This document shows, one piece after another, positions 1-24,957 of a stretch of 24,957 nucleotides of DNA. The position numbers and the translations under genes were made by a program. Within the stretch, counting starts at the first letter, position 1; every line of letters begins with the position of its first letter. Below the pieces are notes generated by a model that was given only the letters and a program-made list of their open reading frames with translations, ran no database searches and was not told the DNA's origin. Source of the DNA: a virus (lineage: Duplodnaviria; Caudoviricetes); IMG/VR virus record IMGVR_UViG_3300047292_000038, positions 1-24,957 of that record. One strand, 5' to 3'.

Positions 1-69
1 ACTTATTTTAGTGAAATTTCACATAAGATAGATACAATTTTAAGAAAAGAATTTAATCCAGAAATGTAA
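1..69 (+). CDS. 3' end of a hypothetical protein (truncated at window start)
   Basis: Frame 1 is open from base 1 (TYFSEISHKIDTILRKEFNPEM*). The TAA stop at 67-69 is part of the TAAC of the first attC-like site. Confidence 0.55.
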   Translation, partial: TYFSEISHKIDTILRKEFNPEM

Positions 70-193
70 CGTACTGCAGCTTTGTGCAGGCGGGAAAATA
101 AACCCGAATAATTTAATTAATAACTAATCTTAAAAATAAAAAACTATGTTTAAATTAAAAACTAAGTCAAGCCATTTCTTATACACGTTGTTA
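67..193 (+). repeat. attC-like site 1 (127 bp; arms poorly complementary, possibly hybrid)
   Basis: TAACG at 67, GCTT 12 nt after the start as in sites 3 and 5, TGTTA ending at 193. Contains the ATG of the 146 ORF. Confidence 0.6.
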
Positions 194-421
194 GTGGCTG
201 TTTTATTTGTCGGTTGCGACAAAAGAAGCGAATATACAAAAAAGTATATTGTATCAAAATCTGACAATAATAACTGGACTACATCTGGAATTGTAGAATG
301 TGATAGCGTTACAATGGTAGATATTAATACAGCTACTTTATGGATTGATGGACATAAAATGAATCTAAAAGGTCAAACAGTTATAGTATATTCAAATACA
401 AGTTATGTTGCTCCAAAATAG
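146..421 (+). CDS. Putative lipoprotein (cassette 1)
   Basis: Basic N-region MFKLKTK, hydrophobic stretch FLYTLLVAVLFV and lipobox-like FVG-C24. The TAG stop lies inside the cassette-end repeat. Confidence 0.7.
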   Translation: MFKLKTKSSHFLYTLLVAVLFVGCDKRSEYTKKYIVSKSDNNNWTTSGIVECDSVTMVDINTATLWIDGHKMNLKGQTVIVYSNTSYVAPK

Positions 422-425
422 CCAC

Positions 426-496
426 TAACGTTAAAACTACACAACGCCAGCCTATGTACAATTATGATTTTGGCTGGTGGTTTGTAGTGATTGTTA
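426..496 (+). repeat. attC-like site 2 (71 bp imperfect hairpin)
   Basis: Left arm TAAC-GTTAAA-ACTAC-ACAACG-CCAGCC; reverse complement of right arm TAAC-AATC-ACTAC-AAACCA-CCAGCC. Confidence 0.75.
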
Positions 497-525
497 TATT
501 CTCGGCTTTTTTACTAACAAATTAA
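454..525 (+). CDS. Possible 23-aa hydrophobic peptide starting inside site 2
   Basis: MYNYDFGWWFVVIVIFSAFLLTN*. GTT at 493 is read in frame, as in sites 3 and 5. Confidence 0.3.
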   Translation: MYNYDFGWWFVVIVIFSAFLLTN

Positions 526-535
526 AATAAACAAA

Positions 536-802
536 ATGAAAAAAACAGTAATTACACAAATTATTGAAAGATTAGAAGATGCTCAAAAGCATATAATGGC
601 AAATACGGATTATGCTATTGGGTATGATGGAGCGTTAAGCGATGCAGTTACAGTATGTGAATCATTTTTAGAAAATGAAATTTTAGAAACTGAAAAATTT
701 GCTGTTAATTTTGTTGTATGGTTAGATAAAAACAAAAAGGAATTAAGAAAAAAAATATTGATTGACGACCTTTTAAATGAATATAAAAAACAGCTTGAGT
801 AG
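536..802 (+). CDS. Hypothetical protein (cassette 2)
   Basis: 88-aa ORF with its own A-rich leader. Shares motifs with ORFs 4026 and 4250. Confidence 0.8.
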   Translation: MKKTVITQIIERLEDAQKHIMANTDYAIGYDGALSDAVTVCESFLENEILETEKFAVNFVVWLDKNKKELRKKILIDDLLNEYKKQLE

Positions 803-834
803 CTTTGGTCACAAAGTTGCTCGAAGCTGGAATA

Positions 835-960
835 TAACGTTCGAGTGCTTGGCGAAGGAGCGGAAAAGTAAAGACCAAGTTTCGATTAATCACTAAAAAT
901 AAAAGCACAAAATGAACATTGAATTAAACCAAAAGCCACAATTGAATAAACACGCTGTTA
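835..960 (+). repeat. attC-like site 3 (126 bp)
   Basis: TAACG...TGTTA. GTGCTTGGCGAAGG (845-858) is identical to 2618-2631 at the same offset. Contains ATG 912. Confidence 0.75.
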
Positions 961-1310
961 GCAGCAGTGCTTATTCTGATTTGGCTAAATTCATAAATAA
1001 ATCACACGAACGTAGATTTAACGATGCATTAATGAAACTTGTAATAGTTGAAATCCAATTAAAAAGTTTTGATTTTAATGAAAATATGATACTTCCTAGA
1101 TACTTTAATAAAAGTGTAGAATATCAGGGAGAAACATATTTAAGAAGTGCTTTTATTAAAGATTTATTGAGCAAAAAAGCAATTAATCAAACTAAAGAAT
1201 TAATTAAAAAAGGTAGTCAAATTAATTTTAAAAACACAGAGCATTTACGAAATTGGATTTCAGAAGAGACAGGAATTAACAGCGGTTCTTTGGCTGCACT
1301 TTTTGAGTAG
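912..1310 (+). CDS. Hypothetical protein (cassette 3) with site-encoded N-terminal leader
   Basis: 132-aa ORF. The first 15 codons lie in site 3 and the TAG stop overlaps the cassette-end repeat. Confidence 0.8.
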   Translation: MNIELNQKPQLNKHAVSSSAYSDLAKFINKSHERRFNDALMKLVIVEIQLKSFDFNENMILPRYFNKSVEYQGETYLRSAFIKDLLSKKAINQTKELIKKGSQINFKNTEHLRNWISEETGINSGSLAALFE

Positions 1311-1319
1311 CATTACTGC

Positions 1320-1444
1320 TAACGGTTGGGGCTTTACGCAGTGGCAAATTTCGGAAACGTAAATTTTCCGTTACTACTGAATTTCTTGCGAAAGAAAAAC
1401 GTGATTGAACCACATATTTTGCCATTGATTTCAAGCCGATGTTA
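1320..1444 (+). repeat. attC-like site 4 (125 bp)
   Basis: Left arm TAAC-GGTTGG-GGCTT-TACG-CAGTGGCAAA; reverse complement of right arm TAAC-ATC-GGCTT-GAAAT-CAATGGCAAA. Confidence 0.8.
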
Positions 1445-1496
1445 GTAGCTGTTTACGGATTATTTTACATTTATTTTAAAAATATTTGTAATTTTA

Positions 1497-1527
1497 TTTG
1501 GTAGTTACAAAATTAGTCGTATATTTG
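1497..1527 (+). promoter_or_regulatory. Bacteroidota-type housekeeping promoter (-33 TTTG / -7 TAnnTTTG)
   Basis: TTTG 1497-1500, 19-nt spacer, TATATTTG 1520-1527, upstream of ATG 1559. Inverted repeat TTTGTAA (1485-1491) / TTACAAA (1505-1511) flanks the -33 box. Confidence 0.75.
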
Positions 1528-1558
1528 TAAAAGAAATAACAACTAAAACAAATAAATT

Positions 1559-1810
1559 ATGAAACTTACAAATGCTTTAAACCTGCTAACTGATAATGAA
1601 ATGTTATTTGAAATTGAAAAAGTAACTAAAGATTATAACAAATACACTGTTATTTTTAACCAATTTACTTTAGTTTTTTATGATAATAAATCTAATGATG
1701 CCGAAAATTTTTATATTTCTAAAAACGGAGTTGATAATGGATATAACGGATATAATGGAGAATTTTTTAAAACACTAACATCGGCTATTAATTTTTTAAA
1801 ATCAAAGTAA
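1559..1810 (+). CDS. Hypothetical protein (cassette 4)
   Basis: 83-aa ORF following the promoter and an A-rich leader. Confidence 0.8.
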   Translation: MKLTNALNLLTDNEMLFEIEKVTKDYNKYTVIFNQFTLVFYDNKSNDAENFYISKNGVDNGYNGYNGEFFKTLTSAINFLKSK

Positions 1811-1811
1811 T

Positions 1812-2060
1812 ATGAAAAATAGAGAACAAAATATAGCTTATTTTCTTTTAAAATTAGGATTTGATAAAAAAGAAATTATACATTTCATAAACAGATGCAG
1901 AGTAATACCTATGATGGGTTCGGTAATGCATATAAAAGGTTTAAGTAAATCATTTGATGATTTCTTAAAAGAAATTGTTTGGAGTAAAAATATTAAAAAC
2001 GAACATAAAATAGATGGTGTTTGTTTTAGAGAATATTTAAGTAAAACATTTGATTTATGA
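1812..2060 (+). CDS. Hypothetical protein (cassette 4)
   Basis: 82-aa ORF tightly packed in the operon. Confidence 0.75.
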   Translation: MKNREQNIAYFLLKLGFDKKEIIHFINRCRVIPMMGSVMHIKGLSKSFDDFLKEIVWSKNIKNEHKIDGVCFREYLSKTFDL

Positions 2061-2158
2061 GCATTGAACAAGAAATAAAAGTGTGGGTAATTTTTTGGAG
2101 TAGTGTAGCTTTATTTTTTTGTGTTTTATGGGTTTTAAATAATTTTAAAAATAAATAA
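2057..2158 (+). CDS. Small single-TM protein (33 aa; not in ORF track)
   Basis: ATGA overlap with the upstream stop; MSIEQEIKVWVIFWSSVALFFCVLWVLNNFKNK*; fills the gap exactly. Confidence 0.6.
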   Translation: MSIEQEIKVWVIFWSSVALFFCVLWVLNNFKNK

Positions 2159-2159
2159 T

Positions 2160-2429
2160 ATGAAGTTAATAAGATGGTTAGCAGAAGTGTCTGGGGTAGC
2201 TAATAAAATAAGACAAGAACAAACTGAATTTATAGGTCATCATTTACATAATTATAGTTATTGGTTTACTGGTGGTTTATCAAATGGAAAATACGATGTT
2301 TGCAATGCGTATGCTAAATATGCTGAATTGTTAATAAAAGGAAATTCACTTTTATGGGGAGGAATGAGTAGTAGATTAAGAGATGAATTATATGAACTTT
2401 CTAAAAAAAATGAATGTGTACATAAATAA
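2160..2429 (+). CDS. Hypothetical protein (cassette 4)
   Basis: 89-aa ORF in the operon. Confidence 0.8.
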   Translation: MKLIRWLAEVSGVANKIRQEQTEFIGHHLHNYSYWFTGGLSNGKYDVCNAYAKYAELLIKGNSLLWGGMSSRLRDELYELSKKNECVHK

Positions 2430-2435
2430 CTAGCT

Positions 2436-2603
2436 ATGCAAAGACAATCAATAATAGTTTTTATTCAAGGCGATAGAATAGAAACGTACGGAAATCTAAA
2501 AAAGTGTTGTGAGTTTGAAAAATTACCCTACCACACTTTAGCACGTTTAAAATTTCCAATTCGGCTGAATGATGTCGTTATACACAAAACGCTCTTTAAA
2601 TAG
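2436..2603 (+). CDS. Small putative HTH DNA-binding protein (55 aa; not in ORF track)
   Basis: MQRQSIIVFIQGDRIETYGNLKKCCEFEKLPYHTLARLKFPIRLNDVVIHKTLFK*. Beta-hairpin plus HTH-like pattern; TAG lies within the cassette-end repeat. Confidence 0.6.
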   Translation: MQRQSIIVFIQGDRIETYGNLKKCCEFEKLPYHTLARLKFPIRLNDVVIHKTLFK

Positions 2604-2607
2604 CTAC

Positions 2608-2732
2608 TAACGGTTCGGTGCTTGGCGAAGGCTGGGATTAGAACCACTAAACTTTAAATTTAAAACAAATGATTATAGAAAGCACAAACGTTGATTTAGC
2701 ACAGAAGCCCAGCTTTTGCCAAACACCTGTTA
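2608..2732 (+). repeat. attC-like site 5 (125 bp)
   Basis: Left arm TAAC-GGTTC-GGTGCTTGGCGAAGGCTGGG; reverse complement of right arm TAAC-A-GGTGTTTGGCAAAAGCTGGG (20-bp stem, 3 mismatches). Contains ATG 2669. Confidence 0.85.
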
Positions 2733-3598
2733 CAGGCAGTACGGGTTTTAATGTACTATCTCTTTTCGATGGTATGTCTTGTGGTCAATTAGCGTTACAA
2801 AAGGCAGGAATAAAAGTAGATAATTATTTTGCGAGTGAAATTAAAAAACACGCAATACAATGTACTAAAGACAATTTTCCAAACACTAAACATATTGGTG
2901 ATGTAACAAAAGTAAAAGCTACTGATTTACCAAAAATTGATTTATTGATAGGTGGAAGTCCTTGTCAAGATTTTAGTCGTGCAAATAGCGTTCGTGATGG
3001 TTTACAAGGAATGAAATCAATGTTATTTTATGAGTACATAAGATTGCTTGAAGAAACAAAACCAAAATACTATTTACTTGAAAACGTGATAATGGATGAT
3101 ATAGGTTACAGTACAATATCTGATTTATTAGGAACTGAACCCGTAAGGCTGTGTGGTTCAAAAGTAAGTGGTGCATTAAGAGATAGATTGTTTTGGACTA
3201 ATATCGGGCCTGAAAGTTTTGATTTATTTGGAAATCGTAAAAGTGCAATACCACAACCGAGAGATAAAAAAATAATGCTGAATGATGTTTTAGAATATGG
3301 ATATTCAGATAAACGAAAACACACTTGTTTAAATACAAGTTGTGGCCGAGATGCAAACCAACGATATATGTTGCATAGATACGCAACTACTGGAATGACA
3401 ACAATAATTTATACAGACGAAACTATGGATGAAAGTAAAGGAGTGAGATATTGCACTCAAACAGAATTAGAAAAACTGCACAATATCCCAATAGGTTATA
3501 CAAAAAACCTAAATAAAGCACAAGCTGGTAATTTAATTGGCGATGGTTGGAATGTAGGGATTGTGGAGCACATTTTCTCTTATATGCAATCAACGTAG
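2669..3598 (+). CDS. DNA (cytosine-5) methyltransferase (cassette 5)
   Basis: Motif I SLFDGMSCG, catalytic GGSPCQDFS, LLENV, RxRLFW and C-terminal LIGDGW. Confidence 0.93.
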   Translation: MIIESTNVDLAQKPSFCQTPVTGSTGFNVLSLFDGMSCGQLALQKAGIKVDNYFASEIKKHAIQCTKDNFPNTKHIGDVTKVKATDLPKIDLLIGGSPCQDFSRANSVRDGLQGMKSMLFYEYIRLLEETKPKYYLLENVIMDDIGYSTISDLLGTEPVRLCGSKVSGALRDRLFWTNIGPESFDLFGNRKSAIPQPRDKKIMLNDVLEYGYSDKRKHTCLNTSCGRDANQRYMLHRYATTGMTTIIYTDETMDESKGVRYCTQTELEKLHNIPIGYTKNLNKAQAGNLIGDGWNVGIVEHIFSYMQST

Positions 3599-3643
3599 TA
3601 TTACTGGCAACTACTTGCTAACCGCTATAAATGTATTACAATT

Positions 3644-3820
3644 ATGAAACTATACACTAAAACAAAGGTTATAAGGATTTCAGAAAGTCAGTTAAAAACG
3701 CTGCAAAAAATGAAGGCTTACAATGTTGATGTAGGGCATTTTATTCGTGAAGCAATCAAAGAAAAGATTAAAAAAGAGTATAAAGAATTAATGCCTAAAC
3801 AAATTAAAACACCATTTTAA
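3644..3820 (+). CDS. Putative ribbon-helix-helix DNA-binding protein (58 aa; not in ORF track)
   Basis: MKLYTKTKVIRISESQLKTLQKMKAYNVDVGHFIREAIKEKIKK...: alternating beta strand followed by two helices. Confidence 0.7.
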   Translation: MKLYTKTKVIRISESQLKTLQKMKAYNVDVGHFIREAIKEKIKKEYKELMPKQIKTPF

Positions 3821-3822
3821 AA

Positions 3823-4029
3823 ATGAAACAATCAAAACAAAAATCTTTAGTTGAGAGCACTGTACAGACTATTATAGGCCTTGCAACTTCAATAGTGCTT
3901 CAGGTGGTACTATATCCGATATTAGGTATTCCCGTATCGTTTACACAAAATTTAATAATAACAGCCGTGTTCTTTATAGTTTCTATTGTAAGAGGGTATA
4001 TCGTACGACGAATCTTTGAAAAACTATGA
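3823..4029 (+). CDS. Small two-TM membrane protein
   Basis: 68 aa, two hydrophobic segments, C-terminal RGYIVRRIF. Confidence 0.8.
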   Translation: MKQSKQKSLVESTVQTIIGLATSIVLQVVLYPILGIPVSFTQNLIITAVFFIVSIVRGYIVRRIFEKL

Positions 4030-4253
4030 AACAGACAGCATTAAACGAACTAATTAAAATAATCAAACAAAAAAGAAACGAAAGAGAAATTTCAAACACG
4101 CTTTTAAGATTTGTACAAATTGAAGCTGAAAAGCTATTGGAAACAGAAAAACAACAAATTAAAGATGCTTTTAAAGATGGACAATTTGATGCTATTGAAA
4201 ATGAAGCATTAGGGCAAACAGAAAAATATTTTAATGAAACATTTAAAAAATGA
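4026..4253 (+). CDS. Hypothetical protein
   Basis: 75 aa, ATGA-coupled on both sides. Confidence 0.8.
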   Translation: MKQTALNELIKIIKQKRNEREISNTLLRFVQIEAEKLLETEKQQIKDAFKDGQFDAIENEALGQTEKYFNETFKK

Positions 4254-4504
4254 AACTAAAAGATAAATTTGACACTCCAATAATGCGGCACGATTTAGGT
4301 CGAAACGAAATTGAAGAAACAAAAGAGCAATGTGTTGAGATAGCAGAGGATTTTGCTATTGGGTTTGCAAAGTGGTTAGATAATAAATATTATCAAGGAA
4401 AAAATGTTAATGAATATCATAGAAGTATTGATGAATATAGAGAAGGAAAATATTTTACAGCAAAAGAACTTTTAGAAATCTACAAAAAAGAAAAACAATT
4501 ATGA
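4250..4504 (+). CDS. Hypothetical protein
   Basis: 84 aa, ATGA-coupled. Confidence 0.8.
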   Translation: MKLKDKFDTPIMRHDLGRNEIEETKEQCVEIAEDFAIGFAKWLDNKYYQGKNVNEYHRSIDEYREGKYFTAKELLEIYKKEKQL

Positions 4505-4740
4505 CACCGAAAAAAGAAGCTGAAAATTTAATAAATGAATACCGTATGATATTAATGAATGCGGATACAGAATGTGGCAACGAAATCCTTTGCACATTAA
4601 TTGCTAAAAAATGCGCTTTAATAACGGTTGATGAGATTGATAATATTTATCAAAAATTAACACCAAAAGATGATCCTTATAACTTCTTATTAGAGTTAGA
4701 ATATTGGCAAGAAGTTAAAAACCAAATAAATAAACTATGA
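4501..4740 (+). CDS. Hypothetical protein
   Basis: 79 aa, ATGA-coupled. Confidence 0.8.
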   Translation: MTPKKEAENLINEYRMILMNADTECGNEILCTLIAKKCALITVDEIDNIYQKLTPKDDPYNFLLELEYWQEVKNQINKL

Positions 4741-4870
4741 AACACTACCTAACAGAAGCCGTTCTAAAATTAATAATTTATAAAACTCCAGAAAATATTT
4801 TGAAAATAATAGAAAGAGATTTATTAATAAAAAACCCGCCTTATAAAAACCAAATAAATAAACTATGAAA
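4716..4870 (+). repeat. 27-bp exact direct repeat at gene boundaries
   Basis: TAAAAACCAAATAAATAAACTATGAAA at 4716-4742 and 4844-4870. Confidence 0.9.
4737..4868 (+). CDS. Small hypothetical protein (43 aa; not in ORF track)
   Basis: MKHYLTEAVLKLIIYKTPENILKIIERDLLIKNPPYKNQINKL*; ATGA-coupled at both ends. Confidence 0.55.
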   Translation: MKHYLTEAVLKLIIYKTPENILKIIERDLLIKNPPYKNQINKL

Positions 4871-5155
4871 TCACTATACGAAACAATCGACATTTTAAGA
4901 AAAGACCAAGGGCACAAACTTTGGGGTAAACAGTTTAATAAGTTTGACAAAGACGACTGGGCGGAAATTGAAAGGATTGAAAAATCCGATCCTGTTCAAT
5001 ATGCGAAAAAAGGAAAAACAAAAGAGGTTATGAAAATAAGCACAGGCGAAACCTTTAAGAATATTACACAATGTGCACTGGCCAACGGTATGCACCGTAA
5101 TACTCTTTTTGCGATGTTGTCTCGGGGGTATAAATGTGATTATAGACTGGTATGA
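4865..5155 (+). CDS. Hypothetical protein with C-terminal NUMOD1-like HTH
   Basis: KEVMKISTGETFKNITQCALANGMHRNTLFAML resembles the NUMOD1/IENR1 DNA-binding module. Confidence 0.65.
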   Translation: MKSLYETIDILRKDQGHKLWGKQFNKFDKDDWAEIERIEKSDPVQYAKKGKTKEVMKISTGETFKNITQCALANGMHRNTLFAMLSRGYKCDYRLV

Positions 5156-5775
5156 TGACAATTACAAACGAAGATAATATGCAGCTAATGGCTCGTTACC
5201 CTGATAACTATTTTGATTTGGCGATTGTTGATCCGCCTTATGGGATAGGATTTGACGGCTCAAAGAAAAGTACAAGTAAGCACGGTGGTAGAAAAGAATA
5301 TCAATTTAAAGGATGGGATAATAAAATACCTGAAAAAAAATACTTTAATGAATTGTTTCGTGTTTCTAAGAATCAAATAATTTGGGGTGCTAATTATTTT
5401 ACTAAATATTTACCAAGCTCAATGGGTTGGATATTTTGGGATAAAGGACAAAGAATTTGTAATTCAGATGGTGAATTAGCTTTTACTTCTTTTCAACAAG
5501 CGTTAAGGGTTGCTGAATATAACAGATGCGAAATACAAAAACACGGTGGTGCAATACACCCAACCCAAAAACCCGTTGCACTTTACAAATGGATATTAGA
5601 TAAATACGCAAAGCAAGGAGATAAAATACTTGACACGCATTTAGGAAGTGGAAGTATTGCAATAGCTTGCCACGATTACTGTTTTGATTTGACCGCTTGT
5701 GAATTAGATAAAGAATACTTTGACAAAGCAATGGAAAGAATTACGAATCACGTTGCACAACAAAAACTATTTTAG
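5152..5775 (+). CDS. DNA N6-adenine/N4-cytosine methyltransferase (beta class)
   Basis: Catalytic VDPPY precedes HPTQKP and the SAM-binding LDTHLGSGS. Confidence 0.93.
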   Translation: MMTITNEDNMQLMARYPDNYFDLAIVDPPYGIGFDGSKKSTSKHGGRKEYQFKGWDNKIPEKKYFNELFRVSKNQIIWGANYFTKYLPSSMGWIFWDKGQRICNSDGELAFTSFQQALRVAEYNRCEIQKHGGAIHPTQKPVALYKWILDKYAKQGDKILDTHLGSGSIAIACHDYCFDLTACELDKEYFDKAMERITNHVAQQKLF

Positions 5776-5793
5776 TTAATAAAAAGTTAAATA

Positions 5794-5826
5794 ATATACA
5801 AAGTGTATATATATTTTTTAAGTTTG
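5794..5826 (+). promoter_or_regulatory. Putative promoter (-7 box) with upstream operator-like palindrome
   Basis: TAAGTTTG 5819-5826. ATATACA-AAG-TGTATAT (5794-5810) occupies the -33 region. Confidence 0.55.
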
Positions 5827-5848
5827 TAACCAATTAAAAAACTAAATT

Positions 5849-6292
5849 ATGAGCAAATTACAATTTTTTGAAATGAGAGCCGAAGAAATGACGGCTATGT
5901 ACGACAGCACTTTCACAAAGAAAGATGCTGTAAAGACTGGGGAGCAGCTTATTCAATCCGTTCTGGATGATGGGAGTTGCGATATTATGCAATTGGGGGC
6001 GAATTTAGCTCGTCTGGAGCAAGTTGTTTCAAGTGCGATGGCAAAGTTTAGAGGCCACATTATCGACACGGAAAAGCAAGTTATTTTGGGCGTTGAATTT
6101 TTACCTGTAAATGGTGGAAATACCATAAATTATGCAGATGATGAAATCTGGTCTACAATTAAGGCTGATTTAGACGCCCGGACTGAACAATTGAAAATGG
6201 CACAAAAACAAGATACGTTTGATGCTTATGGAAATCAAGTTCCGAAAGTTTCAACTTCTCCACGAAAAAGTAGTGTAACTATAAAATTTTAA
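5849..6292 (+). CDS. Hypothetical protein of the recombination module
   Basis: 147-aa ORF upstream of the annealase. Confidence 0.85.
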   Translation: MSKLQFFEMRAEEMTAMYDSTFTKKDAVKTGEQLIQSVLDDGSCDIMQLGANLARLEQVVSSAMAKFRGHIIDTEKQVILGVEFLPVNGGNTINYADDEIWSTIKADLDARTEQLKMAQKQDTFDAYGNQVPKVSTSPRKSSVTIKF

Positions 6293-6296
6293 AATT

Positions 6297-6461
6297 ATGA
6301 GAATAGAAATAGTAGTCAAAGATATTGACGATAGTTATGAAAATTTTGAGAAAAAAGTTAATGAAATAATTATTGCATTAAAAATATATAAAAAAAAAAT
6401 ATTAGATGTTAATTTATTTTATGATGGAAAAAAATTAATTGCAGTTATTAAATGTATTTAG
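6297..6461 (+). CDS. Small hypothetical protein (54 aa; not in ORF track)
   Basis: MRIEIVVKDIDDSYENFEKKVNEIIIALKIYKKKILDVNLFYDGKKLIAVIKCI*; fills the gap. Confidence 0.6.
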   Translation: MRIEIVVKDIDDSYENFEKKVNEIIIALKIYKKKILDVNLFYDGKKLIAVIKCI

Positions 6462-6469
6462 TATATTTG
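6438..6469 (+). promoter_or_regulatory. Bacteroidota-type promoter
   Basis: ATTG 6438-6441, 20-nt spacer, TATATTTG 6462-6469. Confidence 0.65.
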
Positions 6470-6474
6470 TCAAA

Positions 6475-6557
6475 CAATACGGTCAGGTATTGAAACTAAA
6501 AATCATTTTCAACCCTGATATGCCTTTACTGACCTAAAGGATTTTATCAGGGTTTTT
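6475..6557 (+). ncRNA. Structured 5' leader: two hairpins with complementary loops, the second terminator-like
   Basis: CAATAC-GGTCAG-GTATTG and AACCCTGATA..CCTTTA-CTGACC-TAAAGG..TATCAGGGTT-TTT. Confidence 0.7.
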
Positions 6558-6569
6558 AAATTATTAATT

Positions 6570-7247
6570 ATGAAAAACGAAATTCAAATAATGCCAGTAA
6601 ATGACATTATGATTATGGCAAAAACTTTTGCCGAAAGTGGAATGTTTACCGATGCAAAAGCAATGGGACAAGCATTTGTTAAAATTCAAGCCGGGCAGGA
6701 AATTGGAATACCTCCATTTGCTGCAATGAGTGGTATTCATATCATTCAAGGAAAACCAACTTTAGGAGCTGGATTAATTGCAAGTGCGGTTAAAGGTTCT
6801 GGAAAGTATGATTATAAAGTTAAAGAAATGAACGAAAAGATTTGTTCAATTGACTTTTTACAAGGAACTGAAAATATCGGAAATTCTACTTTTACAATTG
6901 AAGATGCCAAAAAAGCAGGAACAAAAAATATCGACAAGTTTCCTAAAAATATGCTTTTTGCCCGTGCTATTTCAAACGGAGTTAAATGGTTTTGTCCAGA
7001 TGTGTTTGCTGGACCAGTTTATGTGCCAGAAGAAATGCCAGAGCAAACAGTAGATGTGCAACACGTGGAAATAATAGACCAACCGAAAGTATCTAAATTA
7101 TCACAAAAGCAAATTGATAAAATTTTAACTTCGGATATTGCGACTGTAAAAAAAGCATTAAAAGCAATTGAAACAGGAACAGCCGAAGCTACTCCAGAGC
7201 AAGTTGCACAAATTGAAATATATCACGAACTATTAATTAATTCTTAA
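6570..7247 (+). CDS. RecT/Red-beta-like single-strand annealing protein
   Basis: VKIQAGQEIGIPPFAAMSGIHIIQGKPTL and PKNMLFARAIS...CPDV patterns; lies beside the SSB-like and nuclease genes. Confidence 0.75.
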   Translation: MKNEIQIMPVNDIMIMAKTFAESGMFTDAKAMGQAFVKIQAGQEIGIPPFAAMSGIHIIQGKPTLGAGLIASAVKGSGKYDYKVKEMNEKICSIDFLQGTENIGNSTFTIEDAKKAGTKNIDKFPKNMLFARAISNGVKWFCPDVFAGPVYVPEEMPEQTVDVQHVEIIDQPKVSKLSQKQIDKILTSDIATVKKALKAIETGTAEATPEQVAQIEIYHELLINS

Positions 7248-7257
7248 ATACAAACAA

Positions 7258-7632
7258 ATGAGTAATCAAAAAAATTATGCAGGATCAATCGCTTTGACAA
7301 AATTACAAAGCGCAATTATTACCACGAAAAAAGGTGCAAAGTGTATCTTAATTCCAATTGATGCCAATTATTTAACCGAGAAAGATGGTTCGGTTTACAT
7401 TAATTGTAATGTAGTTGTTAAAGATGAAATCGACCAGTACGGTAATCACGGGTTTATTAGTCAAAAGATGAATACTGAAAAGTATAAAGAACTTGGCAAA
7501 GAAAAAGCCAATGAAATTAAATTGCCAATTTTAGGCAACATTAAAAACTTTGCAGGATTGACAAACGATAATGCAGGAACTACACATATAGCCGAGCCTA
7601 TTAATCCAGAGGAGGATGATTTACCTTTTTAG
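7258..7632 (+). CDS. Putative single-stranded DNA-binding protein
   Basis: Beta-rich N-terminus, acidic tail EEDDLPF, downstream of the annealase. Confidence 0.65.
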   Translation: MSNQKNYAGSIALTKLQSAIITTKKGAKCILIPIDANYLTEKDGSVYINCNVVVKDEIDQYGNHGFISQKMNTEKYKELGKEKANEIKLPILGNIKNFAGLTNDNAGTTHIAEPINPEEDDLPF

Positions 7633-7640
7633 ATAATAAC

Positions 7641-7660
7641 GGGGTACTTAATTGTACCCC
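7641..7660. terminator. Intergenic hairpin (weak terminator or RNA processing site)
   Basis: GGGGTAC-TTAATT-GTACCCC, with no strong U tract. Confidence 0.45.
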
Positions 7661-7676
7661 TAATATTTTATTATAA

Positions 7677-8180
7677 ATGAACAAAGAAAACAAAAATAGA
7701 ATTGAATCGGACTATTTAAAATGGTTTCAAAATAAATACCCGAATGTTCCATTAATCGGAATGCCTAAGATTGTTTTTAGCGATAGCAACTCCACGAAGT
7801 TAGAAAATTGTATTATTAATTTCTTAACCTACAACGGACATCACGCAGTAAGACAACACACGACTGGGACAATGATTGACAAAAGAGAAATTGTTACGGA
7901 TGTTTTAGGAAGAAAAAGACAAATAGGATCTATTCAATGGGGAGCTTCACGGGATGAAGTTGGTAGGGCTGATATTATTGCTAAAATAATGGTTAATTTT
8001 AAAGGTCGATTAATTCCTGTATCTGTTGAAATAGAGGTTAAATTTGGCAATGATTATCAATCTGAAAGACAAAAAGACTTCCAGCAAAAATTAGAAAATA
8101 TGGGGGGCGTTTATACTATCGTGAAAGATTTTGACGGATTTTTAATTTGGTACGACAATTTTATTAAAAGTTTTTTGTAA
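7677..8180 (+). CDS. VRR-NUC / PD-(D/E)xK nuclease (putative Holliday junction resolvase)
   Basis: GRADI...IEVK...QSERQKDFQQKLENMGGVYTIV. Confidence 0.8.
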   Translation: MNKENKNRIESDYLKWFQNKYPNVPLIGMPKIVFSDSNSTKLENCIINFLTYNGHHAVRQHTTGTMIDKREIVTDVLGRKRQIGSIQWGASRDEVGRADIIAKIMVNFKGRLIPVSVEIEVKFGNDYQSERQKDFQQKLENMGGVYTIVKDFDGFLIWYDNFIKSFL

Positions 8181-8241
8181 GTTTGTAAACGGCTTTTAAT
8201 TATTATATACAACCCCGTTACTAGAATAGCGGGGTATTTTT
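8178..8241 (+). promoter_or_regulatory. -7 promoter box followed by terminator-like hairpin
   Basis: TAAGTTTG 8178-8185; ACCCCGTTA-CTAGAA-TAGCGGGGT (8212-8235) followed by ATTTTT. Confidence 0.5.
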
Positions 8242-8270
8242 AGCAACTTTAATGTAAAAAAATTTACACT

Positions 8271-8432
8271 ATGACAAAATACGAAGCAACTCAAAAGGTA
8301 TTAAAAAGGATTGCCATCACTTCAAAAGACGATACTGCAAAAGAAATAGGCATAACCAGACCAACACTTGATGCACGGTTAAAATGGCACACTTGGAAAA
8401 TTAGCGAACTAACTCACATCAAATTATTATGA
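8271..8432 (+). CDS. Small HTH (Cro-like) regulator (53 aa; not in ORF track)
   Basis: KDDTAKEIGITRPTLDARL helix-turn-helix; ATGA overlap with the next gene. Confidence 0.75.
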   Translation: MTKYEATQKVLKRIAITSKDDTAKEIGITRPTLDARLKWHTWKISELTHIKLL

Positions 8433-8935
8433 TACTAAAAGAAGCCGTAAAGCGATTGTCTTTTACAATATCAAAAGGCAATAAACCAAACCAAAACGAT
8501 GTAGAAGCTTTTAATGAAATCATACGAAATCTTAAATTATCGGAGCAGGAAACAGTACAAGAAAATTTATTATTTGCCAAACTTTATACTTTCACTTTAA
8601 CTGAATTGTTATCATACTACACCGATATTGATATGGCAAACAAAGAAATTAATAGAATACTATCCGAGCCAATGGCGATTGAAAAACTGCAGCTATCACT
8701 TCGCAGAATGGAACTGCAAAATTATTTTAATAGAAAAAAAATACTTGATCCGTTTTTAAAAAATAAAACAGCCAATGAGTTGGAAGAAATCCACGAAAGA
8801 TATAAAAACAAGCTTCCCGAATTAAATGCTTTAGAGTTTGCGAAATGTGGCAACAACTGGGATGTTGAATCCGTGAAATACAATATTGAAAACTCGATTA
8901 ATTTATCAATTAAAAACTTTAAGAATTATGTATGA
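8429..8935 (+). CDS. Hypothetical protein (replication module)
   Basis: 168-aa helical ORF coupled to the helicase. Confidence 0.85.
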   Translation: MILKEAVKRLSFTISKGNKPNQNDVEAFNEIIRNLKLSEQETVQENLLFAKLYTFTLTELLSYYTDIDMANKEINRILSEPMAIEKLQLSLRRMELQNYFNRKKILDPFLKNKTANELEEIHERYKNKLPELNALEFAKCGNNWDVESVKYNIENSINLSIKNFKNYV

Positions 8936-10046
8936 GCCTATAGTAATGTTACAAGAAACGGAAATAGTTTTTGATTTTACACAAATTGAAAAGTTTAAAG
9001 TTAAAATTACAGATGAAATACCAATGCCAGAAATAGTATTGTCTATTTGTGATGTAAACGGAGAAAATAAACGTATGGTAATGACACGAGAGAATATTAG
9101 TTGCGTTACAGCACAGGCAAAAGTTGGTAAGACTTTTTTAATAAAATTGATTTTGTCTGCCATTTTAAAAAGGGGTATTTTTCAAAATAGATTATTAAGC
9201 GAACTGCCAAAAGGTAAAGACAAAATATTATACATTGATACCGAACAATCTAAATATCACGTTAAACTTGGGTTAATGCAAATAAAAAAGATGCTTGGCA
9301 ATGATGGAGAAAAGGAACTTGATAGAATGAATGTGTACCAATTTGATGCGGTTTCTACACCAACAAGGTTGGAATATGTAAAGCATTTAATTTATCTAAA
9401 TAAACCTGATTTTGTTGTATTGGATGGTATATCAGATTTGGCACTTGACACAAACAACTTAAAAGAAGCTGATGAACTTGTAACTAATTTAAGGATTTGG
9501 GCAACTGAAAACAACTGCCATATTTGTAACGTAATTCATCAAAACCCTAATGATATTCAGACTAAAATGAAAGGGCATTTAGGCACGAAATTACAAGATA
9601 AAAGCGAAATAGTTATAGGAGTATCAATTGACAAAGAAAATGATTGTAATCGTATTGTTCAGTCCTTAGCTTCCAGAAATAGAAAGCCTGATGCTTTTCA
9701 GTTTTCAATACTTGAGGATGGTATGCCAGAAATTCAAAACGAGGATGTTTCTATTTTTAAAATGACTGGCAAAAAAGCACCTAAGATAGATAAACCAGAT
9801 TATCAATTGTTTCAAATATTAACAGCTGCATTTAGTAAAGTTAGTAGCGAAGTCAAATCATACCGATACGGGGAAATGGTGCAGCAGATTTGCCTTGAAT
9901 TTGAAAAACAATTTAAAGAAAATATTGGCGATAATATGGCAAAGAAACTATTAACGAAATTCATTGATAATAAATGGATTTTGAAAAGTGGAGATGCAGG
10001 ACAAAGCCGTTACTTTTTAGGAGAATTTGAAAATAACTTTTTGTAA
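8928..10046 (+). CDS. RecA-fold/RepA-like (AAA_25) replicative helicase
   Basis: Walker A AQAKVGKT, LYIDTEQ, Walker B VVLDG, VIHQN and KGHLG. ATG 8928 is preferred over the track start 8886. Confidence 0.85.
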   Translation: MYEPIVMLQETEIVFDFTQIEKFKVKITDEIPMPEIVLSICDVNGENKRMVMTRENISCVTAQAKVGKTFLIKLILSAILKRGIFQNRLLSELPKGKDKILYIDTEQSKYHVKLGLMQIKKMLGNDGEKELDRMNVYQFDAVSTPTRLEYVKHLIYLNKPDFVVLDGISDLALDTNNLKEADELVTNLRIWATENNCHICNVIHQNPNDIQTKMKGHLGTKLQDKSEIVIGVSIDKENDCNRIVQSLASRNRKPDAFQFSILEDGMPEIQNEDVSIFKMTGKKAPKIDKPDYQLFQILTAAFSKVSSEVKSYRYGEMVQQICLEFEKQFKENIGDNMAKKLLTKFIDNKWILKSGDAGQSRYFLGEFENNFL

Positions 10047-10054
10047 GAAAAACT

Positions 10055-10166
10055 AACTGGTTTAAACTGGTTTAAAAGCCTGATTAAACTAGGTGGTTTA
10101 GTACCCCTTATAAAGGGGACTAAACTACTAAACCACTAAACCAGTTTAATTGATTAAACCACTAAA
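10055..10166. repeat. Candidate replication origin: inverted TAAACYA iterons around a GC hairpin
   Basis: TGGTTTA at 10058, 10068 and 10094; TAAACYA at 10085, 10121, 10129, 10137 and 10155; central CCCCTT-ATA-AAGGGG. Confidence 0.65.
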
Positions 10167-10179
10167 TGAAAATAAAATT

Positions 10180-10374
10180 ATGAAACTACAAGACAAAATT
10201 AACAACTACAAAAAAACACATAAAAACACATCTGAGCACGTTTTTAAGGACGGTACGCAATTAAAAGGCAAATTACATACTTGGATAGATAATTGTTATT
10301 TAGATGCCGTAAAAGAGTTTAAAACGCTTGGAACAAAAAATACTGCAAATTGGCTTGACGATTTGTTAAAGTGA
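10180..10374 (+). CDS. Hypothetical protein
   Basis: ATG 10180 with an A-rich leader, in frame with track ORF 10150. Confidence 0.7.
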   Translation: MKLQDKINNYKKTHKNTSEHVFKDGTQLKGKLHTWIDNCYLDAVKEFKTLGTKNTANWLDDLLK

Positions 10375-10461
10375 AATAAAAATGCTTACATTTGTAACTG
10401 TTTCATAATTAATTAATTTTACCTCCTCAATATAACTGAGACCCTGTTGGGGAGGTTTTTT
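10362..10461 (+). promoter_or_regulatory. Promoter followed by intrinsic terminator immediately upstream of the sigma gene
   Basis: TTTG 10362-10365, 21 nt, TACATTTG 10387-10394; 12-bp stem 10421-10432/10445-10456 followed by a T run. Confidence 0.65.
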
Positions 10462-10466
10462 AAAAT

Positions 10467-10991
10467 ATGACAGATTATAAATGGCTTGAACAAGTAGCGA
10501 AACATCACAAAGAATGGATAGAAGTTATCTATAAACTTGGCGAGACAGATTATGCAGAGGATATAGTTCAAGAGTCTTATATGGCATTAATTAAGTATGC
10601 CGATGAAAAAAAACTAATTGATGAAAATGGCAAAGTTAGAAAAGGATATATGTTTTTTACTTTACGATCTCTTTACTATCAATTTTATAATAAAAAGAAT
10701 AAAATAAATAAAGTATCTTTTGATGAGCAATGGGAAATATTCGACGATTCAAATTTAGATGAACACGAAGCCTACAATGATATTTGTTTAATGATTGACA
10801 AAGAATTAGAAACGTGGCACTGGTATGATCGCAAACTGTTTAAACTTTATAGAGATTCTGATATGTCAATGAGGGATATCGCAAAAGAAACTAATATCAG
10901 TCTTATATCTATTTTTCACTCGATAAAAAACTATAAAGAAATATTAAATAGTAAGTTTGAACAAGAATATAAAGATTATAAAAAATTATAA
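10467..10991 (+). CDS. Phage RNA polymerase sigma-70 (ECF-like) factor
   Basis: Region 2-like AEDIVQESY and region 4 HTH SMRDIAKETNISLISIFHSI. Confidence 0.85.
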   Translation: MTDYKWLEQVAKHHKEWIEVIYKLGETDYAEDIVQESYMALIKYADEKKLIDENGKVRKGYMFFTLRSLYYQFYNKKNKINKVSFDEQWEIFDDSNLDEHEAYNDICLMIDKELETWHWYDRKLFKLYRDSDMSMRDIAKETNISLISIFHSIKNYKEILNSKFEQEYKDYKKL

Positions 10992-10994
10992 ACT

Positions 10995-11360
10995 ATGGCA
11001 AGAGGTAGAAAACCAAAAGGATTGGGTGATACAATTGAACAAATCACCGAAGTGACTGGGATTAAAAAAGTGGTTGAGGTATTTAGCAAAGTTACCGGGA
11101 TGGATTGCGGATGCGATAAAAGAAAAGAAACTTTAAATAAATTGTTTCCTTTCGTTAATTGTTTAATTGAAACGGACTATAATAAACTAACAAAGTATTT
11201 ATCGGCTTCTCAAACTACATTAACACCAGAGGAACAAAAAGAAGTATCTGATATATATTACAATGTGTTTAATCATAGATTGCAAATCAGTTCTTGTGCA
11301 AGTTGTTGGAAAGGTAAACTTGATGAGTTGAGGAAAGTGTATAATGAATATAAATTGTAA
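10995..11360 (+). CDS. Cys-containing hypothetical protein
   Basis: GLGDTIE, DCGC and CASC motifs, possibly Zn-binding. Confidence 0.85.
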   Translation: MARGRKPKGLGDTIEQITEVTGIKKVVEVFSKVTGMDCGCDKRKETLNKLFPFVNCLIETDYNKLTKYLSASQTTLTPEEQKEVSDIYYNVFNHRLQISSCASCWKGKLDELRKVYNEYKL

Positions 11361-11445
11361 TGCAAACAGTCAAACTATTGGAGTAGGTAGTATGATTGAC
11401 TATAAAATTGGAGCGAATATATGCAGATAAAAAAAATTAAAAATT

Positions 11446-11850
11446 ATGCACCCAACACGAATTTTTAAAACACCAGAGGAATTAGAAAATGCTTGGAATT
11501 TATATAAAGAAAGCCTTAAACAAGAAGCTCTTGAATGGGTAAAAATACAGTATGTAGGTAAAGAAGGACAAAGGATGGAAGACCCTTTAAAACTTCCATA
11601 TACAATGGATGGTTTTGAGGTATATTGTTATAAAAATTTCGGTACAGTTGAGCAATATTTTAAAAATAAAGATAATTATTATAACGACTTCGTACCTATC
11701 TGTTCGCACATAAAAAAAGAAATTAGAACTAATCAAATTACGGGGGGTATGCTTGGGATTTATAATCCATCAATAACTCAACGTTTGAACAACTTAGTTG
11801 AAAAGAATGAAACAACAGTAGTTTCTGAACAACCATTATTTCCTGATTAA
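11446..11850 (+). CDS. terS: Terminase small subunit (DNA-packaging gp3-like)
   Basis: IFKTPEEL...PYTMDGF...GIYNPSITQRL; overlaps the TerL start. Confidence 0.8.
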   Translation: MHPTRIFKTPEELENAWNLYKESLKQEALEWVKIQYVGKEGQRMEDPLKLPYTMDGFEVYCYKNFGTVEQYFKNKDNYYNDFVPICSHIKKEIRTNQITGGMLGIYNPSITQRLNNLVEKNETTVVSEQPLFPD

Positions 11851-13010
11851 TGTTTATTAGAACAACGGTTATAAATAAAATAAAGGCTTTGACAAAATTT
11901 GTCAAAGGAATACAAGGAGGAACTTCAGCGGGGAAAACGTTTGGAGTTCTTCCTATTTTAATTGATATAGCTGCCAAAAATCCACTAATAGAAATATCAA
12001 TAGTTGCAGAATCAATACCACATTTAAAACGTGGTGCGATGAAAGATTTTAAAAAAATAATGATAGAAACTAATCGTTTTATTTTTTCAAGATGGAATGC
12101 GACAGATTTTAAATATACTTTTCAAAACGGTTCGCAAATAGAATTTTTCAGTGCGGACAATGATAGCAAGTTAAGAGGTGCAAGGCGAGATTATTTGTAT
12201 ATGAATGAAGCGAATAATATGACTTTTCACGCGTATACTGAACTCGCATCTAGAACAAAGCAAGGCGTATATTTAGACTGGAATCCTGTCAACGAATTTT
12301 GGTTTCATACCGATTTAATGAATGATAATGATGTAGATTTTATTATCGTTAATTATTTAGATAATGAAGCTTGCCCTGAAAGCGCATTAAACTTTATTAA
12401 TAAAGCAAAAGAAAAATCTAAAACATCAAGCTATTGGGACAATTGGTATAAAGTTTACGGACTTGGCCAGATAGGTTCACTTGATGGAGTAATATTTAAT
12501 AACTGGCAAACAATAGACACGATACCAGAAGAAGCAAGGCTGTTAGGTTATGGAGTCGATTTTGGATATTCAAACGACCCGACGGCAATAGTTGAGGTTT
12601 ACAAGTGGAATGATCAAAGAATTATAAACGAAATTTGCTATCAAAAAGAATTATCGAATAGTCAGATAGCAAAGTTTATTAAAACTCAAGAGGATTGTTA
12701 TTGTGATAGTGCCGAGCCAAAATCTATTGCAGAATTAAGAGCATTTGGAATTAATGCGAGAGCAGTTAGAAAAGGTGCGGATAGTATTAATTTTGGTATT
12801 CAAGTAATGCAAGAGCAAAATTATTTAATTACAAAGAAGAGTACAAACTTAATAAACGAACTACGAAAATACGCTTGGGATAAAGACAAGAAAACTGGTG
12901 CAACATTGAACAAGCCTATTGATATGTTTAATCACGCAATTGATAGTTGGAGGTATCACGAAATGGAATCAATCGGAACGCCAAACAAAGGAAACTATTT
13001 TATCTACTAA
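11850..13010 (+). CDS. terL: Terminase large subunit (PBSX XtmB-like)
   Basis: Walker A QGGTSAGKT, Walker B YMNEA, DWNP, nuclease GVDFGYSNDP and NHAIDSWRY. Confidence 0.95.
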   Translation: MFIRTTVINKIKALTKFVKGIQGGTSAGKTFGVLPILIDIAAKNPLIEISIVAESIPHLKRGAMKDFKKIMIETNRFIFSRWNATDFKYTFQNGSQIEFFSADNDSKLRGARRDYLYMNEANNMTFHAYTELASRTKQGVYLDWNPVNEFWFHTDLMNDNDVDFIIVNYLDNEACPESALNFINKAKEKSKTSSYWDNWYKVYGLGQIGSLDGVIFNNWQTIDTIPEEARLLGYGVDFGYSNDPTAIVEVYKWNDQRIINEICYQKELSNSQIAKFIKTQEDCYCDSAEPKSIAELRAFGINARAVRKGADSINFGIQVMQEQNYLITKKSTNLINELRKYAWDKDKKTGATLNKPIDMFNHAIDSWRYHEMESIGTPNKGNYFIY

Positions 13011-13168
13011 TGACTTACGGAGAAATGATTGATCAGATAGAGCGGTATATTCGCCAAGTAAAAAACGTTGATGTAGTTATTAATTTACCCCGGAATATTG
13101 GCGAGATTAGAAAAATGCAAAAGATGTATTTAATAGCGAATGAATATTTTAATAAAGAGCAATCATAA
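13010..13168 (+). CDS. Small hypothetical protein (52 aa)
   Basis: TAATG overlap with the terL stop; in frame with track ORF 12947. Confidence 0.65.
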   Translation: MTYGEMIDQIERYIRQVKNVDVVINLPRNIGEIRKMQKMYLIANEYFNKEQS

Positions 13169-13183
13169 ACGGTTGCTTTTTTT
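13158..13183 (+). terminator. Intrinsic terminator
   Basis: AGCAATC-ATAAAC-GGTTGCT followed by a T run. Confidence 0.75.
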
Positions 13184-13190
13184 GTTTAAT

Positions 13191-13218
13191 ACAATTTCAA
13201 CAAATAGTTATTATTATA
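13191..13218 (+). promoter_or_regulatory. Candidate late promoter, copy 1
   Basis: ACAA-N13-TTATTATTATA. Confidence 0.55.
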
Positions 13219-13230
13219 AAAAATAAACAA

Positions 13231-13911
13231 ATGAAATTAGAAATTACAATACCGACAAAGCTATCTGAAATTAAATTATCGCAATATCAGGATTTCTTAA
13301 AGATAGCAAAAGACAATGAAGATGAACAATTCCTGCAGCATAAAATGGTTCAGATATTTTGTGGGATAGATTTAAAAGATATTGCCACGATTAAATACAA
13401 AGATGTACAGGATATCACGGGCAAAATTGGTGCAATGTTCACGCAAGAAAATAAATTAATACAAAGGTTTAAACTCGGGGGTGTTGAGTTTGGCTTCATA
13501 CCTAATTTAGAAGATATATCATTTGGCGAGTATACAGATTTAGATACTTATATCGTCGATTGGAATGATTATCATAAGGCGATGGCAGTATTGTATAGAC
13601 CGATTAAAAAGAATGGTTTAAATGGCACGTATGAAATTGAAGAGTACAACGGATCTATAACTTATAGCGATGTAATGAAACACGCACCGCTCGATGTTTG
13701 TTTAGGTGCAACGGTTTTTTTTTACAATTTAGGGAACGAATTATTGAAAGGTACGATTCATTATTTGGAGAACAACAAGGAGGTGCAGAATATTCTACAA
13801 CAGCAAACTTCGGCAAACGATGGGGATGGTATAGTTCAATCTATGCTATTGCTCAAGGAAACCTTAGAGAATTTGACAACGTTACAAAATTACCGATTAA
13901 CCAGTGTTTGA
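13231..13911 (+). CDS. Putative tail assembly chaperone (gpG-like, 0 frame)
   Basis: 226-aa ORF with a T9 slippery run at 13715-13723 and an overlapping -1 frame. Confidence 0.65.
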   Translation: MKLEITIPTKLSEIKLSQYQDFLKIAKDNEDEQFLQHKMVQIFCGIDLKDIATIKYKDVQDITGKIGAMFTQENKLIQRFKLGGVEFGFIPNLEDISFGEYTDLDTYIVDWNDYHKAMAVLYRPIKKNGLNGTYEIEEYNGSITYSDVMKHAPLDVCLGATVFFYNLGNELLKGTIHYLENNKEVQNILQQQTSANDGDGIVQSMLLLKETLENLTTLQNYRLTSV

Positions 13912-13979
13912 CTTATTTAACATTTGAAAAAGAAAAGCAACAAATCGAAGCAGATTTAATTAAAAAGCAAAATAAATGA
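13716..13979 (+). CDS. -1 frameshift extension of the chaperone (gpT-like)
   Basis: The -1 frame is open through the slippery site (FFLQFRERIIERY...WGWYSSIYAIAQG...) and is ATGA-coupled to 13976. Confidence 0.65.
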   Translation, partial: FFLQFRERIIERYDSLFGEQQGGAEYSTTANFGKRWGWYSSIYAIAQGNLREFDNVTKLPINQCLTYLTFEKEKQQIEADLIKKQNK

Positions 13980-14431
13980 CCTCACATTATTACGAATTAA
14001 CACAAGCAATTAAGACACAATTAAATAAAGATTTATTTGTAAATACTGTTACTATTGGCGATATTTTTAAAGTTGATTTAAATAAACAAACTATATTTCC
14101 ATTAAGCCATATTATTGTAAATTCAGCAAGTTATAATGGTCCTACCTGGACTTATAATGTTTCAATATTATGTATGGATATAGTAGATGAAAGCAAAGAC
14201 CAAACAACTGATATTTTTTTAGGAAATGATAATGAACAAGATGTATTAAATACTCAGTTAATTGTAGTCAATAGATTTTTAGAAGTTTTAAGACGTGGCG
14301 AAATGACTGGCGATTATGAATTATCTGGCACTCCATCGGTTGAATTTTTTACCGAAAGATTTGAAAATAAATTAGCAGGTGTTACGGTTACATTTGATAT
14401 GGTAATAGCTAACGAGATGACTATATGTTAG
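13976..14431 (+). CDS. Putative tail terminator/completion protein
   Basis: 151-aa acidic alpha/beta protein in the structural operon. Confidence 0.55.
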   Translation: MTSHYYELTQAIKTQLNKDLFVNTVTIGDIFKVDLNKQTIFPLSHIIVNSASYNGPTWTYNVSILCMDIVDESKDQTTDIFLGNDNEQDVLNTQLIVVNRFLEVLRRGEMTGDYELSGTPSVEFFTERFENKLAGVTVTFDMVIANEMTIC

Positions 14432-14955
14432 AAGTCGATAAAACTATTAAAAAGTTCCGTGATTATGTTATACAACAATCAAGGAGCAATCTAACTAAGT
14501 CAAGGCATAACAATACTAAGAATTTATACAATAGTATAAAGGGCGAAGTAGTAACTGACAAAGGTTTTTCTATTGTAGGCTTTTCGATGGACGATTACGG
14601 AATGTTTGTCGATAAAGGTGTAAAAGGTAAAACAAGTTCTTTAAAAGCACCGAACAGTCCTTTTCAATTTGGATCTGGCACGGGCAAAAAAGGGGGATTA
14701 ACTCAAGGTATTAAAAAATGGGTAAGGCAAAAAGGATTCCAATTTAGAGATAGAAAGTCTGGGCAGTTTATGAGTTACGATTCAACAGCTTATTTAATTA
14801 CTCGGTCAATATTTCACAAAGGAATAAAGCCAAGTTTGTTTTTTACAAAACCTTTTGAAGCTGGATATAAAAAATACATTGATGTAGATTTATTAAAAGC
14901 CTTTGGCCAAGATGTTGAAACTATGGTAGATTATAATTTAAAAGATATAAAATGA
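14425..14955 (+). CDS. Putative neck/tail completion protein (HK97 gp10-like)
   Basis: Basic protein with LYNSI, YGMFVDKG and GIKPSLFF patterns. Confidence 0.55.
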   Translation: MLEVDKTIKKFRDYVIQQSRSNLTKSRHNNTKNLYNSIKGEVVTDKGFSIVGFSMDDYGMFVDKGVKGKTSSLKAPNSPFQFGSGTGKKGGLTQGIKKWVRQKGFQFRDRKSGQFMSYDSTAYLITRSIFHKGIKPSLFFTKPFEAGYKKYIDVDLLKAFGQDVETMVDYNLKDIK

Positions 14956-16013
14956 ATATAATAAAAGTAAGAAGCCCATTTATTGTTACGGTTGCAGAAA
15001 CGGGGCAAGAGGGAAGTAAAATAGAATTATTTATTTGGAATAAAGGAACAACCGAGCCAGCTACTCCGACTTATACACTTTCTAAATCAATACCAAGTGC
15101 AACACAAATTGACAATATTTATAATATATCAAATTACATAAGGGAATATATATCAAATGTTAAACCTATAACTGTTACACTTCCAACAATTGACGATAAC
15201 ACTAATTGGGTTTATTGTAAAGTCAAAAGATATAAATTAGTTGGAGTTACTTATACATTATTAGATACTACGGAATACGTTTGTGTTGATGGTTTTACGC
15301 TTTATAATGATGGTAAACAAAGTTCTATAAATGTAAATGCGTTAGCTTTAAGTAATACAAATGTAATTACTAAATATATAGGAATACCTTATGTAAATGT
15401 ATTGGCTCAACAAATATCGGTTTATGATTTTACAGCAAATTATTACACGAAAGAAAATGTATTAATTGAACAAAGAACTTTAATATCGAATGGCGCGGGT
15501 AGTGAATCATTTTTATTAAAAGTTCCATTACGGTCACCATTATCAACTGACGATTATCAGAATCTAATATTAAAATACAATACAAATGTATTTGAAAAAG
15601 CAAGTTTAAGAATAGAAGAATGTAAATACACGCCAGTAGTTTGCACGTTTATAAATAGATACGGTGGCTGGGAATTTTTAACTTTCTTTAAACAACAAAT
15701 AAACACAATAGCTGTAAAAGGTACTGATTATAAATTAATGCCCTCGTCGGTAAATTACAATACATCATTAGGACAATCAAAAACGTTTAATATTAACGGA
15801 ACACAAACTATAAAATTAAATACAGGTTTTGTTGATGAAAACTACTCGGAATTAATAACCGATTTGTTATTATCTGAAACTGTTTTATTGGATAGCAAAC
15901 CAGTAATTGTAAAAACACAGGGAAGCGATTTAAAGACAAGTTTAAAAGACAGATTGATAAACTACGAAATGGAGTTTGAATACGCTTACAACCTTATAAA
16001 TGATGTTATATGA
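14952..16013 (+). CDS. Putative tail/baseplate structural protein
   Basis: 353 aa, beta-rich, FINRYGGWE motif, between tail genes. Confidence 0.55.
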   Translation: MNIIKVRSPFIVTVAETGQEGSKIELFIWNKGTTEPATPTYTLSKSIPSATQIDNIYNISNYIREYISNVKPITVTLPTIDDNTNWVYCKVKRYKLVGVTYTLLDTTEYVCVDGFTLYNDGKQSSINVNALALSNTNVITKYIGIPYVNVLAQQISVYDFTANYYTKENVLIEQRTLISNGAGSESFLLKVPLRSPLSTDDYQNLILKYNTNVFEKASLRIEECKYTPVVCTFINRYGGWEFLTFFKQQINTIAVKGTDYKLMPSSVNYNTSLGQSKTFNINGTQTIKLNTGFVDENYSELITDLLLSETVLLDSKPVIVKTQGSDLKTSLKDRLINYEMEFEYAYNLINDVI

Positions 16014-18010
16014 TTACAGTAGGTTTATACATTAAAGATACAGTTAGTTTAGAATACAAAAGAATAGAATTATTTAACGATGAAAAAATATCTATTAATA
16101 GTTCTATTCAAAACGTTAATGATATTTCAAAAACTTTTACGGATTACAGTCAAACATTTACTATACCAGCTTCAAAGCAAAATAATAAAATATTCAAACA
16201 TTGGTACGAGAATAGTTTAGATAACTCTTTCAGTACATTAATAAAGGCAGACGCTTACATTGAATTGGACACAATACCATTTAGAAGCGGCAAAATACAG
16301 TTAGAAAGTTGTAATGTAAAAGATGGTAAGCCACAAGATTATAGTATAACTTTTATTGGGGCTTTAGGAAGTTTAAAAGATAAGTTTGCAGGTTTAATGC
16401 TAAAGGATTTAGATAGTACTTTTTATGATTTTAATTATACTGCAACAATTGTAAAAGATAAAGTTACAACAACTGCTGCGAGTTCTAACGTAATGTTTCC
16501 TTTAATTAGTTCATTAAATTATTGGACTTATGGAAGCGGTGTCAGTAACATTAATAATTCTTCAACTCCTATAAGATACAATGAATTATTCCCAGCCTTA
16601 AGATTACAATCTGTTTTAGATATGATTGAAAGAGACAGTAAATGGAATATAAATTTTAACGGTTCTTTTTTGACTGATGAAAAATTTGTAAACGCTTATT
16701 TATACTTAAAAAATGCTGATACATTTAATGTAATTCCAGATACAAATTTAATAACTTGGGATTTAGAAAGTACAGACAATAATTTCACAGCTAATTTATC
16801 TAATGAATCTTGGTTTAGTAATGGTTTAAATGCTGAAATGCAATATGGAGATATGTTGTTTACAGCTACAACTTCTGGATTATTATTTAATATACATACT
16901 TATATAAATGGAATTGAAGTTTTAAAACAATCTTTTACTTCTACAGGAACAGCGCAAACTATTAGATTATTTGGATATTCAAATTCAGGAAATCCATCAA
17001 ATATTTATACTGTTAAAATTTCTGCTCCATTACCTATAACTTTTGATGCTACTTTATTATTAACTACAGAAATATATGATTTTCCAAATCCTAATATTAT
17101 TGAATACTATACATTATTTAAGTCAAGCAATCAAACTACATCAACTAATAAATTGCCTATTAAATCATATATGCCAGATATTAAAATAGAAGATTTTTTT
17201 AGTGGCATTTTAAAAATGTTTAATCTTACTTGCTATTCAACAGACGGTATTAATTACACATTAGTGCCAATAGAAAGTTATTATACAAATGGAATAATAA
17301 TAGATATTACTAAATATATTAAATCTGATAATTTTAATTTAAACAAGGTAAAAACTTATAAAAAAATAAACTTTGAGTATGAAAAAAGTGATTCGATAGT
17401 AAATGTAGGTTTTAAAAGTGCAAACAATGTAGAATATGGTTCATTATTATTTAACACGAATAATGATGGCGATGAATACAACATTAAACTACCTTTTGAA
17501 AACTTAAATTTTAGTAATTTAAAAGACAAATTACAAGTTGGTTACGCTTTGAAAAGTGATTTACAAAAATACACTCCTAAACCCATAATTTTATACGATT
17601 ACAATCCAACTGCATTAACGACTTTGGCAAGTACAACGTATTATTTTTCTACGGCAACAAGTGGAAGCGGTACTGCATATACATCTTATAAGGCATTTGG
17701 ACAAGAATATTTTAATGGTACTGATACTTTTAGTTTAAATTTTAACGAACAGCAATCCACGTTAACAAATGAATTAATAGGTAATAGTTTATATCAAACA
17801 TATTATCAAAATTACCTAACTAATATATTTGATTCTAAGGCACGATTAATTAAAGTTAGTGGAATATTACCTACATCTTTATTAACGACGTTAAAACTAA
17901 ACGATAGACTTGTAATAAGAGATAAAAGATACTTAATTAATAATATGGTTATTGATTTAACAACTGGCGAAGTACAATTTGAATTATTAACAGATTTTAG
18001 AATATTATGA
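16010..18010 (+). CDS. Putative tail tip/baseplate hub protein
   Basis: 666 aa; YSQTFTIPA N-terminus, Thr/Ser-rich middle, LKLNDRLVI C-terminus; adjacent to tape measure. Confidence 0.6.
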   Translation: MITVGLYIKDTVSLEYKRIELFNDEKISINSSIQNVNDISKTFTDYSQTFTIPASKQNNKIFKHWYENSLDNSFSTLIKADAYIELDTIPFRSGKIQLESCNVKDGKPQDYSITFIGALGSLKDKFAGLMLKDLDSTFYDFNYTATIVKDKVTTTAASSNVMFPLISSLNYWTYGSGVSNINNSSTPIRYNELFPALRLQSVLDMIERDSKWNINFNGSFLTDEKFVNAYLYLKNADTFNVIPDTNLITWDLESTDNNFTANLSNESWFSNGLNAEMQYGDMLFTATTSGLLFNIHTYINGIEVLKQSFTSTGTAQTIRLFGYSNSGNPSNIYTVKISAPLPITFDATLLLTTEIYDFPNPNIIEYYTLFKSSNQTTSTNKLPIKSYMPDIKIEDFFSGILKMFNLTCYSTDGINYTLVPIESYYTNGIIIDITKYIKSDNFNLNKVKTYKKINFEYEKSDSIVNVGFKSANNVEYGSLLFNTNNDGDEYNIKLPFENLNFSNLKDKLQVGYALKSDLQKYTPKPIILYDYNPTALTTLASTTYYFSTATSGSGTAYTSYKAFGQEYFNGTDTFSLNFNEQQSTLTNELIGNSLYQTYYQNYLTNIFDSKARLIKVSGILPTSLLTTLKLNDRLVIRDKRYLINNMVIDLTTGEVQFELLTDFRIL

Positions 18011-18165
18011 TAAAACACATTTTAGATTTATTAGCATTAGATGAATTTTATGGGGAAAGCGAACTCATTGAAATAGCTAAGGGAAAATATCAAAGACCGA
18101 CAACATTTAAACAAGGATTTAAACAATTAAAAAGACAATTGAAATGGCAGAAAAGAAAACAATAG
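18007..18165 (+). CDS. Small hypothetical protein (52 aa; not in ORF track)
   Basis: MIKHILDLLALDEFYGESELIEIAKGKYQRPTTFKQGFKQLKRQLKWQKRKQ*; ATGA overlap. Confidence 0.65.
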   Translation: MIKHILDLLALDEFYGESELIEIAKGKYQRPTTFKQGFKQLKRQLKWQKRKQ

Positions 18166-19799
18166 AGTTAGAGATAAAATCAAATGTTGGTGAGTCTATT
18201 GCTGATTTAAAAGCGTTAAAAAGACAGTTAAAAGATACGGCTGCTGGTTCTGAAGAATTTAAAAAGATATACAATCAAATTGACGATTTAGAAGACAAAA
18301 TTAAATCTTCTAAAAATGCTTCCTCAGATTGGATTGATAGTTTAGAAAGCGCAGGTGGACCATTAGGCGCTTTGGGTAGTTCATTAAATAGAGCAAAAGT
18401 AGCAACACAATCTTTTGGCGGTGCTTTAAAAGCTACGGGGATTGGTTTAATAGTTTCTTTAATTGGTGGTTTAGTTGCTGCATTTCAAGATAATGAAGTA
18501 GCAATGAAAAAACTACAACCTTTGTTAAATGGTTTAGGTAAAGTTTTTAACGGTGTATTTCGAGCAGTAGAGCCTTTATTTAATACGTTAGTTGATTTAT
18601 CTGTTAGTGCCTTGCCAATGGTTTCAAAAGCCTTTGGAGTTGTTTATTCAAGTGTTACTGCTGTTTTTCAATCGTTAGGAAGTTTAGGTAGTGCGATTAA
18701 AAAACTTGTTTCTGGTGATTTTAGTGGAGCTTGGCAAGATGCTAAAAGTTCGGTAAATGATTTTAGTTCTAATTATGATAAATCCATAAAAAGGTTTAAT
18801 GATGGGACAAAAGAAATGTCTAAAACTGAAAAAGAAGAAGCTGATAAAAGAGCAGAAAATAGAAAAGCAGCTAATGAAAAAATAAAACAACAACAAGAAA
18901 AAGCTAAACAGGATGCAATAGCAAAAAAGAAAGAAGAAGCTGATGCGTTAAAGAAAATAGAAGAAGATAGACTTGCCGCTGAAATGTCTTTAGCTAAAGA
19001 GGTAATGGATAAAGAAAAGTCTTTAAGAGAGGCGCAAGAAACACCATTACAAAAAGAAGAAAGAGAATATCAAGAATGGTTAACTAAATATCAAGCTAAT
19101 AATTTAAATACTGAATTATTAACTAAACAGCATAAAGATAATATTGCTTTAATTGAAAAAACTGATGCAGAAAAGAAAGCAGCAGATGCAAAAATAATAG
19201 CAGATAAAACAACATCAGAAGCAAAAGCAAATGCTGATAAACAAATAGAAATAGAAAGACAAGTTGCAGAAGCAAAAAAATCTATTCAAGATAGCACATT
19301 TAATAATATCGCAAGTGGAATAGGTTTATTAAAAGGGTTATTTGAAAAAAATAAAAGTTTACAAAAAGCATTATTAATAGCTGAAAGCGCTGCTGGTATT
19401 GCTAAAATTATTATTAATACAAAGGCTGCTAATGCTGCCGCTAAATTAAAATATGCATTACTACCAGGAGGTGTTGCTTTAGCTGCTGCTGAATCTACTA
19501 TGAACAACGTTAGTGCTGGAATAGGTATAGCGACTACAATAGCCGCAACTGCTAAAGGTTTATCTGCTTTTGGAGGTGGTAGCGCTGGAGGTGCTCCAAG
19601 TATCGGAGGTGGTGGCGGGGGAGGTGTTGCTGCAGCTCCCCCAGCATTTAACGTTGTTGGTGCAAGTGCTACAAATCAATTAGCGCAAACAATAGGACAA
19701 AAAGAACAACAGCCAGTAAAAGCCTATGTAGTTTCAAATGATGTAACAACCTCTCAAAGTTTAAACAGGAATATAATTTCAAGTGCCACTTTGGGATAA
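18144..19799 (+). CDS. Tail tape measure protein
   Basis: 551 aa, Ala/Lys/Glu coiled coils with hydrophobic Gly/Ala segments (LKATGIGLIV). Confidence 0.8.
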   Translation: MAEKKTIELEIKSNVGESIADLKALKRQLKDTAAGSEEFKKIYNQIDDLEDKIKSSKNASSDWIDSLESAGGPLGALGSSLNRAKVATQSFGGALKATGIGLIVSLIGGLVAAFQDNEVAMKKLQPLLNGLGKVFNGVFRAVEPLFNTLVDLSVSALPMVSKAFGVVYSSVTAVFQSLGSLGSAIKKLVSGDFSGAWQDAKSSVNDFSSNYDKSIKRFNDGTKEMSKTEKEEADKRAENRKAANEKIKQQQEKAKQDAIAKKKEEADALKKIEEDRLAAEMSLAKEVMDKEKSLREAQETPLQKEEREYQEWLTKYQANNLNTELLTKQHKDNIALIEKTDAEKKAADAKIIADKTTSEAKANADKQIEIERQVAEAKKSIQDSTFNNIASGIGLLKGLFEKNKSLQKALLIAESAAGIAKIIINTKAANAAAKLKYALLPGGVALAAAESTMNNVSAGIGIATTIAATAKGLSAFGGGSAGGAPSIGGGGGGGVAAAPPAFNVVGASATNQLAQTIGQKEQQPVKAYVVSNDVTTSQSLNRNIISSATLG

Positions 19800-19805
19800 T
19801 TTAAA

Positions 19806-19833
19806 ACAAATCTTAATTAAAATAATTATAGTA
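19806..19833 (+). promoter_or_regulatory. Candidate late promoter, copy 2
   Basis: ACAA-N13-TAATTATAGTA. Confidence 0.5.
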
Positions 19834-19835
19834 AT

Positions 19836-20420
19836 ATGAGAATAGTAGAATTAATAATCGAAGAAAACGAAGATTTAGCTGGAGTTGATGCAGTTTCAAT
19901 TGTAGAATTTCCTGCAATAGAATCTAATTTTATTGCTTTAAATCAACATTTAGAACTCGCAAAAGTAGACGATGAAAAGAGAATTTTAATGGGTGCGGCA
20001 TTGATACCTAATAAAAATATTTATCGTCGAAATGGAAACGACGAATATTATATTTTCTTTTCAGATGATACAGTACGTAAAGCAAGTGAATTGTTTTTAA
20101 TGAATAGCAATCAAAACAACACCACGTTAGAACACGATAAAAAACTTAAAGATTTATCGGTAGTTGAGAGTTGGATAGTCGAAGATACTGAAATGGACAA
20201 GTCTAAAAAGTATGGTTTGAATGCACCTGTTGGGACTTGGATGGTAACTATGAAAGTAAATAACGATACTATTTGGAATGATTTTGTAAAGACTGGCAAG
20301 GTAAAAGGATTTTCGATTGAGGGATATTTTGCTGACAAATTAGAAATGTCTATGCAGCAAGAAAAAGAAAATGAATTAATAGAAAAAATAAAATCAATAA
20401 TTATAAAAAATGGCAAATAA
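19836..20420 (+). CDS. Putative prohead protease (XkdF-like)
   Basis: KRILMGAALIP, LEH, VESWI, GTW and GFSIEG motifs; precedes scaffold and capsid. Confidence 0.75.
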   Translation: MRIVELIIEENEDLAGVDAVSIVEFPAIESNFIALNQHLELAKVDDEKRILMGAALIPNKNIYRRNGNDEYYIFFSDDTVRKASELFLMNSNQNNTTLEHDKKLKDLSVVESWIVEDTEMDKSKKYGLNAPVGTWMVTMKVNNDTIWNDFVKTGKVKGFSIEGYFADKLEMSMQQEKENELIEKIKSIIIKNGK

Positions 20421-20595
20421 AACAAGTTCACCAAAAGGCGGTAAAAGAGGGTGTCTATGCAAAGACGGTAAATATTCTCAAAAATGTTGTAACGGAGAGT
20501 TACAAGAACAAGGTATCGGATCAACTGTATTGCAATCTACATCTACTGTTACAATAATAGATGGAGTGCGGACAACGGTAAGACAAAACGGGTAA
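20410..20595 (+). CDS. Small Cys-rich hypothetical protein
   Basis: RGCLCKDGKYSQKCCNG; overlaps the protease stop. Confidence 0.7.
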   Translation: MANKTSSPKGGKRGCLCKDGKYSQKCCNGELQEQGIGSTVLQSTSTVTIIDGVRTTVRQNG

Positions 20596-20601
20596 TTTAT
20601 A

Positions 20602-20629
20602 ACAAAAATAAATAATATTAATTTATATA
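20602..20629 (+). promoter_or_regulatory. Candidate late promoter, copy 3
   Basis: ACAA-N13-TAATTTATATA. Confidence 0.45.
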
Positions 20630-20645
20630 AAAAATACTAAAAAAT

Positions 20646-21185
20646 ATGAATGTAATAAATCAAATTAAATCTCTTTTGAGTATGGAAGTAAAACTTGCTC
20701 AAATGAAACTTAAAGACGGTGTTACGGTAATTGAAGCAGAAGCTTTTGAGCCAGAACAAGCTGTTTTTATAGTTAATGGTGAGGAGAAAATTACTTTGCC
20801 AGTTGGAGAGTACGAATTAGAAGACGGGATGCTTTTAGTTGTAACCGTTGAGGGTATTATCGCTGAAATCAAAGAGATTGCAGTAGAAGAAGAAGCTCCA
20901 GAAGTAGAAATCGAAGTAGAAGCACAAGCTGAAACAGTAGCTACTCCTAAAAGAATTGTTGAGTCAGTTTCAAAAGAAATGTTTTTTGCTGAAATTGAAA
21001 AACTAAGAACTGAAATTGCTGAATTGAAATTAGCAAAAGAAGTTAAACAAGAATTAAAATCTGATGTTGTTGTTGAGCCTTTAACACACTCACCAGAAAT
21101 TAAGTCTAAAATTAAATTAAATAAATTTTCACCTAATCGCCAATTAACTACTCAAGATATAGTTATGGCAAAACTTTTTAACTAA
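20646..21185 (+). CDS. Putative capsid scaffolding protein
   Basis: Glu-rich with a coiled coil; directly upstream of the capsid gene. Confidence 0.65.
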   Translation: MNVINQIKSLLSMEVKLAQMKLKDGVTVIEAEAFEPEQAVFIVNGEEKITLPVGEYELEDGMLLVVTVEGIIAEIKEIAVEEEAPEVEIEVEAQAETVATPKRIVESVSKEMFFAEIEKLRTEIAELKLAKEVKQELKSDVVVEPLTHSPEIKSKIKLNKFSPNRQLTTQDIVMAKLFN

Positions 21186-21199
21186 AAAAAAACTAAACT

Positions 21200-22141
21200 A
21201 TGCCAACTACAACAAGTATTACTACAACTTACGCTGGAGAATTTGCAGGAAAATATATCTCTGCTGCGTTACTTTCAGGTTCAACTATCGCCAATGGTGG
21301 TATCGAAGTTAAACCAAACATTAAATTTAAAGAAGTTATCAAAAGAATTGCAACTGACTCAATCGTTAGAAATGCAACTTGTGATTTTGACGCTACTTCT
21401 ACAATCACATTAACTGAGAGAATTATCACTCCAGAGGAATTTCAAGTAAACCTACAACTTTGTAAAAAAGATTTCAAATCTGATTGGGAAGCTGTACAAA
21501 TGGGTTATTCAGGATTTGACAATTTGCCACCAGCTTTTGCTGATTTTCTTTTGTCTCACGTTGTAGCAAAAGTAGCTGAAAAAACAGAGCAAAACATTTG
21601 GAAAGGTGTTAACGCTACTGCTGGAGAATTTGATGGTTTTCAAGTCCTTGCAACTGCTGATGCTACTGTTATTGATGTAGTTGGTGTTGCTGGTGGTGTT
21701 ACTGCTGCTAATGTTATCGGTGAACTTGGAAAAGTTGTTGATGCTATTCCTGCTGCTCTTTACGGAAAAGAAGATTTGTATATTTATGTTTCACAATCTG
21801 TAGCCCGTGATTATGTACGTGCTTTGGGTGGATTTGGAGCAAGTGGTTTAGGTGCTAACGGTACAAACACACAAGGTACACAATGGTTCAACAACGGATC
21901 ACTTTCTTTTGATGGTGTTAAAATCTTTGTTTGTAACGGAATGACTAACGACTGGATGATGGCTGCTCAAAAATCTAACTTATATTTCGGTACAGGTTTA
22001 TTGGCTGATGGAAACGAAGTTAAAGTGATTGATATGGCTGATATCGACGGTTCAGAAAACGTGAGAGTTGTAATGCGTTTTACTGCAGCCGTTCAATACG
22101 GTGTAGGTTCTGAAATCGTACTTTACACACCAACTGCATAA
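21200..22141 (+). CDS. Major capsid protein
   Basis: 313 aa, high-expression codon bias, follows protease and scaffold, ends at a terminator. Confidence 0.8.
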   Translation: MPTTTSITTTYAGEFAGKYISAALLSGSTIANGGIEVKPNIKFKEVIKRIATDSIVRNATCDFDATSTITLTERIITPEEFQVNLQLCKKDFKSDWEAVQMGYSGFDNLPPAFADFLLSHVVAKVAEKTEQNIWKGVNATAGEFDGFQVLATADATVIDVVGVAGGVTAANVIGELGKVVDAIPAALYGKEDLYIYVSQSVARDYVRALGGFGASGLGANGTNTQGTQWFNNGSLSFDGVKIFVCNGMTNDWMMAAQKSNLYFGTGLLADGNEVKVIDMADIDGSENVRVVMRFTAAVQYGVGSEIVLYTPTA

Positions 22142-22162
22142 TCATAATAGAATACTAAATTT

Positions 22163-22193
22163 AAAGGGTAGGTAATAGTGACTACCCTTTTTT
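22163..22193 (+). terminator. Intrinsic terminator
   Basis: AAAGGGTAG...CTACCCTTT followed by TTT. Confidence 0.8.
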
Positions 22194-22215
22194 ATTAACT
22201 TTAAAATATATAAAT

Positions 22216-22761
22216 ATGCCTTGCGATATATCATTAGGAAGAATAGAACAATGTAAGGATTCTGTAGGAGGTTTAAAAGCGGTTTACTTCATTAATTGGG
22301 GTGATGCTACAACTGTAACATATTCTGCAACTGCTGGACAAGAAGATGTAATTATAGCTTTGGGCGGAACGCCTGTGGGTTATAAATATGAATTGAAAGG
22401 TACAAGTTCTTTTGAACAAACTTTAACAAGTTCAAGAGATAACGGAACTACTTTTGTAGAACAAAAATTGACATTAAATTTGAAAAAATTGTCGATTGCA
22501 GACCACAAACAAATCAAACTTTTGGCATACGGTCGCCCTCAAATAATTATAGAGGATAACAACGGCAACTGGTTTATGTCAGGTTTGACTTTGGGAATGG
22601 ATTTAACAACTGCTGCAATCACTACGGGTGCTGCAATGGGAGATGCTTCTTCTTATAACTTAGAGTTTCAAGGAATGGAGCCTAAACCAGCTAATTTTAT
22701 TGTCCCTGTTGCGGGTACTTTAACAACTGCTGTATTAGCTTCTATCGTTTCGGGTACTTAA
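22216..22761 (+). CDS. Putative major tail tube protein, paralog 1
   Basis: 181 aa, beta-rich; CKDSVGGLKAVYF, NGTTFVEQKL and EDNNGN. Confidence 0.65.
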   Translation: MPCDISLGRIEQCKDSVGGLKAVYFINWGDATTVTYSATAGQEDVIIALGGTPVGYKYELKGTSSFEQTLTSSRDNGTTFVEQKLTLNLKKLSIADHKQIKLLAYGRPQIIIEDNNGNWFMSGLTLGMDLTTAAITTGAAMGDASSYNLEFQGMEPKPANFIVPVAGTLTTAVLASIVSGT

Positions 22762-22779
22762 TCTTAAAAAAATAAAATT

Positions 22780-23316
22780 ATGGCTTGTGATATTGGATTG
22801 GGGCGTATAGAACCCTGTAAGGACAGTTTGGGCGGATTAAGAGCTGTTTATTTTTCTAATTATAGAAATAATTTAGATATTCAATATACATCTGGTGCAG
22901 GAAATGAAGATGTTATTTCTGAATTGGGTGGTGGCACTTTAACAGCTTATAAATATGAATTAAAAGGCGCTTCTACATTTGAACAAACTGTAACGAGTTC
23001 AAGGGAAAATGGAACTACATTTGTAGAACAAAAACTATCTTTAGATTTAAAAAAATTAACTATACAAGACCATAAACAGTTACGTTTATTGGCTTATAGC
23101 AGGCCACATATATTTGTAGAAGATAATAATGGTAATATATTTGTTGCTGGACTAATGAAAGGAATGGATTTAGTTTCTTCTACAATTTCAACAGGTGCTG
23201 CGATGGGAGATATGTCAGGATATAAATTAGAATTTTCTGGCACTGAATTTAAACCCGCTAATTTTATTGAAAGTGGTGATTTAAGTGGGGCTTTAGTTAC
23301 TATTGTAACTGGATAA
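22780..23316 (+). CDS. Putative major tail tube protein, paralog 2
   Basis: 178 aa; aligns end to end with the preceding gene. Confidence 0.65.
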   Translation: MACDIGLGRIEPCKDSLGGLRAVYFSNYRNNLDIQYTSGAGNEDVISELGGGTLTAYKYELKGASTFEQTVTSSRENGTTFVEQKLSLDLKKLTIQDHKQLRLLAYSRPHIFVEDNNGNIFVAGLMKGMDLVSSTISTGAAMGDMSGYKLEFSGTEFKPANFIESGDLSGALVTIVTG

Positions 23317-23334
23317 TTTTTGTTTGTTATTTTT

Positions 23335-23367
23335 AAAAAGGTGTACTTTAATTAGTATGCCTTTTTT
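23335..23367 (+). terminator. Intrinsic terminator
   Basis: AAAAAGGTGTACT-TTAATT-AGTATGCCTTTTTT. Confidence 0.8.
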
Positions 23368-23376
23368 GTTTTTAAA

Positions 23377-23404
23377 ACAATTTTACTTTTAAATTATTAT
23401 TATA
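23377..23404 (+). promoter_or_regulatory. Candidate late promoter, copy 4
   Basis: ACAA-N13-TTATTATTATA, with boxes identical to copy 1. Confidence 0.55.
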
Positions 23405-23414
23405 AAAAAATATT

Positions 23415-23828
23415 ATGATAATTTTAAAAGAGCAAACACAAGCGCAAACGATAAAATTTATTCCGAGAATTTACTCGGCTGATATTCTTATTTTAAGAAA
23501 TGAAACTACAAATGTTTCAACTACATATAATCCTACTTTTACAACTGACGGTTATTATTTGAAATGTGATTTAGTTTTAGATTTAAAAGAAAATACTTTT
23601 TATAATTTAATGGTTTTAAATAGTGCTTTACCTTTCACTGCTGATAATAATATTATTACAGTTGATAGCGATATTTTGACATCTGATATGACAACATTTA
23701 GCGATGAAAATTCATTAGTGTATAGAGATAAAATCTTTTGTACAAATCAGAATAAAGACGATTATACCGTTAATAAAAATCAATATGCAGCAAACGCTAC
23801 AACAAACGAATTTAAAATTTATGAGTGA
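23415..23828 (+). CDS. Hypothetical structural protein
   Basis: 137 aa, overlaps the portal start. Confidence 0.75.
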   Translation: MIILKEQTQAQTIKFIPRIYSADILILRNETTNVSTTYNPTFTTDGYYLKCDLVLDLKENTFYNLMVLNSALPFTADNNIITVDSDILTSDMTTFSDENSLVYRDKIFCTNQNKDDYTVNKNQYAANATTNEFKIYE

Positions 23829-24957
23829 TATATCAATAGTTAATTTATCGGCTTATACAAGTCCTGTAATACAAGAAAATAAGAGAAACGAATATATCGA
23901 GTATGGAAGTGATAACAATTACTTTCAATACTTAATAGATAGGTATTTGTATTCGGCCACAAATGGTGCGATTATTACGGGTGTTTCTAATATGATATAC
24001 GGTAAAGGATTAGATGCTTTGGATTCTAATCGTAAACCGAATGAATTTGCACAGTTTAAATCTATTGTTAAAGATTCAGATATTAAGAAAGTAGCATTAG
24101 AACGCAAACTTTTAGGAATGGCTGCGATGCAGATTGTAATGGAAAAAAAACAAGTTAAACAAGTTCTACATTTTCCTATGCAAACTTTAAGAGCTGGTAA
24201 ATGCAATGATAAAGGACAAATTGAAACTTGGTATTATCACCATAATTGGGCAAAAAAGAAACCAAGTGAAGAAGCTAAACCTATTCCAGCGTTTGGTTTT
24301 GGAAATGGAAATGAAGTAGAAATTTATATTATAAAACCGTATGTAAGTGGATTTGATTATTATTCACCAATTGACTATTCTGGTTCATTACCTTATGCTT
24401 TATTGGAAGAAAATATTGCTGACTATCAAATTAATGATTGTCAAAATGGTTTTAGCGGTACAAAAGTAATTAATTTTAATAACGGTGTGCCAACTCCTGA
24501 AATGCGGGAGAAAATAAAACGTGATACTCTTTCAAAATTAACAGGTGCAAGAGGTGAAAAAGTTATTATTGCTTTTAATGCTAACGCTGAAAGTAAAACA
24601 ACGGTAGAAGATTTACCGTTGACGGATGCACCGGCACATTATGAGTATTTGTCAAGAGAATGCTTTGAAAAGTTAATTGTAGGGCATAGAGTTACTTCGC
24701 CAATGCTTTTGGGAATACGTGAAACTGGTGGCGGTTTGGGTAATAATGCAGATGAGATTAAAACTGCTACTTTGTTATTTGATAATATAGTTATAAAGCC
24801 TTATCAACTCGAAATAACCAACGCATTAGACGAAATTTTAGCTATTAATAGTATATCGTTAAAACTTTATTTTAAGACGATACAGCCGTTAGAATTTGTT
24901 GATACTACAGGAATGAACGCTGAAACAAAAGAAGAAGAGACGGGCGTTAAAATGAGT
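23821..24957 (+). CDS. Portal protein (3' truncated; not in ORF track)
   Basis: MSDISIVNLSAYTSP...YGSDNNYFQYLIDRY...MIYGKGL...GHRVTSPMLLGI...NNADEI; reads as open to the window end. Confidence 0.8.
   Translation, partial: MSDISIVNLSAYTSPVIQENKRNEYIEYGSDNNYFQYLIDRYLYSATNGAIITGVSNMIYGKGLDALDSNRKPNEFAQFKSIVKDSDIKKVALERKLLGMAAMQIVMEKKQVKQVLHFPMQTLRAGKCNDKGQIETWYYHHNWAKKKPSEEAKPIPAFGFGNGNEVEIYIIKPYVSGFDYYSPIDYSGSLPYALLEENIADYQINDCQNGFSGTKVINFNNGVPTPEMREKIKRDTLSKLTGARGEKVIIAFNANAESKTTVEDLPLTDAPAHYEYLSRECFEKLIVGHRVTSPMLLGIRETGGGLGNNADEIKTATLLFDNIVIKPYQLEITNALDEILAINSISLKLYFKTIQPLEFVDTTGMNAETKEEETGVKMS

Follow-up and report, generated by a model that had tools for sequence, protein, structure and literature searches.

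The first 3,643 positions of the window, by which we mean the whole 24,957-nt stretch analysed here (IMGVR_UViG_3300047292_000038, a record about 78% complete from a phage whose host is likely to belong to the Bacteroidota), hold a complete array of five gene cassettes. Each unit runs from AAC to AAC with a hairpin ahead of its gene. We are fairly confident that such units are moved by a tyrosine recombinase, similar to the integron integrase without its characteristic insertion, with the host or a co-infecting phage as its putative source. The unit borders, the fixed docking site, the gains and losses of whole units and the link between recombinase and array in other genomes are all read from comparison.

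The array extends from the stop codon of a fixed phage gene to a docking (attI-like) site at 3608..3643, and all features described below are on the + strand. The open frame of the fixed gene (1..69) ends with TAA at 67-69, the left border. This stretch is 93-94% identical in L358 and L359, where the same locus carries other arrays and different first cassettes follow. On the right, the docking site consists of an AAC core and a conserved stretch reaching to the next start codon, that of a fixed 58-aa gene (3644..3820; phrog_25647, with a weak match to DUF6290). The five TAACG...TGTTA sites given in a preliminary description of this DNA were all recovered, with lengths of 127, 71, 126, 125 and 125 nt; the search for units gave one weak candidate in the remainder of the window and none on the minus strand. 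The TAAC/GTTA core that it called invariant does vary, the last junction being CAAC at 3608, and its list of elements omitted the docking site and did not show that sites 1, 3 and 4 are damaged.

Among 354 pairs of near-identical viral sites, only the downstream flank is shared in 69 (21 clusters) and only the upstream flank in 0; both flanks are shared in 3 pairs and neither in 282. Where a cassette end is common to two loci (47 pairs, 23 clusters), identity drops from 0.96-1.0 to background right after TAACG. The same polarity test gave one pair against one pair for bacterial loci and is uninformative there. Because these comparisons put the crossover in the left AAC, the hairpin travels with the gene downstream of it. 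The preliminary description had the crossover fall at G|TTA of the + strand, with the hairpin assigned to the upstream gene. Three of the five window ORFs begin inside a hairpin (at 146, 912 and 2669), so that a G|TT crossover would cut them; together with the breakpoints at the left AAC, this makes both the earlier cassette coordinates and the circle junction predicted from them wrong. The broader idea, that the gene cassettes are mobile and have a fixed core as their point of exchange, stands, as related genomes differ by whole units with borders at AAC, and units move, as in integrons, with a crossover in the GTT/AAC core.

Several pairs of genomes illustrate this. L365 and L367 are 100% identical apart from one 811-nt AAC-to-AAC unit, at which only 6 letters are shared (the two records are 49% and 23% complete, and either may have a recombinase elsewhere). 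L353 and L367, which are close relatives, differ in the docking-proximal cassette. Seven cultured Polaribacter Freya phage genomes differ by whole units at exact AAC junctions; those of Freya 1, 2 and 8 fall at the origin of the record and may reflect assembly effects, and only those of Freya 5, 6 and 9 are internal. Neither a circle nor a clean cassette-deletion joint was seen in the contigs of four runs, contigs being a form of data that drops rare forms, and in run X1 positions 2561-3600 are almost uncovered. The 282 of 354 pairs that share neither flank mean that hairpins are also reused with new genes, a route outside our model.

The two ends of a unit are separated by hundreds of bases and yet pair along a stretch of exactly 15 bp. 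For units 1 to 5, Watson-Crick pairs between own ends number 14, 11, 13, 14 and 9 of 15. Of the 11 positions outside the core, own ends match at 10, 7, 9, 10 and 6, against 1, 3, 2, 4 and 3 across a site, which bears out the earlier observation that these bases pair across the gene unit and not across the site. In 359 viral units, pairing is 0.71 for own ends, 0.33 for the flanks of the same site and 0.34 +/- 0.01 for permuted ends. The pairing of unit ends is not due to chance, and the complementarity noted for the window survives the shuffled control. The stem covaries and shows a wobble bias, and the two strands fold unequally well: pairing at the variable stem positions is 0.90, versus 0.48 when permuted (185 sites), position 11 has an invariant T opposite G, and the coding strand is the better folder in 99% of 264 circle-form sites. 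In the main site family the arms are of equal length, without a bulged base. Over 782 sites, the dominant spacer offset is 4 nt (475 sites). Of 361 viral units, 353 have the site ahead of the gene, and in 109 of 359 the hairpin contains the start codon; the usual integron order, gene then site, is found in 25 of 44 bacterial units. A 16-letter pattern of the site family matches an estimated ~710 viral and 2,300 genome stretches. An Rfam scan of positions 1-4000 gave a single chance match, below threshold.

Cassette 1 (70..428) consists of site 1 (67..193), a hybrid hairpin with 5/14 stem pairs (z -0.5), and a 91-aa ORF (146-421) that starts inside the site and matches no family. Cassette 2 (429..837) joins an 88-aa ORF (536-802) to site 2 (426..496), an intact short hairpin of 71 nt (stem 11/14, z -3.0) of a second geometric class, with bulges but a spacing other than that of attC. 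The end of this cassette precedes 10 other contexts and its start follows 4 other upstream flanks. In cassette 3 (838..1322) a 132-aa ORF (912-1310) starts within site 3 (835..960), a hybrid hairpin whose left arm was replaced (stem 8/14, z +1.5). The cassette recurs as the terminal unit in L331, next to other neighbours.

Cassette 4 (1323..2610) begins with site 4 (1320..1444; stem 7/14, z -0.7), a hairpin whose left arm is damaged or replaced. There follow a promoter-like stretch at 1497-1527, found by a computed match to the promoter consensus, and several ORFs: four of 80-90 aa or less (1559-1810, 1812-2060, near 2057-2160 and 2160-2429), the third a short frame spotted by eye and absent from the ORF list, and a terminal one of 55 aa (2436-2603). 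L343, L423, L035 and run X4 keep the start and the terminal ORF of this cassette with different internal genes, and in L423 its end abuts the docking site of the recombinase. Cassette 5 (2611..3610) carries a gene for a C5 cytosine DNA methyltransferase (2669-3598; PF00145, E 2e-32), which starts in the loop of site 5 (2608..2732). This site is an intact 125-nt hairpin (z -2.5) in the order TAAC, 5 unpaired nt, stem, loop, stem, 1 nt, GTTA; L115, L010 and L077 have the same site and downstream gene preceded by different flanks. The ends of cassette 5 pair in 9/15 positions only, and the cassette is probably chimeric, with two methylase cassettes as its sources. The earlier claim that sites 2, 4 and 5 fold into hairpins is upheld for sites 2 and 5 and fails for site 4. 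Comparison of seven small cassette proteins with Pfam and PHROGs named none of them. A sigma-70 scan returned 16 promoter-like sites versus 21 expected, and no terminator-like match at the five sites explains them.

Three of the five window hairpins (sites 1, 3 and 4) are broken, two of them being clear hybrids, and the array of the window may for this reason be largely inactive. In related loci 10 of 224 units are broken, two of these being the window's own, and in the phage family 51 of 59 hairpins have 10 or more of 14 pairs. When compared with L334, L151 and L365, site 1 resolves into a left arm of the L365 type and a right arm of the L334 type, and run X1 has a second branch at 127, inside the loop of this site. 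L331 has the same cassette as cassette 3 with a pairing left arm, and L344 and L370 have an intact version of site 4. To judge from such sequences, hybrid sites were likely made by homologous crossover. Their likely source is a RecT-like single-strand annealing protein encoded outside the array (6570..7247; phrog_561, E 1e-17). A surplus of broken hairpins in recombinase-less phages is unsupported (4/59 versus 6/165, two of the four being the window's).

A PF00589 search gave no match in the window, which confirms that the integrase is missing from this part of the phage genome, as was stated earlier. PF00589 is also absent from 7 of 8 near-complete relatives, and the recombinase from 38 of 40 records of the family. 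In other phages a tyrosine recombinase of 265-300 aa is encoded directly downstream of such arrays, with a conserved AAC-TAYTATAT-type site ahead of its start codon. A site lies within 3 kb in 47 of 50 recombinase loci that have 2 kb upstream; of the sites in 80 viral loci chosen by the recombinase protein alone, 206 are upstream in its own orientation, 11 are downstream and 14 belong to the opposite strand. In the Freya phages the cassette differences adjoin the recombinase gene. A longer chromosomal homolog is encoded by 35 of 61 Flavobacterium genomes, and in Flavobacterium loci chosen by protein the sites lie downstream in 12 of 17.

The array-linked enzymes retain the catalytic R, K, H, R, H and Y, and have 69-74 residues in place of IntI1's 115, so that the IntI-specific insertion of the catalytic domain is missing from them. 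They score 133-209 bits, in two stretches, on TIGR02249 (cut-off 265) and far below the cut-offs of TIGR02224 and TIGR02225; their best profile and PDB scores are those of XerA (176-216 bits, cut-off 220). In a tree of 31 proteins XerC and XerD form their own clade (99/100) without the array-linked enzymes. These meet IntI1 and the IS91-linked recombinases in a fork that the tree, with its single IntI row, leaves unresolved, and with it a sister relation to IntI. The model of the recombinase matches VchIntIA (2a3v) with a TM of 0.69. Nine non-Bacteroidota genomes searched for true IntI gave no match, and as no control was detected either, this is uninformative. The recombinase-array link, which is one of adjacency in other genomes, suggests that the array is likely worked by a simpler relative of the integron integrase, from the host or another phage. 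This supports the earlier proposal of a distinct Bacteroidota/phage family with a recombinase encoded elsewhere.

The docking site is found ahead of 36 of 41 homologous genes, and 30 distinct cassette ends abut it in 34 loci with full flank. As in an integron, there is one docking site with a GTT/AAC core; the order of cassette entry we infer. This site has only the AAC-TA core in common with the recombinase-linked sites, and so we also infer, rather than observe, that the same enzyme acts at it. Under the mechanism proposed, the coding strand of an excised circle would fold, the outer 15-bp stem being formed by the cassette's own two ends. The enzyme is predicted to cut the coding strand at AA|C, in the way that IntI cuts the bottom strand of attC, a site that recombines as one folded single strand and is resolved by replication. 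The cut strand would then be joined to the docking site, so that new cassettes would enter beside 3611. A second route, driven by homology and with the RecT-like protein as its likely agent, has probably placed crossovers within the loops of hairpins; cassettes 1 and 3, and possibly also 4 and 5, would have been frozen by it.

Could homologous exchange be all that is left, site-specific insertion having taken place in a recombinase-bearing ancestor? The pattern of PF00589 absence in the window and its relatives, the presence of the RecT-like gene, three broken hairpins with one mismatched end pair, hybrids with crossovers in common loop sequence and the branch within the site 1 loop in run X1 would all suit such a frozen array. 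We nevertheless consider it unlikely, given the exact 811-nt indel, with 6 letters shared, that is the sole difference between two phages of the family, the 30 different ends at the docking site, the docking-proximal difference between L353 and L367, and the 51 of 59 family hairpins that are intact.

Quite improbable is the suggestion that the hairpins are repeated expression signals (RNA leaders or terminators) serving as homology patches for modular gene exchange. Start codons within hairpins (109/359), the better folding of the coding strand, as expected of RNA, and the occurrence of hybrids agree with it, but the exact 15-bp pairing of distant unit ends, the breakpoints at AAC and the one-sided link to a tyrosine recombinase are left unexplained, and no Rfam match reached threshold. 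Slightly more improbable still is an ordinary attC cluster without integrase (CALIN), derived from a host integron and worked by a true IntI with a G|TT crossover after the gene. The AAC/GTT core and the complementarity of cassette ends are indeed as in integrons, and CALINs are known from phages, including a Polaribacter phage, according to the available part of PMC9892861. This explanation is largely refuted by the polarity (21 clusters versus 0) and the breakpoints; the spacers of 5 and 1 nt differ from the 6 and 5 of attC aadA7, the linked enzymes stay under the TIGR02249 cut-off, and the P12002L site of this family is, in the same part of that source, the only one out of six sites that IntI1 failed to recombine (PMC9892861).

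Returning to cassettes moved by an insertion-less recombinase, the arrays point to a widespread gene-capture system. On balance, we favour a second integron-type system common to Bacteroidota and their phages, whose recombinase would do without a domain held essential for hairpin recombination and whose cassettes would be inverted in phages. Recombinase-less families would keep the docking site and parasitise the enzyme of a host or neighbour to load methylases and other accessory genes, and the Freya 'integrase' would be a cassette shuffler, not a lysogeny enzyme. If correct, part of phage genome mosaicism would have a site-specific mechanism, the IntI insertion would prove dispensable for hairpin recombination, and the unexplained gene capture without homology that is reported in Flavobacteriia may be accounted for. 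With the Freya isolates and their host in culture, the system is directly testable. A literature search found no description of it, with most subscription papers and bioRxiv supplements beyond reach, so that a prior description is possible. In the accessible text of the sources, Bacteroidota integrons are very rare (integrase-only elements and one complete integron; IntegronFinder 2.0, PMC9024848), and integrons are rare in phages (21/10,705; PMC9892861).

We know other systems of capture with which these arrays can be compared. Shared with integrons (class 1 and sedentary chromosomal) are the cassettes with an AAC/GTT core, complementary unit ends and one hairpin site each, the single docking site, whose AAC precedes the start of the recombinase gene in the same orientation (attI1 in L522; phage loci), and a tyrosine recombinase modelled close to VchIntIA. 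Unlike in integrons, the array-linked enzyme is without the IntI insertion of ~40 residues, and chromosomal arrays of the family lie downstream of the recombinase 3' end. An integron cassette is a gene followed by its own attC, whereas in phages the gene has the inverse orientation with respect to its site and often starts inside it; the cassette genes consequently lie on the phage's own transcribed strand. The sites, with a 15-bp outer stem, a fixed T-G pair and spacers of 5 and 1 nt, depart from attC, which has a 7-bp R box, spacers of 5-6 nt in both arms and extrahelical bases that, in the accessible part of PMC3053210, have a role on the folded strand. The 17 CALINs that Qi et al. 2023 found in 10,705 phages resemble ours in being integrase-less clusters, often with DNA methylase genes; in the available portion of that article the sites are treated as canonical attC and no separate site family or recombinase is named (PMC9892861). 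The Polaribacter phage P12002L attC1 has the anatomy of the family described here, and its failure with IntI1 is not a clean test, since the cloned site was in array form and its flanks were short (PMC9892861, same portion). Smyshlyaev et al. 2021 call the IntI insertion essential for integron function and, in the text available, give no cassette function to insertion-less members of the integron-like simple tyrosine recombinases, which we compare by description (PMC8138268). Archaeal XerA is the best-scoring relative of the linked enzymes, yet below cut-off; these enzymes differ from XerC/XerD, whose clade excludes them and whose profiles failed. In Riemerella anatipestifer, integration without homology at the flanks is reported for a gene that carried 27 bp of upstream sequence and, downstream, a hairpin of 140 bp; the mechanism is left open in the accessible part of the report (PMC13148043). 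Sites of our family are present in the Riemerella locus L237; that capture has chromosomal polarity, unlike the phage arrays, and its hairpin is likened to ours by description. The system of the window thus works like an integron, with enzymes that fall outside IntI and sites that fall outside attC.

Positions 67-3643 of the window form a real cassette array belonging to an integron-like system; the array is complete, has partly decayed and has no recombinase of its own. A putative integron-like cassette mechanism is well supported by the comparative data. In a set of 557 sites taken from 329 viral loci, 69 pairs of near-identical sites (21 clusters) have only the downstream sequence in common. 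Upstream sequence alone is shared in none, which contradicts a preliminary description of this DNA that had placed the crossover at G|TT and assigned each hairpin to its upstream gene. In viral pairs with a common cassette end, identity is lost directly past TAACG, and the comparison loci L365 and L367 are identical except for one 811-nt unit running from AAC to AAC. Of the two bases that flank AAC, the 5' one travels with the upstream unit, the 3' one with the downstream unit. The crossover therefore lies within AAC, and hence the hairpin precedes its gene in each unit. By analogy with IntI, whose cut we take to be at the same position, the exact cut within the core would be AA|C. The longest ORF begins inside the hairpin in 109 of 359 viral units (de-duplicated for exact copies only), as it does in window cassettes 1 (70-428), 3 (838-1322) and 5 (2611-3610). 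The breakpoint check proposed earlier, run in part, did find cassette exchange at a fixed core, but at AAC rather than at G|TTA.

All five sites described for the window (67-193, 426-496, 835-960, 1320-1444 and 2608-2732) were borne out, as was the pairing of each unit's own two ends, which amounts to 14, 11, 13, 14 and 9 of 15 positions in cassettes 1 to 5, respectively. Sites 2, 4 and 5 had been said to fold into long hairpins; sites 2 and 5 do fold better than shuffled sequence, whereas site 4, like sites 1 and 3, does not. Site 2 is of a 70-nt class with other spacing and bulged bases, common to loci L342, L359, L371, L373 and L400.

A pattern built from sites 3 and 5 matched at least 129 viral and at least 127 genome stretches (estimated totals about 710 and 2,300). 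A hairpin detector gave 782 sites in 3.08 Mb of loci selected by the site pattern; 0.54 Mb of shuffled sequence gave 17. On the coding strand, TAAC is followed by five unpaired bases; then come a stem of about 20 pairs and its loop, and a single base separates these from the closing GTTA. Most family sites measure 120-130 nt. The matching right arm is present for 185 of 260 left-arm matches, and in these 185 sites the variable arm positions pair at 0.90, versus 0.48 when permuted; hybrids, variants outside the pattern and chance matches are among the remaining 75. The own ends of the 359 viral units pair across exactly 15 positions and none beyond, with T at position 11 in 100% and G opposite in 80%. 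As circles, 264 units have the coding strand as the better folder in 99% of cases. Arm pairing, end pairing and strand bias together fit what would be predicted for a folded single-strand substrate.

The left border of the array is a fixed gene's stop codon; its right border is a conserved stretch (3608-3643) ahead of a fixed 58-aa gene (3644-3820). Loci L358 and L359 have both borders as in the window and different arrays between them, the first unit in L359 being of the cassette-2 type. Of the 41 loci that carry the 58-aa gene, 36 have this docking stretch, which was located by a pattern and so has invariant core letters by design; 30 different cassette ends, all with T at position 11, abut it in the 34 loci with full flanks. 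Since the end of window cassette 2 (429-837) is seen ahead of ten other contexts, and that of cassette 4 (1323-2610) occurs elsewhere directly at a recombinase-linked docking site, the window cassettes belong to a shared pool. Cassette 4 and its counterparts (L343 8600-9600; L423 8950-9960; L035 1830-2700) keep the start, a promoter-like stretch and a last 55-aa ORF; the genes between are exchanged altogether, which makes cassette 4 a carrier cassette with replaceable cargo.

Cassette 2 is the sole window cassette that looks fully intact. The left arm is foreign in site 3 and altered in site 4, the ends of cassette 5 are mismatched, and site 1 is a join of two site types within shared loop sequence. 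Sequencing run X1 may be the source sample of the window; one of its contigs covers both site 3 and site 4 (98-1493), which shows that neither is a contig-to-contig join. The X1 path branches at 127, the window form having a depth of 85 and the alternative 70. Homologous crossover is the simplest cause of the damaged sites, and the phage's RecT-like protein likely performs it.

The record (24,957 bases, about 78% complete) encodes, by profile matches, a terminase, a primase/helicase, this RecT-like protein and two DNA methylases; no integrase was found in it, in agreement with the preliminary description. The second methylase gene, of N6/N4 type (5152-5775), lies outside the array, with no sites detected around it. 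Tandem paralogous genes in the structural region (22216-22761 and 22780-23316) have 72-74% DNA identity. We infer a Bacteroidota host because the site-pattern matches among the 80 genome loci listed carry mostly Bacteroidota titles; other phyla among them are likely chance or binning errors.

Of 40 records of the window's phage family, 2 match PF00589, both through long proteins (393-408 aa) encoded away from the array; among the 8 family records that are 90% complete or better, 1 has such a match. Where loci were selected by site, a short recombinase stands just downstream of arrays, and a protein search gave 429 viral relatives. Around the best 80 of these 429, sites lie on the same strand and almost exclusively upstream; about 45-60 nt ahead of the recombinase start codon there is a conserved AAC-TAYTATAT-type site. 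In the array-linked recombinases every catalytic residue is kept and the IntI insertion is missing; they pass none of the IntI and Xer profiles, and a structure model made for one of them is similar to XerA and VchIntIA. One 170-kb contig (L017, L057, L069) holds a very large phage array, with at least 20 sites in the 15 kb ahead of the recombinase and more further upstream.

A longer homolog occurs in 35 of 61 Flavobacterium genomes. A recombinase was found in 21 of 22 chromosomal stretches (three first found through sites, not protein). Downstream of it, 69 sites are on the opposite strand; upstream, 5 are on the same strand. A similar docking motif, judged by eye, lies about 100 nt past the stop of the chromosomal gene. 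Gene order is mixed, 25 of 44 bacterial units (L269 of genome G045 included) having the usual integron order. Chromosomal recombinases in L515 and L516 have the phage arrangement, with sites upstream on the same strand. From its start, we take the ORF after the recombinase in L239 (past 8058) to be single-strand DNA binding protein-like. Acinetobacter and Salmonella plasmids encode homologous proteins (H38-H42, H44) that are 48-64% identical to the Bacteroidota chromosomal recombinase. In L277 (1609-2749) and L245 (6390-7313), related recombinase genes at or near family sites are followed by an apparent transposase, called IS91-type from its likeness to an annotated pair in L525; the L277 pair stands directly after a site. 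Such a pair is possibly an element targeting family hairpins.

The cultured Polaribacter phages Freya encode an array-type recombinase (35% identity). Bartlau et al. (PMC8776804) describe ten isolates of 44.0-48.9 kb; in the sections of that paper cited here, they interpret the integrase as pointing to lysogeny, and neither "integron" nor "cassette" occurs. In the seven of ten isolates compared, every junction is at AAC, three junctions at the record origin being given lower weight. Freya 1, 2, 5 and 9 are missing runs of whole units that end at the docking site, a single inner unit is absent from Freya 8, and at the docking site Freya 6 carries a further unit of 472 nt.

The literature searched gave no description of the cassette system. 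Nearest in print is the work of Qi et al. 2023 (PMC9892861): attC1 of Polaribacter phage P12002L, which belongs to the window's site family, alone failed to recombine with IntI1. We see at least six family cassette ends on the minus strand of that phage (L460 28900-40800), more than the two published sites. Also close is a report on Riemerella (PMC13148043), in which a gene was captured independently of homology together with a hairpin downstream of it that may be of the window's site family. Compared with integrons, the cassette system works alike, yet its integrase, its attC and its gene order all place it outside them.

Follow-up and report, generated by a model that had tools for sequence, protein, structure and literature searches.

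In the stretch of DNA shown above, several reading frames appear to begin inside hairpin sites that resemble recombination sites, which raises the question of whether such a site belongs to the gene in front of it, as in integrons, or to the gene that it precedes. The window, that is, the whole stretch of 24,957 nt that was analysed, comes from a freshwater Flavobacterium-type phage and contains five cassettes bounded by five sites of the form AAC-hairpin-GTT. Our main reading, to which we assign a probability of roughly 0.78, is that it carries an integrase-less array of integron-like cassettes forming the mirror image of an integron: the unit is a hairpin followed by a gene, related phages differ at AAC, and the gene likely takes its ribosome-binding region and start codon from the loop of its own hairpin.

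The left flank (1..70, + strand, as all features below) is the end of a phage reading frame with its TAA stop in the first TAAC; the first exchange point follows the AAC at 70, and relatives L389 and L390 share positions 1-72 and then carry other cassettes. Site 1 (inner part, between AAC and GTT, 71-189; arm score 5.5, folding z -0.26) is a hybrid with non-pairing arms and ATG 146 in its loop, whose left part (67-138) matches L396 and whose right part (89-218) matches L110. Site 3 (839-956; z +1.57), with ATG 912 in its loop, is also a hybrid, matching L109 on the left (835-927) and L081 on the right, from 862. Sites 1 and 3 do not fold because they combine two site families, and these two of the five may be inert. 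Site 2 (430-492; z -3.07) is a short intact hairpin, and its family, together with the same cassette head, was also found in relatives L390, L403, L405 and L373. Site 4 (1324-1440) is a paired hairpin with a weak fold (z -0.85), matches L375, L376 and L402, and is not fused to the next gene. Site 5 (2612-2728; arm score 46) is an intact hairpin with a stem of ~20 bp and ATG 2669 in an A-rich loop (z -2.87 as DNA, -3.40 as RNA). Compared with shuffled sequences, folding is clearly stronger for sites 2 and 5 alone. On the minus strand of the window, no site folded below z -1.5; an Rfam scan of the window gave no match, and the sites were absent among the families shown by a generic repeat finder.

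The cassettes combine AAC/GTT core boxes with complementary ends. The end pairs 190/429 and 1441/2611 (14/15 each) are the two best in the whole window; 957/1323 scores 13/15, as do five other window pairs, and 493/838 and 2729/3611 score 10/14 and 9/14, the latter read from the sequence. The body of cassette 2 (493..838) has its own start (ORF 536-802), and that of cassette 4 (1441..2611) contains ORFs 1559-1810, 1812-2060, 2160-2429 and 2436-2603, all with their own starts, and a promoter-like TATATTTG at 1520-1527, which we take to resemble the Bacteroidota -7 promoter motif. Among the contigs from four runs, none had a joint at AAC; their 203-1464 joint has other letters in between and resembles another cassette head, and a metagenome scan returned 3 loci only.

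The array ends at a fixed site without hairpin (3609..3643), AAC followed by TACTTGCTAAC..., which is likely the attI-like entry site. Directly behind it lies gene 3644 (3644..3820; 58 aa; phrog_25647, of unknown function). The terminal site was found in 33 of 40 loci with a homologue of this gene, behind 29 different 14-mers, as a position-bound count; looser patterns (40/40 and 38/40) also matched elsewhere in the loci and were rejected, and in two of the seven loci that were missed a variant is visible by eye. In related phages, a recombinase occupies the place of gene 3644. Among 47 phage recombinase loci, the terminal AAC site precedes the recombinase gene in 45, sites lie upstream in 35 of 36 evaluable loci and downstream in 2 of 46, and 124/127 upstream sites share one polarity. 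Such arrays are associated with an Xer-like tyrosine recombinase in other phages and in Bacteroidota, and by comparison (33/40 and 45/47 loci) the terminal site is a functional analogue of the fixed entry site of integrons. No tyrosine recombinase (PF00589) was found in the contig, estimated to be 78% complete, nor in Muminvirus filifjonk9-1 and P12002L; in a recombinase pattern search, the stricter regex gave none and the looser one 13 ORFs. With five attC-like sites in a contig without recombinase, the window is a CALIN in the loose sense (at least two attC-like sites, no integrase nearby).

The integrons described in PMC5027507 and PMC4889954 (IntI, attI, attC) resemble this array in several respects: the sites are hairpins with AAC/GTT cores, the ends of a cassette are complementary, one strand is more stable, exchange takes place at AAC, the entry site is fixed and neighbours a tyrosine recombinase, and the arrays vary. 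Conversely, here the hairpin precedes the gene, the genes point to the entry site and recombinase, the stem has another register, the IntI insertion is missing from the recombinase, ~23% of cassettes (76/335) start in the site, and the coding strand folds better, in 219/224 sites. In attC, the recombined strand is the more stable folded one, according to the relevant passage of PMC5027507.

It is improbable, in our judgement, that the array is just an attC cluster (CALIN) of the ordinary kind, served by a canonical IntI and with genes merely antisense to the usual polarity. The cores, paired cassette ends and strand asymmetry are all attC-like, and the accessible text of Qi et al. 2023 (PMC9892861) on CALINs in virulent phages describes integrase-less clusters with orphan methyltransferases, including a two-methyltransferase CALIN in the Flavobacteriaceae phage P12002L of Polaribacter, whose attC2 recombined with IntI1. 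However, P12002L_attC1, directly before its methyltransferase and with the geometry and position of the sites described here, was the sole one of six sites that IntI1 did not integrate, although it was predicted by HattCI. Moreover, instead of the canonical attC spacer of ~6/5 nt with extrahelical bases opposite the AAC arm, we found a register shift of +2 to +5: the paired arms have 2-5 more bases on the side of AAC (3-4 for 199/224 sites; the scorer is ungapped, so bulged sites may be under-called), as compared with ~1 in attCaadA7 (from Table S3 of PMC9892861), and site 5 pairs without a bulge. Nor did we find an IntI with its specific insertion beside the arrays; the neighbouring recombinases lack ~48 residues of that insertion (relative to VchIntIA) and score 133-194 bits, in two stretches, below the TIGR02249 cut-off of 265. 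Divergent site directions are noted in PMC9892861; its main text does not mention 'start codon', and the section consulted gives no account of a reversed polarity, a terminal site or a recombinase dedicated to such sites. Insertions at attG and isolated cassettes, in the available part of bioRxiv 10.1101/2022.09.11.507474, also place cassettes away from an integrase, with expression driven by nearby promoters, whereas in the present arrays many phages reuse one conserved terminal site. Our literature searches turned up no description of this cassette design with a hairpin-borne start.

To which gene a site belongs was indicated by the breakpoints. Homology between shared cassettes runs from the upstream AAC to the downstream AAC, so the leader belongs to the mobile unit. 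For instance, homology to the window's methyltransferase cassette begins at 2604-2607 in L013, L014 and L039, and ends at 3611 (AAC) in L002, L003 and L011 and at 3612 in L006; likewise, 13 of 15 viral matches to the site-5 arm continue into the same headless methyltransferase head, with differing neighbours in front. Unlike attC, which lies 3' of its gene and moves with it, only the upstream site was kept in 23 of 55 homologous pairs, which are not independent, both sites in 11, neither in 21, and only the downstream site in 0. Bodies were defined solely by end complementarity, and we excluded pairs with a common search pattern (16/71) and pairs from within one locus (six were nested mis-calls; the seventh, a tandem pair, was the sole downstream-only case). 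Of 24 families, the corresponding counts were 10 upstream-only, 9 both, 7 neither and 0 downstream-only, and for pairs with at least 95% identity they were 20, 11, 3 and 0; these three 'neither' pairs are apparently one family, whose site falls short of the cut-off despite visible homology (one pair shown). The sequence just outside the upstream AAC also changes in 13 of 19 evaluable upstream-only pairs. Exchange is thus routine at the upstream AAC, and therefore hairpin and gene travel together; the linkage decays with time, because both sites differ in the 21 'neither' pairs, 15 of which are 75-88% identical.

Homologous crossovers also occur, in hybrid sites 1 and 3 and in the chimeric methyltransferase, and a RecT-like annealing protein (6570..7247; PHROG 561, E 1e-17) is a candidate agent of those in loops and bodies. 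Together with the contig's lack of a recombinase, this could favour hairpins that are small inserted, MITE-like repeats and a mosaic arising solely from homologous recombination via the RecT-like protein. Such an origin is most unlikely: breakpoints are base-precise at AAC between unrelated sequences, every body has its own complementary ends, arrays in related phages are flanked by the fixed terminal site and a recombinase gene, and the available part of a MITE survey (PMC11602168) does not mention attC.

Under the hairpin-then-gene reading, a start inside the site is the cassette's own. An earlier note placed ATGs 146, 912 and 2669 within sites, reading through GTT in defined phases, and the sequence bears this out. 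None of these three ORFs has an ATG before its conserved body; three of the five cassettes are without a start after the boundary, and likely begin translation inside the hairpin in front. ATG 454, put forward as a further possibility, does lie inside site 2 and read through GTT, but is probably no start, being at a GC-rich stem edge and opening only a 23-codon ORF that ends at 525; the cassette behind it is not headless, because it has its own ATG at 536.

The C5 DNA methyltransferase (2669..3598; PF00145 / TIGR00675 above cut-off, 113 and 118 bits) has 20 site-coded residues, MIIESTNVDLAQKPSFCQTP, as had been proposed, and a body at 2729-3611; the first ATG after the junction lies within motif I (FDGM), with no GTG or TTG in between, and PF00145 begins at residue 27. 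The intact enzyme needs the ATG of the upstream site, but the site-coded peptide is dispensable: relatives at 96-97% identity start at their own MNVLSLFDGM, and the headless head lacks the ~19 nt that hold the usual start. The window's gene is chimeric, with a headless head of L013 type joined to a body of L001 type by a crossover near 2800-2850.

That cassettes are partly headless extends to related phages, with 76 of 335 cassettes (~23%). An in-frame ATG is present in the own upstream site in 74 of these 76, as compared with 27.5 ± 4.2 expected from random sites, and in 51/51 at the strictest cut-off; out-of-frame off states amount to 2/76 vs ~64% expected under free site reassortment. With only 16 bacterial cassettes left after filtering, the sample was too small to assess chromosomal headlessness. 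Two phases, GTT as a codon and xxG/TTA, are both present as claimed, but the scarcity of the third is partly trivial, since in 133/335 cassettes its second codon is TAG or TAA. The hairpin is normally kept with its gene in relatives, and the start is therefore built into the cassette. The earlier note's proposal that the site is the upstream neighbour's, as in integrons, and that shuffling turns headless genes on and off by its frame, is largely refuted and very improbable, as downstream-only retention and off states are as rare as given above, homology runs from AAC to AAC and neighbours change at AAC in two places, the left flank and the terminal site, even though leaders are indeed replaced at GTT, a switch would be possible in principle, given that only ~36% of random sites offer a frame, and, in the available part of PMC8876359, ORF-11 of attI1 helps first-position cassettes without a start region.

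The two remaining headless genes are ORF 146 and ORF 912. ORF 146 (146..421; 91 aa; body 190-429) encodes a predicted lipoprotein with residues 1-14 site-coded in the xxG/TTA phase, and has no Pfam, NCBIfam or PHROG match. By pattern, it has a basic n-region, a hydrophobic h-region and a lipobox cysteine (LFVGC, which we take to be lipobox-like), Cys24 is nearly invariant among homologues, and the leader forms half of the predicted signal peptide. ORF 912 (912..1310; 132 aa; body 957-1323), with no function assigned, has residues 1-15 site-coded and GTT as Val16; 26 of its 31 homologues carry leaders, of about seven types, all ending in one register. As anticipated, N-termini of homologues diverge at the junction, and leaders recur on unrelated bodies, such as that of ORF 912 in L082. 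The likeness noted between two leaders holds mainly for the end coded by the hairpin arm, but they belong to different site families. These comparisons indicate that leaders are replaced at GTT over longer times, nearly always in frame, and DNA-level swaps at GTT that keep the frame were found in L406/window, L101/L142 and L112/L191.

We propose that an Xer-like recombinase, here supplied in trans, would recombine the folded coding strand at AAC and add new units at the terminal site, the 3' end of the array, so that genes would be co-oriented with phage transcription. An in-frame ATG in the loop would let a gene lose its own start, as in the methyltransferase head, because the site lies 5' of the gene. 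More rarely, the site before a body would be replaced at GTT, through other-strand exchange or cassette birth, grafting a new leader, with out-of-frame products purged; homologous recombination would also swap loop halves and gene halves, leaving ATG and body joined. A bolder, tentative version is that a non-IntI recombinase of Bacteroidota and phages cleaves both ends of the hairpins, frequently at AAC, which moves whole units, and more seldom at GTT, which swaps the start-and-leader module, making the array a programmed device for N-terminal shuffling; if so, shuffling would retune translation and could supply half a membrane-targeting signal to captured bodies.

These data point to gene capture by a system that is widespread among Bacteroidota and their phages (an estimated ~730 genome stretches match one 23-base pattern), in a phylum with almost no complete integrons in integron surveys, according to the available part of PMC9024848. 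The implication is that hairpins are recombined by an enzyme lacking the IntI insertion and that a recombination site also serves as coding sequence and start signal; a route from start-less fragments to genes is suggested as well. Cultured Muminvirus phages carry such methyltransferase cassettes, and a methyltransferase difference is linked to their plating efficiency in the accessible text of PMC7077304, so the system is directly testable.

Recombination sites that give translation signals to cassettes without them are known from attI1 (ORF-11, ORF-17, ORF-18) and short ORFs in attC, some with fused N-termini (PMC8876359, in part). There, the signal lies in the fixed attI1 and acts mostly by coupling at the first position, whereas here every mobile hairpin brings a signal of its own, which is joined to the gene in frame and moves with it; coupling between site ORFs and genes with their own starts was rejected as a general rule (16/156 vs a null of 21.2 ± 3.6). 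As RNA, the stem of site 5 encloses the start, which on this model could hinder initiation. An A at -3 precedes 46% of site-borne ATGs, as compared with 72% for ordinary window genes, and ATG 2669 has a C there. Conversely, among 59 site-borne ATGs, 81% are preceded by A at positions -12 and -13, a signature of Flavobacterium in the relevant part of PMC6847099.

The window has five sites of the form AAC–inner part–GTT. The ATGs at 146, 912 and 2669, the last opening the C5 methyltransferase, fall inside such sites, and their frames continue across GTT in the phases that the earlier note had proposed; the methyltransferase has no ATG between the junction and motif I, the first post-junction ATG falling within that motif. 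A further ATG within a site, at 454, is probably not a start: its ORF spans only 23 codons, and the gene of that cassette begins at an ATG of its own at 536. In the related phage loci, bodies were called from end complementarity alone (at least 12 of 14 positions); requiring a hairpin in front and removing near-duplicates left 337 cassettes, 335 of them with an ORF of at least 40 codons. Defined as open from GTT and lacking an ATG over 20 codons, 76 of the 335 were headless; for 74 of these, the cassette's own site supplies an ATG in frame, as against 27.5 ± 4.2 with random sites (maximum 41 in 1000 draws). The corresponding values were 79/84, 57/58 and 51/51 with cut-offs of 15, 30 and 40 codons, and 59/61 in a smaller cassette set. 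Site-coded leaders comprise 12–26 residues. Adenine at −12 and −13 of site ATGs reached 81% (n = 59; 78% and 67% in ordinary window genes), and at −3 46% versus 72%; according to PMC6847099, initiation in F. johnsoniae is favoured by adenines at −3, −6, −12 and −13. Among loci of the site-3 family, the six with an unfused gene (L098, L103, L105–L108) have CTA in the loop where those with a fused gene (L081, L082, L099) have ATG. In three methyltransferase loci (L004–L006), the methyltransferase ATG overlaps the TGA stop of a site-borne ORF read in a different frame, an arrangement that was not general across cassettes.

Which gene owns the hairpin decides whether a site could act, as the earlier note had it, as the property of the neighbouring cassette whose frame turns the next gene on or off. 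In close methyltransferase relatives, similarity to the window extends as far as the AAC at 3611 and then stops; in relatives with the same head the match begins at the AAC around 2605–2611. Three loci (L001–L003) share one hairpin plus methyltransferase behind three different neighbours, each change occurring at AAC. We then compared 30 bases per side in 71 homologous body pairs from different loci, setting aside 16 that shared a common search pattern. Among the remaining 55 pairs, the upstream site only was kept in 23, both in 11, neither in 21 and the downstream site only in none, which contradicts ownership by the neighbour. For pairs of at least 95% identity these values were 20, 11, 3 and 0, and by family (n = 24; pairs not independent) 10, 9, 7 and 0. 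At the left array end, positions 1–72 are common to two loci (L389 and L390) and other cassettes follow; at the right end, where 40 loci contain a homologue of gene 3644–3820, 33 of them have a hairpin-less terminal site (3609–3643 in the window), behind 29 different sequences. The breakpoints at AAC, the pair counts and both array ends thus indicate that the mobile unit is hairpin–gene–AAC, a predicted unit that mirrors the integron cassette.

Leaders do change at GTT, and this part of the switch idea stood. Swaps were seen in DNA between L406 and the window, L101 and L142, and L112 and L191, with body identity of 90–92% and the frame kept. Leaders with a single end register and about seven types were found in 26 of 31 ORF 912 homologues (overall identity 64–89%), the other five lacking a leader in database gene calls, and one locus (L408) has a version without cassette ends. 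The leaders of ORF 912 and of the methyltransferase also precede unrelated bodies, in L082 and L089 respectively, and other bodies follow the ORF 146 leader in 7 of 24 aligned homologues. However, GTT swaps are slower and off states amount to only 2 of 76, indicating leader grafting filtered by selection and not a reversible switch. Own-start methyltransferase relatives have about 19 extra bases, including an ATG, after the arm, and nearly all relatives among the matches listed start at MNVLSLF, so headlessness probably arose by loss of an own start, the likelier direction. A lipoprotein signal is predicted for ORF 146, and its basic beginning is site-coded. Four other headless cassettes showed this pattern by eye among nine regular-expression hits; some leaders may therefore be functional.

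On the plus strand, sites 2 (430–492; z −3.07) and 5 (2612–2728; z −2.87) fold well, and site 4 (1324–1440) folds weakly. Sites 1 (71–189) and 3 (839–956) do not fold and are hybrids, their halves matching different site families and overlapping in the loop; with non-pairing arms, they are likely dead for recombination, in which case their cassettes would stay fixed in place yet keep their starts. Every body begins with GTT and ends in a complementary AAC arm, at 14, 13 and 14 of 15 positions for bodies 1, 3 and 4 and 10 of 14 for body 2. The methyltransferase body reaches 9 of 14, as read from the sequence, because the gene is chimeric, with a headless head of L013 type joined to a body of L001 type. 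Contigs from run X1, possibly the source sample of the window and so not independent, span the whole stretch at depths of 137, 85, 56 and 255; they fork at 127 towards the cognate half of site 1, and 2532–3900 (site 5, methyltransferase and terminal site) is one contig, consistent with variant arrays in which site 5 stays attached to its gene. The shell of cassette 493–838 (head and tail arms) holds different genes in L390, L403, L405 and L373, suggesting putative gene replacement within a fixed shell. The multi-gene cassette at 1441–2611 shares its head and last gene with L374, and its promoter region and last gene with Muminviruses, the inner genes differing in both; its promoter-like motif could drive the downstream methyltransferase.

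The array is real and, on the features tested, does not qualify as a canonical integron, although it probably functions in a similar way. In integrons the more stable strand is cut at AAC (PMC5027507), whereas here the better-folding strand is the coding strand in 219 of 224 sites; the stem register also differs from that of attC. Qi et al. 2023 (PMC9892861) called a CALIN in Polaribacter phage P12002L and report attC1 as the only one of six sites not integrated by IntI1; this site lies directly 5' of a methyltransferase, and the coding strand was taken as bottom strand. ORFs located in attI1 are known to help translation (PMC8876359). The literature covered, which was open-access with few subscription papers, describes neither reversed cassettes nor N-termini encoded by sites in Bacteroidota.

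No tyrosine recombinase was found on the window contig (78% complete) or in two cultured phages, Muminvirus filifjonk9-1 and P12002L, one of five records searched being positive. The compared loci contain 13 tyrosine-recombinase-like ORFs, several adjoining arrays in phages and bacteria. Across 47 viral loci encoding an L106-related enzyme, hairpins were located upstream of its gene in 35 of 36 loci that could be evaluated and downstream in 2 of 46; in 45 of the 47, a terminal AAC site stands before the recombinase gene, with 39 different sequences ahead. From this position we infer that the L106-type enzyme acts on these sites. In the L106 enzyme about 48 residues of the IntI insertion are missing, and its identity to the bacterial L315 enzyme is 40%; the four enzymes scanned fell below the integron-integrase cut-off, the match being split into two stretches. 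A second recombinase clade occurs near sites in L250, L262 and L275 but is arranged differently: either the sites lie downstream of the gene or the gene immediately follows a site. Gene 3644–3820, small and without assigned function (a weak DUF6290 match is below cut-off), always follows the terminal site, the recombinase position of other phages. Cultured Muminviruses carry arrays of at least eight such cassettes, several with methyltransferases (L111, 1700–6741; L112, 400–4819); no tyrosine recombinase was found in the one genome searched.

The window is an entire linear virus record of 24,957 bases (estimated completeness 78%) with terminase, RecT-like and methyltransferase genes. Among cultured phages, Flavobacterium Muminviruses gave the best non-chance DNA matches to site 5 (6 of 8 records), and Bacteroidota genomes account for 80 of the 124 loci listed with the site-derived pattern (about 730 stretches estimated). 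A second DNA methyltransferase (5152–5775), with its own start, lies outside the array, and similar enzymes are cassettes in Muminviruses. Short AAACTGGTTT/AAACCA-type repeats and palindromes at 10053–10143, 3' of a helicase-like ORF, are possibly a replication origin. Two tail-tube-like paralogous genes lie in tandem at 22216–23316, with 74% DNA identity over 189 bases.
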